Source: a virus (Duplodnaviria > Caudoviricetes). Taken from it: DNA of 64,000 bases. The notes beneath the pieces were generated by a model. That model did not search any database. It was not told the DNA's origin and worked only from the letters and a program-made list of their open reading frames with translations. A program made the translations under genes and the position numbers. Shown piece after piece: positions 1 to 64,000 of the stretch. The stretch lies in the IMG/VR virus record IMGVR_UViG_3300009031_000368, positions 167,715-231,714 of that record, one strand, 5' to 3'. Numbering within the stretch: position 1 is the stretch's first letter; each line of letters begins with the position of its first letter.

Positions 1-219
1 ATTGTCTTACAATTGCTTTGCGTAAATCATCATCACATATATCATCTCGTGTTATTGTTTCGCATTCGGTGCCGACCGGGATAACTAATCCCGCGAAGTT
101 CACATAATGCTCTCCGATACTTTTAACGATAATACGATCAGTCGTCACATTAATCATAATGTCTCACATAGTTTACATATACTATTGTTGTATGCTTTTA
201 TATTTTAAAATTGGAGAAC

Positions 220-690
220 ATGATGTCAGCAATAGATTCCATTAAATCAACAAACCCTACCAATCCGGGCATGATGATTGACAGTGAAACCAGGCTCGCA
301 CTTTTAGAAAAATCAGTCAATAGTCAAACCGGCACCATCCGTGAAGGTTTGAACGCACAGGTAAAGCACCTAGATCGCGTATCGCAAAGCCTTGAAAAAA
401 TCCGCGATAGAATGGAGCAGAGCTTTGACATGATGTCAAAAAACATGTCAGAACTTAACAGCACCATGTATCAACAGGGATTGATGATGATAAATTACCT
501 CCGATGGTATAACATCATGGGTATTGTCACCGTTGTTGCCGTCTGTATCCTGGCTGGATCCAATTTTTACTTCAAGTGGAAGGAAATTGAGCTTCGTTCA
601 GGCAGTCAAGCAACACACGTTATCACAGAATCAGCTCAAGCCGCAGGGAATCGGGAAACATCTGAAGTTCCGGTTGTCCCGCGCAATTGA
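220..690 (+). CDS. coiled-coil membrane protein (holin/XhlA-like architecture, uncertain)
   Basis: GGAG at 213-216 before ATGATG; long heptad-like region then a hydrophobic segment IMGIVTVVAVCILAG. Confidence 0.6.
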   Translation: MMSAIDSIKSTNPTNPGMMIDSETRLALLEKSVNSQTGTIREGLNAQVKHLDRVSQSLEKIRDRMEQSFDMMSKNMSELNSTMYQQGLMMINYLRWYNIMGIVTVVAVCILAGSNFYFKWKEIELRSGSQATHVITESAQAAGNRETSEVPVVPRN

Positions 691-701
691 TTGCATCCAG
701 C

Positions 702-1211
702 TTAATTCTGCCTATGCCATTGCTTCTTACCAGGCACGACTTCATAGCCGAGCCGCCGCATCAGATCCGATAATCCCTGCCTGGACAGCTTAATGTTCAT
801 ATCATCCAATACCGCAACAACGTCACAGGCAACAACGGTCGGTCGGTCTGACATCCACTCCACGATCTTAAGTTCCTGCTCATTGGTCATCTTCCTGCAT
901 ATGATGCCTGACTTCTTGTTATACGTCCGACCGATGACCTTGGGATTAATGCCGTGCTCGGCAAGGATCTTCCCAACATCGTAATAGGTAAGCGCCACAC
1001 CGACCTTCTCAGCTTCCACAAAAATATCTTTCCTGGTGATATTCTTTTGGGCTAGAATCTTTTCGATCTGTTGTTCCGTCAGCTTTTGTTTTTTTACTCT
1101 TGTTGTATCCATAACATATCCATCATGCAAAAGACAAAGGCCGGAGGCTTTCCCCCGGCCCGTCATCAACGTTGTTATACTTCCGACAGGTAAAGTACCC
1201 TGTCTCGCCAC
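702..1211 (-). CDS. tandem HTH DNA-binding protein (IS630/homeodomain-like HTH repeats)
   Basis: Two similar units, KLTEQQIEKIL...VGKILAEHGI and KMTNEQELKIV...LSDLMRRLGY; no DDE domain; true start probably MDTTRVKK. Confidence 0.55.
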   Translation of the reverse strand: MARQGTLPVGSITTLMTGRGKASGLCLLHDGYVMDTTRVKKQKLTEQQIEKILAQKNITRKDIFVEAEKVGVALTYYDVGKILAEHGINPKVIGRTYNKKSGIICRKMTNEQELKIVEWMSDRPTVVACDVVAVLDDMNIKLSRQGLSDLMRRLGYEVVPGKKQWHRQN

Positions 1212-1477
1212 TCCACACGTACCCTGTCACGAGTCATCGACAGAAGGAGCATCGCAGTAACGATCGGGCTCTGCTTCGATGCCGACATTCCACCACTCTT
1301 AAGCTTTCGTCGTTTGACGGCTCCACTTCCCATCCCAATATCCCGCTTGGCTCGAGCCAGTAACCGAGATGGGAAAACGAGACTCTTGGTTGCCGTATCC
1401 AACAGAACTCCACGCTTAAGACTAATCAGCATGACATACCTCCAAACGTACAGGTTCATTGACTGAGATGAATCCAT
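1175..1477 (-). CDS. hypothetical protein
   Basis: ORF in the minus-strand gene string. Confidence 0.5.
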   Translation of the reverse strand: MDSSQSMNLYVWRYVMLISLKRGVLLDTATKSLVFPSRLLARAKRDIGMGSGAVKRRKLKSGGMSASKQSPIVTAMLLLSMTRDRVRVEWRDRVLYLSEV

Positions 1478-2126
1478 TGATGGGGATTCCCCATCTGGAA
1501 TTGAGAAGCTTGTAACCGATCCTACCGTCCTTCAAACCTTCCGACAGCTGAATACGTCGTCCAGATTTTGTCAATACGACCTTACCCATATGCTTGCCGG
1601 CCTTCTCGAAACCGTCTGGCAACACTCGATCCATCCTGTCGAAACAGCTGTACAGATCAACAGTTTGTCCTACCGGACGTCCTGTCGCCATGTTTAACTG
1701 TCGGCAGATCCACTCCCACGTAGAAGTGAACCCAACCCTGTCAGCCTTACTGGAATCATAGCCAAGAGCCGCCTTCAACCCATCTTCATCAAGACTGACC
1801 AGTTGAGCTGTCGTTGAGATGCCAGCAGCCAACAGTCGCTTCACGGCTCTGGCCGGAACATCTTTCTCGAATTCTGCATGCTCATCTGCCGACGCCGATT
1901 CATCGGACGAATCAGCGTCATTCTCAATAACCGCCACCGGCTCTCGGTACAGCTCAAGCGCCTTCAACACGCTGGCATACCCTGACCGATCGACGATGTC
2001 TGGATTAAACCCGACGATTTCCTTGATTTCATCGTGGCTCAATGCCTTCAGCTGTTGCATATCGGTAACGCCGTAACTGGCAAGTTTCGCGGCAGCACGC
2101 GAGCTCATCATGAATCCGTCAAACAT
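1422..2126 (-). CDS. protein with two RNA polymerase alpha-CTD-like (HhH) repeats
   Basis: SSRAAAKLASYGVTDMQQLKALSHDEIKEIVG and PARAVKRLLAAGISTTAQLVSLDEDGLKAALG resemble the alphaCTD pattern; GGAG RBS; own promoter. Confidence 0.55.
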   Translation of the reverse strand: MFDGFMMSSRAAAKLASYGVTDMQQLKALSHDEIKEIVGFNPDIVDRSGYASVLKALELYREPVAVIENDADSSDESASADEHAEFEKDVPARAVKRLLAAGISTTAQLVSLDEDGLKAALGYDSSKADRVGFTSTWEWICRQLNMATGRPVGQTVDLYSCFDRMDRVLPDGFEKAGKHMGKVVLTKSGRRIQLSEGLKDGRIGYKLLNSRWGIPINGFISVNEPVRLEVCHAD

Positions 2127-2168
2127 CGTCGCAATCTCCCAGCCGTTGAATCATCAAAATCTGATTAC

Positions 2169-2197
2169 AATATAGCATGCCGGTCTGTTTTTGTCAA
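2169..2197 (-). promoter_or_regulatory. sigma70-type promoter
   Basis: TTGACA-17 nt-TATATT with extended -10 TG. Confidence 0.85.
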
Positions 2198-2204
2198 GAG
2201 AAAA

Positions 2205-2414
2205 TTAACACCGCGCCACGATATCGCGTTCCAGCACTTCGACGAACCTATCGGTAATCAGGTCATCAACCAGCCACTTGCCGTTGGGCAGCGATTTAAC
2301 CAGCATACCGGCCGATACGCCGTCATGGATGTGACCATAGACCGACCTAGCCTTACGCTTCGAGTAGACTTTGAAGTAGTAATTCCTACCTCTACGAATA
2401 TTCTTGCCATTCAT
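2205..2414 (-). CDS. hypothetical protein
   Basis: ORF in gene string. Confidence 0.55.
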   Translation of the reverse strand: MNGKNIRRGRNYYFKVYSKRKARSVYGHIHDGVSAGMLVKSLPNGKWLVDDLITDRFVEVLERDIVARC

Positions 2415-2435
2415 TGCTGTTCCTCAAAGTCTCGA

Positions 2436-2771
2436 TTAATCTACCAACAGCTCGGCCAAATCCTGAAGTTCGGAATAAACTTCAGAATATCCGGCAGAAT
2501 GCCCACGATCCCATGCCATATTGAAAGCCTTTTCAGCCTTTGGATGGCCAAATAGACCAACATCATCCAGCGCATCACGCTTGAAGAGATCCTCCAACCG
2601 CCGCGATTCCGCGTTATATGCGTCAATGGCAGCCTGGCGCGATTCCCGTTCATTCTCGTACTTATCAAGCTCAGAAGCATGCCGCCTGAAATCATCCGGC
2701 GTTTTAAGATTCAACATCGACGGCTTACTTACTTGGGCGATCAGGATACGCCATATTGTTCTTGTACGCAT
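2436..2771 (-). CDS. phage-type hypothetical protein
   Basis: FKRDALDDVGLFGHPKAEKAFNMAWDRGHSAGYSEVY resembles a motif I recall from large-phage hypotheticals. Confidence 0.65.
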   Translation of the reverse strand: MRTRTIWRILIAQVSKPSMLNLKTPDDFRRHASELDKYENERESRQAAIDAYNAESRRLEDLFKRDALDDVGLFGHPKAEKAFNMAWDRGHSAGYSEVYSELQDLAELLVD

Positions 2772-2802
2772 CGAAATTCATAACACTTCCTTTCTTGCAA
2801 TT

Positions 2803-3024
2803 TTACTCGTAGAAATATCGCCAGTATCCATTGCATTTCCAGTGAATTGCCATATCGGGATGTTCCGTCAATGACGTTGTATACAACCTGAAATTCTCGA
2901 TATTACAGCCTTCAAGCTGTGCCTTATTCCGAAAGGCGTTTTCGGCAAACACAGCGTTTTCTGCTTCAATATAGAGAACAGCAAGAAGACCCATGAAGGA
3001 ACCAGTCACGATAAAGCGCGTCAT
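2803..3024 (-). CDS. small membrane-anchored/secreted protein
   Basis: N-terminal hydrophobic segment; directly downstream of promoter 3072-3100. Confidence 0.6.
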   Translation of the reverse strand: MTRFIVTGSFMGLLAVLYIEAENAVFAENAFRNKAQLEGCNIENFRLYTTSLTEHPDMAIHWKCNGYWRYFYE

Positions 3025-3071
3025 AGCCGTTCCATTCGTTCATCAACGGTTTCAAATCATCAACTAAGGAC

Positions 3072-3100
3072 AATATACGACACGACGGCACAGAAGTCAA
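3072..3100 (-). promoter_or_regulatory. sigma70-type promoter
   Basis: TTGACT-17 nt-TATATT. Confidence 0.8.
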
Positions 3101-3109
3101 GAGGAATTT

Positions 3110-3436
3110 TCAATTATTTTGCAACAAGGGTTGTAGCGCTTCGATCCACTCGCTGCAATCGGTCCCCATTCGTAAAGTCACATCAACGTACTGACTATTC
3201 TCAAATGATGCCGTATAGAGAATCAGCTTTTTGTCCGGGTATTCGGTACGGATTGTTCTGATGTAATCGCCAGGCTCTCCAAATGTCGCCCCGACACCGT
3301 TCCAGTCGCAAATCACGATATCGTAATCTTCTACGTCTCCAACATGTATATCATAACTGACGTCTACCAGATAACCCCGCAATCCCAACAATTCAGCAAG
3401 CGGGAATCCGTTGTCGTTGATGGCAAGGATCTTCAT
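3110..3436 (-). CDS. stand-alone atypical response-regulator receiver domain
   Basis: MKILAIND...YDIVICDW...KLILYTA pattern; GGAG RBS; conserved Lys (KP) missing. Confidence 0.65.
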   Translation of the reverse strand: MKILAINDNGFPLAELLGLRGYLVDVSYDIHVGDVEDYDIVICDWNGVGATFGEPGDYIRTIRTEYPDKKLILYTASFENSQYVDVTLRMGTDCSEWIEALQPLLQNN

Positions 3437-3465
3437 CGTTGGCTCCAAGTTCAAAGTACGAAGAC

Positions 3466-3494
3466 ATAATGACATGACTACGGGGAATTGTCAA
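3466..3494 (-). promoter_or_regulatory. sigma70-type promoter
   Basis: TTGACA-17 nt-CATTAT. Confidence 0.7.
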
Positions 3495-3506
3495 GCAGAA
3501 TTTATA

Positions 3507-3818
3507 TCAGGCCAGCACAATGGTTTGTGATACCGTGAACATCGATTCGACACGTTCGCGGAGCATCTTAACAAGATGCGTTCGTGAGTCTTTTGTCAGT
3601 TTAGCTTGAAAATTAGCAAGGTGCTCTTCCGCCTTATCGGCGTAAAGTTTAGCGGCATAAAGCGGGAAATCAGAACTCCCATCGCTCAACAGTACCAGCT
3701 GAAAAGTAGCGTCCCTGCTAATGGTGAATGTGGCCGGTACGCCTTCAAATCCGACGATGAAACGTTCACCATCGCCCATAACACTGATCCGTATATCTGA
3801 TTCATTGATATGTTTCAT
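3507..3818 (-). CDS. hypothetical protein
   Basis: ORF with GGA RBS; overlaps the upstream stop. Confidence 0.65.
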   Translation of the reverse strand: MKHINESDIRISVMGDGERFIVGFEGVPATFTISRDATFQLVLLSDGSSDFPLYAAKLYADKAEEHLANFQAKLTKDSRTHLVKMLRERVESMFTVSQTIVLA

Positions 3819-4093
3819 GTTTCCTTCCTGTTGTGTTCACAAATCGGACAATCTGTCTTATCAACTTGCTGAAATACTACATCTGTTTCTTCGACGTCTG
3901 GAATAAATTCCGTGCATCCGATCGGTTCAAGGTTTAATGATGGTGCAAGTATGATATGATGCTTTTGCCATGGCACAAACATTGGAACATCGATGCCCGA
4001 TACCTGGTAGTATGTTGTACCGTTGTCGCTAACGTTCATGACTTGATTGATAATGAGATCTCCAACAACCGTTCGATAATTTATAGCATACAT
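3815..4093 (-). CDS. hypothetical protein
   Basis: ORF; C-terminal CxxC. Confidence 0.6.
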   Translation of the reverse strand: MYAINYRTVVGDLIINQVMNVSDNGTTYYQVSGIDVPMFVPWQKHHIILAPSLNLEPIGCTEFIPDVEETDVVFQQVDKTDCPICEHNRKET

Positions 4094-4117
4094 GGTATTA
4101 CTTCCTACATAGGTCGT

Positions 4118-4345
4118 TCATTCCGTGAAACAATCCACCAGCCAATCGAATACATCGGCAACATCTGTACTTTTTACATCTACACTCACATTCCAATCGG
4201 TTCCGACTGTGAAATATCGATGACAATGATACTGTCCAGCAAACCCAGATAGCACCACCAATACTTCCGATTCATCACGCTGGAAATACCTGATTATCGT
4301 TAATCCATTTTCCCATACGTGGCGTAGCCGTTCAAGCGTATCCAT
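4118..4345 (-). CDS. hypothetical protein
   Basis: ORF in gene string. Confidence 0.6.
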   Translation of the reverse strand: MDTLERLRHVWENGLTIIRYFQRDESEVLVVLSGFAGQYHCHRYFTVGTDWNVSVDVKSTDVADVFDWLVDCFTE

Positions 4346-4347
4346 TC

Positions 4348-4959
4348 TTACTCCACCACAACGATATCTACGTCACAGATACCGATTTCTAGCCTGTTGT
4401 AGACGATGTTCCCAGAATTTCGGACAAGCTTGTCCCCATCCTGAAATGCATGACTGTATGGCATTGGGGTCCATGTCGTCCATTCCAGCCAGCTCTTTTC
4501 GCTTGATGTATACGTTACGCCATCAATAACGACTTGCTTTGGCTCTTTATCTTGAACTCTGTATCGCCAGTCGTATTCCCATACCACCACGAGTCCAAGC
4601 TTATCGGTATCGATTCCGCTTTCATGTAGAGCTAGCATCGAACTATGAACAATACGTTCCCTGACTGAAGCCTTAACGACCTTATAGGTGAGGCGGTTTG
4701 GCCTATACTCAATTTCCACACAATCCTTATTAAGCGAACCGACAATGGCTGTCTTTAAACGTTCGATCTCCCGCAAAATGCTATCAGCGAAGCATTCCAT
4801 TACACGTTCGGCATTGTGGGTAAACACACCGGCCATGTCTGATACTAAACGCTCCGGATCCACGTAATGGTATGATGTCCGGATCTTTCGCCATTCGTCA
4901 CACAATGCGTCCAATCTAGAGATGTCGGAATCGAAACAGTTTACTTTGAAATAAATCAT
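4348..4959 (-). CDS. hypothetical protein
   Basis: 203-aa ORF, tightly packed. Confidence 0.7.
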   Translation of the reverse strand: MIYFKVNCFDSDISRLDALCDEWRKIRTSYHYVDPERLVSDMAGVFTHNAERVMECFADSILREIERLKTAIVGSLNKDCVEIEYRPNRLTYKVVKASVRERIVHSSMLALHESGIDTDKLGLVVVWEYDWRYRVQDKEPKQVVIDGVTYTSSEKSWLEWTTWTPMPYSHAFQDGDKLVRNSGNIVYNRLEIGICDVDIVVVE

Positions 4960-4994
4960 ACATTGCCCTTACGCTATCAACTGCTTCAACGTTG

Positions 4995-5816
4995 TTAATC
5001 GATGTGTGCGACAGCGACATTTAAATCATGATCAGCATCTTTGTCGCAAGAATCTAAATACTCACAAATCGAATACAGCATGGTTCTGCGCAATTGATTG
5101 CACGCCTGGTTGTCGCAAACAAAGTAATCCTCACAGTATGTATCTTCACAGTCACCGCGCGACACATACATGAACGCGGCACGGCCATCATACCAGAACG
5201 AATCGATGGTAACGAAACTGTTGTCACAGTCCAAAACGTGTTGATGTCGGCGAACCTCACAACCTCGTACTACAATTTCAGAATATCGGTCACCGTTAAG
5301 ACCATCCACCAAATAATCTAGATGACGCCAAACCTCATCACATTCAATCACGGTGTATGGGAAGTTTAGCGCGTCAGCGACCGTAGGTCGATACAATGCC
5401 TTTATACGAACAATTTCGCTTTGCTCTAATGCTACAAATTTAGAATCTTGCTCGAGCCAGTCGATCCAATCTCCAACGTCGCTGGACTGTATCAGCTCTT
5501 CCCTTGTGTCGAGAGGCTTCCAGTGCTCCAGCACTTCAATTAAATCTTCATCCGTAGCCAAACAGTTTGTAACTCTATCGCCAGAACCTGTCACGTCTTC
5601 AGGAAATTTCATGCATTCGGCCCATTCCCCATCACCGGCATGGAATGTGCCATCACCGTTACTTACAGCGACTTCCCTGAACCATCGTGGTTCTCCGTTA
5701 AGCAGCTTCCCGGTGAAGAACCGAAGGATGGTTTCGTTTCGGATCCTTCTCATATAAAGCTTACCTGTAACGATGTTTTCCATGATGGTCTCACTTCGCG
5801 GTTGAATCGGCAACAA
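4995..5816 (-). CDS. hypothetical protein
   Basis: 273-aa acidic ORF; start probably MENIVTG. Confidence 0.7.
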   Translation of the reverse strand: MLPIQPRSETIMENIVTGKLYMRRIRNETILRFFTGKLLNGEPRWFREVAVSNGDGTFHAGDGEWAECMKFPEDVTGSGDRVTNCLATDEDLIEVLEHWKPLDTREELIQSSDVGDWIDWLEQDSKFVALEQSEIVRIKALYRPTVADALNFPYTVIECDEVWRHLDYLVDGLNGDRYSEIVVRGCEVRRHQHVLDCDNSFVTIDSFWYDGRAAFMYVSRGDCEDTYCEDYFVCDNQACNQLRRTMLYSICEYLDSCDKDADHDLNVAVAHID

Positions 5817-6108
5817 TCTTCCATGTCGTTCCGTATATCACAGCATGATCGATATGTCGGGAACTTTTGTGCTCAGCAACAATCATCGCTTCCAGGATAC
5901 GGATCGCACGACGGACAGCCTTCCTCGCATTCCTGGACGTTCTGTAACAACAGGTATTGATTGCAGCTAAACGAAACAATCCGTTGATAACGGCATATTC
6001 AATAGTTGTTGTCCCGCCAGACAGATAAAACGTAGCTGTTTCAACGCTGAACGTTTTGTGACGTTTGGTTATTTTCCGAGAAACTGATTCTGGCATATAT
6101 TGCTCCAA
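5791..6108 (-). CDS. hypothetical protein
   Basis: First ORF after promoter 6127-6155. Confidence 0.6.
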   Translation of the reverse strand: MEQYMPESVSRKITKRHKTFSVETATFYLSGGTTTIEYAVINGLFRLAAINTCCYRTSRNARKAVRRAIRILEAMIVAEHKSSRHIDHAVIYGTTWKIVADSTAK

Positions 6109-6126
6109 CGTTTAGTCATCGGTGGC

Positions 6127-6155
6127 AATATAGCATAACGGGCGGATTTTGTCAA
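6127..6155 (-). promoter_or_regulatory. sigma70-type promoter
   Basis: TTGACA-17 nt-TATATT with extended -10 TG. Confidence 0.85.
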
Positions 6156-6279
6156 GCAGTATTTTTGATTTTGCACTCGTCTGGCGTGTTATCGACGATT
6201 GTTTTGCGAACGTCGGTAGATTTTCGCAATCGTTTCATCGTCAACCGGTACTGTTATTTTGGCTAGGATTAACCGATAA

Positions 6280-6735
6280 TTATCGCCTGGTATTTTTATG
6301 TCTGAAGTATTTTACAATGTATTCATCTCCGACAGTAATTTTCATTACAGCAGATGAAGTTAGATTTACTTTTAAAGATGGTTCCTGTTGTTCTCTGCCA
6401 AGCATCCTCAATGTCATATTCCAAACACTTTCGCATGCTGGCTGTAGGTTCCTTGGCAGAACGCTAAGATTTTTCACAACAGCTTCTACATTGCTGGTAG
6501 AAAAAACAATGTCGGATGATTCAATGTGGGTAGGAGATTCATTCACATGAATATATTCATTCCTTAAGTTATTCTGTATTGCTTCCTCAAAAAAATTCCT
6601 AGCATCTTCAAGTTCATCATTGTCATAGCCATATCCATCGGCCCAATCTTCATCACTAACCGTTTTCTCGATTAGCTGTCGCCGTCTAGATATCAACTTA
6701 CTGTTTTCTAATTGTTTTGTTCTGTATTGCCTCAT
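6280..6735 (-). CDS. hypothetical protein (possible frameshifted C-terminus to 6189)
   Basis: GAGG RBS; an alternative frame continues for 34 codons past an A5 run. Confidence 0.65.
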   Translation of the reverse strand: MRQYRTKQLENSKLISRRRQLIEKTVSDEDWADGYGYDNDELEDARNFFEEAIQNNLRNEYIHVNESPTHIESSDIVFSTSNVEAVVKNLSVLPRNLQPACESVWNMTLRMLGREQQEPSLKVNLTSSAVMKITVGDEYIVKYFRHKNTRR

Positions 6736-6748
6736 CTTTTTACCTCAT

Positions 6749-8689
6749 TTACCGGATCGGGCAACTTCCGCCCGCACATTCTTCAGTTTCAATCCATCCT
6801 TCTGTTGTCAATGGATGATTATAGTTAATTGCTCGATTCATGTCAACGAACGTATGTTCATCGATTGATTCATATGGTGGTTGCTGATATCCGTGGTCGC
6901 TTGGCAGGCAACTGGTAGACTTGAGCAATGGCACATACCGGCGCAGACAGTCGGCCAGTTCATCGATGTTGTTTTTATCAAACGTAATGGTTTGACTTAC
7001 CGCATTATCTGCCCAACTGGTTTGAACAGCTAGTTGGCGTGCGAACTGGTTTTCGACAGAATCATTCTTAACCGTGACTCGTGCAACCGATTGCATGGGG
7101 AAACTGAATACTAGCGTGTGGCCAGTTTTATCATACACACATGGCTCATATGTTAATCCGGCTTCCTTAAATGCACCAACCATTGGATCATTGTCGGCCA
7201 ACCTGACGCGACGAATGTAATACCGGTCGAATGCCGCATGGTTGCCAGGCGACGACCCGCAAAGCAAACTTATGGTGCCACTTGGCTTCACCGTAGTCTT
7301 TGTAATCGGCCGGTTAACACCAAGCTCATCGGCATAATGGTCTGCGCAATCAATTACATGATCTCGCCATGACACTAGCTGTTCGTTCGTCCAGCTAAAA
7401 TCACACAACCCACCAAGAGCAACGCCAATCCTCATATTCTGTTTACCGACCAAATCTGAAACAGGATCTATTAATGCCGGCAACCGCTGACGCATCGCAT
7501 ACCTGGTAGCAAGTGTCAGTCGCCGTGTGGCCGATATGGCGCCAACCCTAAGTGCTTGAAAAACCTCAGCTAAATTGCACGCCTCGCCATCCCATAGCGA
7601 TTGTTCGCCGCACGGATTAAATCCCGTTGCGAATGGATCAGTCTTCCATACATTGACCATGTTTACGATACCAGGTTCTCCAAACAGTGCCATATCGTTT
7701 GCAACACTATACCAATCAAATGATTGAATCTGTTCTTCACTTGTAAACATTAAGCTGTTATTGGATGTATGTCTGTGAGATAATACTTTTGCCAGGTCTT
7801 TTTTTGCATTTCTAAAGTCCATATCGTACGGATGCCCCAATATCAGCAAAGAACTCCTGCGCACGTTACCTGATTTGATACAGAAACCAATGTGGTTCGT
7901 GATATCCAGGCACTCAACAGAATTAAGTTTTCTGCCATGCGCACCATCCACAATCTGCCAAATCTCCATCAACATTCTAACAAGTGGTCCCGGGCCGCAT
8001 GCCACGCCTCCAAACGTTTTAATGACAGACCCGCGTTTGCGAATTCTACTGACATCGATCTCAATATGTTCACGTCGATATGCAGCATGCAATACCATTT
8101 GCAATGCTTCCACCCATCCTTCACGAGAGTCCGGCACGATGAATCTATGCTTTTGCATATACCCAATAGACTTGCGCTCCTTTTCAATCTCATAAACTGT
8201 ATCTATGACTTCTTTATAGTCTGCATGTCTCTCATCACATACGATATCAAGAAATGCAAACGGCTTATCACGTTTGCTGGAGACTACAGGCATTGTGTCA
8301 ATCTTCGCAAGACTAACTCCAACACCACCGCCGAGCATCAGTCTATCTGCAACCCAGCACCAATCATCAGGCTTAGAAATTTGTATATTCCAGCAGTTGA
8401 ACGCCGCATCCGGAACCATTCCCTTAACGCCTCCTGTCCATAATCCACGACCCGGTGGTAATGCCTGCATGGTCCAAAAACAGTCAAACAGTTGTTTGGC
8501 TTCATCGATGGTGCAACGTGGATCTAGATTACAGTTTCCTTCAACCACTCGCCTGATGGTATCGGTCCATGTTTCTCCATCACGACAATATTTGGTCAAA
8601 TATGTGGCGCGGGCCAACAGGTTCGGAAAGCAATCTCCTTTAATGTAGTATGGTGCAAGGAAGTCATAATCTAGTTCGATTCTCTTCAT
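6749..8689 (-). CDS. nrdJ: class II (adenosylcobalamin-dependent) ribonucleotide reductase, monomeric RTPR type
   Basis: PPGRGLW, AFNC, GFNPCGEQ finger loop, TTVKPSGT, C-terminal EECAGGSCPIR. Confidence 0.95.
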   Translation of the reverse strand: MKRIELDYDFLAPYYIKGDCFPNLLARATYLTKYCRDGETWTDTIRRVVEGNCNLDPRCTIDEAKQLFDCFWTMQALPPGRGLWTGGVKGMVPDAAFNCWNIQISKPDDWCWVADRLMLGGGVGVSLAKIDTMPVVSSKRDKPFAFLDIVCDERHADYKEVIDTVYEIEKERKSIGYMQKHRFIVPDSREGWVEALQMVLHAAYRREHIEIDVSRIRKRGSVIKTFGGVACGPGPLVRMLMEIWQIVDGAHGRKLNSVECLDITNHIGFCIKSGNVRRSSLLILGHPYDMDFRNAKKDLAKVLSHRHTSNNSLMFTSEEQIQSFDWYSVANDMALFGEPGIVNMVNVWKTDPFATGFNPCGEQSLWDGEACNLAEVFQALRVGAISATRRLTLATRYAMRQRLPALIDPVSDLVGKQNMRIGVALGGLCDFSWTNEQLVSWRDHVIDCADHYADELGVNRPITKTTVKPSGTISLLCGSSPGNHAAFDRYYIRRVRLADNDPMVGAFKEAGLTYEPCVYDKTGHTLVFSFPMQSVARVTVKNDSVENQFARQLAVQTSWADNAVSQTITFDKNNIDELADCLRRYVPLLKSTSCLPSDHGYQQPPYESIDEHTFVDMNRAINYNHPLTTEGWIETEECAGGSCPIR

Positions 8690-8832
8690 AAAATCCTCAA
8701 GAGGTAAAACGATTATACTACCTGTTGTATAGTTTGCTTGACATTACCACAACGGATAGTATGTGTTGTTGTTTGGTGGTAAGATGAAGTATATCTAGCT
8801 GATTGGAATCAGTCAATGGAGAAGAAGGCAGA

Positions 8833-9117
8833 TTAGCGGATTCCTGAAAGGTACCTGTCTAGCTGGTTTTCATCCATACTGGCAATACTCCAAACGCCCG
8901 CGCGCCGATCATGGTCGATAAAAACCACAGCGTCATCGCTTTTTACTACTCGCTTAACGTCGGCCGCATAATCGTTGCCAAACATCTTGTCTGGCGCTGG
9001 ATCATCAATGGCAACCTCACGCCTATCGCTACGAGTCAACGCCTGGCTTTTGTTAACCGCATAGTGGAGATTATAGTTGTCTGGAACATCTTTCAATAGC
9101 CGATATTCATACTTCAC
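8833..9117 (-). CDS. hypothetical protein
   Basis: ORF in gene string. Confidence 0.6.
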   Translation of the reverse strand: MKYEYRLLKDVPDNYNLHYAVNKSQALTRSDRREVAIDDPAPDKMFGNDYAADVKRVVKSDDAVVFIDHDRRAGVWSIASMDENQLDRYLSGIR

Positions 9118-9138
9118 TGCTTACCTCCTTATGGTTTA

Positions 9139-9447
9139 TCACGAGTTACTGACGTTGTCTGCAAGCCAATCAAAGATCCTGGCACGTAATGCGGTATCTC
9201 TAACGCGGTCTCGCTCATACGATTGCTGATATGCAACGAACAAGTCATAGTCTTTTTCGTATCCACGAAAGCCATACTGCTCAACCACATACCATTTGCC
9301 TTCAAACTCGAAGTCCAAGCGTTCTCCGTCACTGATATGGAGTCTACACAGGTTCAAGATATACTGTTCATTGCCTTGGCCATAAATCAGTTCAAATAAT
9401 CTGATCATCGGTAACCTCACATCGTCGACATTCCACGTAACTGTCAT
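9139..9447 (-). CDS. hypothetical protein
   Basis: ORF; start probably MIRLFEL. Confidence 0.55.
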   Translation of the reverse strand: MTVTWNVDDVRLPMIRLFELIYGQGNEQYILNLCRLHISDGERLDFEFEGKWYVVEQYGFRGYEKDYDLFVAYQQSYERDRVRDTALRARIFDWLADNVSNS

Positions 9448-9607
9448 CTTCGATAAACGTATAGGCTGGAATGTTCAAAATAGGATGATCTATGATACCT
9501 GTAATCGTATTGACTTTCAATCCTGATTTGAACGGCTTCGGTTCACGACCATGACGGTTGGCCGTTTTACTGCACCGTTTCCCGATATCGTCCATATAGC
9601 TTATCAT
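9392..9607 (-). CDS. phage-type hypothetical protein
   Basis: PKPFKSGLKVNTITGIIDHPILNIPAYTFIEDDSYVECRRC, a motif I recall from large phages. Confidence 0.65.
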   Translation of the reverse strand: MISYMDDIGKRCSKTANRHGREPKPFKSGLKVNTITGIIDHPILNIPAYTFIEDDSYVECRRCEVTDDQII

Positions 9608-9948
9608 GTGACCGGCTCTCCCTTCAGCAGGCTGAACATAATTCGCAAAGATTGCCTGGCATCATTGAGCGGATTGTGCCGTGGCAGTTCACTTTCAAGG
9701 CGTTCAAAAGATGCTGTCGGATCATATCCATGTGCGAACAGCATAGATGCCACATCGATAAGCGGATAAACGGGACATTGTTCCCATTCGTACGGATTAT
9801 TCCTGATTGATGCCATGATGAAATTCGATTCAACTGGGAATGGTACATCGGTTACCATAACGGCACCACGGGCCGCCCATGCGCTCCAATTTAGGGGTAA
9901 GAACATTGTAAGCCAACATTGCCTCTTGCGGAGTCTCTTGCGGCTCAC
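9604..9948 (-). CDS. C-terminal fragment of a DEDDh-type 3'-5' exonuclease-like protein
   Basis: ELPRHNPLNDARQS (H..L.DA motif); no N-terminal DxE motif. Confidence 0.45.
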   Translation of the reverse strand: MSRKRLRKRQCWLTMFLPLNWSAWAARGAVMVTDVPFPVESNFIMASIRNNPYEWEQCPVYPLIDVASMLFAHGYDPTASFERLESELPRHNPLNDARQSLRIMFSLLKGEPVT

Positions 9949-10267
9949 CGGTATTTACCCAAGTGCCATCAGCAAGTTGCACATGATATACGTCAAATTG
10001 TTCATGGCATTGTTCCACTGTTCCGGTTAGGACGTATGTCGTTTCATCCCGTTCAAACAGCACTCGCGGATTATCATTGGGCACGCATACAAACTTTCGA
10101 TGCCATGCCGCTACCACGCAGCTATCGATCTGTGATAGCTTTCCGGCCACAAAGCCTGGCTTGCCGTGCTGCTTCTTTGCCAACGTAAGACGTGCAAGAT
10201 CAACCTTAGCCTGAGCGACAACACGTTGAAGCGCAGCTATCTTCATGTCAATGAAGTACTGATCCAT
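9830..10267 (-). CDS. hypothetical protein
   Basis: ORF overlapping the exonuclease-like fragment by 119 nt. Confidence 0.55.
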   Translation of the reverse strand: MDQYFIDMKIAALQRVVAQAKVDLARLTLAKKQHGKPGFVAGKLSQIDSCVVAAWHRKFVCVPNDNPRVLFERDETTYVLTGTVEQCHEQFDVYHVQLADGTWVNTGEPQETPQEAMLAYNVLTPKLERMGGPWCRYGNRCTIPS

Positions 10268-10295
10268 TCAAAGTTCTCCAGCGCATATTGTTTTA

Positions 10296-10736
10296 TCAAT
10301 CGTAATGGAAACCGTCATCTTCAGGCTGATAATTGGCCCACATTTCTTCTGCGTCCCGTTCAGACTGAATGAACTGTTCAAACCGTGCCGCTTCCTGTGA
10401 CTCCAATTCTTCTACACAATGTTCTGAGCAACAATCAGAACGCTCGCCAAATTCATTGACAAACACAAAGGTATTTGTGCGCATCGGCACATCCATCGTT
10501 GCCCCACACCTGGCACATAGATCCGCCATCTTGTCACCGTACTCACCGCAAAGCGATGGGCATTTCTCCTCATCCCATTCCGCTTCGTCGCACTTATAGG
10601 CCGTATCATCGGACAAGTCGGCCGTACATGCCGTATAAGATGATTCTCCCTGATCCCACCTGGTATCCGGCGTACCTTTAACAAAATGACCGAAGATACA
10701 AAAACTGCACGTCTTTTCACACATCGTTGCCTCCAC
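10296..10736 (-). CDS. Cys-rich acidic hypothetical protein
   Basis: Multiple CxxC/CxxxC motifs; acidic tail. Confidence 0.6.
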   Translation of the reverse strand: MEATMCEKTCSFCIFGHFVKGTPDTRWDQGESSYTACTADLSDDTAYKCDEAEWDEEKCPSLCGEYGDKMADLCARCGATMDVPMRTNTFVFVNEFGERSDCCSEHCVEELESQEAARFEQFIQSERDAEEMWANYQPEDDGFHYD

Positions 10737-11016
10737 ACATCGTTGTGCCGGCCAGTATATGCCGGAACATCATGTCAAACATCATTTGTCTGTCAGCGCC
10801 AGCAACTTCATCGGCCGATTTCAGCGGATAGCTACATGTTCCCATAACAGGATGGCTGTTGATACAGTAGATGGATCCATCGGCGAAAATGAGACGTTCA
10901 ACGGTAACATGTCCAGACTTGAACTTCATTGTTGCGCGGATACATGGGTAACTGTCGCCAGATACCAGTTGCTGCTCTACGGGCGATAAATTGTCAAAGA
11001 CTTCCGCGTGAGTCAT
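10717..11016 (-). CDS. hypothetical protein
   Basis: ORF in gene string. Confidence 0.6.
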   Translation of the reverse strand: MTHAEVFDNLSPVEQQLVSGDSYPCIRATMKFKSGHVTVERLIFADGSIYCINSHPVMGTCSYPLKSADEVAGADRQMMFDMMFRHILAGTTMCGGNDV

Positions 11017-11028
11017 GGTCTTGCCTTT

Positions 11029-11316
11029 CTATCCGAATAGACTTGCAAGGAAGCCTTCAACGGTGTCGCAAAATCCAGCCGGCCAGTTGTCAATCCTACC
11101 ATCCTGATCGATCTTGCCAATCAGTTCGCCGTTGAATTCAACAACTACGTCGGACAATCTGTTTTCTTTGACCAACACGCGAACCGCATATACGACGTTT
11201 TCTGTCGACGTATCGATGCGTTCTACCGTGTCGATCAGCTGATAGGCTGCAAACATTGATGCAAGATCTGAATACGCCTTACCGGTTCCATCGTTGCAGT
11301 AATTGATAACCTTCAC
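11029..11316 (-). CDS. hypothetical protein
   Basis: ORF in gene string. Confidence 0.6.
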   Translation of the reverse strand: MKVINYCNDGTGKAYSDLASMFAAYQLIDTVERIDTSTENVVYAVRVLVKENRLSDVVVEFNGELIGKIDQDGRIDNWPAGFCDTVEGFLASLFG

Positions 11317-11319
11317 ACA

Positions 11320-11577
11320 TTACTCCGCGCGGCTTGCCGTGAAAGCCAGCATTGATTTCTTAAATTCCAAATCCATCAAGGGATTGTCAGCGGGTATGTA
11401 TTCGCCACTCCCTTCGTCGCCATCCTGGTATACATACATAAGGACAGATTCGTCGCGGAACACATAGTACAACTTATTGTATCCATTTCTGACGATGGAG
11501 GTACTGAAGCATGCAAATTGCATGGCGTATCGTTCAGACTCCGTTGCCTCAGAATAGATAATGGCTTGAGTTTTCAT
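11320..11577 (-). CDS. hypothetical protein
   Basis: First ORF after promoter 11623-11651; AAGGA RBS. Confidence 0.65.
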   Translation of the reverse strand: MKTQAIIYSEATESERYAMQFACFSTSIVRNGYNKLYYVFRDESVLMYVYQDGDEGSGEYIPADNPLMDLEFKKSMLAFTASRAE

Positions 11578-11622
11578 GAATCATTTCCTTGTTTGATGTT
11601 TTGTAATTTAAAAACTACAAAC

Positions 11623-11651
11623 AAGATATCATGGGCAGGCAGGTTTGTCAA
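11623..11651 (-). promoter_or_regulatory. sigma70-type promoter
   Basis: TTGACA-17 nt-TATCTT. Confidence 0.8.
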
Positions 11652-11676
11652 GAGGAAATTTTAAGGATGGATCGAT

Positions 11677-11892
11677 TTATCTGGTTAGCGCCAGAGCTCC
11701 ACGCCACCAGGCACGTCCGGCCATATAGGAAAGGTCGGCGATCAGGAAGTAACCGGCATATGCCAACGCCAGATAACCATATGTCACATTTTCAGACAGC
11801 TGCGCAATTGATTGCATGCCGGTTATCGACAGCGCGAGCGCGATAAAGCCGGCAATAATCCAAAACATGAAGGCAATCAGTCTTCCATACAT
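11677..11892 (-). CDS. small two-TM membrane protein
   Basis: Two hydrophobic helices. Confidence 0.65.
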   Translation of the reverse strand: MYGRLIAFMFWIIAGFIALALSITGMQSIAQLSENVTYGYLALAYAGYFLIADLSYMAGRAWWRGALALTR

Positions 11893-11904
11893 GGTGTCTG
11901 TCCT

Positions 11905-12300
11905 TTATTGAGTGAGTCTGATTCTAATCGAACCATCTGGTTCAACCGTCCTAGCCTTTTCCTTCCACCCCTTGGTCACCTTGCCAACATAGCGCTCCGT
12001 GTATTTCATGGTTAGCTGCTTCTGAACATCTGGCGCGAACTTCCTGTCACGGTCAAAATCGCTGATATGGGCATAACAGGTTCCGTTAAAAAACTGCCAT
12101 CCGGCATCATTGGATGCTTTTTCGATATACTGACGGCGCACAATCACATGTGCTTTTTGTGGCCTTACCTTCCCGTGGTAATCAAAAAGATGCTGCGCGT
12201 CCTTATGCACTTCCACGTTGGTAAATCCAATATCGCGGAGCGCGTCAGCCAAACATTCAGCGTCACTGTAATTTACCTCAAATACCTCGTATGCGCTCAT
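11905..12300 (-). CDS. DUF1257 (Ycf35-like) protein
   Basis: LADALRDIGF...VEVH...AHVIVRRQYI..ASNDAGW...AHISDFD; C-terminal EPDGSIRIRL. Confidence 0.85.
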   Translation of the reverse strand: MSAYEVFEVNYSDAECLADALRDIGFTNVEVHKDAQHLFDYHGKVRPQKAHVIVRRQYIEKASNDAGWQFFNGTCYAHISDFDRDRKFAPDVQKQLTMKYTERYVGKVTKGWKEKARTVEPDGSIRIRLTQ

Positions 12301-12512
12301 ACCTTCACCTTTTCAGACTTATCTTTATCAAAGAATTCCGGTTTTCTATATATTTTCTTTGACGGGCCTATCCGGGAAAACATTGCTTCAATTTCGGCCA
12401 AACAAGTAGTTCCTGAACCGTTTAGCATTTCTACCTTGATGGTGCCATCTGGCTGAATGATGATGTCTAGCTCTTTTTTCATCACAATTCCCTGACCACA
12501 ATACCGATCCAA
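12297..12512 (-). CDS. DUF2997 protein
   Basis: IIIQPDGTIKVEMLNGSGTTCL...KPEFF; start probably MKKELD. Confidence 0.85.
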   Translation of the reverse strand: MDRYCGQGIVMKKELDIIIQPDGTIKVEMLNGSGTTCLAEIEAMFSRIGPSKKIYRKPEFFDKDKSEKVKV

Positions 12513-12685
12513 TCCTGATCGTTATCGATATTCCAATCATGTGTCATCGGCGCATCCGCAACCATGTAGCTAGTGGTTTCGCCATCAATCGTAAGCTTTA
12601 GCGTGTCGCCCGGTTGTGGCAATAAATCAACATCTGCGTGACGGTAAAGTTCAGAACCGTCTCCTGTAAGAAGTACAACGTTCAT
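12482..12685 (-). CDS. hypothetical protein
   Basis: ORF inside the operon. Confidence 0.55.
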   Translation of the reverse strand: MNVVLLTGDGSELYRHADVDLLPQPGDTLKLTIDGETTSYMVADAPMTHDWNIDNDQDWIGIVVREL

Positions 12686-12715
12686 CCTATTTTCTCCAAT
12701 TGAATTTCAAACATA

Positions 12716-13306
12716 TCATATGTCAAAATTTCCGTCGCGAAATCTAGACAATATTTCTTCCGAAGGGAAACCCATCAGCAACACTTCACCGCCGCGCACA
12801 ATGACTTCGGTGTCATGGTGTTGCATATCGGAAAGTATGTGGCGTTCTGTTAGGAATATAAACTGCTGGTTCGTCGACCCGCGCATCCAAGAATTTTCAG
12901 GGAGGCGCTTGACATAACGACCGTCCACCACTATATCGACAAGCTGAGCCGTTTCAAGCAAATTCCACACGCCACCAGTATTTTTCCTAAGCCACTCAAT
13001 CCTGCGTCCCGTATACAGAATTATGCTGTCAATTCCGGCAAGCCGCAAAACCTGTAAAAATACCGCAAGTTCTTCTATTTGGTCGGTGGGTTCTCCACCA
13101 GAAACAGTTACTCCGTCAATTTCCAATGTGGCTATATGGTTGGCCAATTGTTCAGGCTGGACATCGGTTACATTAGGACCAATTGTCGCGTGAGTGTGCT
13201 GTGAAAAACACCCATCGCATCCAAGCGAACAACCAGCTAGATGTATGACGGCACGTCGTCCAGGTCCATCGACGGTAGATGTTTCAATATTGCCATAGAT
13301 TTTCAT
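12716..13306 (-). CDS. radical SAM / 4Fe-4S single-cluster protein (NrdG-like fold)
   Basis: VDGPGRR..HLAGCSLGCDGC (CxxxCxxC), GVTVSGGEP, VDIVVDGRY, RGSTNQ. Confidence 0.9.
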   Translation of the reverse strand: MKIYGNIETSTVDGPGRRAVIHLAGCSLGCDGCFSQHTHATIGPNVTDVQPEQLANHIATLEIDGVTVSGGEPTDQIEELAVFLQVLRLAGIDSIILYTGRRIEWLRKNTGGVWNLLETAQLVDIVVDGRYVKRLPENSWMRGSTNQQFIFLTERHILSDMQHHDTEVIVRGGEVLLMGFPSEEILSRFRDGNFDI

Positions 13307-13327
13307 AGCGATTATCTATCACAACGG

Positions 13328-14017
13328 TTAACTAATGTAAGCAATGATTTCGTAATCGCCGCTGACTTGCATTTTATGCCATGTCATCACCAGCATATGC
13401 TCAAGCGGCGTTATATTGTAGTAATCTTCTGTCGGCTGACGTTCCAGCTCAATTGTGATACGTCCATCATCAGGCTTGAATCGATAGCTGTCTGGTGACG
13501 ATACAAAATTAATGCCATACTGTCGTAAAATATCCTCAGCCTGGTTGACGGCATCAATGACTCTTCCGAAGTATCTGTTCCCATCCATGCCGGCCCGTAC
13601 AAGTTTTGCCGTTAACATCTGTCGCTGATTTGGCTTAAGCTTTGTCGATGGATTGTTTCGTCTGACATTCTTTTCGTTATCCCAATAGGCTTCTTTTAGA
13701 AAATCGACGGCGGTTTCAAGATAATTGACTGCTGATTCTTTCATACTGTTCCAAAGTCCAGATTGCTTTAAATAAGATGAATCGGTGTAAACCATATGGC
13801 CTTTCCATCGATGTGTTGCCAACACATCAGCCAGTTGCTGCTTTGTAAGTTCTATAACGTCGCCACCATTCGTTGCCGATTCACCGTTTCTTAACAGTTC
13901 TCCATTGTGCCATTCATACGATCTGTCTGGCAATACGGCAACATTGTATTGTTGCTTTTGTCCTGAACCTGTCTGTATGAAATCAATAACGATAAATGCA
14001 CGTTTAATTTTATCCAT
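13328..14017 (-). CDS. hypothetical protein
   Basis: GGAGGT RBS before MDKIKRAF at 14017. Confidence 0.7.
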   Translation of the reverse strand: MDKIKRAFIVIDFIQTGSGQKQQYNVAVLPDRSYEWHNGELLRNGESATNGGDVIELTKQQLADVLATHRWKGHMVYTDSSYLKQSGLWNSMKESAVNYLETAVDFLKEAYWDNEKNVRRNNPSTKLKPNQRQMLTAKLVRAGMDGNRYFGRVIDAVNQAEDILRQYGINFVSSPDSYRFKPDDGRITIELERQPTEDYYNITPLEHMLVMTWHKMQVSGDYEIIAYIS

Positions 14018-14045
14018 AGATTGTCTATACCTCCATGGACCAATT

Positions 14046-15620
14046 CTATGCATCATAGATATTAAATGTATCAGGAGTCTCGCGTTCAACTATCGGTTGT
14101 TTGATTTCTCGATTAGCCATCACGGCTCTACCGGATTTTGCCCATCGGCGCAACATGTCAATCTCTTCTTTCATGGTTTTTGAAAGTGGAACCGTGCAAT
14201 TGATTGCATCAATGACGTCCTGCTCAATCAGATCCCTGCCATGAAAATACGCTTCATACATGGCCGACTCGATAGCTTGTTCAATTTCTGCACCATTAAA
14301 TCCATCAGTAAGCCGTGCCAAAATGTTTACATTAAATTGACTAACATCTCGGTTGCGCTTTTTGATGTGTATTCTAAATATCGATTCTCGTTCGTCATGT
14401 ATAGGAAGGTCAACAAAGAATATTTCATCAAACCTGCCCTTGCGAAGCAATTCGGGCGGAAGTGCTGAAATATTATTGACGGTTCCAACAACAAATACGT
14501 GGCTGGTTCGTTCCTGTAGCCATGTAAGCAACTTACCTCTAATCCGCGTTGTGGTGCCATGACTTTCTTGACCGGATCCGCCACCAGCTAGCGCCTTCTC
14601 CATTTCATCAATAAACAAAACGGCCGGCGAGGCAGCTTCAACGACACGGATTGCCGCCGATACGTTGGCTTCCGATTGACCGACATACTGATTCATCAAT
14701 GAACCAATATCTAGTCGCAATAACGGTAGCTCAAGCATATTGGCAATTGCCTTTGCCGTTAACGATTTGCCACATCCGGAAATTCCTGCCAGGATTACAC
14801 CTTTGGGAGTCGATAAACCGAAATCAATGGCCTGTTGGCTGAAAGCACGTTGTCGACGTTCAAGCCAATGCTTCAGGTTGTCAAGACCACCGACATCGCT
14901 TATTGAAACCATCGTATCGACATATTCCAATAGGCCGCTTTTCTTAACAATCTCTCGCTTTTGCTTTGCCACTTCGGTAGCTGCTCTGCCGTCTATGGTG
15001 CTAAATTCAACACGGCACATCGCAAGCGCGGTATCGAATTCATCTCTGGTTAGTCCAAGTCCCGATCTAACGATCTTATCGATATCATCATCTGAAAGTT
15101 TATTCTTTGCGTTAAGTCTTTTGGCAATCGTCGTTATCCTGTCAGTCAAGACTTCGCGTGTCGGCATCGGCAATTCAATGACCTGCATATCCTTTTCAAG
15201 TTCAACCGGCACGCTTTTTACTGGTTGTATGAGAATGATGGTTTTTAGATTTTTTGAATTCCGGAGCGCAAATGTTGCTTCACGAAGCGCGCGTATTGTT
15301 TCTTTTTCATCATGCATAAAAGGGTGAAAATCAAAGCCAACAAACAGTGCATCACCGACATGTTTTATCGCTTCAAAAACAAAACCAATGGCATCAACCT
15401 GTTCAACCTTGTCTTCGTTGACACCATACAACCCCTTTGATACAGACCATAACTTGATTCCTACCATACGAGGTTCGGCCTCAGCAGTCTTAGGTAGCGA
15501 TAATCGTCTGGCCACTTCCCTTACATATTCGATGGCCCGGCGCTCTTCATGAGTCACGATTTGGATCAACGGACATTTGGCCATAATTAGCTTTTCGAGG
15601 ATTTCCATATTTCTCTCCAC
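14046..15620 (-). CDS. AAA+ ATPase, Ycf46-like (inactive N-terminal plus active C-terminal AAA module)
   Basis: PKGVILAGISGCGKS (Walker A), VLFIDEMEKAL (Walker B), TVNNISALPPELLRKGRFDEIFFVDLP (SRH). Confidence 0.95.
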   Translation of the reverse strand: MERNMEILEKLIMAKCPLIQIVTHEERRAIEYVREVARRLSLPKTAEAEPRMVGIKLWSVSKGLYGVNEDKVEQVDAIGFVFEAIKHVGDALFVGFDFHPFMHDEKETIRALREATFALRNSKNLKTIILIQPVKSVPVELEKDMQVIELPMPTREVLTDRITTIAKRLNAKNKLSDDDIDKIVRSGLGLTRDEFDTALAMCRVEFSTIDGRAATEVAKQKREIVKKSGLLEYVDTMVSISDVGGLDNLKHWLERRQRAFSQQAIDFGLSTPKGVILAGISGCGKSLTAKAIANMLELPLLRLDIGSLMNQYVGQSEANVSAAIRVVEAASPAVLFIDEMEKALAGGGSGQESHGTTTRIRGKLLTWLQERTSHVFVVGTVNNISALPPELLRKGRFDEIFFVDLPIHDERESIFRIHIKKRNRDVSQFNVNILARLTDGFNGAEIEQAIESAMYEAYFHGRDLIEQDVIDAINCTVPLSKTMKEEIDMLRRWAKSGRAVMANREIKQPIVERETPDTFNIYDA

Positions 15621-15808
15621 TTTTGCGGCAACGGATTCTTAACAAAGCCATGATCCCATGTGTACCAACAGCCATCAATTACTTCCAATTCTTTGCCACA
15701 ATGAAAGCAATTACAAACACTAAAACCATCGACCGGGCTGACTGGTGCTTCACATCTGCCGCCAATGTCACAACACGGTCGATCGGCATCACAACATACG
15801 TCACACAT
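15587..15808 (-). CDS. small Cys-rich protein
   Basis: Several Cys pairs. Confidence 0.55.
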   Translation of the reverse strand: MCDVCCDADRPCCDIGGRCEAPVSPVDGFSVCNCFHCGKELEVIDGCWYTWDHGFVKNPLPQKWREIWKSSKS

Positions 15809-16205
15809 TTAATGCCTCCAAGGAATGTCTCATCCATACCAGTTGTGAAATCGATTTCGGCTCGCCGGGATATATGGCGTTATATCGATCGCGCACCATT
15901 ACCCACTCTGTTGCGAAACTAGGTGGTATGATTAACGACATGTATTTCATATTGGCCCAATTGTATCCATGACGTCTGACTAAAAATCTGTAACGTCGGA
16001 TGTATTGTGATGCCGTCTGGCAACAACATTCTACATCGGTTGACACCATTAAATAGATATCTTTCCAATAACGTCTATCTCGTTTTAGCCAATCGATCGA
16101 TTGCCTGTTGTTCAATAACCATTGCTGTAACCGCCGTTCCCGGTCATCGTAACTTGCCTGGCATTCCAAAACAAGACATCTAATGGTCCATTGGTTGGTA
16201 GTCAT
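15801..16205 (-). CDS. hypothetical protein
   Basis: ORF in gene string. Confidence 0.55.
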   Translation of the reverse strand: MTTNQWTIRCLVLECQASYDDRERRLQQWLLNNRQSIDWLKRDRRYWKDIYLMVSTDVECCCQTASQYIRRYRFLVRRHGYNWANMKYMSLIIPPSFATEWVMVRDRYNAIYPGEPKSISQLVWMRHSLEALNV

Positions 16206-16210
16206 TTCAT

Positions 16211-16558
16211 CTACTCATCAAACATTTCAACGTTTTTTATCCACTCGATTCCAGCTTCATAAATGTCAAAATATGTTTCAACATATGGCTCCCTTGTCCG
16301 CAATGTCGATCTCATAACATGTTTTGTTGATATCTCTGGTTGAACATCAACAAGTATTGTATGAAAACATCCCTTGCTAAAATTAGGACATACCCAATAG
16401 TAACGACCGTCACGCTGATTTAACTTTTGCGTCATACAGGCACGGCACTTGAAGCATATATGATCTCGATTTGTAGTTTTACTCACATTTTCCGTCACTG
16501 CTGGAATTGTTACAATACAATTAAACGGTATTATATCACAGACAACCTGAATTGACAA
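16211..16558 (-). CDS. topoisomerase-type C4 zinc-ribbon protein
   Basis: CRACMTQK...GRYYWVCPNFSKGC. Confidence 0.6.
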   Translation of the reverse strand: MSIQVVCDIIPFNCIVTIPAVTENVSKTTNRDHICFKCRACMTQKLNQRDGRYYWVCPNFSKGCFHTILVDVQPEISTKHVMRSTLRTREPYVETYFDIYEAGIEWIKNVEMFDE

Positions 16559-16566
16559 ACACTCAC

Positions 16567-16782
16567 GGGAGTATGTTTATGCTGAAAACCAGAAAAGAAT
16601 TGTTAAATGCAATGGATCGAGTCCAGAAAGAGTATGACGTACCATTAATGATGTCACACATCTGGCTTTTGGTCGTATGCCTGATTGTTTCGTGTGGATT
16701 GATTTTTCTTGTGCTGGGTGGTAAAACAACCACTTCAAATCACGATTATGCCCCAAAACCCGACTATTGTGCAACCAATTAA
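16567..16782 (+). CDS. small single-TM membrane protein
   Basis: GGAG RBS; hydrophobic IWLLVVCLIVSCGLIFLVLGG. Confidence 0.5.
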   Translation, partial: GSMFMLKTRKELLNAMDRVQKEYDVPLMMSHIWLLVVCLIVSCGLIFLVLGGKTTTSNHDYAPKPDYCATN

Positions 16783-19700
16783 TGTTTTCGTTTAGTAGAT
16801 AGGAAACTCAAACAAAGCTGTAGGTTACTGTTGGTCTTAGCCGGCCTTCTTTTAACAAGTTGTTGTTCCAACGGATGGCAAGCTTCTATTGTCTTTTCTA
16901 CTCCCGGCTCTAACTCGATAACTGTTGCCGGTTCATCGATTTGATAAAACACATTATCCTGAAGAGTATTGATCGTTGCATCGTCCGGATAATTTTCCAC
17001 ATCATCTTCAGTAAATTCAAATCCGTCAATATCTTCTACACCGCTAAGTTCTCCATTGATTGCCGCCAGTTCTCTCTTAACTTTGCGGTATTTGGCCATA
17101 TGGTCCCACGGTTTACCAAGTTCTACCTTGATTGATTGTAACCGTACCGTTGACCGCGTGATGGAATCCGCAATTGATTGCATGTTCCCATCTAGAGATC
17201 TCAATTGATAATCGACACTCTGAATCGTTCCAATATCCGAATCCATTACTCCAGCTTTAAGTTGCGGACATCCATCACCGGTTATGATGATTGAAGGCGG
17301 ACTTAACGTATAGGTATGGCTAACATTATATCTTACATGCAGGTTGAATCCACGATACATTCCTATCTGGTAATCAAACATTCCCACCTGTTTCTGGCTG
17401 ACGATTTTTGACTTAGCAAGATTAACAAGTGTATTGATTCTTATGCATGCATCTTTTCTTTCGACGAACGGATCATATTCAACACTACCTGTAGGCTTTA
17501 ACAATTTGATTGAAAATTTATCCGTCGTGTTCTTATCGCGCACCGAGACAGCATGCTTTATTTCAGACAATTCCGTCTGGCATGATTCAATAAAGCCAGG
17601 TAATGTCTTTTCCTCCCGCAACATCGAATATCTGGAATTGCGCCATGCGGTATACAGCTTATCAAGCTTTACCGATTCAACATCCAGCGCAACCTTTTTC
17701 ATAATCCTTGGATCGCCGCTCGCAATCGCCTTAACCTGCGCGGCATTTAGAATCATATCGCCGACATCTTCAGCAGCCCTGATAGTTACGCTGCCTTGCA
17801 TAATTTGTGAAATGAAGCGAGCCTTTGCTTCCAACAACTGCCACATGAACGCGCATGCTTTTGTCACGTATACGAATTTTAAAACCTCATTCAAGCCCCT
17901 ATCCGATATGACTTCATTACCCTGTCGCAGCGCTCTTCCATCACACTGTTCAATATCGGTAGGCCGCCAAGGTGGAGTCAAATAATGCAATGCGATAAGT
18001 CTTTTTTGCACATTCATTCCAACACCTTTTGATGTCGGAAGAATCATAATCCTAACGTCTCCTTCATTGAATTGACGGAACAATGCTTCCTTTCTGGCCG
18101 GAGTATTGTAGTCGTGGATAAATACAACGTGTTCCGATGGGATGCCGGCTCGAATCAGCTTTCGCTTAATGTCATAATACACGCCATCCCTTATGAATAA
18201 CTCTTCTTCCGTCAACACCTCACCGGATGGCTCTTCATCCAGGTTTATTTTTGATTTCGGAGTAGACAGGTCACAGAAGACAAGCTGCGTATAGCGCTTT
18301 TCGTCATATCGCCTATATACCTTAACGATTTGTTCAACCGCTTTGTTGATTTTATTGCCAGGATTTTCGCCAAGCGAAGGCTTTACCAGCCTGACATCAA
18401 GTGCGGCCTTTCTTAGGTCGGTAGTGATCTTCAGGAAGTTGTCTTGTGTCGGATCTACCAGTTTATCCTTAATGTCATCGGCTCGTTGTGCAAACCATGA
18501 CAGCAGTTCATTCAATTCGCCAGTATCTTCAACCTTTATAACGATGGGTTTATCACCATAAACGGTTGGTTCATTAAGCTTGAGTTGTTCCTTTGTTTTA
18601 ACGTTCCATACTTGCCTGAGAATATGAACCAACTCTGGCAGGTTAAAGAATTTAGCCAAACGTTGCACCACTTCCCACTTTCCAGTAACCTTCATTTCGA
18701 TGCTGGATACAACACTGGCGAAACATTTTACCCATGAATCAAATGTCTCTAGTCCGAGCTTCTTCAATAGATCAAATTGAAGATACTTCATGACGGTGTA
18801 GATTTCGGCCATCGTATTTGCAATCGGCGTCGCGGTGGCAAAGAATACCCGCCCACCTGTTTTAAGCAGATATTGTGTCTTGATAAACATATCAAAGGCA
18901 CGATCCGATTCTGTCATCGATAGGCCGGCGATATTGCTCATATTGGATTCAAATCCCAAGTTTTTATGCTCATGGGATTCATCATTTACAATGACATCAA
19001 TACCAAGGTCTTCAAAACACGGCATCATGTTGGCATTATCACGCTTAATGTCTGACTGCTTGTTCTTTAGCTTTACCTCTAATCGCTTAATCTTTTTTTC
19101 AATGCGCTTGGATGTGATTTTATCGATTTCACTGGTGCGGCTCCGGCTACGGTATCCAGACTTTGATTGCTCCTGTACCTCCGTCAATTGTTTACGTAAT
19201 GCATCGATCCGCTCATCAACATATCCGATAAATGTTTCATCCTTTAGTGGAATCATTTTCCATGCGGTGTGCGTAAAAATAGCTATCACATTTTTACTGG
19301 TCGCGATACGGCTCAAGAATTCCGCCCGTTTATCCGGACTGAAGTTTACCTTGTCGGCAACCATCACGGGAATACCGGGATAAAGCTGCCGTACATACTC
19401 GCCCCACTGTTCCACAATATTGTTAGGAACCGTAATCGCACACTTCCTGGCCAACCCTAATCGAAGTAATTCGGCGCAAGTTATTGATATTGAAGCGGTT
19501 TTGCCACTTCCAACTGAGTGCGCCAACATCATCGTTTTACTTTGCAAGCCTTGCCAAGCGGCATCTAGTTGATGAGGATATGGCGCAAGTTCAACGGTGT
19601 TGTTGGTAAATGGCAGGTATCGGCTAATTCCTGGAAGCGTTAGGTGACTTCCATCATATTCGCGCTCTCTGAACACATTATATGTTTCGTTGTAAATACT

Positions 19701-21917
19701 GACCAGCAATTCACTTCTACCGGCATCCTGCCAAATCCATTCAGTAAACTTGTCATGAATGTCTTGCAGCTTAGACTGCGCCAGCAGTGTCTCTTCTGAA
19801 TTTGGAACGGACCTTCTATTGCCGTATTCATCTTCAACAACATCATAGACGGTCGGATTCCTAACGTTTAGCGCGTCTTCGATTAAATCTAGTGCAGTCT
19901 TTCTGGATGTTCCCCACGTTTTGGTATTTTCAATCGAATAGTAGGATTGTTCCTGTGTGACGATCCATTCTGGTATCGACGGAATAAATCTGACATTGCC
20001 ACAATACGATGGAATCAGCTCCTTTACGAAATCAGATATGTATTGTTCTGGAATCCAATTGGCTCCAAGTCTAACATGGATTTCGCCAGGGCCAACCGGT
20101 TCTGGCATAACTGAGGCCAGTGATTCAACGTTATAATTGAAACATTCATCCAGAACAGCTGCCGCTCTCGCCGCATTAAGCTTTTCAAGAATATTGCCAG
20201 ACAGGTATTCATCGGCGGTAACATATTGTCGCTGCGGAGTAACGTATACGATGCCTTTCAGTGCTGACAATACATCGTCTATTGGTTTACACGTTGTTTC
20301 ACATATCCAATCCATGTCAAGCCGGCCAAATCGATCCAGACAAGTCAACATTGCATGACGTGGTTCCGTTATCTGCTGAACTGATTCAACTTTTCTGACC
20401 GTATCCTCGTAAAAGATTGCCGCCTTGCTGCCGTCGTTATTTTCCAACGACTTGAGAAAAGGAGCCAGGCAGGTAACATCGATATCGCCACATCCTTTTA
20501 ACTCAGATTGATTCTTTTTTGTTGAAATAAGACCATAACGGATGACAAATTCATCATAGAGACCGGACAATTCTGTTCTTAATCTGGCCGATTCCTCAGC
20601 TTCTCTTGTCCCTATAAGCGCTCTTGCCGTTTTGCTGATGTCGATCAATCTTTCAACACAATCATTAAACTGCTTTTTCTCTACATTGGATTCACATTCA
20701 ATAATGTGGCCTACAATCTCTTGACGCTCAACGATAATAACATCATGTGGTAATGTTTTTTTGATAGCATCCATCAATTGCTGTTCAAGAACAGCTCCTT
20801 GAATTGGTGTTACCGTATATTCGTTACTGCTATACATGCCTCGCGCGGTGGTGTGATTGCCTAATACGTTTTGCGGATTGTCACGATAGTATTCGTTTAC
20901 ATACTGTGGGGTTTGGTATTGCCATCTGTCGTATGTATTGTTGTATTGTAATCCCTTGTTTAGGTTTATTTCAGGCGTATCGATCCAAACATGTCCTTCA
21001 ACGATGCCAGGGAACCGCTTTTGCAGAAACAATATATCGGTTACCACACTGGTACCGGCATTCTTTTCAAATGCGTCATTGGGTAGCCTGAATGCGCCAT
21101 GAAGCACACACTGTTCTGAAATATATTGCCTAGTTCGTTTATCGGTCGCGTCCATCGTATAATGCGATGTAATGACGACAATAAATCCGCCAGGTGCCGT
21201 AAGGTTGATACTGTTGACGATATAGTAATTGTGTAGGTTCTTTTTAAGATGTTTGTCCTTAATGGTAGGATCATGGACATTTACATCAGCAAACGGCACA
21301 TTGGTAATGACGAGATCAAAGTAATTACTGTATGTATTGGTCTTTGTGTGATCGGTTCCATACTTACCGAATGTCTCAAATGCTTGATTGAATACTTTGA
21401 CATCACCATACAGATATTGAGTGATACCTGCCGCTATTGGTTCAAGATCAATGGCCGCTTTTATTCCACCGGTGTAAAGAGATTCCGGCATTGTGCCAAA
21501 AAAGTGACCGACGCCACATGCTGGTTCAAGATACCTTGCGCAATTGATTGCACCGATTCCAAGCTGTTCAGCACCAGCCCACATTGCCTTAATGACACCA
21601 ATCGCCGTATAATGGGCATTGATGGAACTTCCGCGAAGCAGATTTATTTCTTCATCGGTGAGAAGTTCTTTAACTTCATCTATCGGCTGGCCCCATGTCG
21701 CGTATCCGCCATAGGTTGATTTGGGATACATTCTGTTGAATACCTGGGTATCGCCCCAACCGCAATACTTCAACAACGTTTGACGTTCCGATTCCGAAAT
21801 ATCGCCAAACGGACGACCTGTTTGCTGAAGCGTTTTGAGTAGTTTTGTTGCTTCCAGGTTGTTGATAAATTTTGTTGCGGCACCGCCAAGCTCAAGTTCT
21901 GTTTCAATCATCATCAA
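16779..21917 (-). CDS. DarB-like N6-adenine methyltransferase / SNF2-family helicase fusion
   Basis: NAHYT, LEPACGVGHF (SAM motif I), VITNVPF (motif IV), AHSVGSGKT (Walker A), VNDESHEHKN, TATPIAN, PWRPTDIEQCDGRALRQGN. Confidence 0.92.
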   Translation of the reverse strand: MMMIETELELGGAATKFINNLEATKLLKTLQQTGRPFGDISESERQTLLKYCGWGDTQVFNRMYPKSTYGGYATWGQPIDEVKELLTDEEINLLRGSSINAHYTAIGVIKAMWAGAEQLGIGAINCARYLEPACGVGHFFGTMPESLYTGGIKAAIDLEPIAAGITQYLYGDVKVFNQAFETFGKYGTDHTKTNTYSNYFDLVITNVPFADVNVHDPTIKDKHLKKNLHNYYIVNSINLTAPGGFIVVITSHYTMDATDKRTRQYISEQCVLHGAFRLPNDAFEKNAGTSVVTDILFLQKRFPGIVEGHVWIDTPEINLNKGLQYNNTYDRWQYQTPQYVNEYYRDNPQNVLGNHTTARGMYSSNEYTVTPIQGAVLEQQLMDAIKKTLPHDVIIVERQEIVGHIIECESNVEKKQFNDCVERLIDISKTARALIGTREAEESARLRTELSGLYDEFVIRYGLISTKKNQSELKGCGDIDVTCLAPFLKSLENNDGSKAAIFYEDTVRKVESVQQITEPRHAMLTCLDRFGRLDMDWICETTCKPIDDVLSALKGIVYVTPQRQYVTADEYLSGNILEKLNAARAAAVLDECFNYNVESLASVMPEPVGPGEIHVRLGANWIPEQYISDFVKELIPSYCGNVRFIPSIPEWIVTQEQSYYSIENTKTWGTSRKTALDLIEDALNVRNPTVYDVVEDEYGNRRSVPNSEETLLAQSKLQDIHDKFTEWIWQDAGRSELLVSIYNETYNVFREREYDGSHLTLPGISRYLPFTNNTVELAPYPHQLDAAWQGLQSKTMMLAHSVGSGKTASISITCAELLRLGLARKCAITVPNNIVEQWGEYVRQLYPGIPVMVADKVNFSPDKRAEFLSRIATSKNVIAIFTHTAWKMIPLKDETFIGYVDERIDALRKQLTEVQEQSKSGYRSRSRTSEIDKITSKRIEKKIKRLEVKLKNKQSDIKRDNANMMPCFEDLGIDVIVNDESHEHKNLGFESNMSNIAGLSMTESDRAFDMFIKTQYLLKTGGRVFFATATPIANTMAEIYTVMKYLQFDLLKKLGLETFDSWVKCFASVVSSIEMKVTGKWEVVQRLAKFFNLPELVHILRQVWNVKTKEQLKLNEPTVYGDKPIVIKVEDTGELNELLSWFAQRADDIKDKLVDPTQDNFLKITTDLRKAALDVRLVKPSLGENPGNKINKAVEQIVKVYRRYDEKRYTQLVFCDLSTPKSKINLDEEPSGEVLTEEELFIRDGVYYDIKRKLIRAGIPSEHVVFIHDYNTPARKEALFRQFNEGDVRIMILPTSKGVGMNVQKRLIALHYLTPPWRPTDIEQCDGRALRQGNEVISDRGLNEVLKFVYVTKACAFMWQLLEAKARFISQIMQGSVTIRAAEDVGDMILNAAQVKAIASGDPRIMKKVALDVESVKLDKLYTAWRNSRYSMLREEKTLPGFIESCQTELSEIKHAVSVRDKNTTDKFSIKLLKPTGSVEYDPFVERKDACIRINTLVNLAKSKIVSQKQVGMFDYQIGMYRGFNLHVRYNVSHTYTLSPPSIIITGDGCPQLKAGVMDSDIGTIQSVDYQLRSLDGNMQSIADSITRSTVRLQSIKVELGKPWDHMAKYRKVKRELAAINGELSGVEDIDGFEFTEDDVENYPDDATINTLQDNVFYQIDEPATVIELEPGVEKTIEACHPLEQQLVKRRPAKTNSNLQLCLSFLSTKRKH

Positions 21918-22162
21918 TATCCATTATCAGCTAAAAACTGAATCGCTTCCCGTGGAGACCTGCAATCTGCCGCAAGGTTGTTTTGAAGAAACAAGTAGCC
22001 ACCAACAGATGTCAAATATACATCAAACCACATGTTGTTGTCAACCACATAATGTATCACACTGATGGTTTGAAACACATTAAATGGAGAAACCCGTTCA
22101 ATATGACCGACTGAAAGCCGGGTGTCGCCAAAATAATCCCAAATGGCATCAACGAGAGTCAT
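21914..22162 (-). CDS. hypothetical protein
   Basis: Overlaps the start of the DarB-like gene. Confidence 0.55.
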   Translation of the reverse strand: MTLVDAIWDYFGDTRLSVGHIERVSPFNVFQTISVIHYVVDNNMWFDVYLTSVGGYLFLQNNLAADCRSPREAIQFLADNGY

Positions 22163-22376
22163 CTTATCACCACTGCAAAATTCCAGTATGGCTGGAAATC
22201 AATTACAAGAAAAATTAAAATTCTTAGTCGCGAAATGATATCACGATTCACAGGATTTGCATATCATATTTATTGACATGATACATCTTATATCACATTG
22301 AGTGATTTGTATCAATAGATGGATTGGGCACCAACTATTGATTCGGTTTTGCCCAAATAATTGAAAGGTAATTGTT

Positions 22377-22796
22377 ATGGCTAAAACTTCTTTTAGCGCT
22401 TCTGGACACCTTGCTCAGAGTGCTGACGCTGATCCGAAGGGATCAGGGACTGCTGGTGAAACACTGGCTGTTGGCAATGTCGTGTATCTCAAGGCTGCTG
22501 ACAGCAAGCTTTGGAAGTACGCGGCTTCTGCTGAAGCCACTTGTGCCGGCATCGTTGGCGTGATTACCACTGGCGGTGACGCTGATGCTTCTGTCGAGTT
22601 CGCACAGAGCGGTGACTCTGCAACCGGTCTTTCCGGCCTAACTGCTGGTACCGAGTACTGGGCAAAGTCGGATGGTAGCCTTGCTGCCTTCTCCGGCGTG
22701 GTGGCGGCAGAGTATACTCGTCCTATCGGCGTGGCTACCAGCACCACTGCACTTCAGTGCCAGATCGGTGATGTGATCCAAAAGCCGGCCGCGTAA
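22377..22796 (+). CDS. capsid cement/decoration-like protein (DUF2190-like)
   Basis: Ala/Gly-rich; AGETLAVGNVVY..., GLSGLTAGTEYW..., RPIGVATS; strong codon bias; AAGGT RBS. Confidence 0.65.
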   Translation: MAKTSFSASGHLAQSADADPKGSGTAGETLAVGNVVYLKAADSKLWKYAASAEATCAGIVGVITTGGDADASVEFAQSGDSATGLSGLTAGTEYWAKSDGSLAAFSGVVAAEYTRPIGVATSTTALQCQIGDVIQKPAA

Positions 22797-22874
22797 TCTA
22801 CTTCTGATGGAGATATTGATTTATCACCATCAGACCATTTCCACTTAAGATAAAACATATCATCATGGTAGCAT

Positions 22875-23291
22875 ATGCCAATTCCAAAGAAATTCGATAG
22901 ATTGTCCAATCGCGTATCGGTTAATACCATTGTTGAAACGGAATATATAGCTGGGGAATCTATTTCGGACAGATCTATTGTATCCATATCGACTGATGGC
23001 ACACTGATGGTCTCTGATTCAACAAGTGAGCAATCAATTGCACGTATCATTGGCATGTCGGATGGACAATATGTTGCCGGTGAATACGTTAATTTGATCA
23101 TGCCGGGACAAATCGTGATCGTTGATAACGATGAAGTAAGCCCCGGCGACGAATTATGGTGTTTAAATGGCATAATGACGGCATACGATTCCATTGATGA
23201 TGAATTGTGGACACGTATCGTCGGAGTGGTCGTTAAGTCTGGAAAAATGTTTTTTCAGCTTGGTCCAGTGCAACGAAAAGGAACTGATTGA
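22875..23291 (+). CDS. second cement/decoration-like paralogue
   Basis: AGESISDRSIVSI...IIGM...PGDELW...RIVGVVV mirrors the upstream gene. Confidence 0.55.
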   Translation: MPIPKKFDRLSNRVSVNTIVETEYIAGESISDRSIVSISTDGTLMVSDSTSEQSIARIIGMSDGQYVAGEYVNLIMPGQIVIVDNDEVSPGDELWCLNGIMTAYDSIDDELWTRIVGVVVKSGKMFFQLGPVQRKGTD

Positions 23292-23617
23292 TGAGAGAAG
23301 TTAAGATTATTACCTATGGTGCAACAACATCGGTTCCAACATCCAGTATTGACGGTTGGGGCATTGCCAATTCAAAGTATCTGATGATCGGCGTCACTGC
23401 TACGGACAGCGTAAGCTATCGGGTCTGGCTTAAGATCAACGATACCTGGTTTCCCGATAACGACAATACGCCAAACGGTATATCGACAGTAACGGTTGAG
23501 AATACTGAAACTGGCAAAGAAATAGATGTAAGAGAAGTTAATGGATTTGAAACCATGACGATCGAAATTACCGAAATAACTGGAACCGCCACTTTTGATA
23601 TAGCCACTTCAAAATAA
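23288..23617 (+). CDS. probable virion-associated beta-rich protein
   Basis: Thr/Ile/Val-rich; coupled to the upstream gene. Confidence 0.55.
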   Translation: MMREVKIITYGATTSVPTSSIDGWGIANSKYLMIGVTATDSVSYRVWLKINDTWFPDNDNTPNGISTVTVENTETGKEIDVREVNGFETMTIEITEITGTATFDIATSK

Positions 23618-23636
23618 ACGCTTACATGGATTTAAC

Positions 23637-24809
23637 ATGAAAATATATCAATCATTATTAATGTCTGTTATGACTATGTGTATGATACCATCATGCACGA
23701 CTGGTAAAGGATTGTTAAATGTCAGCTCATCTGGACATACCATGTCTGCAAGTTTCGCAACTGAAACAGAACAAACATCCGGGGCAAGCACAGACCTTAT
23801 TGTGATAGAAACATCAGGAGGACTGAAACGTAAAGTTAAACTTGGTAACGTTGCAACCATGATTGGTTCAAGCCCAAGTTCTTCCGGAGCCGGTGTAGTG
23901 ACATGGTCAAGTGCTCAGACACTTATTGCAAACGCCACATATGAATTGACACATCCTCCTGTTACATCAGGAAGACACCATCCTATAGCCATTCTTCCGC
24001 AGCCGACATTACAGGCCAGCTTATTGCATTTTAATAGCGATATAACAGACAGTTCACCATCAGCAAGAACGTGGACACTTAGAGGAGATGCGCTGACACA
24101 TCCGCCACAACAATTTGGTAACGGTGCCACATTTAATGGTTCGAATACTATAGATACTCCATCATTCTCTATCGTTGGGGGCGATTTTACCATTGAAGGA
24201 TGGGTCGTTGTGACATCAATGCCAGATGCAAACGGAACCATATATGGGCTTGTATGTCAAGATGAAGGGGCAGGCGTAACAAACAAATGGTTCATCAGAT
24301 TAGAAAAAGTATCCGACTCCACTGCTCTCATGCGATGGTTTAATTATCAGGCATCTGGACCGGTATCAGTTAATATCGGAAGCAGCACATTTACAGTAAC
24401 AGATACCCGTCATCATTTTGCAGTAGTAAGAATTGGTAACACCACTAAATTGTATTGGGATGGTGTAGAGGTAGGAACTGGATCTGACACTGCCAGGCCG
24501 GCACCAACGGCGGTTGTAAGTGTCGGTGGATATCAACCCGCATTCGACGGTGTGGAATCATTGATAGGAACACTTGATGAAATACAGATGGTAACATATG
24601 CAAGATATTCATCTGCGTTTACACCACCAACGTCTGCATTTGGTACTGCACAATCAACTGGATATAGTCCGATGCGTGCAACATCGTTTGGATCCAGTCC
24701 ATCTGCCGGGGTTATTGGTGTGCAAACATTAAATGCAACGACTACCATATTTAAAAATCTTACAAATGCAACCGTTACAAATATAATATTTGGAGTAAGG
24801 CCAGAATAA
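23637..24809 (+). CDS. LamG/concanavalin-A-like tail-fibre-type protein with lipoprotein-like leader
   Basis: SLLHFN..., GDFTIEGWV, HHFAVVRIG..KLYWDG, IGTLDEIQMV; N-terminus MKIYQSLLMSVMTMCMIPSC. Confidence 0.75.
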   Translation: MKIYQSLLMSVMTMCMIPSCTTGKGLLNVSSSGHTMSASFATETEQTSGASTDLIVIETSGGLKRKVKLGNVATMIGSSPSSSGAGVVTWSSAQTLIANATYELTHPPVTSGRHHPIAILPQPTLQASLLHFNSDITDSSPSARTWTLRGDALTHPPQQFGNGATFNGSNTIDTPSFSIVGGDFTIEGWVVVTSMPDANGTIYGLVCQDEGAGVTNKWFIRLEKVSDSTALMRWFNYQASGPVSVNIGSSTFTVTDTRHHFAVVRIGNTTKLYWDGVEVGTGSDTARPAPTAVVSVGGYQPAFDGVESLIGTLDEIQMVTYARYSSAFTPPTSAFGTAQSTGYSPMRATSFGSSPSAGVIGVQTLNATTTIFKNLTNATVTNIIFGVRPE

Positions 24810-24815
24810 AATTTA

Positions 24816-25904
24816 ATGAGTGTTTCGTATATGAAAACATTAATTGTAATTATTACAATGTTTTGTGTTATTTTTGTTTCATGCAATACAACAAGCAATG
24901 CATTGGCCAGCAATTCGACAATTACTACCGGTGGACACACCTTGTGGTCAAATTGGGTAGAAAAAACATCAGATTTTACAGCATCAGTAAATACCAAATA
25001 TCTTTGCACAAACGGTGCGGGTCAAGGGATATTTATAACCCTTCCAGGCTCGCCATCAGACGGTGATGACTTTACGATAAACAGATCTGGACATGGCGCG
25101 GTATTGATTGAATCGGGCACGATCAATGGAGCAGCATATAAACTTGCTGCAATTAGAAAAGGACAAACCCTCGTATTAAAATATGATTCTGGAACAACAT
25201 CTTGGTGGACTAATAACCTTGATGTTGGAATGATGTTATCTACAGGATTAGTACAGGGTATTACTGCTCAAAAAGGATATACAGCTGTTGGTGGGACGTC
25301 GAACGACACATGGGCGGACCAGTCAGGCAACGGGTACACGTTCACAACCAATGCCTCCGCGACTGATCCTACGTATTCGGCGACGTCAGGAGGCGGGAGC
25401 AATCATCCTGGCGTGACGTTTAATGGCAGTAATTATATGGATGCCGCCGATGGGAGTCAGTGGAATTTCTCAACTCTGACGTTCGTTTGCGGGTTTAAGC
25501 CTGTGAATAGAAACTTGATGAACATTGTCAACCACTTTTCATCTGGCCCGGTTGGATTTGCGATCGGACTTGGAGCAACTACAGCGGGGAAACTATACAC
25601 ATCTATCGCTGCATCAACATATAGTGACACAGGAACGGCGCATGGGGAAGAATTTGAAATTTTTGCGGTAATCAAAACAACTGCTGTGGCTGCGTTTAGG
25701 TATTACGTCGGGGGCCGTCTCAACTCCGAATCCGCCAGCGGCACAATCGGAGACTCAACAGGGTATTGGAGGTTGGGGGCAAATACCGTGCCAGGGTCGT
25801 ACATGGATGGACCTTACCTGGGACACGCGGTATACTCGACAGTATTAACTGAAAGCCAACGAAATTATGTCGAACGCTTTTATTTGTTTTCCGGAATTGA
25901 TTGA
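24816..25904 (+). CDS. tail-fibre-type protein with LamG-like domain and lipoprotein-like leader
   Basis: MKTLIVIITMFCVIFVSC leader; DFTASVNTKY...ITLPGSPSDGD motif; WADQSGNG; YSTVLTESQRNYVERF. Confidence 0.7.
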   Translation: MSVSYMKTLIVIITMFCVIFVSCNTTSNALASNSTITTGGHTLWSNWVEKTSDFTASVNTKYLCTNGAGQGIFITLPGSPSDGDDFTINRSGHGAVLIESGTINGAAYKLAAIRKGQTLVLKYDSGTTSWWTNNLDVGMMLSTGLVQGITAQKGYTAVGGTSNDTWADQSGNGYTFTTNASATDPTYSATSGGGSNHPGVTFNGSNYMDAADGSQWNFSTLTFVCGFKPVNRNLMNIVNHFSSGPVGFAIGLGATTAGKLYTSIAASTYSDTGTAHGEEFEIFAVIKTTAVAAFRYYVGGRLNSESASGTIGDSTGYWRLGANTVPGSYMDGPYLGHAVYSTVLTESQRNYVERFYLFSGID

Positions 25905-26032
25905 TTCGATTGATTCAAATATCTCTCAGCGACACTAAGATGTTCTTTTATTATGAACAACTTTTCTATATTTAATTAATTACTGTAAATAATTCGTACC
26001 CAAATCGCTTCGCTATACTGACGCCGTAGAAG

Positions 26033-26353
26033 TCAAATTGATTCAAACGGCAATTCGCAAAGTATCCCGCCGACATTCATTATAGCACAGTATCCACCAT
26101 CCTTATCGATTTGAATAACGGCAGACTTCCCGGCGGTCATAATTTGAATGTATGCACCATTGGTATCCGCCTGTAGTCCAACAACTTTACGATTCATCAT
26201 GAAAAATATTGTCAACAGTCCATACAGCGCGATACATGTCGATGTAGTGGGGAGAACGCCGAGGCTTCCTGATTCAATTCCAATCATCCCGCCATATCGA
26301 TTCAGGAATTCATTCACAGCCATACCTCTCGTCTCGACACATGTGACAGCCAC
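26033..26353 (-). CDS. hypothetical protein
   Basis: ORF in gene string. Confidence 0.5.
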   Translation of the reverse strand: MAVTCVETRGMAVNEFLNRYGGMIGIESGSLGVLPTTSTCIALYGLLTIFFMMNRKVVGLQADTNGAYIQIMTAGKSAVIQIDKDGGYCAIMNVGGILCELPFESI

Positions 26354-26645
26354 AAATATAATTTTTATGCTCAGGAATCCATGAATCAGGCCAACCGGTT
26401 ACATCAAACCATTGGTTGAAAAACGTATAACTTACTGACGCAATACATAATTGGGCCAGAAACACAACCACATAATAAAGCAACATTGCAACAGCCATAC
26501 ATGCCAAAAATGGCCATGCCATATAGGCAAAAAGGGCTAACGAAACACAAAGCCCAAATATTGACGTGTACCCAAATGCTTTAATAAAATACTTCACCGG
26601 TTTAACTCCAATCGGTAAATACCCACACGCCGACATCTGAATCAA
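26310..26645 (-). CDS. membrane protein
   Basis: Two hydrophobic helices. Confidence 0.6.
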   Translation of the reverse strand: MIQMSACGYLPIGVKPVKYFIKAFGYTSIFGLCVSLALFAYMAWPFLACMAVAMLLYYVVVFLAQLCIASVSYTFFNQWFDVTGWPDSWIPEHKNYICGCHMCRDERYGCE

Positions 26646-26955
26646 TATGCTGATTCATTTTATTGCTCAACCGCGCGATCTTATGCTTAACTGATTCGAC
26701 AACCGCCTTAACGTCTTTACCATCTAATCGCATTGGTTCAATCGACTCGCCGTCAGCCTCGCATGCCTGTTGTAGCGATGTCCCGATAAAGTGATACTCG
26801 CCACACATGCCGTCAAACACTCGCTCTAAGCCGAATTCTCCGATAAGCGCATCATCGAAGCAAACGGTTTGATCTAAACCAACGTTTACGCCAACAAATA
26901 CATAATCTCTTCTTGTACTCATAAGCAATTTCCATTTCGCCCTGAAATTGTGCAA
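26602..26955 (-). CDS. hypothetical protein, paralogue of 27241-27627
   Basis: MSTRRDYVFVGV...DGMCGEYHFIG...VGVWVFTDWS. Confidence 0.65.
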   Translation of the reverse strand: MHNFRAKWKLLMSTRRDYVFVGVNVGLDQTVCFDDALIGEFGLERVFDGMCGEYHFIGTSLQQACEADGESIEPMRLDGKDVKAVVESVKHKIARLSNKMNQHIDSDVGVWVFTDWS

Positions 26956-27299
26956 ATTACATTATAGCATAGTTTGTGTCGTTTTAAATATATGTTTCTG
27001 GGCATTATCCTTAACGTAACACCATCCAGCCCGTAACCATCCACTGTACCGTTTTCTGTTCCGAATTCTTTTAATGCAACAGAACAAGCAGACTGCTTAT
27101 CGTGAAATAACTCTGCAACGGACAATGCACGACGTGCATTACAATCGCAACATGTTGTTAAATCGTATTTGCAATTTTCTTTCGCGAATACGTCTAGGAA
27201 ATAACCATTTTTGTAAAAGACAATCATGTAAGCCATCTGGTTATCTCCATTCAGTGTGAACCCAAAAACCAATCTCGCCTTTCCATCCATGGGCTTCAA
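26919..27299 (-). CDS. hypothetical protein
   Basis: Start probably MAYMIVFY. Confidence 0.55.
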   Translation of the reverse strand: MKPMDGKARLVFGFTLNGDNQMAYMIVFYKNGYFLDVFAKENCKYDLTTCCDCNARRALSVAELFHDKQSACSVALKEFGTENGTVDGYGLDGVTLRIMPRNIYLKRHKLCYNVICTISGRNGNCL

Positions 27300-27627
27300 T
27301 CAGTTCATATATTGGACTACTATTAAGCTTATCAAGTACATCTCGATAAAACAGTGTGGAATCGTAAGACCTCAAGTTAATTGAGTTGAATGTCGGGTCT
27401 CCTGTTCTTTCATTGCATTTAGCATGCGTTTTACCAATAATGACATATTGAGAACCATAGTAGTCATTCACATAATCAAAGCCAGGCAGCTGTGATGCAA
27501 GTATTGATGTCTCTCGATCGCTTTCAGAATAACAGTCCAGACTATCATTGACATCATCAAGAATCTTGACTTTATCGCCCGTTACCATGACGCCAGCGAT
27601 AATGTGATCTATCCGGTACGTGCTCAT
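27241..27627 (-). CDS. hypothetical protein, paralogue of 26602-26955
   Basis: MSTYRIDHIIAGV...DYYGSQYVIIG...IGFWVHTEWR. Confidence 0.65.
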   Translation of the reverse strand: MSTYRIDHIIAGVMVTGDKVKILDDVNDSLDCYSESDRETSILASQLPGFDYVNDYYGSQYVIIGKTHAKCNERTGDPTFNSINLRSYDSTLFYRDVLDKLNSSPIYELIEAHGWKGEIGFWVHTEWR

Positions 27628-27629
27628 TG

Positions 27630-28397
27630 CTACTTTCCAGGTGTCGATTTGTCGTGAACATCTGTTTCAATCCTATCGCAAACCTTAAACATCGTCGAAT
27701 GATCCAAATTGTCTAGGATCGATGACAGAAACCTGAATGCTGTCACCACATCAATCAACAACGGACTCGAAACAACTTCAGCCCGGATGTCATCAACGCT
27801 CTGGATACCGGTTAGTCCGTTATAGAGTTCATTCAATCGCTTGCAGTGTGTGAATAGCTGCCGCCATTTAAGCACTTCGTCACATACTGGGAGCGTTTCC
27901 ATCGCTTCATTGCCCCAACTACATGCATGTGCCCAAACGTCATTATCGCCGATTGATGCAAGATCAACTATTTGAGACGGTGAGTGTCCATTGTACAGTC
28001 GGCCGATGTCTACACGATTTCCATAAAACATGTGTCCAAAGAAACAGTCGACGTATCCATATCCCGACTTACTGATTTCAATCTGTAACCTTCCGCTATC
28101 GTTATACCAGAAGTATGCGTGCTGTCGCTCTCCATCGTCATTTGTCCATCGGAACGTATAATGTGACCTTCCATCATCATTTAATGTCAGTGTTACATCT
28201 CTATTGCCGATTTTATCGGTAACATCTACCAGCATAGTTGTCTGTGCCGGTTTTCCTTCCGGACGCATGGATACACTCATCGTACATCCGCATACTTGAT
28301 GATCTTGGCACTCTGTTCGCGGTGGACAAAATTCTGCCCATCGCAACGTGCCGGCACCGGTATGGAAGAAGTGGTAACGAGAGACTTCGACATTCAT
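27630..28397 (-). CDS. hypothetical protein
   Basis: 255-aa ORF. Confidence 0.7.
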   Translation of the reverse strand: MNVEVSRYHFFHTGAGTLRWAEFCPPRTECQDHQVCGCTMSVSMRPEGKPAQTTMLVDVTDKIGNRDVTLTLNDDGRSHYTFRWTNDDGERQHAYFWYNDSGRLQIEISKSGYGYVDCFFGHMFYGNRVDIGRLYNGHSPSQIVDLASIGDNDVWAHACSWGNEAMETLPVCDEVLKWRQLFTHCKRLNELYNGLTGIQSVDDIRAEVVSSPLLIDVVTAFRFLSSILDNLDHSTMFKVCDRIETDVHDKSTPGK

Positions 28398-28475
28398 TGG
28401 AATATCCTTTGATGAAGATTGTATTGATCAGATTTACAGGTAAGATATCACAAGGCGAGAATACTGTATAGGTAA

Positions 28476-30761
28476 TCAGCAGGCAGTTTCTTTCTGAGAA
28501 AGACGAACGATGAAGCGCTGTCCGTCAACCGTAATTACCGTTTCATCCTGACGTGCCTGGAATTCTGGCTCCTCAAAAGTTTCCTGTGAGAGCATCACGG
28601 CAAACTTCCAGGTCTGAATTTCCCTGCGAAGCTCCTTTAGCTGATTTTCAAGATGACGAATATAGCCGTTGAGCCAGTCCAGCCTCATCTGTCGCTTCAT
28701 GTCTGGCGTACCGGCCATCGTGCCGATCTTCTGAGCGGTTGGAGCATACTCTTTGATCCCTTCGACCAGATATTCCTGCCTGGTAAATGTACCAACACGG
28801 AAATTCTCTTCCATCTTCTTGTTGATGACTTCCAGCGCACCAGTTTCTCGATCGAACTTAACCTTCTTGTCCAGAACATCACTCATAGCGGCTGGACTGG
28901 CAAACCCATCCATCACGACATCAAACTCAACAGCAAGATACTTATCCTCAGCGACACCCGGTTCGGTGGCAGGCTGAAACGTAAGCTTACCGCCCTTACC
29001 TGGCTTCAGGTAATGCTTGGCCAACAGGTCCGCACGTTCAGCGCCAATTGATTCGACAAGAGCTGTCTTTGCTGTTTCAGCCTTTGTCTCGATTTCATCT
29101 CGGAAGAACCTAAGCGCTCGCAGCTTACTCTCCAGCTCAAACTCGTTCTTGATGAGTCGGCACAAGCCGCTCGCCTGATTCTTACCTGTCGTCATTGCCT
29201 CATTGACAAGCGGCAGTCTATCCAGATAGACCGAGTACACTGTTCCGGCCACATACTGTTCATCAGCATCAATAGCGCCTTCCTGGCGAAGCTTAAGGAA
29301 TGAGGATTCAGACATGCTGACAGGAAGCAGCTTAACGTTCATTCCGCCATCACATACAATAAGATAGTTCTTATTGATGATGGCTTCAACGGTTTCGCCG
29401 GTTGACAGCGTGACGTTAACCTTACGCTCTGCGAACACCGATACATTGATTCGACTCTTGTTGAACGTCATCTTGTTGAACGGCGTTCCTTCATCAACGT
29501 ATCGATACTTAGGAACGTCGTGCAAGTAATTGCGCGGGGCAGTCCTGGTCTTATACGTAAAACGCGGGTCCGTAAAATGGATCTTCGCCAGAGGATCAGT
29601 AGTCAGCAGATGAAACATCTCAACAAGATTGAAGGCATTCGGGTTACCGCCGTAATCCACATCCCGTCCACTGGCAAACCGCTTACTTGGGTTAAATGCC
29701 ATAAACGTCACCCGCTGTTCTGCCGTGCCGAATTCTGCCAGCGTGCGTGCATTCTGGAACGCCTTGATGACATCACAGTCACCGATAGTTCGGAAAACAG
29801 CCTTGGCATCACGGGTACGGTTCTTCTGGCTTAGAATGACGCCGAGGCTATACGATGCCTTGACGAGAGATTCAAGCTTGGAATCACCAGACACAGACGC
29901 ATCAGTAAACGTCGATTCCTTGATGCCGGTAGGACGACGATTGGTCAACGTGTAAACATGATCGACCTTACGCATCGGATTGATTCGCGTCTTATCGTCA
30001 TCGGAAACAGGCAGCATATTAAACTGCTTACGTCCAACGTAGAATGTAATGTCATGTTCGGACGGCCACTGAAGATCAACCGATACACCGTCAGCCACTT
30101 CATCCTTCACGTCCAGCGTATCGGTTACAGTTGTCGTGAACTGCTTGATCTCATTGGCATGGGCAAATGTAGCGCCCATAGCCTGACTGAGATCGGCAAG
30201 AAGAGTCTTATTATAATAATCGCCATAGCCGACGACCGTTTTCAGCTTAAATGAACTTCCAATCTCAGCAGCCAGGCGAAGCTGAACGGAACGACCTTCG
30301 TCGTCGTTTGGATAACCATCGGTCAGAAACATATACACGGCGTCATCGTAAACTGATGAAAACTTGTCACGAATGGCTACGGCCTTCCGCATACCATCGG
30401 TGTAATTGGTGCAGCCTCGCGTATACATGTTATCGATCTGTCGTTCAATAAACACATAGTCGGCCGCATCGGTAATCTTGTATGCTTCCAGCGCGACCTT
30501 AAGATCGCCGCGTGACGCAAAGTGCATCACGGTAACGGCGTCACCAACACGGAGCTGCCTTACGATACGCTTCATATCGTTTTTCAGATCGCGCTCACTA
30601 CCATACATTGAACCAGAAAAATCCAGCTGAAAGATGATATGGGTCTTACGATTCACGACAACCGGGACATCAACGACAGCCACTTCTGGCCTGGCAACAT
30701 CCTGCTCGACCAGCCAATAGGCCAGACCATCACGAGAAAACGCCTTAATAAACCTTGGCAT
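28476..30761 (-). CDS. vWA (MIDAS) domain protein with long C-terminal region
   Basis: IFQLDFSGSM (DxSxS), T in RGCTNY, MFLTDG; AAGGA RBS; own promoter 30801-30828. Confidence 0.88.
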   Translation of the reverse strand: MPRFIKAFSRDGLAYWLVEQDVARPEVAVVDVPVVVNRKTHIIFQLDFSGSMYGSERDLKNDMKRIVRQLRVGDAVTVMHFASRGDLKVALEAYKITDAADYVFIERQIDNMYTRGCTNYTDGMRKAVAIRDKFSSVYDDAVYMFLTDGYPNDDEGRSVQLRLAAEIGSSFKLKTVVGYGDYYNKTLLADLSQAMGATFAHANEIKQFTTTVTDTLDVKDEVADGVSVDLQWPSEHDITFYVGRKQFNMLPVSDDDKTRINPMRKVDHVYTLTNRRPTGIKESTFTDASVSGDSKLESLVKASYSLGVILSQKNRTRDAKAVFRTIGDCDVIKAFQNARTLAEFGTAEQRVTFMAFNPSKRFASGRDVDYGGNPNAFNLVEMFHLLTTDPLAKIHFTDPRFTYKTRTAPRNYLHDVPKYRYVDEGTPFNKMTFNKSRINVSVFAERKVNVTLSTGETVEAIINKNYLIVCDGGMNVKLLPVSMSESSFLKLRQEGAIDADEQYVAGTVYSVYLDRLPLVNEAMTTGKNQASGLCRLIKNEFELESKLRALRFFRDEIETKAETAKTALVESIGAERADLLAKHYLKPGKGGKLTFQPATEPGVAEDKYLAVEFDVVMDGFASPAAMSDVLDKKVKFDRETGALEVINKKMEENFRVGTFTRQEYLVEGIKEYAPTAQKIGTMAGTPDMKRQMRLDWLNGYIRHLENQLKELRREIQTWKFAVMLSQETFEEPEFQARQDETVITVDGQRFIVRLSQKETAC

Positions 30762-30843
30762 AGCTATCCTTTCATCATTGTTTGTGTAAAACCACATCGC
30801 ATGTTATCACAACACACGAATTTGTCAAACTAAATATCGAAAA

Positions 30844-31215
30844 TCATTCCTGCCATGCGTTAACGTACAGGTAGCCATAACTGGCATTCGGACTGGCCGT
30901 CAGGTGATACTTGCCGTCATGGATTTCTATAACCGCGTCACTGTTTGGCGGGATGCCTTCGTCCAGAAGACGCTTTTTGAGCTGCCGCAATGCCTTTCCG
31001 TTCAGCCAGTCGATGAATGGAAATCGGCTAATTCCATCATCCACATGAAGACTACACCGATCTCGAAGGAAATCAAGACCAATTTCCGTTTTGTAATCGG
31101 TATGGTTTCCACGGTTTTTACGCTGAACCGGCACCGATCGCATCTGATAAATGGCTCTCGCGCCATACTCTACCGGATGCTTTTCCGGGCACTTCATCCA
31201 CCAGGATACCAACAT
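30844..31215 (-). CDS. hypothetical protein
   Basis: ORF in gene string. Confidence 0.6.
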   Translation of the reverse strand: MLVSWWMKCPEKHPVEYGARAIYQMRSVPVQRKNRGNHTDYKTEIGLDFLRDRCSLHVDDGISRFPFIDWLNGKALRQLKKRLLDEGIPPNSDAVIEIHDGKYHLTASPNASYGYLYVNAWQE

Positions 31216-31218
31216 AAT

Positions 31219-31491
31219 TTACCTCATTTTAACGTAACGATCTTTAACGATCGGCCCAAATCCACCTGCCCATGCGAACAACTGGTCAAGCGTAAACCAT
31301 CCATACCGGTACTTATCTTGTTCACACGGATTCAGCCAAAACATCTGTCGGCCAGACGGTTCAACTACAGCCCAATGGAGCGAAAAGAACCCTAGATCTA
31401 GCGGAGATGTCTTAATGGCAGAATACAATCCACTGCTTTCCAGATACTCCGTTGCATCGAACTTTTCAACAGTATTGACTTTCATATCCAC
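31219..31491 (-). CDS. hypothetical protein
   Basis: ORF in gene string. Confidence 0.6.
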   Translation of the reverse strand: MDMKVNTVEKFDATEYLESSGLYSAIKTSPLDLGFFSLHWAVVEPSGRQMFWLNPCEQDKYRYGWFTLDQLFAWAGGFGPIVKDRYVKMR

Positions 31492-31494
31492 GAT

Positions 31495-31848
31495 CTACCT
31501 CAGCGCATACGCCATATCCCAAAATCGAAAACTGCCACGAATTGATTCCGAGAATTTCAGTCCTCCATCAATCTCAATATACCAATCTCCGGGATTGCCG
31601 ATGTGCTGAGAACGAACAATAAGCTTCATTTCGCCGTGACATGATGTTGTAATGCCATATCTCAACCTCTGTTCGGATGAACACCAAAAATCATTATTTG
31701 CTAGTTTGAATGCTTCAGCAAGCTTTGTGGATTCCTCAGCAGTCAGCAATAGCTGAATAGCAAACCGTTGACTGATTTGCACAACATCTCCGACTCGCTC
31801 AACGATAACATCATCATAACCGTTTGACTGCGATACTCTAGATATCAT
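31495..31848 (-). CDS. hypothetical protein
   Basis: The track start lies inside the -35 box, so the start was moved to MISRVS. Confidence 0.55.
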   Translation of the reverse strand: MISRVSQSNGYDDVIVERVGDVVQISQRFAIQLLLTAEESTKLAEAFKLANNDFWCSSEQRLRYGITTSCHGEMKLIVRSQHIGNPGDWYIEIDGGLKFSESIRGSFRFWDMAYALR

Positions 31849-31882
31849 GCGGCATTTCTCCCTTCTCCCATGTTTGAACAAC

Positions 31883-31911
31883 ATGATAGCACGACGATGG
31901 CTGGTTGTCAA
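31883..31911 (-). promoter_or_regulatory. sigma70-type promoter
   Basis: TTGACA-17 nt-TATCAT. Confidence 0.85.
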
Positions 31912-31921
31912 GAGAAAATTC

Positions 31922-32524
31922 TTAAATTTGTGCGTGATGGGCTTCTGATGTGAATTGTGGTAGAGTGTTTAGGCGTTCAAGGATCTCTGGGATGCTGACA
32001 GGTCGGTAATCCCAACAGTCAACACCGACATCTGTCTGTTGGCTATTGCCAGGCATGTTACCGTGACAATGTCCGTGAAGATTGATGGAGCCTCTGTGAG
32101 ATTTGTTCCATTGGCGAAAAGGATAATGGCTCAATACAAACATTTGACCGTCAACCGTGATTTCGCGATAATCAGAGATTGACGCAAAACCAAGTTGACC
32201 AACGACAGCACCATCTCTGTTCTTCGTTTTCCCAGCACAAAGCTTTTGAGCCTTCATGATTTCCGAATTTTCATCATGATGCCGGTCATGATTTCCACGA
32301 ATCAGATGAATGGTGCCGTTCAGCTGTTCCAATAGTTCGACTATTTTGTTTGCATTACAAAATGCAAAATCGCCTAAATGCCAGATAGAGTCAGAACTAC
32401 TCACCACACTGTTCCAACCAGCAATCAATTGTTGATTCATCTCTTCAACAGAGTCAAATGGTCTATTGCAGTATTTCAAAATATTTTTGTGAAAAAAATG
32501 CGTGTCGGCGCTTGCGTAAATCAT
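31922..32524 (-). CDS. calcineurin-like metallophosphoesterase
   Basis: DTHFFH, HLGDF, IRGNHD, LSHYP, LHGHCH, DVGVD. Confidence 0.92.
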   Translation of the reverse strand: MIYASADTHFFHKNILKYCNRPFDSVEEMNQQLIAGWNSVVSSSDSIWHLGDFAFCNANKIVELLEQLNGTIHLIRGNHDRHHDENSEIMKAQKLCAGKTKNRDGAVVGQLGFASISDYREITVDGQMFVLSHYPFRQWNKSHRGSINLHGHCHGNMPGNSQQTDVGVDCWDYRPVSIPEILERLNTLPQFTSEAHHAQI

Positions 32525-32574
32525 AGAATCTTACCATTCATCAACAATGTCATCTAATTCGTCATAGAGTTCAA

Positions 32575-32985
32575 TTATCTATCGTAGTAACAACAGATGT
32601 CACCATCTTGAGAAGTTTTAATTGGCTTTGGCCGGCGTTCATTGTCGATATTGACGTAAACGAATGTCGCCTCCGTCACCTTGAGTGATGCTTCACCATA
32701 CACTTGCGAGTTAGATACATCTGCTTTCACTGATACTGTAACGGAAGTCCGGCCGATACGTTCAACCCGTGACCAATATGTCACAACATCACCAACATGT
32801 ACCGGCTCCTTGAACACAAAGTCACTGACCTGAACCGTAACCACCTTATCTGGACAAACTGTTTTCGCAGCTTCTGCACCCGCTAGGTCCATGTCGGCCA
32901 TCAGGATACCACCGAAGATGATACCGTTAGGATTGGTGTCGCGCGGCATCATTGTTTTCTTCTGTGCCAGAATCCATTCACTCAT
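32575..32985 (-). CDS. acyl-CoA thioesterase (hotdog fold, YciA-like)
   Basis: MPRDTNPNGIIFGGILMADMD, FKEPVHVGD, IGRTSVTV, FVYVNID. Confidence 0.9.
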   Translation of the reverse strand: MSEWILAQKKTMMPRDTNPNGIIFGGILMADMDLAGAEAAKTVCPDKVVTVQVSDFVFKEPVHVGDVVTYWSRVERIGRTSVTVSVKADVSNSQVYGEASLKVTEATFVYVNIDNERRPKPIKTSQDGDICCYYDR

Positions 32986-33508
32986 TTAATTTTATCTCTT
33001 TCATATAGTCATCTACGATTGACTGCAAGTGTTCGGCCAATTCTCTTTGATGACTGTTTTGTTCTTTTGGTGAAACATGCTGGTTGTTGAGAAGTTCTAC
33101 CAAGCTATCATATTCTGATTGCAACCTGGTTCGCTTTATGGCAATATCATCAAGTCTCGCTAAGACGCTTGCCGTGACCTTTGCAACATCTGGAACAGGA
33201 ACAATCTTCTTTCCGGATTTCAAATCTTCCAGCAAGCCGCTTAGATTATATTCCTTCTTATACAGTACCCGGATGCAGTTGGAGACTCGTTGCAAGTCTT
33301 TTTGTTTTTTGGCATAATGAACTATGTTTCTCACTTCTAAGAATTGACTAGCGTCGCATTTCTGGCTCTCTTCGTTTAGTTTCATGACCAATTCATTGTG
33401 TCGTCCGTCGCTGTAGACGACACAACCCACGAAGACATTGTCACGCAAGTCTCGAAGAGACCTGGCAATAGTGATAAATTTTAAATACTCTGACATGATG
33501 GCAAACAT
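32978..33508 (-). CDS. hypothetical protein, tandem paralogue A
   Basis: Shares ARS..LR..V..G..VYSDG.H..LV..LN and LL.DLK.GKK..VPD..KV.ASV with the next gene. Confidence 0.75.
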   Translation of the reverse strand: MFAIMSEYLKFITIARSLRDLRDNVFVGCVVYSDGRHNELVMKLNEESQKCDASQFLEVRNIVHYAKKQKDLQRVSNCIRVLYKKEYNLSGLLEDLKSGKKIVPVPDVAKVTASVLARLDDIAIKRTRLQSEYDSLVELLNNQHVSPKEQNSHQRELAEHLQSIVDDYMKEIKLNE

Positions 33509-34032
33509 AGCCCCTCACAGTATTCATCAATGATTGATTGCAACGATTCAGTCAAATCTTCTTTTAGGATGATGATATTGTCAAATTCTACCCGCGAGGA
33601 TTGAAGCTTTTCAAATAAAACATCATATTCAGCCTGGAATGAAGAACGCTGTTCAGCTGCAACCTCAAGTTTTCCAACAACACTTGCCATTACTTTTTCG
33701 ATATCTGGAACGGCTTTCTTGCCAGTCTTTAATTCGTCAAGCAATGTCTGTAACTTATATTCTTTTGTCACTAGACGCTTGATACAATCCGATATGCGCA
33801 ATAGCTCTTTTTCTGTCGCGGCTTTACATGCTATCCTTGCATCGCTACGGGATTTAATCATCGCTCCAAATTCGGCACTAGCCAGATTTAGTCTAACGAC
33901 AAGATCGTGATGATTCCCATCACTATAAACTATATGTCCTGGCGCTACGTCCATCCGCAATTCATCAAACGAACGCGCTACGCTAAAAACATATGATTCA
34001 GCCGAATCGATTATAAACATAAAATGACTCAC
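33481..34032 (-). CDS. hypothetical protein, tandem paralogue B
   Basis: See paralogue A. Confidence 0.75.
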   Translation of the reverse strand: MSHFMFIIDSAESYVFSVARSFDELRMDVAPGHIVYSDGNHHDLVVRLNLASAEFGAMIKSRSDARIACKAATEKELLRISDCIKRLVTKEYKLQTLLDELKTGKKAVPDIEKVMASVVGKLEVAAEQRSSFQAEYDVLFEKLQSSRVEFDNIIILKEDLTESLQSIIDEYCEGLCLPSCQSI

Positions 34033-34063
34033 ATAATGTTTAACGGTGTAATCTCACAACATG

Positions 34064-34645
34064 TCAGATTTTTCTTCGTATACCGGTTAGAAGCCAACGA
34101 TCTCGTTCCTGCCTGTCTTCCAGCCACCGTTCATCACTGTGAACCGTCTGAATGCTTTTAAACACGTCATCGATAACGGCCCATTCTGGTAACATATCAC
34201 GACTTCGTAATTCGTCAAGGAGAAATTCTACAACCAGACTGTTGGGGCAATGCCATTTCGATTCAATGATGTGATTCCAAAGTTCCCTATCGTTATTGAT
34301 GGCAGACCACGCTAACCCGACCGATGCCGACCTGCAGATACCGGCCCAACAATGAACTGCAAGAATGCAATCAATTGCGCACGCCTGATGCAAGACATCG
34401 ATGATTTCGGTTGCATGATGCCGCGACATAACGTTGGTGCCAGAGGTTTCGTCATCGAAAAAGAACCTGTGCTCCGATAATACGTTAACCAGACACAGCT
34501 CTTTGAATTCTTTTCCGACGTCAGAAATCCTGACAACGACTACCGGTTTATCGGCACGAGTAAAATCTGTCACCGCCGCTTTATTGTGCGACATGATCAA
34601 CAGATCGTGACAGGCCATGAAGTTCATGTGGGTTTTAAACGTCAT
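34064..34645 (-). CDS. protein tyrosine/dual-specificity phosphatase-like protein
   Basis: VHCWAGICRS (HCx5R P-loop), FFDD acid loop, PNSLVV. Confidence 0.85.
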   Translation of the reverse strand: MTFKTHMNFMACHDLLIMSHNKAAVTDFTRADKPVVVVRISDVGKEFKELCLVNVLSEHRFFFDDETSGTNVMSRHHATEIIDVLHQACAIDCILAVHCWAGICRSASVGLAWSAINNDRELWNHIIESKWHCPNSLVVEFLLDELRSRDMLPEWAVIDDVFKSIQTVHSDERWLEDRQERDRWLLTGIRRKI

Positions 34646-35148
34646 CAGTCTTCCTTCAGTCCATCGGCGAACGCCTGAATCCTGTTTCGGATTTCAACGT
34701 TCATTAACGCGATACTCATTTCGATTTCGCCTAACAGTCTGGCCAGATGCTGTCGTCCATTTTCAATCTGTTTCTGCTTTGACTTTAACGCGCGAATTTC
34801 ATCCATCGCCGACTGCTTGGCGGTATCAGATCTGTTTTTGCGATAACCGGCTTCGCTGATTACCGAATTGGTGGCTCGAATCTCTGCGCTGTTTTGTCTC
34901 GTCTGTATGGACAACTGGATACGTTTATCCTGCAAATCATCCATTTGCTGTGCATACTCAGTTCTAATCTGCATGGATGCTTCGTTAAGTTCTGAACGAG
35001 GAATCAATAGCTCGTTCTCTTCAACGACTCCAGCAATACGATAGATGATGTCATCATAAGATGATTGCGTCAAAAGTTCACCGAACGTATCACACTCAAT
35101 AAAGCTGGTGTCGCCATCATCGTAACGTTTAACGATTAGATACTTCAT
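34645..35148 (-). CDS. coiled-coil hypothetical protein
   Basis: Long heptad region. Confidence 0.65.
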   Translation of the reverse strand: MKYLIVKRYDDGDTSFIECDTFGELLTQSSYDDIIYRIAGVVEENELLIPRSELNEASMQIRTEYAQQMDDLQDKRIQLSIQTRQNSAEIRATNSVISEAGYRKNRSDTAKQSAMDEIRALKSKQKQIENGRQHLARLLGEIEMSIALMNVEIRNRIQAFADGLKED

Positions 35149-35204
35149 GTTATAATCCTGTCATGTTTAGTGACAAAATTCACTTTAGTTATTGATGAGA
35201 AGCC

Positions 35205-35453
35205 TTATGCGTTGAAGCTACTCCTAAACTTTGGCATTACGTAAAACGTCTCGCTATCCGCATCTCGCAGATATCCATTCTTTACAAGAATGTCAGCGAT
35301 ATACGTTGGACGGACAAAATGTGCTCTACCTGGATTCTGCCGTTCCAATCTGCCAATCACTACAATAAAGTCGTGATACTGTTCAAACAATTCGGCAGAC
35401 GTTTTTTGATGTTTGGCACAATATTTGTTTGGACGATTCTTCCTGGCTGGCAT
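35205..35453 (-). CDS. hypothetical protein
   Basis: ORF in gene string. Confidence 0.5.
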   Translation of the reverse strand: MPARKNRPNKYCAKHQKTSAELFEQYHDFIVVIGRLERQNPGRAHFVRPTYIADILVKNGYLRDADSETFYVMPKFRSSFNA

Positions 35454-35785
35454 TATTTCTCATCCTTGGGATTGTAAAGCCGTGTTTCGCGACCATTCAA
35501 TCCTTCACCTAGACTGGTTTCGAGTAATCCCTTACGGACAAGTGCAGTCAGCTTATTTTGAATCGAAACAACATACAACGGCTTCAACCGCTCAGACACA
35601 TCCAACACTTCAGCAATGTAGGTTGCCGTGATACGCGGCTCACGCTGCTTGATGCCTTGCCATCTGGCCTTACGCCACTGACGATACGACTCAGTAACAA
35701 ACTCAAGGATTCTGGCTTCGCTTGTGTCCCGATGAACCTTGGTTCTATCTGCCGAAGACAACACCGACATATGCTTCACTGCCAT
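35453..35785 (-). CDS. winged-helix DNA-binding protein
   Basis: EARILEFV...ITATYIAEVL...IQNKLTALVRKGLLE; GGAGG RBS. Confidence 0.55.
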   Translation of the reverse strand: MAVKHMSVLSSADRTKVHRDTSEARILEFVTESYRQWRKARWQGIKQREPRITATYIAEVLDVSERLKPLYVVSIQNKLTALVRKGLLETSLGEGLNGRETRLYNPKDEK

Positions 35786-35809
35786 AACAGCCTCCTTGAT
35801 TTTAAAGAC

Positions 35810-35838
35810 ATAATATCACCGGATGGCGGGATTGTCAA
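35810..35838 (-). promoter_or_regulatory. sigma70-type promoter
   Basis: TTGACA-17 nt-TATTAT. Confidence 0.85.
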
Positions 35839-35858
35839 GAGAAATCTAAAAGCCTCAA

Positions 35859-36188
35859 TCAATTGGTCTGCCGCCAAACCACATCCATGCCGGTGACTTT
35901 TCCGTCCTTCGCATTCATCAACTTCATACCGCCCCGCTTACCGATGATGATATGACGACGAACGCCAAAAATCGTCATCGTGTATTCACTCCAATCTTTG
36001 CGCCCTACGACCGTCACAAGAGACACGAAATACTTATGCTCTTTAACTTCAAAGCATCCGTAGCAATACTCGTCAGGACGATTAAGGCCATCATGCTTAA
36101 GGATTGCTGTCTTCAGGTACTCCAACATCTCTGCCTGTGACTTCGTCATCGCCTTGCTCCTCCGTGGGAGAACATCGTCAACCATCAA
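35859..36188 (-). CDS. hypothetical protein
   Basis: Start probably MTKSQ after GGAG. Confidence 0.6.
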   Translation of the reverse strand: MMVDDVLPRRSKAMTKSQAEMLEYLKTAILKHDGLNRPDEYCYGCFEVKEHKYFVSLVTVVGRKDWSEYTMTIFGVRRHIIIGKRGGMKLMNAKDGKVTGMDVVWRQTN

Positions 36189-36197
36189 CTACATGAC

Positions 36198-36226
36198 AGT
36201 ATAGGGCATGATGAATCAAAAGTCAA
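36198..36226 (-). promoter_or_regulatory. sigma70-type promoter
   Basis: TTGACT-17 nt-TATACT. Confidence 0.85.
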
Positions 36227-36233
36227 GCGGAAT

Positions 36234-36623
36234 TTAAGAATTCATCATGAATGCCGTTACGATTGCCAAAAGCATATCCAGCATGGCTTTATCGGCAAAG
36301 TCGGTATCGTCATTATTGTCGAGAAGATTGTATCTCAACATCGATACATTACCTCTGGCGTCAGCGATATCGGTCTGGTTCAAGCTCTTTCTAATCCCAA
36401 TACGTGATGCCAATTCAAAGATCTCGTCCGCTCTAACCGGGCGAGCTTCCGTGAAATTGTGCCCCGGATAGCTGTGATTGAAACATGCGATGTTGGCTAC
36501 CGAATACCTGGCAAGCATTTCGGACGCGCGTCGCATCGTGCCTTGGTTATGGCCAGGAGACCATTTGCTCGCGATTAGGGCAATATGCGCATACTCGGTA
36601 ACCGAATGAAAGCGAACCGACAT
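36234..36623 (-). CDS. hypothetical protein
   Basis: GGAGG RBS; downstream of promoter 36656-36683. Confidence 0.65.
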   Translation of the reverse strand: MSVRFHSVTEYAHIALIASKWSPGHNQGTMRRASEMLARYSVANIACFNHSYPGHNFTEARPVRADEIFELASRIGIRKSLNQTDIADARGNVSMLRYNLLDNNDDTDFADKAMLDMLLAIVTAFMMNS

Positions 36624-36655
36624 AACCAGCCTCCATGTTGGAAATCATGGTAGGC

Positions 36656-36683
36656 ATTATAGCATGTAGATATTAAATGTCAA
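36656..36683 (-). promoter_or_regulatory. sigma70-type promoter
   Basis: TTGACA-16 nt-TATAAT with extended -10 TG. Confidence 0.8.
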
Positions 36684-36789
36684 GATGAAATTACATGGAT
36701 GATGGAATTTCTATCCCGATGATGCCGGTTACCGTTAGAATGGTGCGGCATTCTCGTACGGTATGATTTCCATGTTGTTTGATGCATTT

Positions 36790-37443
36790 TTACAGCTTAG
36801 GTTCTTTCTTAAAGTACGTACCTGCTACGCCGATCGTTCCATGTAACGTTTGATTAACTGGATGGTATGCGGCCCAAACATCATCATCGTAATGGTTACA
36901 GATGGCGTTATGGTGAAACGGTATAGCATCCAGTCTCACCGGCATGAAATGATTTGCATCAACACCGACGTTTAACATATTGAGCTGGACGCGCCAGGTG
37001 TTGTGGACATGGCCGACAAGATTGAAAACATCCGGCTTTGCGCATGATGGATAATGTGTCATCCAACAATTGATACCGGCAACATCAACGTGTGAGCCAT
37101 CACCTTCTGGAATTATTTCTGTGAAATAACGTTTAAGCTGTTCGTCGGTAAATTGTCTGTCGTGATTACCACGAATCAAAATCTTGTCACCGTTGAATGT
37201 TTCAATCAGTGGTAGGAATTCGGGATTTCCGTTATTGACCATATCTCCCAGGCAATACACGACATCACCAGGATTCACCATGCTGTTGTGGTTGTCTCTC
37301 AACGTTGAAATGAAGTCTTCCACATACCGGAATGGCCTACCCAGAATGATGAATCGACTATCTCCAAGGTGCCAATCTGATGTAACAAAACTAGCCATCT
37401 GTATTCCTTCCCAGCCGTTTAGCGTTAGATGCCTTTCTGGCAA
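36790..37443 (-). CDS. second calcineurin-like metallophosphoesterase
   Basis: SDWHLG, CLGDM, IRGNHD, MTHYP, GHVH, NVGVD. Confidence 0.9.
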   Translation of the reverse strand: MPERHLTLNGWEGIQMASFVTSDWHLGDSRFIILGRPFRYVEDFISTLRDNHNSMVNPGDVVYCLGDMVNNGNPEFLPLIETFNGDKILIRGNHDRQFTDEQLKRYFTEIIPEGDGSHVDVAGINCWMTHYPSCAKPDVFNLVGHVHNTWRVQLNMLNVGVDANHFMPVRLDAIPFHHNAICNHYDDDVWAAYHPVNQTLHGTIGVAGTYFKKEPKL

Positions 37444-37840
37444 TCAACATGTTTTTATATGTGTTGATCTTCATGGCTTTACGTATTTCACGTAAGTCTT
37501 TTTCAGTTTCATGCTGGTTATACCTGTCATTGACGGTGTCTTCACTCAGATGTTGCGACACACCGTCTGATCCATAACGCTTTGCCAGGCAGACGATATG
37601 TCGTAGCTTTTCAGGCTGAAATTCAAGCAACTTTTCAAGTCGATATGAAGCCCTTACGACTGAAAAGTTACGACCAACCGCTTCGCCGACCACTACCTTG
37701 CAGCCAAGCCAAAACTCCCAATGATTGACAGGAGTAGTGAATTCCCATGCACCATCCAGTAATTCGTCAATTACGACATATTCCCAGATTGCCTTCTGGA
37801 TGTCGGTTCTGAGCGTAAGTGTAGGATCAAAACGATTCAT
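37391..37840 (-). CDS. hypothetical protein
   Basis: ORF in operon. Confidence 0.6.
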   Translation of the reverse strand: MNRFDPTLTLRTDIQKAIWEYVVIDELLDGAWEFTTPVNHWEFWLGCKVVVGEAVGRNFSVVRASYRLEKLLEFQPEKLRHIVCLAKRYGSDGVSQHLSEDTVNDRYNQHETEKDLREIRKAMKINTYKNMLIARKASNAKRLGRNTDG

Positions 37841-38307
37841 GTCAATCCACCTTTTGTTGCTTCTATCGCGGCCGATAGCAACTGCTTTAAGTCGTTAAAC
37901 GGTTCCCGTTTATTCCCAGTAGCCTTTCGGTAAAGCCAATCCAGATATCTGTTGTTTGGTGCATTATCTGGTCGACCATATATAGAACGACCACCAGTTA
38001 CCCACAATCCAAATTCACAATTGGTAGTAAGGGCAGGCATCGTCTTCATATCGCGCGGAATCCAAAAGGCAATCACCGAACATTCGGAAAGTCCTTTGTA
38101 TTCCCATTCCACTTGATCGAGGTAATCAAAATTAACCCAATCCTTACGCTCTGGCACCAATACCTGTCCGGTATATTGTAACTCTTCCAATATAGCTAAC
38201 GCGCCAGGACGCCATGACGGTACATCGTGACTTCTCGGTGTCGGCCCAGCCAGAAATATACTTGGGGTTTGAACCTCAAGGTATTGATCTGAGTATACGA
38301 CGTTCAT
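37837..38307 (-). CDS. nucleoside 2-deoxyribosyltransferase-like protein
   Basis: SIFLAGPTPR...SWR...DQVEWE...VIAFW...TTNCEFG. Confidence 0.85.
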   Translation of the reverse strand: MNVVYSDQYLEVQTPSIFLAGPTPRSHDVPSWRPGALAILEELQYTGQVLVPERKDWVNFDYLDQVEWEYKGLSECSVIAFWIPRDMKTMPALTTNCEFGLWVTGGRSIYGRPDNAPNNRYLDWLYRKATGNKREPFNDLKQLLSAAIEATKGGLT

Positions 38308-38720
38308 AACTTACCGTTCTCTTTCTCCTGTGCAATTGATTGCGTCACTTCACTGTTTGCATCTCTGTATTCCTGTCGCAACGATTCAACACAATGCTCC
38401 CAATAGTTACGCTTATGTTCTGACAACTCAGACAAGTCAACAGGAATTTCTGGATGATCCAATAGTACATCATCCAGATTGCATGTTACCAGCTTTACCT
38501 TGTATCCTTTCGTAGTTATTTTTACACCTGTAATACTGTACTGCTTGCCGCGCTTTTCTGGATCATGAATCAATTGCTGATAACAGCCGTCATAGTAACC
38601 TGGCTGTCGCTCAACGAAATAGATATCTTCACTTCCGACTACAACTGGTAACTGGCCGGTTGGATCTTCGCGCTTTAACATTTCAATCAATTCATCGGTG
38701 GTCATTTCGTAACTCCTCAC
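38304..38720 (-). CDS. hypothetical protein
   Basis: ORF in operon. Confidence 0.6.
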   Translation of the reverse strand: MRSYEMTTDELIEMLKREDPTGQLPVVVGSEDIYFVERQPGYYDGCYQQLIHDPEKRGKQYSITGVKITTKGYKVKLVTCNLDDVLLDHPEIPVDLSELSEHKRNYWEHCVESLRQEYRDANSEVTQSIAQEKENGKL

Positions 38721-39150
38721 GTACCAGCATTAAAATCCTGCCAAGCATATTGGATCCAGAACCATCACCACCATCGCCCCAATACCTGTCACGTTCAGTA
38801 TGTTCAACAAGTCGTTTGTTGCCGGTCGATAGTAGAATTTGCTTCAACGCTGGATGCTGCTTGAACTTAGCCAACACTATATCATACATGACTGAATCTT
38901 TAACCTGTTCCCAATCTGGACGCAACGGTCTATCGTGACTTCTTCCCATCCTGGCAGCTTCACTTGGAGTTACAGCATTCAGAATGTCGGATTCATGGCA
39001 TGTTCCGGCAAACTTTTGAGCCTGAAAGTAGTGTTCACTGGTCGGCCAAATTGTTCCATTGATGTTTATGTCGCATCGGTAGAAGTTTGAAAAGCATCCA
39101 TACCGGCCATATGTACCATAAAACCAAATTTCATCTTCTGGCTGTTTCAT
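38692..39150 (-). CDS. NADAR (YbiA-like) ADP-ribosyl/N-glycosyl hydrolase
   Basis: FSNFY, WPTSEHYFQAQKF, RPDWEQVK, AKFKQH, LVEH...DRYWG...NMLGRILM.VR. Confidence 0.95.
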   Translation of the reverse strand: MKQPEDEIWFYGTYGRYGCFSNFYRCDININGTIWPTSEHYFQAQKFAGTCHESDILNAVTPSEAARMGRSHDRPLRPDWEQVKDSVMYDIVLAKFKQHPALKQILLSTGNKRLVEHTERDRYWGDGGDGSGSNMLGRILMLVREELRNDHR

Positions 39151-39158
39151 TGATTCAC

Positions 39159-39353
39159 TTAGAACATATCAATAAATGTTGGCAACAATCGGCTCAATGC
39201 CGACGCCACAATACCTATAGCTATTATCACGATTACAACAAAAGCGATTGATGCCGTCTCGAACTGCTCTTTATCAAACATGTCGATCCTCCTAATGGCT
39301 GGACAGAAATTCTGCCAGATCGTCATAGCAACCACACAAGACAGTCTTATCAT
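39159..39353 (-). CDS. small membrane protein
   Basis: Single TM; start probably MFDKEQ. Confidence 0.5.
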   Translation of the reverse strand: MIRLSCVVAMTIWQNFCPAIRRIDMFDKEQFETASIAFVVIVIIAIGIVASALSRLLPTFIDMF

Positions 39354-39759
39354 CTATCGTTACACTTATAGGCCAATCTGATTCAATGTCGGCCACAACC
39401 GTTTTAGTGTTTGGCCCTAACACATATTCCAGTTCCTTAAAAGTCACAGGCTCAACAAGTACATCAATACTGTAACCAGGTCCATAAACGTTATAACATA
39501 CTGATGTCTCTGAATATCGGCTTGCCACGATATTGAATCCACGATATTTTAGATCTGAAGCTTCGTTGGGATAAAACAGTATCCGCATGCTGCCAAGTGT
39601 ATCGTGATCAAATCGACGTCGAAGTGATGCAAAGAAATCATTCGGGCGACATACCGGATTTTCGTGTCTTACCTTTTCGTATCGTTGAAGAGACTCGATT
39701 ACAGACTGAACGGCTTCAGCTAACATGATTATTCCAATCGGATTAGATTTTTGCGACAC
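39292..39759 (-). CDS. hypothetical protein
   Basis: Start probably MLAEAVQ. Confidence 0.55.
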   Translation of the reverse strand: MSQKSNPIGIIMLAEAVQSVIESLQRYEKVRHENPVCRPNDFFASLRRRFDHDTLGSMRILFYPNEASDLKYRGFNIVASRYSETSVCYNVYGPGYSIDVLVEPVTFKELEYVLGPNTKTVVADIESDWPISVTIDDKTVLCGCYDDLAEFLSSH

Positions 39760-39950
39760 CAGTGGATTGTTTTTTCTTGTATGAAGTCGGTTTGATTACG
39801 GATCGTAACACTATCGTCACCTACCGATATAACTTCATAGAAGTATGTCCTGTTATCCGTTTTGAGCACGTAGCGTCCTGGCTCAATTACCACATGTGCA
39901 TATTTGGCTTGCTCTTCAAAGTATCGCTTTTGTCCAGGCGTCATCGTCAT
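39729..39950 (-). CDS. hypothetical protein
   Basis: AAGGA RBS. Confidence 0.6.
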   Translation of the reverse strand: MTMTPGQKRYFEEQAKYAHVVIEPGRYVLKTDNRTYFYEVISVGDDSVTIRNQTDFIQEKTIHWCRKNLIRLE

Positions 39951-39976
39951 TGTCCTTGTCCTTAAAGTGTATACAG

Positions 39977-40053
39977 TCCGGGATATTGGGCTCGAACCAA
40001 TATGTAACCAATTACGCTTTCTACTGGTTATAGGCCAGAGGCGATAATCCCGG
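39977..40053 (-). ncRNA. non-canonical tRNA-like RNA, UAU anticodon, no normal D-arm
   Basis: Acceptor stem CCGGGAT/ATCCCGG+A; T-arm ATTGG-TTCGAGC-CCAAT; CTGG-CCTATAA-CCAG arm; extra hairpin GTAA-TTGG-TTAC. Confidence 0.75.
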
Positions 40054-40073
40054 ATAAAACAAATTATCTGGTT

Positions 40074-40304
40074 TCAATTGAACAACCGACGAAACACTTT
40101 AACCAGTTCTGCCTTGTCGACCTCTATTACACGATTCCTATGCAATGAGATCTTGACATGATTCGATTCATCATCAACCGTAAATGATAGCTCGTTGAAC
40201 AATTCATCAAATTCATCGTAACCGGCACCATCCTCGATCTCATCACGCTTGCTGTCATGCTCTATTTCAATTGTCGCCGATGTTTTCATCATTCTCTCCA
40301 TCAC
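40074..40304 (-). CDS. hypothetical protein
   Basis: Acidic ORF. Confidence 0.55.
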   Translation of the reverse strand: MMERMMKTSATIEIEHDSKRDEIEDGAGYDEFDELFNELSFTVDDESNHVKISLHRNRVIEVDKAELVKVFRRLFN

Positions 40305-40761
40305 CAGTTAACGGTGCCGGCTCACCATACTTTTCTTTGGCCGCATTATAACCAAACGCCCAACGTTCAATTAGATCTGGTTCACTGTATGGAATAATTG
40401 TGGCGGCTTGTGATGCCGGATCAATCATAAAATCCAGCCAAGCTTCTTCGCCGACCTGTTCTGGCGCTAGCTCTTCATTATCACAATAATCATCCGGGCT
40501 ATCGTAATCTGACGGATACTCCATTTTAGGCAGCGTGGGCGCTACAGTGGCGTTCCATTCATCCCATGACATATATTGACCAAGATGGAATGTCCGATAT
40601 CCAGAGTAGTTCAGCTCCATTTCATGTGCAAACTTAAATACAAATTCCGGAATAGCATCACGTTTTAGGCATTCAGTACAATACGCGACCGACATCGCTA
40701 TTGCTGGAATAGCCGCGACACGAATGCCTTCATCGTTATGGCAAACTTCACACATTGGCAT
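40267..40761 (-). CDS. acidic hypothetical protein with CxxC pairs
   Basis: CEVC...CTEC. Confidence 0.6.
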   Translation of the reverse strand: MPMCEVCHNDEGIRVAAIPAIAMSVAYCTECLKRDAIPEFVFKFAHEMELNYSGYRTFHLGQYMSWDEWNATVAPTLPKMEYPSDYDSPDDYCDNEELAPEQVGEEAWLDFMIDPASQAATIIPYSEPDLIERWAFGYNAAKEKYGEPAPLTGDGENDENIGDN

Positions 40762-40990
40762 TTAACGTATCCTCATCCGATAGGTACTGCAATTGATCTT
40801 CTGTGAGAATGGAAAGAACTGGTTTCAGGTCAACTTCAAGTCGATCGCAAAGCTGACCAAACGTTTCGGCACAATAACAGCGCAATGCCGCTTTGGCGAT
40901 TTTAAGCAAGATATCTTGATCGATTTTTGGTTCCATGATTGTCACACCTAAATATTTCTCACATAATGTCATGAAACCAAAAATCGTCAA
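40748..40990 (-). CDS. hypothetical protein
   Basis: ORF in gene string. Confidence 0.5.
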   Translation of the reverse strand: MTIFGFMTLCEKYLGVTIMEPKIDQDILLKIAKAALRCYCAETFGQLCDRLEVDLKPVLSILTEDQLQYLSDEDTLNANV

Positions 40991-40999
40991 GCTAATTTA

Positions 41000-41302
41000 T
41001 TATGCGGCAGGTTCAGTTGCAACGATAGTAGCCTTGGACAGATTACGGAACCGGCCATTCCTGAGATGTAGCTGGGAACGAGACACATCGTTCAGCTGTT
41101 CGCTATCACGCCGCGCCAGCAACGCCGACACCAGCTTAACACTGATGTGCGAAACGACATACTCGGTCACATCAACATCAAAACTTTCCTTGCTCGGCCC
41201 GACGAAAGACTTCACATCGTTCCGTAGCCCGGAAAGACTGCTGGCAAGAAATTCCTTACCGGCATGCTCACCATCAACAACGCTTCCATGAAATAACTTC
41301 AT
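41000..41302 (-). CDS. hypothetical protein
   Basis: GGAG RBS. Confidence 0.6.
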   Translation of the reverse strand: MKLFHGSVVDGEHAGKEFLASSLSGLRNDVKSFVGPSKESFDVDVTEYVVSHISVKLVSALLARRDSEQLNDVSRSQLHLRNGRFRNLSKATIVATEPAA

Positions 41303-41309
41303 TCTGTCA

Positions 41310-41726
41310 TTACTCCTTTTGTTTATAGTTCAGCAGATCATTAATTAACCTGACGTATCTGGCAATAGCTGTTGCGTCTAACCTTAACGCATACCTGGCC
41401 ATCGCCGATCCATCTCTAGAATCCCACAGCGTTCCAGCAAGCAGGAACTGATTCCACTTGTTGGATTCAGCCGAAAGACATCTGACAAATGTGTCGTCAT
41501 CAATATCAACCAGAGCCCCATGTCGTGATTCAGTTTCTACGCTGAAATGGTTCGACATACAGAGCATCGATTCCAATACTGCAACCTGATCGAAATATCG
41601 GATTGAAGCTGTGAATAAATCACCACCATTACATCCATCAATAAAAGCTTCCCGACCACTACGATACGATGCCCCTAATGAATCAATCCGCTCAATAAAA
41701 CGCTGTGCAATTGATTGCTGTTCCAT
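41310..41726 (-). CDS. hypothetical protein
   Basis: GGAG RBS inside a hairpin; TATAAT upstream. Confidence 0.65.
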   Translation of the reverse strand: MEQQSIAQRFIERIDSLGASYRSGREAFIDGCNGGDLFTASIRYFDQVAVLESMLCMSNHFSVETESRHGALVDIDDDTFVRCLSAESNKWNQFLLAGTLWDSRDGSAMARYALRLDATAIARYVRLINDLLNYKQKE

Positions 41727-41805
41727 AGTTGCTCCATCATGTTAAGACGACATGGGAGCATTATATCACGCTGATTTGATTTGTAATCGAGATTTGGATA
41801 GAAAA

Positions 41806-42897
41806 TTATAACTGGACGCCCATGCGGGATTCTGATACGAAGAATTGATACATCTTTACACTGCCGCCATCCGGCCACTTCATTATTTTGTCTTCAATGA
41901 ACCAAACATTAAATCCGCCACGTCGGCCCAATGTAGCACCTAGCTTTTGTGATGAAAGCCAAACCACAAACCCAGGAATGGTGCGGCCATGAACTTCTAG
42001 TGTTGCCAATTCGACGTCGGACGGCACATCAGAAAAATCATTTGAGAATTCCTGAATCCATTCAATCTTTTTTCGCCTATCGACTGCACCAAGTTGATAT
42101 CTGGTGCCATCTACAACCTGATATACCTGCTCGACCGGTTTATCGATCGTTAATCGCCTGTTTTCTTTTGGCTTGGCGCTTATGGCAGCAGATAACACAT
42201 TAGCAATTACGCCCCATACACCAATCTCCTTTTCCCGCATATCTCTTGAAGATATCTGCTTGGCTGATTCGAGATGATCAGTGGCAACCTTCAGCGCGAC
42301 AGCCAGAATCATACCGTTTGACTTATTCTGTCTGATTCGATAAATCAAATTGGCGACGGATTCCCGATGTTCAGGATACCAATCCATGGGAATTTGAGCA
42401 TAGATATCTTCAAGCTTTGAGACAACATGCTGCACCATTGGATCTGCAACAGCTTCCGTTACTTGCTTTCTGGCCTGTCCGGAAAGTCGCAAATACCTTG
42501 CATATTCCCGTTTAGACAAAGGCTTGCGCTTTCCACCAATGGTGCCACCAACCAACTTGTCGTTTAGGCTTTTGAATTCATTCTCTTCATCACCGGAAAG
42601 CGCCTCCACGATATCGGACAACACATCATTGATAGATTCAATTGTCAAGGGAATTATTTCCAGAACTTGACGTGATGTCCCGGCCTTAAGCTGTTTTACA
42701 CGAACATCAATATTCGATTCAGCAATTGCCGCTTTGATGTATGCTGCAAACTCTTTCAAATCATTCTGAAATCCAGCAACATCAATTATCACCGAATTGC
42801 CATCTTGCTTTATCTGATTAATGATCCCGAATCCAAAGCCTTCAACACGAAGTCGGCCTGGTTCCAGTATGCTTCTAACGATTGGTTCTAGCGTCAT
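41806..42897 (-). CDS. hypothetical protein
   Basis: 363-aa ORF; AGGAG RBS. Confidence 0.75.
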   Translation of the reverse strand: MTLEPIVRSILEPGRLRVEGFGFGIINQIKQDGNSVIIDVAGFQNDLKEFAAYIKAAIAESNIDVRVKQLKAGTSRQVLEIIPLTIESINDVLSDIVEALSGDEENEFKSLNDKLVGGTIGGKRKPLSKREYARYLRLSGQARKQVTEAVADPMVQHVVSKLEDIYAQIPMDWYPEHRESVANLIYRIRQNKSNGMILAVALKVATDHLESAKQISSRDMREKEIGVWGVIANVLSAAISAKPKENRRLTIDKPVEQVYQVVDGTRYQLGAVDRRKKIEWIQEFSNDFSDVPSDVELATLEVHGRTIPGFVVWLSSQKLGATLGRRGGFNVWFIEDKIMKWPDGGSVKMYQFFVSESRMGVQL

Positions 42898-42940
42898 AAC
42901 GATTATACTCCTAAGTTAGTTATCAGCTAGAATTATATGT

Positions 42941-42981
42941 AAAACAAAAATGGCCATGATGCATTCCTACACCACAGCCAT
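42941..42981 (-). terminator. intrinsic terminator
   Basis: 14-bp stem (with GU pairs), GGAA loop, followed by TTTTGTTTT. Confidence 0.8.
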
Positions 42982-43016
42982 TTCGTTCAGCTTGCCTATG
43001 TCATATAAGAAAGATA

Positions 43017-44600
43017 TCACACGTTAACGATATTGTCTATATGAGATTGACACACTGATTCCATCAAATCAGTTTCATTAAATCCAACATACGTCAAAAG
43101 CTCTTTTGTCGATTCAGGCATGCAGGCAACCGTTAGTCCGGTCTGGTGATAAAATTGAGCATTCAATTGCCAAACTGATTTTGAAAATGCAAGCGCCTTA
43201 CCGGGTGAGATACTGACACGACGGCTGACATCAACGTATGGAAAACAGTATGGAGCACGCACAATTTTGCCGTCAGGCAATCTGACAACCAATCCGCCTT
43301 CCCGTGATCCAATAAGAAAATCCCGACAATCAGCGATATCGGTAACCTGTTCGGTTTTTGTCGCCAAGTGCTCGATTCGTTTAACGGTGATGCGTTCCGG
43401 CAACATCGTTGTTACATCTTTCATCGTCTGCCCGGTTGCAACATCATCATCAAACAAAATATACTCGCCAGATGGGATTGAATCAATCTGATTTGCGATT
43501 GATGGGCTTCCGGGGCGATTCATCATGCCTGTTCTGACACTATCCGAAACATCAAAACATCGACTCAACTTTAGATTGAATTCCATCGGGATACATGGAT
43601 CCAAGCTAATTGATTGCTTGTCCTGTGTTTTTATCAGTGCAATCAATTGCTGCTGTCGTACTTGATTGACTGAAACATCGCATTTCTTAAAACAATCGGT
43701 TATTGCCATGCTCAACAAATGTTTAAAACGAGGATACCTGAATGGACGTTTGGGAAAATGTGCCACAGCCCATTCACCTTCGTCGCGCAATACGATTTTA
43801 GCTTGAGACTCTGGCTCTTTCATCTTTCGATACATATCAACAATTGATGAAGGAATTGAACTCAATTCACCGTGTCTTACATCGGTCGATGATGCACCGA
43901 CATCAGACATTGTCCACATGATACGATTTGTTGCCAGCCGTGGATCGTTGCGATACTGTTCATAACAAACACCGTATCCTGGACGGCCAACCACTATGCA
44001 ATGCTCCATTGATTGAAACGTCAATGCAAGCCTTGCATTATCACTACCACACACATAAATGATGGTAATGTCTTGATTGACATGATATTCCAGGTATCGC
44101 TTTAGATGGATGATGACGTCGGTAAAGTTTACCGCACAACCAGCCACCAGAGCCTCCCACCTGTCTACCATAAGCCAATCGGAACCCTTTACAGATTCTT
44201 CGCACAGCGCGATACGTTGTTCAGCGTTTAATACATCCGGTCCGACCTTGGTATCAATATATTCATCATGACCAGGTGAAATGTATCCGCCTACGATGTT
44301 GTATCCGTTTGATTCTGCACATCGTTTCGCGACTTCCATTGCGGCAAGATGTCCGGTATGGATTGGACAAAATGCTCCAGTGGTTAACAATACGGCAGGA
44401 TTAATAGGATTGCTGGCTAGATTTCTAACAATCTTTCCGACAGGTGAACACATGAACCATGGTTCAGTGATTGATTTATTGATTGTTGATGAATCTTCAA
44501 AGAATCCAGCTTCATTTACCTGATCAAAGCTTGATGTCTTGTTGTAAATGTCACCGTAATATGGATCGCGCTGAATTTTCCAAAGATTCATTTGTTTCAC
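43017..44600 (-). CDS. NMN/NaMN adenylyltransferase (NadD/NMNAT-like) fused to a type I phosphoribosyltransferase domain
   Basis: TGAFCPIHTGH (HxGH), GGYISP, VDRWE, CGSD, SSTDVR; later ILFDDDVATGQT (PRPP loop). Confidence 0.85.
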   Translation of the reverse strand: MKQMNLWKIQRDPYYGDIYNKTSSFDQVNEAGFFEDSSTINKSITEPWFMCSPVGKIVRNLASNPINPAVLLTTGAFCPIHTGHLAAMEVAKRCAESNGYNIVGGYISPGHDEYIDTKVGPDVLNAEQRIALCEESVKGSDWLMVDRWEALVAGCAVNFTDVIIHLKRYLEYHVNQDITIIYVCGSDNARLALTFQSMEHCIVVGRPGYGVCYEQYRNDPRLATNRIMWTMSDVGASSTDVRHGELSSIPSSIVDMYRKMKEPESQAKIVLRDEGEWAVAHFPKRPFRYPRFKHLLSMAITDCFKKCDVSVNQVRQQQLIALIKTQDKQSISLDPCIPMEFNLKLSRCFDVSDSVRTGMMNRPGSPSIANQIDSIPSGEYILFDDDVATGQTMKDVTTMLPERITVKRIEHLATKTEQVTDIADCRDFLIGSREGGLVVRLPDGKIVRAPYCFPYVDVSRRVSISPGKALAFSKSVWQLNAQFYHQTGLTVACMPESTKELLTYVGFNETDLMESVCQSHIDNIVNV

Positions 44601-45082
44601 TCAATCACAATAACATTCTTGACCGTTTTAGTACCATGAAATTCAATTTCTGCCCAACTTGGTAAAACGCCAATAACTGATCCAACTTGATAAAACTGGA
44701 TTATCTCTGTGCCGTCAAGCTCAACAGCTTTTACATACCATCCATCAGGGTACCCACCATCATATGACGGTCCTCCACCCTGAAGATTCGTATACGTTAT
44801 CACGTAACGTTTCCGTGCTCGTGATTCGTCATATGCATTAGTATTGAGCGTAAACTCTTTTGACTTTTCGACTCGCCAGCCATCTTCGTCTGTGTATTTC
44901 TTGTACTTCCTCCATGTATAATTGAGGCCGCGAATTCCAACCCAGACGATGTCGGTTGACAACACATAATCGCCATCTGGTTCTTTTACAGTATCGTATC
45001 GTCCGTACGCAAATAAGCTGCAAGAAATTACATCGCCAACCACTACACGCCGTTCTCTTGCGTAAGCCATAACAGTGTCCAT
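44597..45082 (-). CDS. hypothetical protein
   Basis: Coupled to the NMNAT gene. Confidence 0.65.
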   Translation of the reverse strand: MDTVMAYARERRVVVGDVISCSLFAYGRYDTVKEPDGDYVLSTDIVWVGIRGLNYTWRKYKKYTDEDGWRVEKSKEFTLNTNAYDESRARKRYVITYTNLQGGGPSYDGGYPDGWYVKAVELDGTEIIQFYQVGSVIGVLPSWAEIEFHGTKTVKNVIVIE

Positions 45083-45143
45083 GATAGGTTTCTCCTTTTG
45101 GTCGTTAAAATATCACAAGTTACGGGAATGTCATGATGATTTT

Positions 45144-46244
45144 CTAAAGGCTGGCGAGAAAACCGGACACCCGATCCGCAATCGCTGTATTGCCCCACCG
45201 GCCATGTTCCTGCCTGACTGCAAGTTCATACCTGCTGTTACAACTACATGTTACATATGGGATATCTGAAACATCGCGGCTATATAGGTATCGCTCAATG
45301 TTGGCGATTCTAACATCCCGACACGTCATGCAACTAATTGCGCATTCCGAGTCTGGATTGATTGATGGTTTCAATTCAGACGTATTGACCATAACTTCCA
45401 GACCATATCGGTGCGTGATGCGGAGAATCTCTTCAACCGTTTGAATCCACGCAACACCATATAGCCCCATTCTGTGAAGTACCGCGCAAGTCGTATTGGG
45501 AGCAACACGATTCGGACATAGGGTGATATACGTTACGCCTAGACGCTTCAGGTACTCAACCGAGTCTTCAACGTCATCGATAGTTTCTGACTCCGTCACA
45601 AATGGCGGTTTAATCATCAAAAACGCAAGCGGGATATAGTTGTGCTCAAGCAATATTTTTGTCGTCGATTCAAAAGCATGTTTGGTACATGTGGTATTGA
45701 TGGCAATGTTTCTAATGTCATCATTGGCCGATTGAAAACCCATAAACACGCCAAGCCGGACATCGCCGAGGATGCCCTTTACATGGTCAAGCTTTTCAGC
45801 AGTCACATATTGAGGGAGTGACTCAACTACAGCGTAGTTGGCACCAAGCTGTCGGATCCGCTTGAACATATGATCGCGTGCTTCTGGTGAAGTTTCCGCA
45901 TCATTAAAAAAGTTACCATTACAAAATAGCGTAACCATGTCGTAACTGTTTACATCACCGATAAAAGATGATTCAAACTGATTGATGAGATTATCGGTTT
46001 CAATGCCTGGTAGTGCTTCATTTGGGAATGGACACATGGTACACGTTTTTACACGGCATCCACTTGTCAACAGCACGATACGTTTCCTGGTTACCCGTTG
46101 TCCTTCAAATAGGATTGAATCTGACTTATGATGTTGAGGAAGATCCTTCGATACATTGACATCAACGGTAGATGTTCTAAGAGAACGGGTAAATCGTGTA
46201 AGTTCAGATCGAAGGTCCGACATAACTTCATCTCCATCATGCAA
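45144..46244 (-). CDS. RaSEA-like (TIGR01210/archaeosine-lyase family) radical SAM protein
   Basis: LTSGCRVKTCTMC, GNFFND, VVESLPQYV, GFQSANDDIR..IN, FLMIKPPFVTE.E.IDD, C-terminal CxxC...CxC. Confidence 0.8.
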   Translation of the reverse strand: MHDGDEVMSDLRSELTRFTRSLRTSTVDVNVSKDLPQHHKSDSILFEGQRVTRKRIVLLTSGCRVKTCTMCPFPNEALPGIETDNLINQFESSFIGDVNSYDMVTLFCNGNFFNDAETSPEARDHMFKRIRQLGANYAVVESLPQYVTAEKLDHVKGILGDVRLGVFMGFQSANDDIRNIAINTTCTKHAFESTTKILLEHNYIPLAFLMIKPPFVTESETIDDVEDSVEYLKRLGVTYITLCPNRVAPNTTCAVLHRMGLYGVAWIQTVEEILRITHRYGLEVMVNTSELKPSINPDSECAISCMTCRDVRIANIERYLYSRDVSDIPYVTCSCNSRYELAVRQEHGRWGNTAIADRVSGFLASL

Positions 46245-47211
46245 TCAATTGCAGGTTTATTCCTTCCCAACCGCCCGGAACAGTACGCTCCATGATATCA
46301 AAATGAACAGCTGGACTGCCGACACGGTACTTGTGGGCATTCCGCTTATGAATCTTTTCAATGGCTGCAAAATGCGTTCTCAATTCACTTAAAGCATCCG
46401 CACAAAGATAGCATCCGATAAATATCCGTTCAACCTTTGAAGTCATCACCAGTTGATACAATTCAAGATGTTCATACGTTGAGCCGAACATCTGTTCATC
46501 TGTCTGTCCATCCCATACATCACCGGCCGGAACGGCCTGAATGATGGAATCCGGAACGTGGAGATACTTGGCAACTTCGTATACTTCACTTTTATGAATG
46601 TCACTAATCGGTTGAATATCAACCATTGCATCGGATGCCTTACCGAAGAAACCAATATAGGCGCCTTCAGATCGATTTGTGGTCCCGACAACTACCGCGC
46701 AATTATTGCCATTATCTTGAAGCAGTGCGGCAATGTAGTACAGGGCTGGCGTTCTAATAATTGAGCTGATTTGGCCATATGCCCATGCATTCCTGTTTAC
46801 ATGAGAATCTGTACTACCGTGCTCAACCATCGTTGCAATACTATTCAGTCCATGAGACAGGTCTGCCGACCATGGTTTGATGACATCACCATAGATGACG
46901 TTCATCCGATAGATTGCTTCCCCCCCACGTTCCGAAGCAACAGTCTGATTCGATGTGCCGATCCCACTAACCGGCAACCTGGCAGCAACAATCCTTTTAA
47001 TCGGACTACCCGGCTGCTGGCTGGCATGGCCTAGCAGGCCAAGTACAACCGCGCTATCGACTCCACCACTAATGCCAACAACGCAACTGTCGATCCCGCA
47101 TTCAGTGAAGTACTTGTTGATGGCTTTACACTTTTTGTTGACATAAGTGTCAACATCGAATGCGCGCTTGGCTCTGGCTGATTCAAGTAATTTCATTAGT
47201 TGTGGATGCAT
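46237..47211 (-). CDS. nadE: NH3-dependent NAD+ synthetase
   Basis: VVGISGGVDSAVV (PP-loop), GTTNRSE..IGFFGK..D, PISDIHKSEVY, GQTDE; no glutaminase domain. Confidence 0.9.
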   Translation of the reverse strand: MHPQLMKLLESARAKRAFDVDTYVNKKCKAINKYFTECGIDSCVVGISGGVDSAVVLGLLGHASQQPGSPIKRIVAARLPVSGIGTSNQTVASERGGEAIYRMNVIYGDVIKPWSADLSHGLNSIATMVEHGSTDSHVNRNAWAYGQISSIIRTPALYYIAALLQDNGNNCAVVVGTTNRSEGAYIGFFGKASDAMVDIQPISDIHKSEVYEVAKYLHVPDSIIQAVPAGDVWDGQTDEQMFGSTYEHLELYQLVMTSKVERIFIGCYLCADALSELRTHFAAIEKIHKRNAHKYRVGSPAVHFDIMERTVPGGWEGINLQLIA

Positions 47212-47231
47212 ACTGGCTCCATTGCTTTATG

Positions 47232-47465
47232 TCATTTCCCGCCGATGAAGCAGAAACAACGTTCGTCTGAAATATCTGTAAAATATGTGGCAGTCGATAT
47301 TGGAATTGACATCGGCCACACGATTGCCGGATAAAATGCCATGAAAACCATATCAAAGCCATTAAAAGGATAAGTGACTGAAAGTCTGTGACACTCTCGC
47401 GCGGTACCGGCGAAAATAAAGAATGAAAGTGCCGCCATAACGGCGTACCATTTAATCCACCTCAT
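47232..47465 (-). CDS. small membrane protein
   Basis: Two hydrophobic segments. Confidence 0.55.
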   Translation of the reverse strand: MRWIKWYAVMAALSFFIFAGTARECHRLSVTYPFNGFDMVFMAFYPAIVWPMSIPISTATYFTDISDERCFCFIGGK

Positions 47466-47842
47466 TTACATTCCACCTTACTGTCAAACCGACTATGTAG
47501 CATTCTGTGTATCGCGATATGTGCAGCCGAAACGACTCCAACATTATGTCCCTGGAATTTAGTCATCTCCGGCTTACTGATTCCGCGCGACTTCAAGACA
47601 TCATTCAATCTTTCATTAAGCACAATTGCGTCAACGACTGACACATTATTGGCGGACATATCAGCAATAGATGATTCTAGAAGTTGTTTAAACTGCCTGA
47701 CGATGTTCCGCCGCTTTCTCCAAGTCGCGCGGTGATTTTCAGACACTGAATCATCGGTTGAATGTTGTTGACATTCAAGCAATAGCTTGTCTACCAGCTG
47801 AATACTATTAGCCATTTCTTCAGGTCTTAACGTCTTTCTCAT
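47462..47842 (-). CDS. hypothetical protein
   Basis: GGAG RBS. Confidence 0.6.
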   Translation of the reverse strand: MRKTLRPEEMANSIQLVDKLLLECQQHSTDDSVSENHRATWRKRRNIVRQFKQLLESSIADMSANNVSVVDAIVLNERLNDVLKSRGISKPEMTKFQGHNVGVVSAAHIAIHRMLHSRFDSKVECK

Positions 47843-47913
47843 CTGGCAACTCCATATCGATTTAATGTGAATATATCATGATGGGTGGAAATGTAAGGCA
47901 GATTTTTAAGAAG

Positions 47914-47946
47914 AAACAAAAATGGCCCACCGTGTTAGGTGAGCCA
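47914..47946 (-). terminator. intrinsic terminator
   Basis: TGGCTCACC-6 nt-GGTGGGCCA then TTTTTGTTT. Confidence 0.8.
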
Positions 47947-48012
47947 CCGAACGTATCAACAATGGCAGACATACCGGTTAGAACATCCTATCCGGCATCA
48001 CTGCGACACGTT

Positions 48013-48234
48013 CTATCTGTTGGTCTCATACATCGCGGCAATAAGTGCGCTTCTTTGTGCCGCATATTTCTTTCCAGCCTGATGCGCGGCTTGTGTGGTG
48101 GAGAATCGGCGAATGTTTCCCGCATTAGTCTTGAGGTATTCGCCATCCACCTGCACAGCGTATGGCCGGTCCATATCGGAAGCTGATCGCCAGTAACCGG
48201 ACTTACTTCCACTCGGACATGATACCATGATCAT
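48013..48234 (-). CDS. hypothetical protein
   Basis: GGAGG RBS before MIMVSC. Confidence 0.6.
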   Translation of the reverse strand: MIMVSCPSGSKSGYWRSASDMDRPYAVQVDGEYLKTNAGNIRRFSTTQAAHQAGKKYAAQRSALIAAMYETNR

Positions 48235-48277
48235 CGTCAATCCTCCATACATTGTTTAAATCAACAATCGTGAAGAT

Positions 48278-48306
48278 ATCATACATGGATTCTGGAGATA
48301 TGTCAA
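48278..48306 (-). promoter_or_regulatory. sigma70-type promoter
   Basis: TTGACA-17 nt-TATGAT. Confidence 0.8.
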
Positions 48307-48344
48307 GAAGTTTTTAAGCGAATGCGGCGGGATTCCAGCTAGTG

Positions 48345-49379
48345 TCAGAAAATCTGGCTAAATACCGGGTAAAGCGCGTCATTGGCAGAACTATCCACCG
48401 GCACCGACCAGAATCCATCATGACTGCCAGGGATAATGGTACAACCGTGCTGCCGGCCATCGGCATTGTAACACCGGCCGCGATTACCGGTCAAGTATCC
48501 GTACAGCCTGGCATTGTCATCGGTCAACACATACTGGTCGGCCGAGAATCCGACATGCACGTAATTGATATTCTTGAAAGCGCCACGAGGCACGATAGGT
48601 CGCTTCATGTCGGCATCCAGCCCAAGCATATTGAATGCCGCCGTGCATGGCTCTCCGTTGTTCATATAACTGGCTTCATCGTCGGTCGGAACCGCTCCGT
48701 CATACAGCTCTCCCGTATTTCGATCCGTAAAGAATGCATCCGTCCAGTCGTCATTGGTCTGCATCTTGAAGTAACAGCCATTGGAATCAAGCTTCATGGC
48801 CGCCAGCAACGTCGCATAAATGTCTGGATTGGCCAATCCTCGCCAAAGCAGCCCATCAGGCAACGTAGATGCGAACAGCACAACATCGGTAACGCCGAGA
48901 TCATCGATCGACGAATCCTGAGCGATAAGATCGGCCTGAAGGCTCTGGATCGTGATACCGCCGAGGCTATGGCCGATAAGTGCGACTTCGTGCCCGTCGT
49001 AAGTGGCTTGCAACACACTGTCAAGCGCATCAACGTAATTGTCCAGGCTTGTTTCGCCGTAGATGCCCGGATACTCGGAAGTGCCATGCGCGGGGAGATC
49101 CACCACGTATACGCGATTTACGTCAAAGCTATCTGTCAAATACTCAGAAAGGGGAACCGAGACATCGCCGTCATGTGCCATCCCATGAACGATGACGACA
49201 TTCTTCCCATCAGGATCGTAGCCGTTTAAATACCGCACCGTTACTTCGGTGCCGTGAGTCACTCCGGCCTGAATCATCGGAACGGTCAACTGACCATCCA
49301 GCTCAATCTGAGGATTTGCAAAAGCCGTGTCAGACATAAGAAGTCCGGCCGCCATCATCAAGGAAGCATGCTTAATCAT
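48345..49379 (-). CDS. secreted alpha/beta-hydrolase (esterase/lipase)
   Basis: Signal peptide ending AFA; VIVHGMA, VVDLPAHG, IGHSLGG (GxSxG), SADQ, GSHDG. Confidence 0.88.
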   Translation of the reverse strand: MIKHASLMMAAGLLMSDTAFANPQIELDGQLTVPMIQAGVTHGTEVTVRYLNGYDPDGKNVVIVHGMAHDGDVSVPLSEYLTDSFDVNRVYVVDLPAHGTSEYPGIYGETSLDNYVDALDSVLQATYDGHEVALIGHSLGGITIQSLQADLIAQDSSIDDLGVTDVVLFASTLPDGLLWRGLANPDIYATLLAAMKLDSNGCYFKMQTNDDWTDAFFTDRNTGELYDGAVPTDDEASYMNNGEPCTAAFNMLGLDADMKRPIVPRGAFKNINYVHVGFSADQYVLTDDNARLYGYLTGNRGRCYNADGRQHGCTIIPGSHDGFWSVPVDSSANDALYPVFSQIF

Positions 49380-49441
49380 TTGTCATTCTCCATTTACAGG
49401 TTCAAGTTCAGTTCAGCCGCTGAAAACATTCAGCATACACA

Positions 49442-49470
49442 TCAATACCGAATCAGGGAGAAAAAGTCAA
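49442..49470 (-). promoter_or_regulatory. sigma70-type promoter
   Basis: TTGACT-17 nt-TATTGA. Confidence 0.65.
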
Positions 49471-49606
49471 GCAAATTCGACTAGAATTTTCAACTTAGCT
49501 GTTTTTTAAAATATTCCTCACCAATAATGCCACCGTTACAACTGTAACAATGGCGCTCATTCCTGCCACAAATGCCCCAATCTTAACTGCTGTACGAATC
49601 ATAACA

Positions 49607-50014
49607 TTACTCTCCTTTGTTTACACCACAATAACGCAAACATTGATGTTCAAAATCTGAATTTTTGCACTTATGTTCACCAAGCACTGGAATATGTGCC
49701 TGGAACCATTCTTCAGCCATGCTGTAGTCATAAACAATGCTGGATGACTCAATGAAACAAACAAGGTGTCCATTTATTGATACGAAATCAAACTCTGCGC
49801 ACACAGGCATTGGTTCATATTCGTCTTTTTGGTTTCTGCGATACAATGTACCTATTTGCTGAATGAATCCTCCATGTTGGATCCATTCCATGGAGTACTT
49901 TATCGATTTACTCTCGTTGTTATACGACTGCCATGCGTTATATCTACTATCGCCATCTTCGATAACGACATACTCTATCTGTTTGAGCGCGTCAGCCAGG
50001 GTACCTAACATCAT
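49607..50014 (-). CDS. hypothetical protein
   Basis: Coupled to the 2H gene. Confidence 0.6.
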   Translation of the reverse strand: MMLGTLADALKQIEYVVIEDGDSRYNAWQSYNNESKSIKYSMEWIQHGGFIQQIGTLYRRNQKDEYEPMPVCAEFDFVSINGHLVCFIESSSIVYDYSMAEEWFQAHIPVLGEHKCKNSDFEHQCLRYCGVNKGE

Positions 50015-50592
50015 AGCGGTTCTACCTTTGTCGTTTTACCAACCGTATACACGATTTTCTGCCCAACGGCAGGAACGAAGTCGAAGATATCACGATTTAT
50101 GTAAATGTTATACGATTCATCGTTAAATGTTACATCCATGTAAACCTTAATGGGTCCAATATGCGTGATGATGGCATCATAGTGTATATTGATGGGACAC
50201 ATAACGTTTCGGCCCAAGCTGATATGAAAGTCAGAACGTGGTTTATCGGATAACCCATAATGTTGCCTGATTTCAGTAAGTGCCTTACAGACGACCGATA
50301 ACCACCATGTTTTGCCATCAGTCATCACGTTACTGCTATATTGAAAATAAAACTTAAGTCCGTCATGACCGTACCAGTCTTCAACGTTACGGTTCGGCTT
50401 TTCACTCTTTATGATGGAAATGTGAGAACCAAACGCGGGACGTTCAAGCATTACTCCGCGCTTACGTAGGAATGACCGGTACAGATCAACGATGCCTTCA
50501 CTACACTTCAACGACATCCGCCAATCTGTAATTGACTGTTTACCACTAAGTGTTGGCGGATCCGTTACAATGTAACCATAACTGTCAAGCAT
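50011..50592 (-). CDS. 2H phosphoesterase family protein
   Basis: Two HxS motifs, PAFGSHISII and SDFHISLG. Confidence 0.75.
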   Translation of the reverse strand: MLDSYGYIVTDPPTLSGKQSITDWRMSLKCSEGIVDLYRSFLRKRGVMLERPAFGSHISIIKSEKPNRNVEDWYGHDGLKFYFQYSSNVMTDGKTWWLSVVCKALTEIRQHYGLSDKPRSDFHISLGRNVMCPINIHYDAIITHIGPIKVYMDVTFNDESYNIYINRDIFDFVPAVGQKIVYTVGKTTKVEPL

Positions 50593-51202
50593 TGGTAATT
50601 ATCCTAAACGTTGACTTCAATCCATTATAGATAGGCTGGAATTCTGCCTTGTAGATTTCCCAACCAGTATCCGCTGGATGCCGACTAATTGATTGCCAGT
50701 AATGTTGCACGGAATCAAAATCAATCGTGCCAACCATTGCCAGTTGGATGCCAAAATCTATGATGCGCAGACTATGGAACAGGCTCTTTCTTGCCGTATG
50801 TGGCGCATAATCGGCCGGAACCGTTAGCTTCTTTTTGGCTTTAACGAAACTGTTGGATGCCTTAGCCGAAAATGATTCTCTCAGCATCCGCGTATCTGGC
50901 TCGAAATCGAATATAATAGTTTGTTTAAGCACATGACGGTATGGTAACATCACACATTCGACAGCCGTTACATCATGGCAAAACAATGCACGTTTAAAGT
51001 CCGTTTCGCCGTAAACGGTTACATCAATCATTGGCGCTTGAAGTTGAACGTATTGATATTCGTCTGACGCCACTACAATGTAATCGGTATCTGACTGTTC
51101 TGATGCTGTTCCATAAACCGTTGACCCATACCGGTATACGTTATGGATAACAGTTATGCCGTTAGAGGCAAGAAGCAACATGAGTTGTTCTAATTCATTC
51201 AT
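50585..51202 (-). CDS. pol-beta superfamily nucleotidyltransferase
   Basis: YRYGSTVYGTASEQSDTDYIVV (GS...DxD); helical C-terminus KSLFHSLRI. Confidence 0.85.
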   Translation of the reverse strand: MNELEQLMLLLASNGITVIHNVYRYGSTVYGTASEQSDTDYIVVASDEYQYVQLQAPMIDVTVYGETDFKRALFCHDVTAVECVMLPYRHVLKQTIIFDFEPDTRMLRESFSAKASNSFVKAKKKLTVPADYAPHTARKSLFHSLRIIDFGIQLAMVGTIDFDSVQHYWQSISRHPADTGWEIYKAEFQPIYNGLKSTFRIITNA

Positions 51203-51672
51203 TGTTTTCCGACAAGCATTCTTCCGTGTCCTGAAATATTGAGCTGGAAGTGACCAACGTTAAATCCAAGACCTTCAGCATATCTGGCTAGATGGTTGTA
51301 CCATGCCAGACTATTACCAGTTTTGAATTCAGTAACTGTTGGCCGGACACAACACGGGACAACCGCGAACGGTACTTTTCGCTTTGCCGCTTCAGCGATT
51401 ATTACATCGGTGGCTTCATCGGGATGCATACCGACCACAAGATCAAATTCATCCTTAATCGATTGATCAAACAGTCGCCACCTGATGTTAACCCGTCTGG
51501 CATTCTTTCGACGCTGTCCATCGAAGCTAACAACATGGTAACCAAACCGTGACAATTCTAGATTCAGCTCGCCAGTACCGCCAGCCACATCGGCAACCAG
51601 TCGATACATGGATACTGGAAATTGCCGTGCAATCAATTGCGCAAACTCGACAAAACGCCTTGAATCGCCCAT
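51199..51672 (-). CDS. class I SAM-dependent methyltransferase
   Basis: VADVAGGTG motif I; FDLVVGMHPDEAT; PFAVVPCC. Confidence 0.8.
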   Translation of the reverse strand: MGDSRRFVEFAQLIARQFPVSMYRLVADVAGGTGELNLELSRFGYHVVSFDGQRRKNARRVNIRWRLFDQSIKDEFDLVVGMHPDEATDVIIAEAAKRKVPFAVVPCCVRPTVTEFKTGNSLAWYNHLARYAEGLGFNVGHFQLNISGHGRMLVGKQ

Positions 51673-51673
51673 C

Positions 51674-51931
51674 TTAATTCCTCGTAGCTGGTGACTCTCT
51701 GGTCTCCTTAACCGTCAACCCGGTATCGGTCTTCCATACGCGAAGCGATTCGACCAGCGGTTCGTTATGCGACGGACGGCACCATAGACAGTTTAGATTC
51801 CTGTCATTGATTGACAGATGAAGATGGCCGTTTTCCATAACGGTACCAACGACAACACTGTCTTCCTTCCGGACAATTAAATCGCCGGGCTGCTTAGACT
51901 TGAAATCAACCACGGTAAGAAGATTTTCCAT
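51674..51931 (-). CDS. hypothetical protein
   Basis: ORF after promoter 51979-52007. Confidence 0.6.
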   Translation of the reverse strand: MENLLTVVDFKSKQPGDLIVRKEDSVVVGTVMENGHLHLSINDRNLNCLWCRPSHNEPLVESLRVWKTDTGLTVKETRESPATRN

Positions 51932-52015
51932 ACTGGTTTTCCAATTGTTGGTTCAGGTTGTCTGTTATCGATGTGCCCACTATGGCATCATTATACAGGT
52001 ATGTCAAGATATATT

Positions 52016-52471
52016 TTAAGGAGTATCGGTAATCGTTGTTGCCGTGGCGGTAAGGGTTGTTACTGTTCTAACGAACGTAACGCTTGATGGCGGAGTCATT
52101 CCTGGCAATTTACTAAAAACTGCTTTGATACGATCAAATATCACTTTATGGGTTAAGTCCTGTGGAACGTCCCCATCAACCGTGATAAGAATTCCAACTG
52201 GATGCGTACCCTCAATATCAGCAATATTGGTCGTCACATCTCCGCTGTCCGTAAACATATCATCATAATCACTGACGTTCTCGGCAATCCATTCGTCTAC
52301 CGGATGTCCATAAATAGGGCTAACGAAATTATCATTATCCGTGAAATCGATTACCTCCGTTAATGCATCAACGGCACGCCTTAATCGAAGTGCAGCTCTG
52401 ATTGGCATAATATCGTCAAATGGTGGGATGGTGAACATTACCCGGATCAGTGTTTCAACTGATTCACTCAT
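52016..52471 (-). CDS. hypothetical protein
   Basis: Acidic ORF coupled to the YqeY gene. Confidence 0.6.
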   Translation of the reverse strand: MSESVETLIRVMFTIPPFDDIMPIRAALRLRRAVDALTEVIDFTDNDNFVSPIYGHPVDEWIAENVSDYDDMFTDSGDVTTNIADIEGTHPVGILITVDGDVPQDLTHKVIFDRIKAVFSKLPGMTPPSSVTFVRTVTTLTATATTITDTP

Positions 52472-52959
52472 TTCAGACCCCTTTCAATTCCGATGGCGCG
52501 CACAACGGTTGGATCGAATTTACCGAGACCAGATTTCATAACGGTACCAATAAACTGGCCGAGCGACTTGGCTGATTCTGCAATTGATTGCACCAACTGT
52601 TTCGTTTCATCGACAGAAAGGAACTTCGGCAAATAACCGGTTAGGAGCTCAATTTCAGCACCGTATTGAGCCGAAAGTGGAGTCTGCCCCATAACGGTAA
52701 TCGACTTTTCCAGGCTTTTCACGTATCGCCTGACGACTGCCTCTTCGCCATCTGGTGTCCAACCGGTAAAGTTTCCCGACTTTTCATCACGTTCAAACTC
52801 AGACAGAATGTTACCCATCACGGTGCGGGTAAACTGATCTCTGTCCAAAAGCGCCTTACGCGAACGTTCAACAAACTGTTGTTTTAACATTTTGATTCCT
52901 TCCATAATATTCAACGGATCAGTCATCACGCTTATTGGTCCACTTTGTTTTAAGCGCAT
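52468..52959 (-). CDS. GatB/YqeY domain protein
   Basis: ALLDRD...ILSE...EIELLTGYLPKFLS..E...MK. Confidence 0.75.
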   Translation of the reverse strand: MRLKQSGPISVMTDPLNIMEGIKMLKQQFVERSRKALLDRDQFTRTVMGNILSEFERDEKSGNFTGWTPDGEEAVVRRYVKSLEKSITVMGQTPLSAQYGAEIELLTGYLPKFLSVDETKQLVQSIAESAKSLGQFIGTVMKSGLGKFDPTVVRAIGIERGLK

Positions 52960-53040
52960 CGATAAAGTTCAAAACGATCATCGTTACTGCAATGATTGCA
53001 GCACAAATAATACCGGCTGTATTGTTATCCATTTCCATAT

Positions 53041-53661
53041 CTAACTCCCACAAGTTGCTTCGTAAACGGCCACATTGAATGCATCAGCGAGTTCCCATTG
53101 CGTTTCGGAAACGCCACGCCGCCACCGGCTAGATGTATTTCCTTCCTCAACCGGTTTCCATCCACAAACCCGCATGACATGCACCTGCTGGGCAAATAGT
53201 TCCGCCATTGCCCGATCTCTTACAACATTTAGCGCATACCGGTTTGTGGTACGGCCAGCCAGTTCAACTTCAAATTCACGATATGCCTGCTGCATAAATG
53301 CGTTAACCGTTAGCCATAAACAGTTTAGCTGCTCGCCTTCCTCAACCGGCCAACCTGACCAGCACACATCAACAATCGATGAGCCATCGTTGTCATCTTC
53401 ATTGAATCGACCATAATCGCGCATTTGATTGGCTGCAACCGATAAGAGCGTGAAGGCCAAGTCGATATCGATCAACAGCGTCTGCCCGGATTCATCATCA
53501 GATTCCATCCGTTCGGCCTGAATATCGTTATAACGGCAGACGTCGATCTGTTTACCGTTCAAAGTTACTGGCCGTTGTGCAAGTCGCTCAAGTTCTGATT
53601 CAGACATCCCACCGATGATACGATTAAACAAGTCAACATCGATTTCCATTTGATGCTTCAT
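53041..53661 (-). CDS. hypothetical protein
   Basis: 206-aa ORF; AGGAG RBS. Confidence 0.7.
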   Translation of the reverse strand: MKHQMEIDVDLFNRIIGGMSESELERLAQRPVTLNGKQIDVCRYNDIQAERMESDDESGQTLLIDIDLAFTLLSVAANQMRDYGRFNEDDNDGSSIVDVCWSGWPVEEGEQLNCLWLTVNAFMQQAYREFEVELAGRTTNRYALNVVRDRAMAELFAQQVHVMRVCGWKPVEEGNTSSRWRRGVSETQWELADAFNVAVYEATCGS

Positions 53662-53682
53662 GTCGGTTCTCCTAGTTACCCG

Positions 53683-53817
53683 TTAAGGGATATCGGTCCA
53701 ACCGTCACGATAATCGATATCCTCATCATCTTCATCCCACCAATCGTCTTCATCATCCCAGCTATCGCTGTAATCGTCGTAATCGTCTTCATTCCAAAAA
53801 TCTTCATACTCGTACAT
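53683..53817 (-). CDS. 44-aa hyper-acidic aromatic micro-protein (not in the ORF track)
   Basis: MYEYEDFWNEDDYDDYSDSWDDEDDWWDEDDEDIDYRDGWTDIP; GGAG RBS; TTGACA at 53886-53891. Confidence 0.75.
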   Translation of the reverse strand: MYEYEDFWNEDDYDDYSDSWDDEDDWWDEDDEDIDYRDGWTDIP

Positions 53818-53983
53818 AGCTGATCTCCATTCACAAGTTATGCACATCACCGGTCCACCAGCAATTTGTCATGACTGTTTGAATTTGTCAACCAGAATTA
53901 TTCACTCAAAATTATATGATTACAGGCTATCCTTTAATGCTGGACTATCGCTGATAAAATGATATATTTAGTAGTACTAACTA

Positions 53984-54012
53984 TTGACATAGTCTAATGG
54001 TGCCTATAAAAT
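53984..54012 (+). promoter_or_regulatory. sigma70-type promoter
   Basis: TTGACA-17 nt-TAAAAT. Confidence 0.8.
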
Positions 54013-54019
54013 TAAGAGC

Positions 54020-54232
54020 GTGGTTATGAAAAGAATTGATCAAAGAAACGACTTAAAGACTAGAACTTACAACTTGAGATTAACAAAACAGCAAGCGGCC
54101 GAATTTGATGCGTTTTTGTCGTCTCGAAAAATTGGAATAGTACAGTTTGTTGTTGAATCTGCCGGGTTGACTCCGAGCAGACCAAGAGGTAGGATGGCTA
54201 CAGTTAAGAATATAGACTCTGACTGTAACTGA
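54020..54232 (+). CDS. ribbon-helix-helix-like small regulator
   Basis: KTRTYNLRLTKQQAAEFDAFL...IVQFVVES. Confidence 0.55.
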   Translation: MVMKRIDQRNDLKTRTYNLRLTKQQAAEFDAFLSSRKIGIVQFVVESAGLTPSRPRGRMATVKNIDSDCN

Positions 54233-54295
54233 ACAAATAAAACAGCCGGGTTGACGTACAAAACCAAACCCGGCATACCAACAAGGAATGATATA

Positions 54296-56425
54296 ATGAT
54301 ATCAGATCTTATTGAGTTTGGCAAGAGTAATAATAAAAATCTCGAAAAATATTTAACAACGATATTCGGTGACCTCGAAGAAAACGAACTACATTGGTTT
54401 TATCTATCCAATGACCCAGAGAATAAAATATGTAAACATAAATCCGGATTATGGGCCAACGAACGCAAAGAAATAGACCGCCGAAACAGAAAGCTACAGT
54501 TCAATGTTCACATCAGGCCGAATAGATATAAAAGATTCAAGTGGTTGGTGCTAGATTTTGATATACACGGCAACGAAGAAGACATCGAAATCGGAAAGCG
54601 CCAAATTTTAGCAAAGTTATCATCGTTTGATAAACCGCCGACAATGGTAAATGAATCGAGGAGAGGTTATCATTGTTTCTGGAACATAGAGGAAGGCAGT
54701 ACTGATGAACAGTTCAAAGCCGCCACGATTGGTCTATTTGAAGACCTTAAAGAACAAGCCGGCGATCTGTATCAACTCGATACAAACTGCTTTGAAAAAT
54801 TAGACATTCAAATTAGAATGCCTGGGTCGTTCTATTGGCTGGAGGATGGTACATCATTTAAGTGTAATGTGATTGAACACTCTCCGAAGAATACTTACAA
54901 GGCAGAGCAATTCGCAAAAGTTAAACCTTTATGCACAGATGAAAATTTTAACCATATTACACTCATTGATCATCCCTTCCAAGGTGGTGATTGTTCGGTA
55001 TCTATGAATATCCCTTATTCTGATGGGATGTATCAAAGCCTATTGATCGTTTCTACAGATGGAAATAAGACCAAGCATGCTGAGTGTTCCTACCAGCCAT
55101 CGATGGAATATCGGACAGACGAATCTGGGATAAGGCTTTATGACTCTATTGAGGGGATGACCAAATACTACAACGAACAAGATGTTGCACAATACTTGCG
55201 GGATAAGGGATACATGGTCCCATCCGGGAAGCAACAATTCCATTGTCCATTTCACCAGGATGAACATCCATCCGCCGCAATATTTTATGCCAGCAATCAT
55301 GGCTATTATATGTTCACATGCTTCGCTGCATCATGTCCATTCCGAAATAAATGCCTTTCAATCGTAGGACTTGAAAAGGCTTTCGCAGGAGAAATGATGT
55401 GGAAAACGCTGGGAGAACGTTATGGTGCGAGACTCGATACGGAATGGCAACAGCAACAGACAAAGCGAATATATGACAATATATCTATATTGGATGACTT
55501 GTCAGGATATCCTAACCTAAAGAAATTTATTGATGATTGGGATCTGTTAGGTCGACTTAAGACAGTTTTACGTTCGGTATCAAGCATTTATAAAAATCAA
55601 CAATCTAATGTCAACAACAACCACGTATTCCATTATACGGTAGACCGCGCATGCGAAACATTAAATGCTGCCGGAATAGAGATTGGACGTAAGGCAAGCG
55701 CTGAGTTTTTATCAATTATTTCGGCCGTTGGTTTTATGGTTAAGGTTCCACTGGCAAAACTTCCGGAGCAAATCAGCAACTTTCTCCTAGATAGTAAGGG
55801 AAAACAATTCCATAAGCATTATGCACAATATTTCACAATACCTACATTGACCGATGATGTACTTAAACAGCTAGATCATAATGCAGAGGTACTGCTAAAT
55901 GTTGGTATCACGAGAAGTGGATGGTGCTGGAAAATCCTAAGAAAGTTACTTCCAGAACAGGAATATGGCCTTCTACAGAACGCATATATGCAACACGACG
56001 AAACTGAGTGGGAAGAATGGAACGTAAAAGCAGAAAAAGAAGTCGATGAATTTGTTGAGTTATTGGAGCACCATGTCGACGAATCGTTAAAGACAAGAGG
56101 TGCCTCGTATCTTGCCGATATCGTTAAACATCCTGATTTCAACAAGTTCCCGCTTGCGCTGAAAAAACGTGTATCAAGCTTTTATGGACTGCTTTGCGGC
56201 AAGCTAAATGCTGTCTTGAAACAAGTAACCGATTCAGATATCGTAAGGTATGGATTTAGTTTGTTTGAATCGTTCCCAAAACGAATTATTGAAGCTGTAA
56301 TTCAGCCAATAAAGAGGGTCATTCACCATCATTACGAATACGATGACGATGATCCGATACCTGTTGGGGATGAGACATTGATCGATTATGACTACGGTGT
56401 GGCCGGTATGGATATACCGTACTGA
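54296..56425 (+). CDS. primase/RepB(AEP)-like replication protein with CHC2 zinc finger
   Basis: LVLDFD, ESRRGYHCFW, IRMPGS; FHCPFHQDEHPS...FTCFAASC; AAGGA RBS before MISDL. Confidence 0.75.
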   Translation: MISDLIEFGKSNNKNLEKYLTTIFGDLEENELHWFYLSNDPENKICKHKSGLWANERKEIDRRNRKLQFNVHIRPNRYKRFKWLVLDFDIHGNEEDIEIGKRQILAKLSSFDKPPTMVNESRRGYHCFWNIEEGSTDEQFKAATIGLFEDLKEQAGDLYQLDTNCFEKLDIQIRMPGSFYWLEDGTSFKCNVIEHSPKNTYKAEQFAKVKPLCTDENFNHITLIDHPFQGGDCSVSMNIPYSDGMYQSLLIVSTDGNKTKHAECSYQPSMEYRTDESGIRLYDSIEGMTKYYNEQDVAQYLRDKGYMVPSGKQQFHCPFHQDEHPSAAIFYASNHGYYMFTCFAASCPFRNKCLSIVGLEKAFAGEMMWKTLGERYGARLDTEWQQQQTKRIYDNISILDDLSGYPNLKKFIDDWDLLGRLKTVLRSVSSIYKNQQSNVNNNHVFHYTVDRACETLNAAGIEIGRKASAEFLSIISAVGFMVKVPLAKLPEQISNFLLDSKGKQFHKHYAQYFTIPTLTDDVLKQLDHNAEVLLNVGITRSGWCWKILRKLLPEQEYGLLQNAYMQHDETEWEEWNVKAEKEVDEFVELLEHHVDESLKTRGASYLADIVKHPDFNKFPLALKKRVSSFYGLLCGKLNAVLKQVTDSDIVRYGFSLFESFPKRIIEAVIQPIKRVIHHHYEYDDDDPIPVGDETLIDYDYGVAGMDIPY

Positions 56426-56524
56426 ACGAGCACAGGTAGCCGGATAGAGCGTTTGTGCAATTGATTGCTGGTCATACGACCTTGGTGGATTCGTTTATCT
56501 GTTCGGCGGAAATAATACTTATCG

Positions 56525-56737
56525 TCAGTGATCTGTCAGCTGTTTACACCAGTAGTGCCATTCTTGAAGCGTGAGATCAAACTCTTCCATGATGGCATCG
56601 ATCCTGGCATTGATTGTTGCATTGATTTCGGCCGACATTCCGCACATGGCTGCATTGTGTTCCCACATCGCCGTTATGGCACTGGTAAGTTCTGCTCCGC
56701 GTGAAAATGACTCAACAGATCTTTCAGGTCTGATCAT
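56525..56737 (-). CDS. hypothetical protein
   Basis: AAGGA RBS. Confidence 0.55.
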   Translation of the reverse strand: MIRPERSVESFSRGAELTSAITAMWEHNAAMCGMSAEINATINARIDAIMEEFDLTLQEWHYWCKQLTDH

Positions 56738-56739
56738 GG

Positions 56740-56979
56740 TTAATCCTTACTGATAAAACCATAGTGCTTCAACAGACGCCGTGCATCCTGGTAAGATTCG
56801 CATTGTTCAATGACGTCTGCGATATCTTCCATCTTCTTAAGATTCGACAGCGATTGCTCGGCGGTAAACGCTGCTGCCGTGTTGGCCGCATACCAGCACG
56901 CCCACGCACGGATCAAGAGCGCAATATGGTCCGGCTTTCTGGCACGAAGGATTCTTGAGAACAGAGAAGTCTGACGCAT
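56740..56979 (-). CDS. hypothetical protein
   Basis: AAGGAG RBS. Confidence 0.6.
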   Translation of the reverse strand: MRQTSLFSRILRARKPDHIALLIRAWACWYAANTAAAFTAEQSLSNLKKMEDIADVIEQCESYQDARRLLKHYGFISKD

Positions 56980-56982
56980 CGG

Positions 56983-57198
56983 TTACTCCTTGCCGGTGTA
57001 TGGACAAGTGTTGAAGAAATCCGACATAAGACGGTACATTCCACGCAGCGTTTCTCGCTGAATCGAATCCAGCTCAGAATCGGCGTCAGGATCGTCTGAC
57101 AATGTGTCAATCGCCGCTTCGATACTGTTGATCGATTGACGGGCCAATCTGGCAGCACGCTTAATCTCATTCTGGCGGACGTTTTGAAGGCTTGTCAT
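56983..57198 (-). CDS. hypothetical protein
   Basis: GGAGGA RBS before MTSLQ; after promoter 57236-57264. Confidence 0.65.
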   Translation of the reverse strand: MTSLQNVRQNEIKRAARLARQSINSIEAAIDTLSDDPDADSELDSIQRETLRGMYRLMSDFFNTCPYTGKE

Positions 57199-57235
57199 CT
57201 CGTTATCCTCCATGTTGATACAACCGTTGAAAACA

Positions 57236-57264
57236 ACTATACGGCACAAACGTGGAAAAGTCAA
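57236..57264 (-). promoter_or_regulatory. sigma70-type promoter
   Basis: TTGACT-17 nt-TATAGT. Confidence 0.8.
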
Positions 57265-57271
57265 GTAGATT

Positions 57272-57607
57272 TTAAGACTTTCCGGTATAGGTACCGTCTG
57301 GCGACATATAACCGACGATGGCAAGAACAACGCCGAATGCATGACTGTCGTCCGAAGATACGACATCAACCGACACAACTGCATGTCGTTCGGCGAATTC
57401 AGGACCAAATGTCTCATCCCATTCGTGATGTTTCTTCGCCGATTCCTCCGGCGTCCGGGTAAACCATTCCTTCAACAGATTGACCTTGAACCAATCGGAC
57501 TCCACATCGTCAAAGCCAGGTACATTGCCGTCCTGGTTTTGTTCCTGTTCCAGGTACTGAATCAACCTGCTTCCAGCCTGAATCGTCACATACCGGATGC
57601 CCTTCAT
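57272..57607 (-). CDS. hypothetical protein
   Basis: GGAGG RBS. Confidence 0.65.
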   Translation of the reverse strand: MKGIRYVTIQAGSRLIQYLEQEQNQDGNVPGFDDVESDWFKVNLLKEWFTRTPEESAKKHHEWDETFGPEFAERHAVVSVDVVSSDDSHAFGVVLAIVGYMSPDGTYTGKS

Positions 57608-57658
57608 TGCACTTTCCTCCAGTTTTTAGACTGAACTCAAAATCATTCAACGGATATC

Positions 57659-57760
57659 AATATAACATGCTTGCCCGGTAATGTCAAGAGAAATTTAGTA
57701 GTCGTCCATTTTCTTTTTCCTTAAAAACATCTTGACATTTCTTTCGTGCTGGCTTATATT
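57659..57760. promoter_or_regulatory. divergent pair of sigma70 promoters
   Basis: Minus strand TTGACA-17-TATATT (57659-57687); plus strand TTGACA-17-TATATT (57732-57760). Confidence 0.85.
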
Positions 57761-57803
57761 GTACTCATCAAACGATGTTGCTGACCTGCTAAGGAGAGAC
57801 GAA

Positions 57804-58004
57804 ATGAAGCCCTACGTTGGAATCAAGCTCTGCAAGAATCAGGAAAAAATCCGTCGCAAGCACTACGCTGGCCAACCCATTAAGGGCGGTGGACGCTACG
57901 ACACGGTGAAGGACCAGCTTGATCGGGCCGAGGATGAGTATTTCCGGCTGTGTCGCGGTTGCGGGCGGATTCCCAGCCTGTGCTGCTGCACTGACGACAA
58001 GTAA
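57804..58004 (+). CDS. small basic Cys-containing protein
   Basis: AAGGAG RBS before MKPYVG. Confidence 0.65.
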   Translation: MKPYVGIKLCKNQEKIRRKHYAGQPIKGGGRYDTVKDQLDRAEDEYFRLCRGCGRIPSLCCCTDDK

Positions 58005-58068
58005 TGTCGATTTTCTGAAAATTATCTTGACATTCTTGCGGTTGGATTATACTGTAATCAATTGAACG

Positions 58069-58590
58069 ATGTTGCTTAGGAGATACAGCATGTCACGACG
58101 TAACCGCATCGATATTTCTCGATTAACCAGCGCTCATGTCAATGTTCGGTTCACCGAGCAGGATGGCTGGCTTGATACCGATGTGCCGGTTGTGCAGATC
58201 CCGTTTCTATGTGTAGTTCCGATGGAGAAGACCGAAGCCAAGCCCTTCCGGCCGGTTGTCCAGCTGTATATGAGCCGCGACGGTATGGTCTTCGGCGAGC
58301 ATATCGGCGATGAGGTTTTGACGTACCGAGATGCAACAGGCAATAAGAATAAGATGATTCTGCTTGGCAGCTACTACGGTCAAGGACTGGATGATTTTTT
58401 CTACAACGGAAAATTGACGCCTAACCTGGATGCATGGATGCGCAATTCGCGCCAGAAGTTGGAAACGTCGGCCAATTACTGGTTTGGCGTTATTGATGCC
58501 AGGATGGCAAAGATCGCCTACCGGAAGTCACGGGTTGAGGAGAAAGCTCGACGTAAGCAGCTCGCCAGGAAAGCAATATCGGGAACCTAG
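58069..58590 (+). CDS. hypothetical protein
   Basis: Own promoter 58027-58055; AGGAG RBS before MSRRNR. Confidence 0.7.
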   Translation: MLLRRYSMSRRNRIDISRLTSAHVNVRFTEQDGWLDTDVPVVQIPFLCVVPMEKTEAKPFRPVVQLYMSRDGMVFGEHIGDEVLTYRDATGNKNKMILLGSYYGQGLDDFFYNGKLTPNLDAWMRNSRQKLETSANYWFGVIDARMAKIAYRKSRVEEKARRKQLARKAISGT

Positions 58591-58610
58591 TTGACAGTCC
58601 CTACCTTGAA

Positions 58611-58871
58611 TCAAAATGGAACATCGCTATCATCATAGTTCTCATCATGTGGTACATAGTGAGTACCAATTTCATACAATTCAAATGCGATATAGGCGTC
58701 TTCACATGTAACCGTGCCATCACAATTCATCCAGAATATCCCGCAACTGTTGTTTGTATCGTCATGGTGTATCATCTCCATCATCGTCATATTCAACAAT
58801 TTCGCGTTGACGCCTGTACGGGCGATTCCGTTGACTGTACCATTCCGTATAACGATCTTGGTTCGATACAT
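58611..58871 (-). CDS. hypothetical protein
   Basis: ORF in gene string. Confidence 0.5.
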   Translation of the reverse strand: MYRTKIVIRNGTVNGIARTGVNAKLLNMTMMEMIHHDDTNNSCGIFWMNCDGTVTCEDAYIAFELYEIGTHYVPHDENYDDSDVPF

Positions 58872-59067
58872 GCCAACAATCGGTTCCGCTTTCTGAACAG
58901 TGGTATACCCGGATCACCTTCGCATTACCGTTACGTTCAAGCTTATTGGCCGCCGTTCTGGCAGTTTTCTTGCTTGGAAAACACTTCTTGCCGCACAGAC
59001 AAATCGGCAATGGGTCAGAAACAAGAATGAAATCATCTTGCAACAGCTGGATATCGCGGTTAAACAT
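58762..59067 (-). CDS. small Cys/His phage-type protein
   Basis: CGKKCF....A...RVYHC...WHV. Confidence 0.55.
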   Translation of the reverse strand: MFNRDIQLLQDDFILVSDPLPICLCGKKCFPSKKTARTAANKLERNGNAKVIRVYHCSESGTDCWHVSNQDRYTEWYSQRNRPYRRQREIVEYDDDGDDTP

Positions 59068-59132
59068 AAATGTCCATCCGGGTCATGTTGTGTATACCTG
59101 GAATTGTATCACAACGATGACGGTTTTGTCAA

Positions 59133-59921
59133 TTATCGCTGAAGTACCTGTTTGGCTGCTTCAACGTATTGTACCGATAGCCGGACGAATTCGTCTGACG
59201 TCCTATCGCCGTAGCCTACCAGCTTGCCTTCAGCGTCGCAACAAAGTTCAGGATACCGTTCAGCTACCGGAGCCAAAATATTGACCGTTTCATGCGACAA
59301 GCCACCGGCTGCACCAATCAATACTGTGCCATCGGCGATCTGTTTAACCTTCAACAGTTCATCGATACATCGCAACGTAAAGGGGATATTGATATCCTTT
59401 CCCTTGCCCCCACTGAGATCTAGCAACACGTAATCGATGATGGAAATATTGCGAGAAGCACCAACCGCCAAGTAGGATTCCAATTGTGCCCTTAGCCCTT
59501 TTTCATATTCACATTTACTGAGCGCCGTTGCTCCAAGTTGAAGTACGATCTTAACGCCATACCGCTCTTTCAATCTGAGTAGAATGTAAGGATTTGGCCA
59601 TACGACATTTAGTTGAAATCCATGAAGCGGGACGCCCTTACACCGTGCAATCAATTGCTCACATTGCAGGTAAAGATCATCTTTATTATCGGTGCTGAAA
59701 TGGATCAGATTGAGACATCTGGCGTCAGGTGAAAAGATTGAGGGGATGGTGCCAACTGGCGGATACTTGAATGGATATCGGTTGGTTTGACCGGATAACG
59801 TCTTTGAGCTAGCCAGCACGCCGACCATCAATTTCCTGTCACAAAGAACTGGCATTCCTGACAATACCTGTTCGACCTGTTGCCTGGATGTAAAGCCAGT
59901 GATACCGATATAGGGATTCAT
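59133..59921 (-). CDS. PRAI/TrpF-like TIM-barrel protein
   Basis: YIGITGF, LIHF, GFQLN..WP, DYVLLDLSGGKG, IGAAGGLSHETV, CDAEGKL. Confidence 0.65.
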   Translation of the reverse strand: MNPYIGITGFTSRQQVEQVLSGMPVLCDRKLMVGVLASSKTLSGQTNRYPFKYPPVGTIPSIFSPDARCLNLIHFSTDNKDDLYLQCEQLIARCKGVPLHGFQLNVVWPNPYILLRLKERYGVKIVLQLGATALSKCEYEKGLRAQLESYLAVGASRNISIIDYVLLDLSGGKGKDINIPFTLRCIDELLKVKQIADGTVLIGAAGGLSHETVNILAPVAERYPELCCDAEGKLVGYGDRTSDEFVRLSVQYVEAAKQVLQR

Positions 59922-60154
59922 TACCGTTCCTTGTTGTCGCACAGAACTAAGTCGGCCCGACGTTCCTGTATTGTTTTTTGACCGAAATGACGCCTGGGAT
60001 TGCCACAATGCGGGCAACTGCAAACCGTTCCAGTATTGGTATGACGTCCAATCATTGCAGCGGACGGTTCATCGATATTCCATATATCACGAAGTCGTTG
60101 CTTTGCCCGTTCCTTTATTCTCTCATGGTGGTGTCTACGGATGGCTTTCATCAA
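59921..60154 (-). CDS. small basic Cys/His protein
   Basis: CSCPHCGNPRR; TAATG coupling. Confidence 0.6.
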   Translation of the reverse strand: MMKAIRRHHHERIKERAKQRLRDIWNIDEPSAAMIGRHTNTGTVCSCPHCGNPRRHFGQKTIQERRADLVLCDNKER

Positions 60155-60170
60155 AACATCTCCAGGTTAA

Positions 60171-60638
60171 TTAAATCGTTTTATCCATCCAAACAAATTG
60201 CCGACCTGGCATAAAACCCTTACCAGTTAGAAACTTCACAATATCCGAATCTTGATCCGGATCAATGTGGGCAAAACAGTTAACCGACAGAATGCCATCA
60301 CTTTTAAGCCATTGAATACATGCATCATACAGCTTTGTCGCTACGCCTTTGCGTCTATACTGATCGTCTACCGCTAAGAACACAAGGCATGCTGTTCTGT
60401 CGGTGCCATACTGTGCTGCAATGAATCCGACAATGTGTTCATCTTTATCATCTAAAGCGGCAAGTATGACGCCGTTCTTCCAAATGGAAGACAAATAATA
60501 CCATGTGGCAAATGGCTCATCATCGGTGACTTGAATTTCAGGAAACTTTAGTCCGAATTTAAGAACGGTGTCCAGCTCAATATCATCAATGTATTTTACG
60601 ACAATCATGTCAATCCTTCTTTTTATTCTTAAGTGCAT
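60171..60638 (-). CDS. GNAT acetyltransferase
   Basis: LAVDDQYRRKGVATKL (motif A), FLTGKGF. Confidence 0.9.
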   Translation of the reverse strand: MHLRIKRRIDMIVVKYIDDIELDTVLKFGLKFPEIQVTDDEPFATWYYLSSIWKNGVILAALDDKDEHIVGFIAAQYGTDRTACLVFLAVDDQYRRKGVATKLYDACIQWLKSDGILSVNCFAHIDPDQDSDIVKFLTGKGFMPGRQFVWMDKTI

Positions 60639-61068
60639 CGACTATTTGTTTCATCGCAGCTTCCCCGATATCGCCAACCGATAACCACTTTATCAGCGCT
60701 ACAACACCGTTAATCCTTTTGTTGTACCGATGTCTTGCCGTCCAACTTTCCCGTAACTTTACCGCGTATCGGCCTTCATCAGAATCAGGCTTGCCTTCAT
60801 TTTGCCAAACTGGATAAAGCAATTGGAACTGTTGATTGCCTCTAATGTTCCCGCCCTTGTTCCATATGTCGGGCCAATTATCTTTCAAGTCTTTTGCATA
60901 CTGTGGATCAAATACCTTCCACCTGCTACCAGATAGTGTGATTTCTTTATCGTCACCTTTCGCCGGGAAATCGGTTTTAACCTCTACTGATTCATCCAAC
61001 AGCCATTTAATAAGATCAGTCTTCATACATGCTCCATGTAAACGTGTAATGACAATCATATGGAGCAA
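60610..61068 (-). CDS. hypothetical protein
   Basis: WPDIWNKGGNIRGN...RESWTARH...GVVALIKW. Confidence 0.65.
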   Translation of the reverse strand: MLHMIVITRLHGACMKTDLIKWLLDESVEVKTDFPAKGDDKEITLSGSRWKVFDPQYAKDLKDNWPDIWNKGGNIRGNQQFQLLYPVWQNEGKPDSDEGRYAVKLRESWTARHRYNKRINGVVALIKWLSVGDIGEAAMKQIVDALKNKKKD

Positions 61069-61078
61069 CGGTCAGCAA

Positions 61079-61516
61079 TTACCATTTATGGTAATGGGCA
61101 ATTACTTCTGTTCCGTTCGCCGGGATACGATCAAATCTAAACGTAAGTCGCCCAACAGTGTAATTGATTGTGCCGACACCATCTCCGACCAGTCCACCGC
61201 ATCCATCATCAAAAAGAATCATTCCATCACACTCAATGACTGTCGTGATTTCAGTTAATCTGTTTAACTTTAAGTCTCTAGTCGTCTTATATGCCAGATA
61301 CGCTGCCTGTCGATTAGTACAAGGTAGAATTGGATGATGGGTTGTCATCCAAGCAAATAGATCCTGCCTGCCATCTGATATTGCAATAATGTCTTTATAC
61401 ATAGTTTTTGAACCATTCGACATCTTCCGGCCTGGCCACATATAGATCATCGGTACAGTCAAGATGTTCAACAAGTTGAGCATAAACACTGTATGCGGTC
61501 GACATTGCCGCACCAC
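61079..61516 (-). CDS. hypothetical protein with a virion-structural-like beta motif
   Basis: DDGCGGLVGDGVGTINYTVGRLTFRF..IPANGT. Confidence 0.5.
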   Translation of the reverse strand: MVRQCRPHTVFMLNLLNILTVPMIYMWPGRKMSNGSKTMYKDIIAISDGRQDLFAWMTTHHPILPCTNRQAAYLAYKTTRDLKLNRLTEITTVIECDGMILFDDGCGGLVGDGVGTINYTVGRLTFRFDRIPANGTEVIAHYHKW

Positions 61517-61623
61517 AAAACCCGACCTGATTATAAAGATGTTTGGCGAAGTTAATCGCCAAGGCTGGCAACTAGGTCATTTGAATAAACTTATTTTCCA
61601 TACTGAGAACTTGTGCTTTCATA

Positions 61624-62253
61624 TCAGAATCCTTCTAGTTGTGGAACATTAATTTTCAATACATCTGCAATAATTGGAATATAGCCTGTTGCGATTAATG
61701 TTAAAATGTCATGTTTTGATGTTACACCTTCAGCAATCGGACCAGCTTGTGGATTAAACGTTTTATCCATTTCTGTGCGGTGTCCGTCATAACAGATCAA
61801 ATACCCTTTGTCTCTGGCATCTCCATAAATATGATCCGTATGAAACCAAGGAACAGTGAACCCTATTGACTTGAAATACTCAACATCATATCGACAACAT
61901 GAGGCATTATAGATATTGAGCAGTTTATCATCTTGCACGATATACAGGAAGTCAACAGAAGGCGTCTTGTGAACCCATACCCGAATGCCTGATTGTTCGA
62001 TGAAATAAAGGCTATGGTTACAATCACAAAGCAACAACTTGTTGGATTCAGTGTGCCCAAGCTCTACTAGACGGTTATGGATCGAGATAGTGGCCGGCAA
62101 CAATAATTGCTGAGACACCATACCCCAATACGTTTCCACTACCTTTGAAAGGTGATATGGTCCACAGCTAACCTGAAACAGTTGACCGGCCGTTTCTCGC
62201 CTAAACCGGTATGTATCAAACGTGTTGGTATTCATCGGAATGACATCTTTCAT
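61624..62253 (-). CDS. hypothetical protein
   Basis: 209-aa ORF. Confidence 0.65.
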   Translation of the reverse strand: MKDVIPMNTNTFDTYRFRRETAGQLFQVSCGPYHLSKVVETYWGMVSQQLLLPATISIHNRLVELGHTESNKLLLCDCNHSLYFIEQSGIRVWVHKTPSVDFLYIVQDDKLLNIYNASCCRYDVEYFKSIGFTVPWFHTDHIYGDARDKGYLICYDGHRTEMDKTFNPQAGPIAEGVTSKHDILTLIATGYIPIIADVLKINVPQLEGF

Positions 62254-62265
62254 CAGTTGGCAACA

Positions 62266-62754
62266 TTATTCGCCCAATCGTGTCCGTGTCAGGATTCTAA
62301 TAAATGCACTACCGTCAAAGCTCTTGTCGAAATATGCGCGGCTGGCTGCTTCAACGCCTTCTCGGTTTGGAATGAATCGCGCCAACGGTGTCTGCCCATC
62401 TGGATAAAAATGTGGATCAATACGATGTTCATCGATTTTATCCCATGCAGGTTTGCTGAAGATAAGTAGCTTTAGCCCATGGAATTTCTTAACTTCCGGA
62501 TACTGTACCAACACGAGAACATGACGGTCATTACTGGCTTCCATTCTTACAAATGAAAATGCCGGTTTACCGCTATGGTTAGGTCTCTTATCGGTTCCAG
62601 CAAATGGAACAGGATCTGCCGGACGGTCATAGCTCTGTGTATACCTGGCACTATTCCCGCCCGTGCAACCAGGACTATTGCAATGTTTTGGTCCGTCAAA
62701 ACGGGTAGATTTAACCGAACATCCAGGACTATTGCATCCATGGCATGTGCTCAT
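62266..62754 (-). CDS. phage-type hypothetical protein
   Basis: VQYPE..FHGLKLLIF...IDPHF...PLARFIP; repeated CNSPGC motif. Confidence 0.65.
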   Translation of the reverse strand: MSTCHGCNSPGCSVKSTRFDGPKHCNSPGCTGGNSARYTQSYDRPADPVPFAGTDKRPNHSGKPAFSFVRMEASNDRHVLVLVQYPEVKKFHGLKLLIFSKPAWDKIDEHRIDPHFYPDGQTPLARFIPNREGVEAASRAYFDKSFDGSAFIRILTRTRLGE

Positions 62755-62862
62755 TGATTACTCCACACCCTTAGCTTGATGCTGTTTTCAGGAATCATGT
62801 AACGTCAGGAAAATATCACGAGGCGGCTGGTTTGTCACGCGCAATCAATTGCACCGGTTGAT

Positions 62863-63066
62863 TCACCACGTATAGACAATTGTGGAAATCCAATCAATCT
62901 TTAACACCAATAGAAATCCGAAAAACGATGCCGCTACCCATATGGATGTTAGTATTGGTTTGATGTGTTCAAATTCATCTGTTTTCCACGCCAAACATGC
63001 CACAACCATGCAACAGCTTATTATTGTCATCATGGTGACATAAACGAGAAAAACATCGGTCAGCAT
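62863..63066 (-). CDS. small two-TM membrane protein
   Basis: Two hydrophobic helices. Confidence 0.6.
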   Translation of the reverse strand: MLTDVFLVYVTMMTIISCCMVVACLAWKTDEFEHIKPILTSIWVAASFFGFLLVLKIDWISTIVYTW

Positions 63067-63069
63067 ATA

Positions 63070-63306
63070 TCACCACACCGTTACGCTTAACATAAGCCAT
63101 AAGCCAAATAATGCAAGACACATGTAAATGAATTTAAACAGCATATTCAGGCCACTGTCTCTTTTCCATATCAGTGTCATAAAACAGTTAATTGAAGTTG
63201 TAGCAATGACGTAAAGCATGAGTGCGTTTGCCATAGTGTTTTCCTTATCCGGCATGAAAACTAGCCAGCAATACACCTGTAAAGCCAGCATCTTCGGCCG
63301 TTCCAA
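63070..63306 (-). CDS. small two-TM membrane protein
   Basis: Start probably MANAL; helix-WK-helix layout like its neighbour. Confidence 0.55.
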   Translation of the reverse strand: MERPKMLALQVYCWLVFMPDKENTMANALMLYVIATTSINCFMTLIWKRDSGLNMLFKFIYMCLALFGLWLMLSVTVW

Positions 63307-63541
63307 TCAGTTTAGCGTTTACATCTTCAGGATTTGAAGCCCAACTGTATGAAGATGACCAACTGTTGTGTGTACACATATGTTCCTGAACGTATTGGCA
63401 ATTACGGCATGGGGCACCGTAAATATCACCGCTAGGATGAATCGAAACAGCTTCCTGCTCTGTTTCCGCCGCAACGATACAGCTATCGCATGTGTCATAA
63501 TTGACAATGTTGTTGTTAGATAGTAGCCAGAGTTTCTTCAT
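63245..63541 (-). CDS. phage-type hypothetical protein
   Basis: YDTCDSCIVAAETEQEA..IHP...W...IGTA...LASFHAG. Confidence 0.65.
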   Translation of the reverse strand: MKKLWLLSNNNIVNYDTCDSCIVAAETEQEAVSIHPSGDIYGAPCRNCQYVQEHMCTHNSWSSSYSWASNPEDVNAKLIGTAEDAGFTGVLLASFHAG

Positions 63542-63792
63542 AGTTTACTGCCGCCATATGATGGGCAGATGGGTTTTTGTCGCTTACTGGGACATTTTTC
63601 GTCATCGTGACCGGACCAACCCTGACCACAAATGCAATTGTGATTGTATGCCAATACTATTCTGTCGCGATAACTTGGTTGACCGACATAGCTTGATCTG
63701 CAATCTGGGCAATAATACATTGGAATTGTGGCCATCGTCCCGACATGCTCAACGTATCGGCCATTAGGGTGATGATAATCTTCTGCTATCAT
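63538..63792 (-). CDS. Cys-rich hypothetical protein
   Basis: CPDC, CIC, C motifs. Confidence 0.55.
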   Translation of the reverse strand: MIAEDYHHPNGRYVEHVGTMATIPMYYCPDCRSSYVGQPSYRDRIVLAYNHNCICGQGWSGHDDEKCPSKRQKPICPSYGGSKL

Positions 63793-64000
63793 GTTTCACC
63801 ATTACTACGTGAGCTTGGAATAATGTTGTATTCTACCTCTTCAATGGCAACCTGAAATGATTGATAGATGTTATTGCCATAACGATCTGTTACAAATTCC
63901 CAGTCAAGCTCTTCGATAACCGGAGTCTTGGAATAAAAGGTTTCTCCATCAACAACGAAGAAACTAATTCTTTTAAAATAAATTTCAATTCAAAAGCAAT

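Follow-up and report, generated by a model that had tools for sequence, protein, structure and literature searches.

The window analyzed here, a 64,000-nucleotide stretch of DNA, belongs to an uncultured jumbo phage represented by a 231.7-kb contig that is about 76% complete. In an RNA- and NAD-related accessory region of this phage lie three adjacent genes, for a class I SAM methyltransferase (MTase; MT157), a Pol-beta nucleotidyltransferase (NTase; NT205), and a 2H phosphoesterase (2H193) (Table 1). An earlier note on this DNA had claimed that the genes overlap and had made the same domain calls, the NTase from its GS and DxD motifs and the 2H protein from its two HxS motifs. The overlaps are real, being 4 nt between the MTase and NTase genes (51199-51202) and 8 nt between the NTase and 2H genes (50585-50592), and the domain calls are correct. 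Judged by their homologs (101 for the MTase, 300 for the NTase and, for the 2H protein, 456 cluster representatives found at E<=1e-3 in an exhaustive HMMER search), all three are genuine genes rather than chance ORFs.

Table 1. Features of the MTase-NTase-2H region (positions in the window)
Feature	Position	Strand	Length or basis
Promoter-like sites, possible transcription-unit start	51979..52019	-	Consensus matches only; 84-nt gap upstream of p85
p85, heads the coupled string	51674..51931	-	85 aa; ORF list; 1-nt gap to MTase gene
MT157, class I SAM methyltransferase, Methyltransf_32 type	51199..51672	-	157 aa
NT205, Pol-beta nucleotidyltransferase with helical C-terminal domain	50585..51202	-	205 aa
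2H193, 2H phosphoesterase	50011..50592	-	193 aa
2H193 residues 1-132, 2H-SAK-type 2H domain	50197..50592	-	Pfam/PHROG, motifs, AF2 model
2H193 residues 133-193 plus stop, beta-rich C-terminal extension	50011..50196	-	Model pLDDT about 51-62
p135, PHROG 18096 match	49607..50014	-	4-nt overlap with 2H gene

The coupled string extends beyond the trio: p85, the MTase, the NTase, the 2H protein, and p135 follow each other in that order, and a possible membrane-peptide ORF of 35 codons comes after p135. Short overlaps are ordinary in the window, where 12 of the 72 adjacent same-strand ORF pairs overlap by 4 nt (eight pairs) or 8 nt (four pairs) and nine others are separated by gaps of 0-10 nt. Two promoter-like sites (TTGACA-17-CATAGT with a TG, and TTAAAA-18-TATAAT) precede p85, the count of such sites in the region being not above shuffled expectation. 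The genes from p85 to p135 are probably co-transcribed. Neither outer gene has an evident function: p85 has no match in Pfam, PHROG, NCBIfam, or PADLOC, and p135 has none in Pfam and matches (E 4.4e-9) a PHROG of no assigned function. In LR756511, another uncultured phage, a distant p135 homolog is found about 0.8 kb from a 2H gene. A megablast search of phage records with the region gave no match, and neither the window nor the whole contig yielded a tRNA or Rfam hit.

The 2H protein has the two catalytic motifs H57-I-S59 and H123-I-S125, and an alignment of 45 homologs shows H57, R109, and H123 to be invariant. It scores 25.2 bits against the Pfam 2H-SAK model (PF22547; cut-off 27), a model that is matched (E<=0.01, best E 2.4e-8) by 38 of the 45 family members, and it matches PHROG 12204 with an E-value of 3e-22. 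In an AF2 model residues 1-132 have pLDDT values above 90, and the best 50 VIA matches to this model are all 2H enzymes (Z 4.9-6.7, about 100-110 aligned residues); Foldseek E-values were weak. The top PDB fold matches are CNPase (Z 6.7), the phage anti-CBASS nuclease Acb1 (6.5), ns2 (6.4), and LigT (about 5). Other searches gave little: a word-index homology search returned only 2H193 itself, single-protein scans of viral contigs with 2H193 and with its relative P0223 returned nothing, and PDB sequence searches returned nothing useful. The C-terminal extension of about 60 residues is modeled with such low pLDDT that no fold can be assigned. Among the 456 relatives only P0223 shares it (192 aa, matched over residues 4-185).

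What might such a protein do? In loci from other phages, collected in part by a contig scan whose narrower alignment sampled mostly one motif class, a His_Phos_1 phosphatase gene follows the 2H family gene in 17 of 41 cases and EF-Ts is upstream in 19 of 41. In CBB-type phages an RNA ligase, a DUF2828 protein, S30EA, and CCA enzyme are found nearby. (The DUF2828 protein is annotated as RNA-binding in phage Kaldavass.) Its fold, its paired HxS motifs, and the neighbors of its family elsewhere all suggest that 2H193 probably opens cyclic-phosphate RNA ends, namely the 2',3'-cyclic phosphates that metal-independent RNases leave behind; an alternative substrate would be ADP-ribose 1'',2''-cyclic phosphate. 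The arrangement of a stand-alone 2H-SAK-type enzyme followed by a phosphatase would suit the healing of cyclic-phosphate ends in two steps. 2H and RlaP enzymes have already been described as RNA-repair parts of jumbo phages (Iyer et al. 2021, PMC7824862); what is added here is a stand-alone 2H-SAK-type phosphoesterase that is widespread and habitually has a phosphatase gene after it.

NT205 belongs to a family of short, mostly viral proteins related to RlaP and T4 NrdC.11. In 27 homologs the motifs G26-S27 and D38-x-D40 are invariant, and the conserved positions also include E82, an SNSFVKAKKK helix, and KSLFHSLR. All three catalytic carboxylates are present in NT205 itself, D60 aligning with the third-Asp column of RlaP; across the short family this column is D, N, or S, and often N or S. 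The Pfam RlaP model (PF10127; cut-off 23 bits) covers only the N-terminal core of NT205, with a score of 15.4, and only 4 of the 27 family members match it at E<=0.01. The relationship is nonetheless seen with PHROG 388 (E 7.7e-10), with hhalign against an NrdC.11/RlaP alignment (probability 96.2%, E 2.8e-9, 122 columns), and in structure comparison, the best Atlas matches (TM 0.82-0.84 over 198-202 residues) lying in clusters of which 94-100% of the members belong to PF10127. Among solved structures, the best matches to the AF2 model (pLDDT 96) are HalB of the Hailong system (Z 11.4) and then ANT/AadA (Z about 9). An identity as an MntA-like antitoxin or an aminoglycoside NTase was rejected, the likeness being at the level of core motifs or fold only and the Z-scores lower.

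For RlaP (PfRlaP/PaRlaP), Carruthers et al. [quoted passage not shown] By homology NT205 probably has a similar RNA 3'-end activity, and would add one or a few nucleotides to 3'-OH ends. In Bacillus phage Kirov an NTase homolog is 1.2 kb from an RNA ligase and a polynucleotide kinase, and 4 of 70 NTase loci are near an RNA ligase. The phage studied here, however, also encodes a canonical NrdC.11-type RlaP, which is 3.3 kb from an RNA ligase and 76 kb from the trio, so the short form may have a different substrate. With only seven matches in 185,579 species genomes, the short NTases are nearly restricted to phages; they form a compact branch of the RlaP/NrdC.11 family which the Pfam RlaP model misses and which is often joined with NAMPT in operons.

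For MT157 the closest Pfam model is Methyltransf_32 (PF13679), at 21.7 bits and thus below its cut-off of 27; this model is matched by 35 of 36 family members, with a best E-value of 7.5e-11. Across the 36 homologs the invariant columns are an N-terminal M-G-D..R, G32xG34 of motif I, M82-H-P-D85, and P106-C-C108. The Atlas's own model of MT157 (pTM 0.94) superimposes over residues 1-157 on clusters of the catalytic domain of eukaryotic Trm44 with a TM-score of 0.86, a comparison of a predicted model with predicted models. In sequence, only 1 of the 36 family members matches the Trm44 model (PF07757), with an E-value of 0.075. A PDB sequence search with the MTase gave only generic matches to motif I. 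Eight IMG/VR loci carry the family, and their neighbors have nothing in common. The structural resemblance to Trm44 hints that MT157 would methylate an RNA, possibly a tRNA ribose. The family is uncharacterized; its members have about 160 residues, an invariant N-terminus, and a predicted fold like that of Trm44.

Is the trio a conserved unit? The earlier note had proposed a coupled three-gene module, and had suggested a synteny search. When that search was made, the three families proved not to be conserved together. Within 5 kb on either side of 70 NTase loci from other phages there is no member of the 2H or MTase family; no MTase accompanies the 2H gene at any of 41 loci; and neither partner is present at any of eight MTase loci. 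A member of the NTase family was found at 1 of the 41 2H loci, that of phage G, where 2.4 kb and six genes separate it from the 2H gene. NTase and 2H families are 8-20 kb apart in five contigs. Across all the loci searched, no pair of the families recurs at operon range. Five MTase-bearing phage records, of which three are at least 97% complete, had no 2H match, and their only matches to the NTase were weak ones (16-24 bits) to long RlaP-type ORFs. Among 50,697 phage records the NTase occurs in 59, the 2H protein in 33, and the MTase in none.

Because the trio is not found together in other phages, its members look like accessory genes that are unconnected with each other and belong to known types of RNA-repair gene, and not like a new three-part machine. 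Our preferred reading, to which we give a little better than even odds (about 0.55), is that they are three independent, probably co-transcribed accessory genes of a jumbo phage, each most likely acting alone on RNA ends or tRNA. They would then be side by side by chance. The coupling could still reflect a functional link specific to this lineage, which synteny in other phages would not detect.

The alternative that survives best, though we think it unlikely, is a single module of the Pnkp/Hen1 kind: cut tRNA ends would be healed by the 2H enzyme, lost nucleotides put back by the NTase, and re-cleavage blocked by the MTase through 2'-O-methylation of the junction or end. In its favor, the genes are translationally coupled, and each family has some affinity with RNA ends or tRNA (RlaP homology for NT205, family matches to 2H-SAK for 2H193, a Trm44-like model for MT157). 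However, overlaps like these are routine in the window, and the three families are joined at none of the loci searched. Moreover, the string lacks a ligase, a kinase, and a 3'-phosphatase; no kinase, phosphatase, or ligase domain was found with Pfam in the genes flanking the trio, and both the RNA ligase and the canonical RlaP of this phage are 76 kb distant. A Hen1-type identity for the MTase was also rejected, as the family matches Methyltransf_32 instead. The RNA-end or tRNA interpretation stays plausible for each protein taken singly, that of the 2H protein drawing also on its family's neighbors, but not for the three as a joint module, and the Hen1/Pnkp analogy fails in its details. A true module would be a new phage system for repairing and protecting RNA; that the evidence speaks against it may spare others effort.

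A second alternative centers on NAD and ADP-ribose. In this reading the substrate of the NTase family would be a nucleotide of nicotinamide or ADP-ribose, the enzyme serving, for instance, as a non-canonical NMN adenylyltransferase alongside NAMPT, and ADP-ribose cyclic phosphates would be cleaved by the 2H enzyme, the whole being part of an NAD-restoring counter-defense island. In 10 of the 70 NTase loci a NAMPT gene is directly upstream on the same strand, with a spacing of at most 4 nt in four of them, and this association points to NAD metabolism rather than RNA. The NAMPT-NTase loci occupy at least five positions in the NTase tree, with NTase identity down to 29%, and an ADP-ribosylglycohydrolase is nearby in six loci. 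The NTase homolog of XacN1 is flanked by genes for NMNAT/Nudix, NADAR, and NAPRTase, and in our window NadE and NMNAT-PRTase genes are 3-6 kb from the trio. A PF01467-type NMNAT is absent from three of the four NAMPT-NTase records searched, but these records are incomplete (21-82%), and both XacN1 and the phage of the trio have a canonical NMNAT. The homology of NT205, furthermore, is to NTases of RNA 3' ends, the Bacillus phage context is one of RNA ligase and polynucleotide kinase, and in jumbo phages genes for RNA repair are known to lie in clusters with NAD genes (PMC7824862). We therefore judge this reading improbable. Its most specific form, to which we give slightly less credence again, would make the short RlaP-like NTases, NT205 included, not RNA-repair enzymes but non-canonical NMN adenylyltransferases of Pol-beta fold, or related NAD/ADP-ribose nucleotide transferases, that partner phage NAMPT in a variant NAD+ reconstitution against NAD-depleting immunity, with the neighboring 2H enzyme clearing ADP-ribose cyclic phosphates.

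Least probable of all, and given only a slim chance, is that the 2H protein degrades an immune second messenger of the host, as Acb1 does, or that the NTase makes a signal or decoy such as a HalB-like oligo-dA that keeps the Hailong channel closed (HalB being, according to the review PMC13434031, a protein-primed poly-dA synthase): 2H193 matches Acb1 in fold about as well as it matches any other 2H enzyme, no solved structure fits NT205 better than HalB, and the NTase family is nearly phage-only, but the Acb1 score is tied with those of CNPase and ns2, the RlaP-family models fit the whole of NT205 better than HalB does, the 2H family neighbors elsewhere are translation, RNA, and phosphatase genes rather than anti-defense genes, and there is no sequence match to Acb1 (Pfam and PHROG), to CD-NTases, or to any PADLOC model. 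The earlier idea that the trio makes and destroys a nucleotide signal accordingly finds no specific support. As to the individual candidates, a CD-NTase signal synthase was rejected for NT205, which has no Pfam match to that class and whose best PADLOC hit is PDC-S09, a minimal NTase, at 20 bits; and the neighbors of the trio have no channel-like Pfam or PADLOC match that would correspond to HalA.

The NTase, 2H, and MTase families are tractable biochemical targets that bear on how jumbo phages sustain translation under host attack.

How do the three proteins compare with known systems? With Pnkp/Hen1 and T4 Pnkp-Rnl1 the trio shares the general idea of healing RNA ends, possibly followed by methylation, but its string is without the kinase-phosphatase, the ligase, and the Hen1-type MTase. 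Acb1 has the same 2H fold as 2H193 and a similar small size, but no sequence-family match links the two, and their gene neighbors differ. The superposition of NT205 on Hailong HalB, a protein of similar size (PDB 9dbh/9dbi/9dbj; 217 aa; Tan et al. 2025), covers 169 residues with an rmsd of 3.6 and brings the catalytic aspartates D38/D40 onto D21/D23 of HalB; identity is 11%, however, the NT205 profiles link to RlaP and not to HalB, and NT205 is phage-encoded rather than host-encoded, with no HalA-like membrane partner. The likeness of MT157 to the tRNA 2'-O-methylase Trm44 is structural only and concerns the catalytic domain. NT205 and RlaP/NrdC.11 (PF10127, PHROG 388) have in common the GS...SDxDY core, an E(C/M)LF.P strand, and the helices with which the C-terminal domain begins, and the predicted fold of NT205 matches RlaP clusters over its whole length; it differs in being about 120 residues shorter, without the helical-domain insertion, in not being beside an RNA ligase, in coexisting with a separate canonical RlaP in the same phage, and in belonging to a family that is often paired with NAMPT. 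Finally, 2H193 has the fold and the paired catalytic HxS/T motifs of 2H-SAK, LigT/CPDase, and CNPase, but its C-terminal extension sets it apart from all of these, and, unlike the 2H-SAK domains of multidomain SAK proteins, its 2H part of about 130 residues is a mini domain that stands alone.

The source virus is a jumbo phage, with an IMG/VR record of 231,714 bp (76% complete by CheckV) whose final 64 kb form the window; no close relative was found among 50,697 deposited phage genomes. The trio (MT157, a 157-aa class I methyltransferase or MTase; NT205, a 205-aa Pol-beta nucleotidyltransferase or NTase; 2H193, a 193-aa 2H phosphoesterase) belongs to a long run of small minus-strand genes. ORF calls place the three as the earlier note had described, overlapping by 4 nt (MT157/NT205) and 8 nt (NT205/2H193). 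The motifs that it had read hold across the families: G26-S27 and D38xD40 of the NTase GS...DxD signature are invariant among 27 homologues, and the 2H residues H57 and H123 (HIS and HLT contexts) among 45. GxG motif I, MHPD and PCC of the MTase are likewise invariant, among 36. The three genes and their folds are confirmed, but the three-part RNA-repair or signal-erasing module built on them is not.

Is the trio conserved as a unit? No three-gene linkage was found in other phages, which counts against a module. Profile searches detected neither the 2H nor the MTase family within 5 kb on either side of the NTase in any of 70 NTase loci. None of eight MTase loci, which share no neighbours at all, contains the NTase or the 2H family. 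Among 41 2H loci the NTase occurs only in that of Bacillus phage G, where 2.4 kb and six genes separate the two, and in L087, the locus of the only full-length relative of 2H193, neither partner adjoins. Five phage records bearing the MTase, three of them at least 97% complete, contain no 2H of the 2H193 family, and the NTase profile matches only long RlaP-type proteins there. Five IMG/VR contigs carry the NTase and 2H families 8-20 kb apart, a spacing that points to a shared accessory region rather than to an operon.

The overlaps say little about function because tight spacing is the rule in the window: among 72 same-strand neighbour pairs, eight overlap by 4 nt, four overlap by 8 nt and nine lie 0-10 nt apart. 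With neither conservation nor informative overlaps on its side, an integrated RNA repair module is improbable. We consider it likeliest (probability about 0.55) that these are three accessory enzymes, each independently mobile and of a known RNA-end or tRNA type, whose substrates we infer, and which would be co-transcribed through an accident of position. The coupled string in fact exceeds the trio, with further coupled genes on either side (Table). The 84-nt gap preceding p85 contains promoter-like hexamers, in a scan that did not rise above shuffled background. At the other end, a putative 35-codon ORF, predicted to encode a hydrophobic single-helix peptide and containing a hairpin (49529-49554), may be the next gene of the string after p135. 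An alpha/beta hydrolase gene just downstream of the string has its own promoter-like TTGACT element ahead. The 595-kb uncultured phage LR756511 carries a distant p135 homologue (26% identity) some 0.8 kb away from its 2H gene, a possible sign of a 2H-p135 link that is not strong enough for a call.

Table. Features of the window, of the phage's own genome and of viral loci around homologues (L numbers; L091 is part of the phage's own genome, L084 is LR756511)
Feature	Position	Strand	Remarks
NAD synthase; NMNAT-like fusion	43-47 kb of window		
Alpha/beta hydrolase, 344 aa	48345-49379	-	Abhydrolase_6, E 1.7e-13; hydrophobic N-terminus
Putative 35-codon ORF (unlisted)	49495-49602	-	GGAG-type ribosome-binding site; start just past p135 stop
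p135, 135 aa	49607-50014	-	Function not assigned; PHROG 18096; 4-nt overlap with 2H gene
2H193	50011-50592	-	ORF call
NT205	50585-51202	-	ORF call
MT157	51199-51672	-	ORF call
p85, 85 aa		-	Function not assigned; ends 1 nt before MTase gene
YqeY/GatB-like protein	52468-52959		
RNA ligase / canonical RlaP pair	own genome about 136.9-142.5 kb; L091:4875-6254 and L091:9570-10550	-	PF09414, PF10127
CCA-enzyme-like gene	own genome about 160 kb		PF01743
Distant p135 homologue	L084:2856-3173		
Phosphatase/EF-Ts context of 2H	L102-L120 and others; 2H at about 5001-5390		e.g. L102:5393-6049 and L102:3236-4156
NAMPT-NTase loci	L013, L014, L015, L016, L017, L022, L037, L038, L044, L074; NTase at about 5001-5600 of each		

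The MTase family comprises about 100 homologues, all of 150-175 aa; 35 of 36 sampled members match Methyltransf_32, and the family is absent from the 50,697 deposited phage genomes. Trm44 of eukaryotes is a tRNA 2'-O-methyltransferase, and the model of MT157 in the Atlas, a collection of predicted protein models and clusters, resembles its catalytic domain (pTM 0.94; TM 0.86). Because the MTase sequences fall outside PF07757, this resemblance is a lead only. The family alignment has an invariant extreme N-terminus, M-G-D-x-x-R, as well as the invariant MHPD and PCC, and according to the Atlas this ~160-aa family spans bacterial and phage clusters.

NT205 gives only sub-threshold Pfam matches to NTase cores (RlaP, 15.4 bits; cut-off 23) and matches PHROG 388 with E 7.7e-10. 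Its family profile aligns with that of NrdC.11/RlaP (96.2% probability, E 2.8e-9, 122 columns), and its Atlas model superposes from end to end (TM 0.82-0.84) on clusters with 94-100% PF10127 members; NT205 is therefore a short RlaP relative, one without the ~100-residue helical-domain insertion. An hmmsearch with the family profile added a second motif match, weak and collinear (KSLFHSLRI vs KALMHAVRI). Of the solved structures, the AlphaFold model (pLDDT 96) matches Hailong HalB best (Z 11.4) and aminoglycoside NTases next (Z about 9), with no RlaP structure among the matches. RlaP enzymes extend RNA 3'-OH ends by one or two NMPs (Carruthers et al. 2025, preprint, PMC12776372). The family (300 homologues, 70 IMG/VR loci, 59 phage records) is nearly confined to phages; 185,579 species genomes yielded only seven contigs, several of them probably phage bins. 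Outside the window the phage has a canonical NrdC.11-type RlaP (326 aa; PF10127, 43.7 bits) that shares 31% identity with the NrdC.11 proteins of T4-type phages; 1533 phage records contain homologues of it. An RNA ligase is 3.3 kb away from it, and the trio 76 kb. The phage's genome also has a CCA-enzyme-like gene, and aragorn, run on the entire contig, detected no tRNA genes.

The NTase homologue of Bacillus phage Kirov is near an RNA ligase and a polynucleotide kinase, and a family member in a Vibrio phage is near tRNA clusters. The commonest neighbour, NAMPT, is directly upstream on the same strand in 10 of the 70 viral loci, at a spacing of 4 nt or less in four; these loci occupy at least five positions on the NTase tree, with identities down to 29%, and six have an ADP-ribosylglycohydrolase downstream. 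The XacN1 homologue stands amid NMNAT/Nudix, NADAR and NAPRTase genes. Of four NAMPT-NTase records searched, three, which are incomplete, have no canonical NMNAT (PF01467). The short RlaP-like NTase may be a non-canonical NAD-pathway partner of NAMPT. The NAMPT-NTase pairing is the one real linkage found and our most promising lead; the trio is not involved in it. We regard an NAD-centred role as distinctly unlikely.

A word-index search with 2H193 returned only itself. An exhaustive search gave 456 cluster representatives, nearly all of 120-170 aa and aligned to residues 1-130. Pfam 2H-SAK is matched by 38 of 45 sampled members and scores 25.2 bits on 2H193 (cut-off 27). The predicted model, confident over residues 1-132, settles the 2H fold: every one of its best PDB matches is a 2H enzyme, and their scores tie (CNPase 6.7, Acb1 6.5, ns2 6.4, LigT about 5). 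Acb1 does not stand out among them, and we give a signal-making or signal-erasing role very little credence. The C-terminal 60 residues are poorly modelled and common to one other cluster only. A His_Phos_1 phosphatase gene follows the 2H gene in 17 of 41 loci and a phage-encoded EF-Ts precedes it in 19; the stand-alone 2H-SAK-type gene and the His_Phos_1 gene could encode paired enzymes, a cyclic phosphodiesterase and a phosphatase. Behind the 2H gene of L087, the next gene weakly matches a dual-specificity phosphatase, and viral fold matches include a giant-virus protein annotated as a dual-specificity phosphatase. In CBB/GAP32-type phages the 2H gene is surrounded by genes for an RNA ligase, a DUF2828 protein (annotated as RNA-binding in phage Kaldavass), a ribosome hibernation factor, a CCA-adding enzyme and Nudix. 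These neighbours fit RNA-end healing in which a cyclic phosphodiesterase acts first and a phosphatase second, the role proposed for jumbo-phage 2H enzymes by Iyer et al. 2021 (PMC7824862).

Follow-up and report, generated by a model that had tools for sequence, protein, structure and literature searches.

The closest described systems are of two types, one folded and the other a disordered tail. ArdA, T4 Arn and lambda Gam are folded DNA mimics that display their charge on a scaffold. Ocr and gp5.9 of phage T7 are compact dimers with hydrophobic cores. The second of these is a coiled-coil dimer that imitates the phosphates of DNA, and a small size together with acidity belongs to the traits of DNA mimicry (PMC9836394).

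The other type is represented by the C-terminal tail of T7 gp2.5, a disordered acidic tract attached to an OB-fold. The T7 polymerase and helicase are docking partners of this tail. It also competes with ssDNA for the OB domain and contacts replisome proteins (PMC10359462), and the bearing of the tail on the interaction between the OB domain and ssDNA is credited in that paper to earlier work (Marintcheva 2008, as cited in PMC10359462). The last residue matters in such tails. Both gp2.5 (..DGDF) and gp4 (..DTDF) of T7 end in a Phe that is functionally critical, and in complexes of the SSB C-terminal tip (SSB-Ct, DDDIPF-COOH) the side chain of the C-terminal Phe fills a pocket while its carboxylate provides the key salt bridge (PMC5872125). 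Free-standing counterparts are found among eukaryotic proteins of 57-70 aa, DSS1/Sem1 and CSNAP, which are small, acidic and disordered and carry Trp or Phe residues flanked by Asp/Glu; DSS1 also contains a helix. DSS1, a small, acidic, aromatic disordered protein (PMC8442969), shuts down DNA binding by BRCA2 HD-OB1 (PMC11329725), and it is credited with mimicking DNA towards proteins with an OB-fold (PMC11329725; Zhao 2015, cited in PMC8442969).

Here we analyze a micro-ORF whose product, termed the micro-protein, resembles the disordered tail type in its composition. The source, an uncultured jumbo phage, is represented by a 231,714-bp IMG/VR virus record that is estimated to be 76% complete, and the window, meaning the whole stretch of DNA that was analyzed, is the final 64 kb of that record.

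Results

Sequence and composition of the micro-protein

The ORF reported in the preliminary description is present with its quoted peptide at the coordinates given there, and it lies on the minus strand (Table 1); translation of the same positions on the plus strand yields an Ile/Val/Phe-rich string that is unlike the acidic peptide. The residue counts reported for the 44-aa peptide were accurate, with 23 acidic residues (17 Asp and 6 Glu), 11 aromatic residues (five Trp, five Tyr and one Phe, at positions 2, 4, 7, 8, 13, 16, 20, 26, 27, 36, and 40) and a single basic residue, R37. Half of the chain is Asp/Glu, a quarter (0.25) is aromatic and 2% is basic, only three residues are aliphatic, and the net charge is -22. 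The motif W-[N/D]-[E/D]-[E/D]-D occurs three times, beginning at residues 8, 20, and 27, and the C-terminus reads ..GWTDIP. The peptide had also been called unlisted, which is correct for the ORF list that was then at hand, but publicly both the 44-aa form and a longer 54-aa form are already predicted proteins.

This composition is extreme and far outside chance. Given the residue frequencies in the long ORFs of the phage, the probability of at least 23 Asp/Glu in 44 residues is 7e-10 and that of at least five Trp is 4e-4. Among the 3,035 ORFs of at least 25 aa in the 231.7-kb record, the micro-ORF is the top acidic outlier, its longest form having an acidic score of 0.44 vs 0.30 for the runner-up, and the same 3,035 ORFs hold no paralogue of the micro-protein. 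Internal DNA repeats are modest (GTAATCGTC occurs twice and there is a 29-nt family at 62-76% identity) and are compatible with growth of the tract through short duplications.

Because 52% of its residues are Asp/Glu, 2% are basic and 7% are aliphatic, the micro-protein is unable to form a folded core, and from its sequence it should not be globular and is expected to be an extended polyelectrolyte. AlphaFold2 gave no secondary structure, with a pLDDT of 56 and a pTM of 0.11, values that come from a single sequence for which low confidence is expected regardless. An amphipathic helix was considered and rejected, as the positions of the aromatic residues are without helical periodicity.

Table 1. 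Coordinates of the micro-ORF and of the features discussed with it. Positions are those of the window, except that the SSB-like gene is given in coordinates of the record.
Feature	Position	Strand	Description
Micro-ORF	53683..53817	minus	44 codons plus TAA; ATG 53817-53815, TAA 53685-53683
GGAG ribosome-binding site	53825..53828	minus	7 nt ahead of the ATG at 53817
Alternative in-frame starts	53845..53850	minus	GTG 53850 and ATG 53847; would add MCITCEWRSA to give the 54-aa form
Degenerate early promoter (probable)	53863..53891	minus	TTGACA 53891-53886; 17-nt spacer with TG 53871-53870; CAAATT 53868-53863
Spacer, micro-ORF to 206-aa gene	53662..53682	minus	21 nt; holds AGGAG 53673-53669
206-aa orphan gene	53041..53661	minus	Next gene in the micro-ORF unit
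Mirror ORF	53650..53823	plus	57 aa, Ile/Val/Phe-rich, opposite the micro-ORF
Stronger early-promoter copy	52007		21.4 bits; within the gene string
Promoter of the divergent pair	53984-54012		Near-consensus
Primase-like gene	54251-56425	plus	AEP/CHC2
OB-fold SSB-like gene	G000:C1:89164-89433		90 aa

Coding signals

The GGAG ribosome-binding site ascribed to the micro-ORF is real, and its spacing to the start codon equals that of the AGGAG of the 206-aa gene, which is also 7 nt. GGAG, AGGA, or GAGG precede many of the 102 long ORFs in the genome. Upstream of the alternative in-frame starts there is only a weaker GGTGG motif, and the ribosome-binding site favors the 44-aa form over the 54-aa form, the gene callers having chosen the 54-aa form on nine contigs and the 44-aa form on three.

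Codon usage was examined by synonymous-codon scoring, for which 44-codon chunks served as the reference (real genes, 0.058 +/- 0.052; antisense, -0.014 +/- 0.054). In phase, the micro-ORF scores 0.065 per codon, which fits the genes of the phage, on a scale that separates real-gene from antisense chunks by only about 1 SD. The GAT:GAC ratio of the micro-ORF is 13:4 (72:28 in the genome) and the GAA:GAG ratio is 4:2 (74:26). An RNA element at this position was considered and set aside, as the region has no Rfam match and no unusual RNA folding was found, the fold z-scores being -0.83 and -0.61. Taking these signals together, we regard a genuine gene as the most likely reading of the micro-ORF, and we hold its translation to be quite probable.

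Promoter and transcription unit

The phage has a sharply conserved class of early promoter with the form AAATTTCTC-TTGACA-N14-TGn-TATATT, which is present in 13 exact-core copies, nearly all of them on the minus strand. The TTGACA element that had been noted ahead of the micro-ORF is real, and the micro-ORF is the first gene of the minus-strand unit behind it. A matrix derived from these 13 copies gives the site 8.2 bits, whereas the canonical copies reach 31-52 bits, and places it 44th among 463,340 positions. It keeps the TTGACA, the 17-nt spacer and the TG, whereas the upstream TTTCTC is missing and the CAAATT is a poor -10 element that keeps only A2 and T6. The site also carries a direct repeat, TGACAAATT, in two copies that are 19 nt apart, and it is absent from the sites called by a generic promoter scan. 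Judging from this match, the site is a degenerate and probably weak copy of the sigma-70-like early-promoter class of the phage, and expression of the micro-ORF would be early.

A stronger copy of the early promoter lies within the string of genes that follows (Table 1), which suggests that the micro-ORF unit is short and is made up of the micro-ORF, the 206-aa orphan, a 163-aa YqeY/GatB-like protein and an acidic 151-aa orphan. Two divergent genes on the plus strand, one RHH-like and the other the AEP/CHC2 primase-like gene, are served by their own promoter.

The neighboring 206-aa gene and the mirror ORF

The 206-aa gene is read in the frame of the micro-ORF, with one TAA and seven sense codons between them. 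Recoding of this TAA was rejected as an explanation, since TAA is the commonest stop in the genome (49 of 113 long ORFs). The 206-aa protein is rather acidic in its N-terminal half and its structure prediction is poor (pLDDT 49.7). On the opposite strand, the mirror ORF is without a Shine-Dalgarno sequence (SD) and overlaps head-on with the start of the 206-aa gene. Its Ile codons are ATC in 13 of 16 cases, vs 38% in genes, and its codon score of 0.013 per codon is nearer to the antisense null while lying within about 1 SD of both means. We rejected it as a gene, the missing SD, the atypical codon use and the head-on overlap all pointing to an artefact that the acidic codons create on the opposite strand.

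Distribution

The identical micro-protein sequence is found on 12 contigs, on three as the 44-aa form and on nine as the 54-aa form. Beyond these, a word-indexed search across near and longer lengths in 5.8 billion clusters returned only the micro-protein itself and no longer protein that contains it, and an exhaustive HMMER (phmmer) search of 1.84 billion representatives likewise returned only itself. Neither Pfam, PHROG nor NCBIfam has a matching family, the best score in the ESM Atlas (0.78) is under the chance-hit level, and the best matches among PDB sequences (E = 2-4) are unrelated. A tblastn search of GenBank phages was blank, a result made uninformative by the low-complexity filter. 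A scan of IMG/VR for the pattern W-[DE]5-W-W retrieved three unrelated proteins, and a degenerate back-translation of DDWWDEDDEDIDY had no match when scanned in the JGI metagenomes. As judged by these sequence searches, the micro-protein is a strict orphan.

Searches with the surroundings of the micro-ORF gave a similar picture. The 206-aa gene has no relatives in IMG/VR or the JGI metagenomes, and in the protein collection its sole relative is a copy that is identical save for a 13-aa deletion. No relatives of the primase-like gene were found in IMG/VR or GenBank phages, a search with the YqeY-like gene found no related loci, and megablast of 4.5 kb around the locus gave no match. The gene with a 2H domain matched only distant jumbo phages at about 30% identity. 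No related phage with the micro-ORF region was thus found in IMG/VR, the JGI metagenomes or GenBank phages.

Comparison with folded DNA mimics and acidic tails

The comparison proteins (gp2.5, Ocr, gp5.9, and gp4) were measured from the T7 record. The micro-protein has an Asp/Glu fraction of 0.52, a net charge per residue of -0.50 and an aliphatic fraction of 0.07. The corresponding values are 0.29, -0.24, and 0.35 for Ocr and 0.25, -0.15, and 0.31 for gp5.9. With these two proteins the micro-protein shares the character of a small, acidic, early phage product for which a role as a competitive inhibitor is plausible, but its charge density is twice theirs and it has too few aliphatic residues for a core such as they possess. 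The preliminary description had likened the peptide to Ocr, ArdA, Arn, Gam, and the anti-CRISPRs. That likeness is not supported, as the composition differs, no fold is predicted and no family matches. Its wider suggestion, that a small acidic protein of this sort is a candidate nucleic-acid mimic, is reasonable, but with the amendment that the candidate is of the disordered tail type and not of the Ocr/ArdA/Gam type.

A much closer counterpart is provided by the last 26 aa of T7 gp2.5, a disordered acidic tract with near-equal values for the Asp/Glu fraction (0.58), net charge per residue (-0.50), and aliphatic fraction (0.08). The two even share a word, which reads SWDEDDE in the gp2.5 tail and SWDDEDD and WWDEDDED in the micro-protein. 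This likeness is one of composition, without detectable homology, and Asp/Glu-rich tracts resemble each other. There are also clear differences, in that the micro-protein is free-standing whereas the gp2.5 tail is attached to its OB-fold, is about twice the length of the tail, has an aromatic fraction of 0.25 vs 0.08, and ends in Pro and not in the Phe of gp2.5 and gp4. The SSB-Ct likewise resembles the micro-protein in that a stretch of acidic residues leads up to D-I-P at the C-terminal end, but it has a terminal aromatic residue and the micro-protein is without one, so the defining feature of the SSB-Ct is absent. DSS1/Sem1 and CSNAP resemble it as small, acidic, disordered proteins in which Trp or Phe is flanked by Asp/Glu; the charge density of the micro-protein is higher, and neither DSS1_SEM1 nor any other Pfam family matched it at E <= 0.1. 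At 25%, the micro-protein is richer in aromatic residues than either the gp2.5 tail or DSS1.

Acidic tails that end in an aromatic residue are present in other proteins of the phage. The primase-like protein ends in ..GMDIPY, an 86-aa ORF in ..DDSDVPF, a 297-aa protein in ..EFDEFDF and a 292-aa protein in ..DNDDDY. The only SSB-like ORF of the phage is an OB core without a tail, which is located ~132 kb from the micro-ORF, and no gp32-family gene was found in 231 kb of the record. The notion that the micro-protein is the missing tail of this tail-less SSB-like protein was rejected as speculation, there being no linkage between the two.

Discussion

Based on the composition of the micro-protein and its comparison with the acidic tails described above, we put forward a hypothetical mechanism, to which we assign a probability of about 0.4, in which the micro-protein, disordered and made early, would serve as a polyanionic decoy for a surface that binds nucleic acid or an acidic tail. 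We propose an extended, negatively charged chain in which Trp/Tyr "stickers" recur at intervals of a few residues. Its carboxylates would fill the basic groove or rim of the target that otherwise accepts single-stranded nucleic acid or an SSB-type acidic tail, and the pockets used for base stacking or for the aromatic residue of the tail would be taken up by its aromatic side chains. The micro-protein has one negative charge per 1.9 residues, which on an extended chain would amount to ~7 Å per charge, roughly the spacing of the phosphates in stretched ssDNA. This mode of action is modelled on that of the gp2.5 tail against its own OB-fold and that of DSS1 against OB-fold domains, and host and phage targets would be equally possible. 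How the micro-protein would act and what sort of target it would meet are inferred from these parallels, and its translation from the coding signals. Weighing against the decoy mechanism are the weak promoter, the lack of homologues, a likeness to known systems that is compositional only, internal DNA repeats that would suit a neutral origin, and a C-terminus without the aromatic residue on which the gp2.5, gp4 and SSB tails depend.

Two alternatives bear on whether the micro-ORF stands as a gene of its own. The ORF might be young or neutral, a GAT/GAA/GAC/TGG-rich tract that slippage lengthened within the 5' leader of the 206-aa gene, that is open after an ATG and a GGAG by accident, and that is poorly or not translated and specifies a functionless peptide. 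The strict orphan status, the weak promoter and the short internal DNA repeats are all as such an origin would have them, the repeats allowing a neutral origin through codon-repeat expansion, and we estimate that a GGAG-type motif is well placed before a random ATG in a few percent of cases. We nevertheless regard a neutral origin as unlikely. The in-phase codon usage agrees with that of the phage's genes, the spacing of the ribosome-binding site is exactly that of the 206-aa gene, five Trp codons (P = 4e-4) are unexpected from simple GAT/GAA slippage, the genome is tightly packed, and the sequence is identical on the 12 contigs despite the indel variant in the 206-aa gene. The micro-ORF could also be tied to the 206-aa gene, either as its detached acidic N-terminal arm, resulting from a split ancestor or low read-through, or as a dedicated partner (a chaperone, inhibitor or immunity-like protein) of the 206-aa protein or another product of the unit. 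The two share a reading frame with a single TAA and seven sense codons between them, are 21 nt apart within one unit, and are both orphans that are found together. A common frame, however, arises by chance in one case in three, TAA being the commonest stop makes recoding unlikely, and the 206-aa gene has an AGGAG and an ATG of its own. Moreover, the acidic N-terminal half of the 206-aa protein means that it is no obvious basic partner, and no significant coupling hairpin was found, so that we consider a tie of this sort rather improbable.

The remaining alternatives assign the micro-ORF a more specific role or deny it the coding strand. That the micro-protein is a mimic of the SSB-Ct docking tip, with its ..TDIP plugging the host pocket for DDDIPF-COOH (on ExoI, RecQ, PriA, DnaG, or chi) and displacing SSB, is suggested by the resemblance of its C-terminal D-I-P to D-D-D-I-P-F, by an acidic run like that of SSB tails and by the ends of the primase-like protein (MDIPY) and the 86-aa ORF (DDSDVPF) of the same phage; since the terminal aromatic residue is absent and the chain ends in Pro, we think it distinctly unlikely. 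A folded dsDNA mimic of the Ocr/ArdA/Arn/Gam/gp5.9 kind, directed against type I restriction, BREX, RecBCD, or a nucleoid protein, would agree with the small size and strong acidity of the micro-protein and with its place first behind an early-type promoter, but we judge it very unlikely for a protein that has no predicted fold, just three aliphatic residues to form a core or coiled coil, twice the charge density of Ocr or gp5.9, and neither a family match nor a meaningful match among PDB sequences. The ORF might also act in cis as a leader, translation of its Asp/Tyr/Asn (NAY) and Trp codons tuning the downstream genes to the tRNA pool, for example after attack by an anticodon nuclease. NAY codons make up 23 of its 44 codons, vs ~17% in the genome's genes, the downstream genes include the YqeY/GatB-like protein with its tRNA-binding domain, and genes of the tRNA/RNA-repair type occur in the unit and the genome. 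Yet an attenuator would not fit into the 21 nt before the next start, the 206-aa gene is served by a strong ribosome-binding site of its own, no significant RNA structure sequesters that site and the NAY excess is simply the Asp excess, all of which makes a leader function highly unlikely. Finally, the mirror ORF might itself be the real gene, encoding a 57-aa hydrophobic membrane peptide, as its frame is open and its product resembles a transmembrane segment. Its TTG/ATG start is without an SD, it overlaps head-on with the start of the 206-aa gene, it runs antisense inside a minus-strand unit and its codon use is atypical (with a separation of only about 1 SD), while hydrophobic mirror frames are expected antisense of GAT/GAA/GAC runs; we find this reading scarcely credible.

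In short, the micro-protein can best be seen as a "tail-only" polyanion that stands on its own. We extend the proposed mechanism, as a doubtful generalization, to the hypothesis that phages make free-standing, fully disordered "tail-only" polyanions of ~40 residues as decoys of ssDNA or SSB tails against host OB-fold, nuclease and sensor proteins. In these, every second residue would bear a negative charge, roughly as the phosphates are spaced in extended ssDNA, and Trp/Tyr placed in between would stand in for bases. If the peptide is not made, the micro-ORF would be just another low-complexity orphan ORF of a jumbo phage. If it is produced and does bind a protein that interacts with nucleic acid, the "DNA mimics" of phages would extend to a bare disordered polyanion, and the 44-residue chain would offer a minimal and easily synthesised probe or inhibitor for its target, be it an enzyme of the SSB interactome, a nuclease or a defence sensor. 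If the generalization is true, there would be nucleic-acid mimics without any fold, smaller than Ocr and gp5.9 and twice as charged, that are invisible to homology and structure searches, and anti-defence screens would need a composition-based search of early micro-ORFs.

Acidic C-terminal tails and the phage SSB-like protein

Acidic, aromatic C-termini are found elsewhere in the phage. One such tail (..HHHYEYDDDDPIPVGDETLIDYDYGVAGMDIPY) is that of the 724-aa AEP/CHC2 primase-like protein; it has a D-I-P-aromatic tip similar to that of the bacterial SSB C-terminus and recalls the acidic tail of T7 gp4. A small ORF that perhaps encodes only ~59 aa, if it starts at an internal Met, had no match in the family search, and its end (..DDSDVPF) matches the SSB tip (DDDIPF) far better than does that of the 44-aa acidic micro-protein. 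The only SSB-family match of the phage (20 bits, under the cut-off) is to an ORF that represents the OB-fold core without any acidic tail, and the protein encoded by the next gene has an acidic tail with the end ..DNDDDY. The 231 kb of the phage record yielded no gp32-family gene.

Coordinates of the features (window unless stated; L002 is another stretch of the whole phage record, G000)
Feature	Position	Strand	Remark
206-aa gene	53041-53661	minus	follows micro-ORF
Direct repeat TGACAAATT	53863-53890	minus	two copies, 19 nt apart
RHH + primase-like cassette	53980-56430	plus	
RHH-like gene	54020-54232		divergent
Primase-like tail	56330-56425	plus	
Small ORF, ..ENYDDSDVPF	58611-58871	minus	86 aa from first ATG
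SSB-like ORF	L002 1459-1731 = G000:C1:89164-89433	minus	90 aa; PF00436
phrog_17202 gene	L002 554-1432		292 aa; next after SSB-like ORF
Early-promoter copies	57687, 35838, 31911, 11651, 2197	minus	

Promoters, junction and variation of the micro-ORF unit

Across the whole genome, a class of early promoter with a sharply conserved sequence (AAATTTCTC-TTGACA-N14-TGn-TATATT) is present in 13 exact-core copies and ~25 more good matches, nearly all on the minus strand. One copy, at 52007, lies within the string of genes that is downstream from the micro-ORF encoding the micro-protein. The TGACAAATT direct repeat overlaps both the -35 and -10 elements of the putative promoter of the micro-ORF and is positioned between this promoter and the divergent RHH-like gene; it could serve as an operator for the RHH protein. 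The cassette to which that gene belongs looks like an inserted module, as judged by its lower G+C (0.40 versus about 0.44-0.47 in the minus-strand surroundings) and a GC skew of opposite sign to those surroundings.

The micro-ORF and the 206-aa gene are in-frame. Between them (53683-53661, minus) lie one TAA codon and then seven sense codons, such that the junction translates as ..DIP*RVTRRTD-MKHQ... Read-through across the TAA, or an ancestral fusion of the two, is possible. The micro-protein sequence showed no variation across 12 contigs. A natural variant of the 206-aa neighbor lacks 13 residues (QIDVCRYNDIQAE, positions 38-50) and is otherwise identical, and hence population-level indels do occur in the micro-ORF unit.
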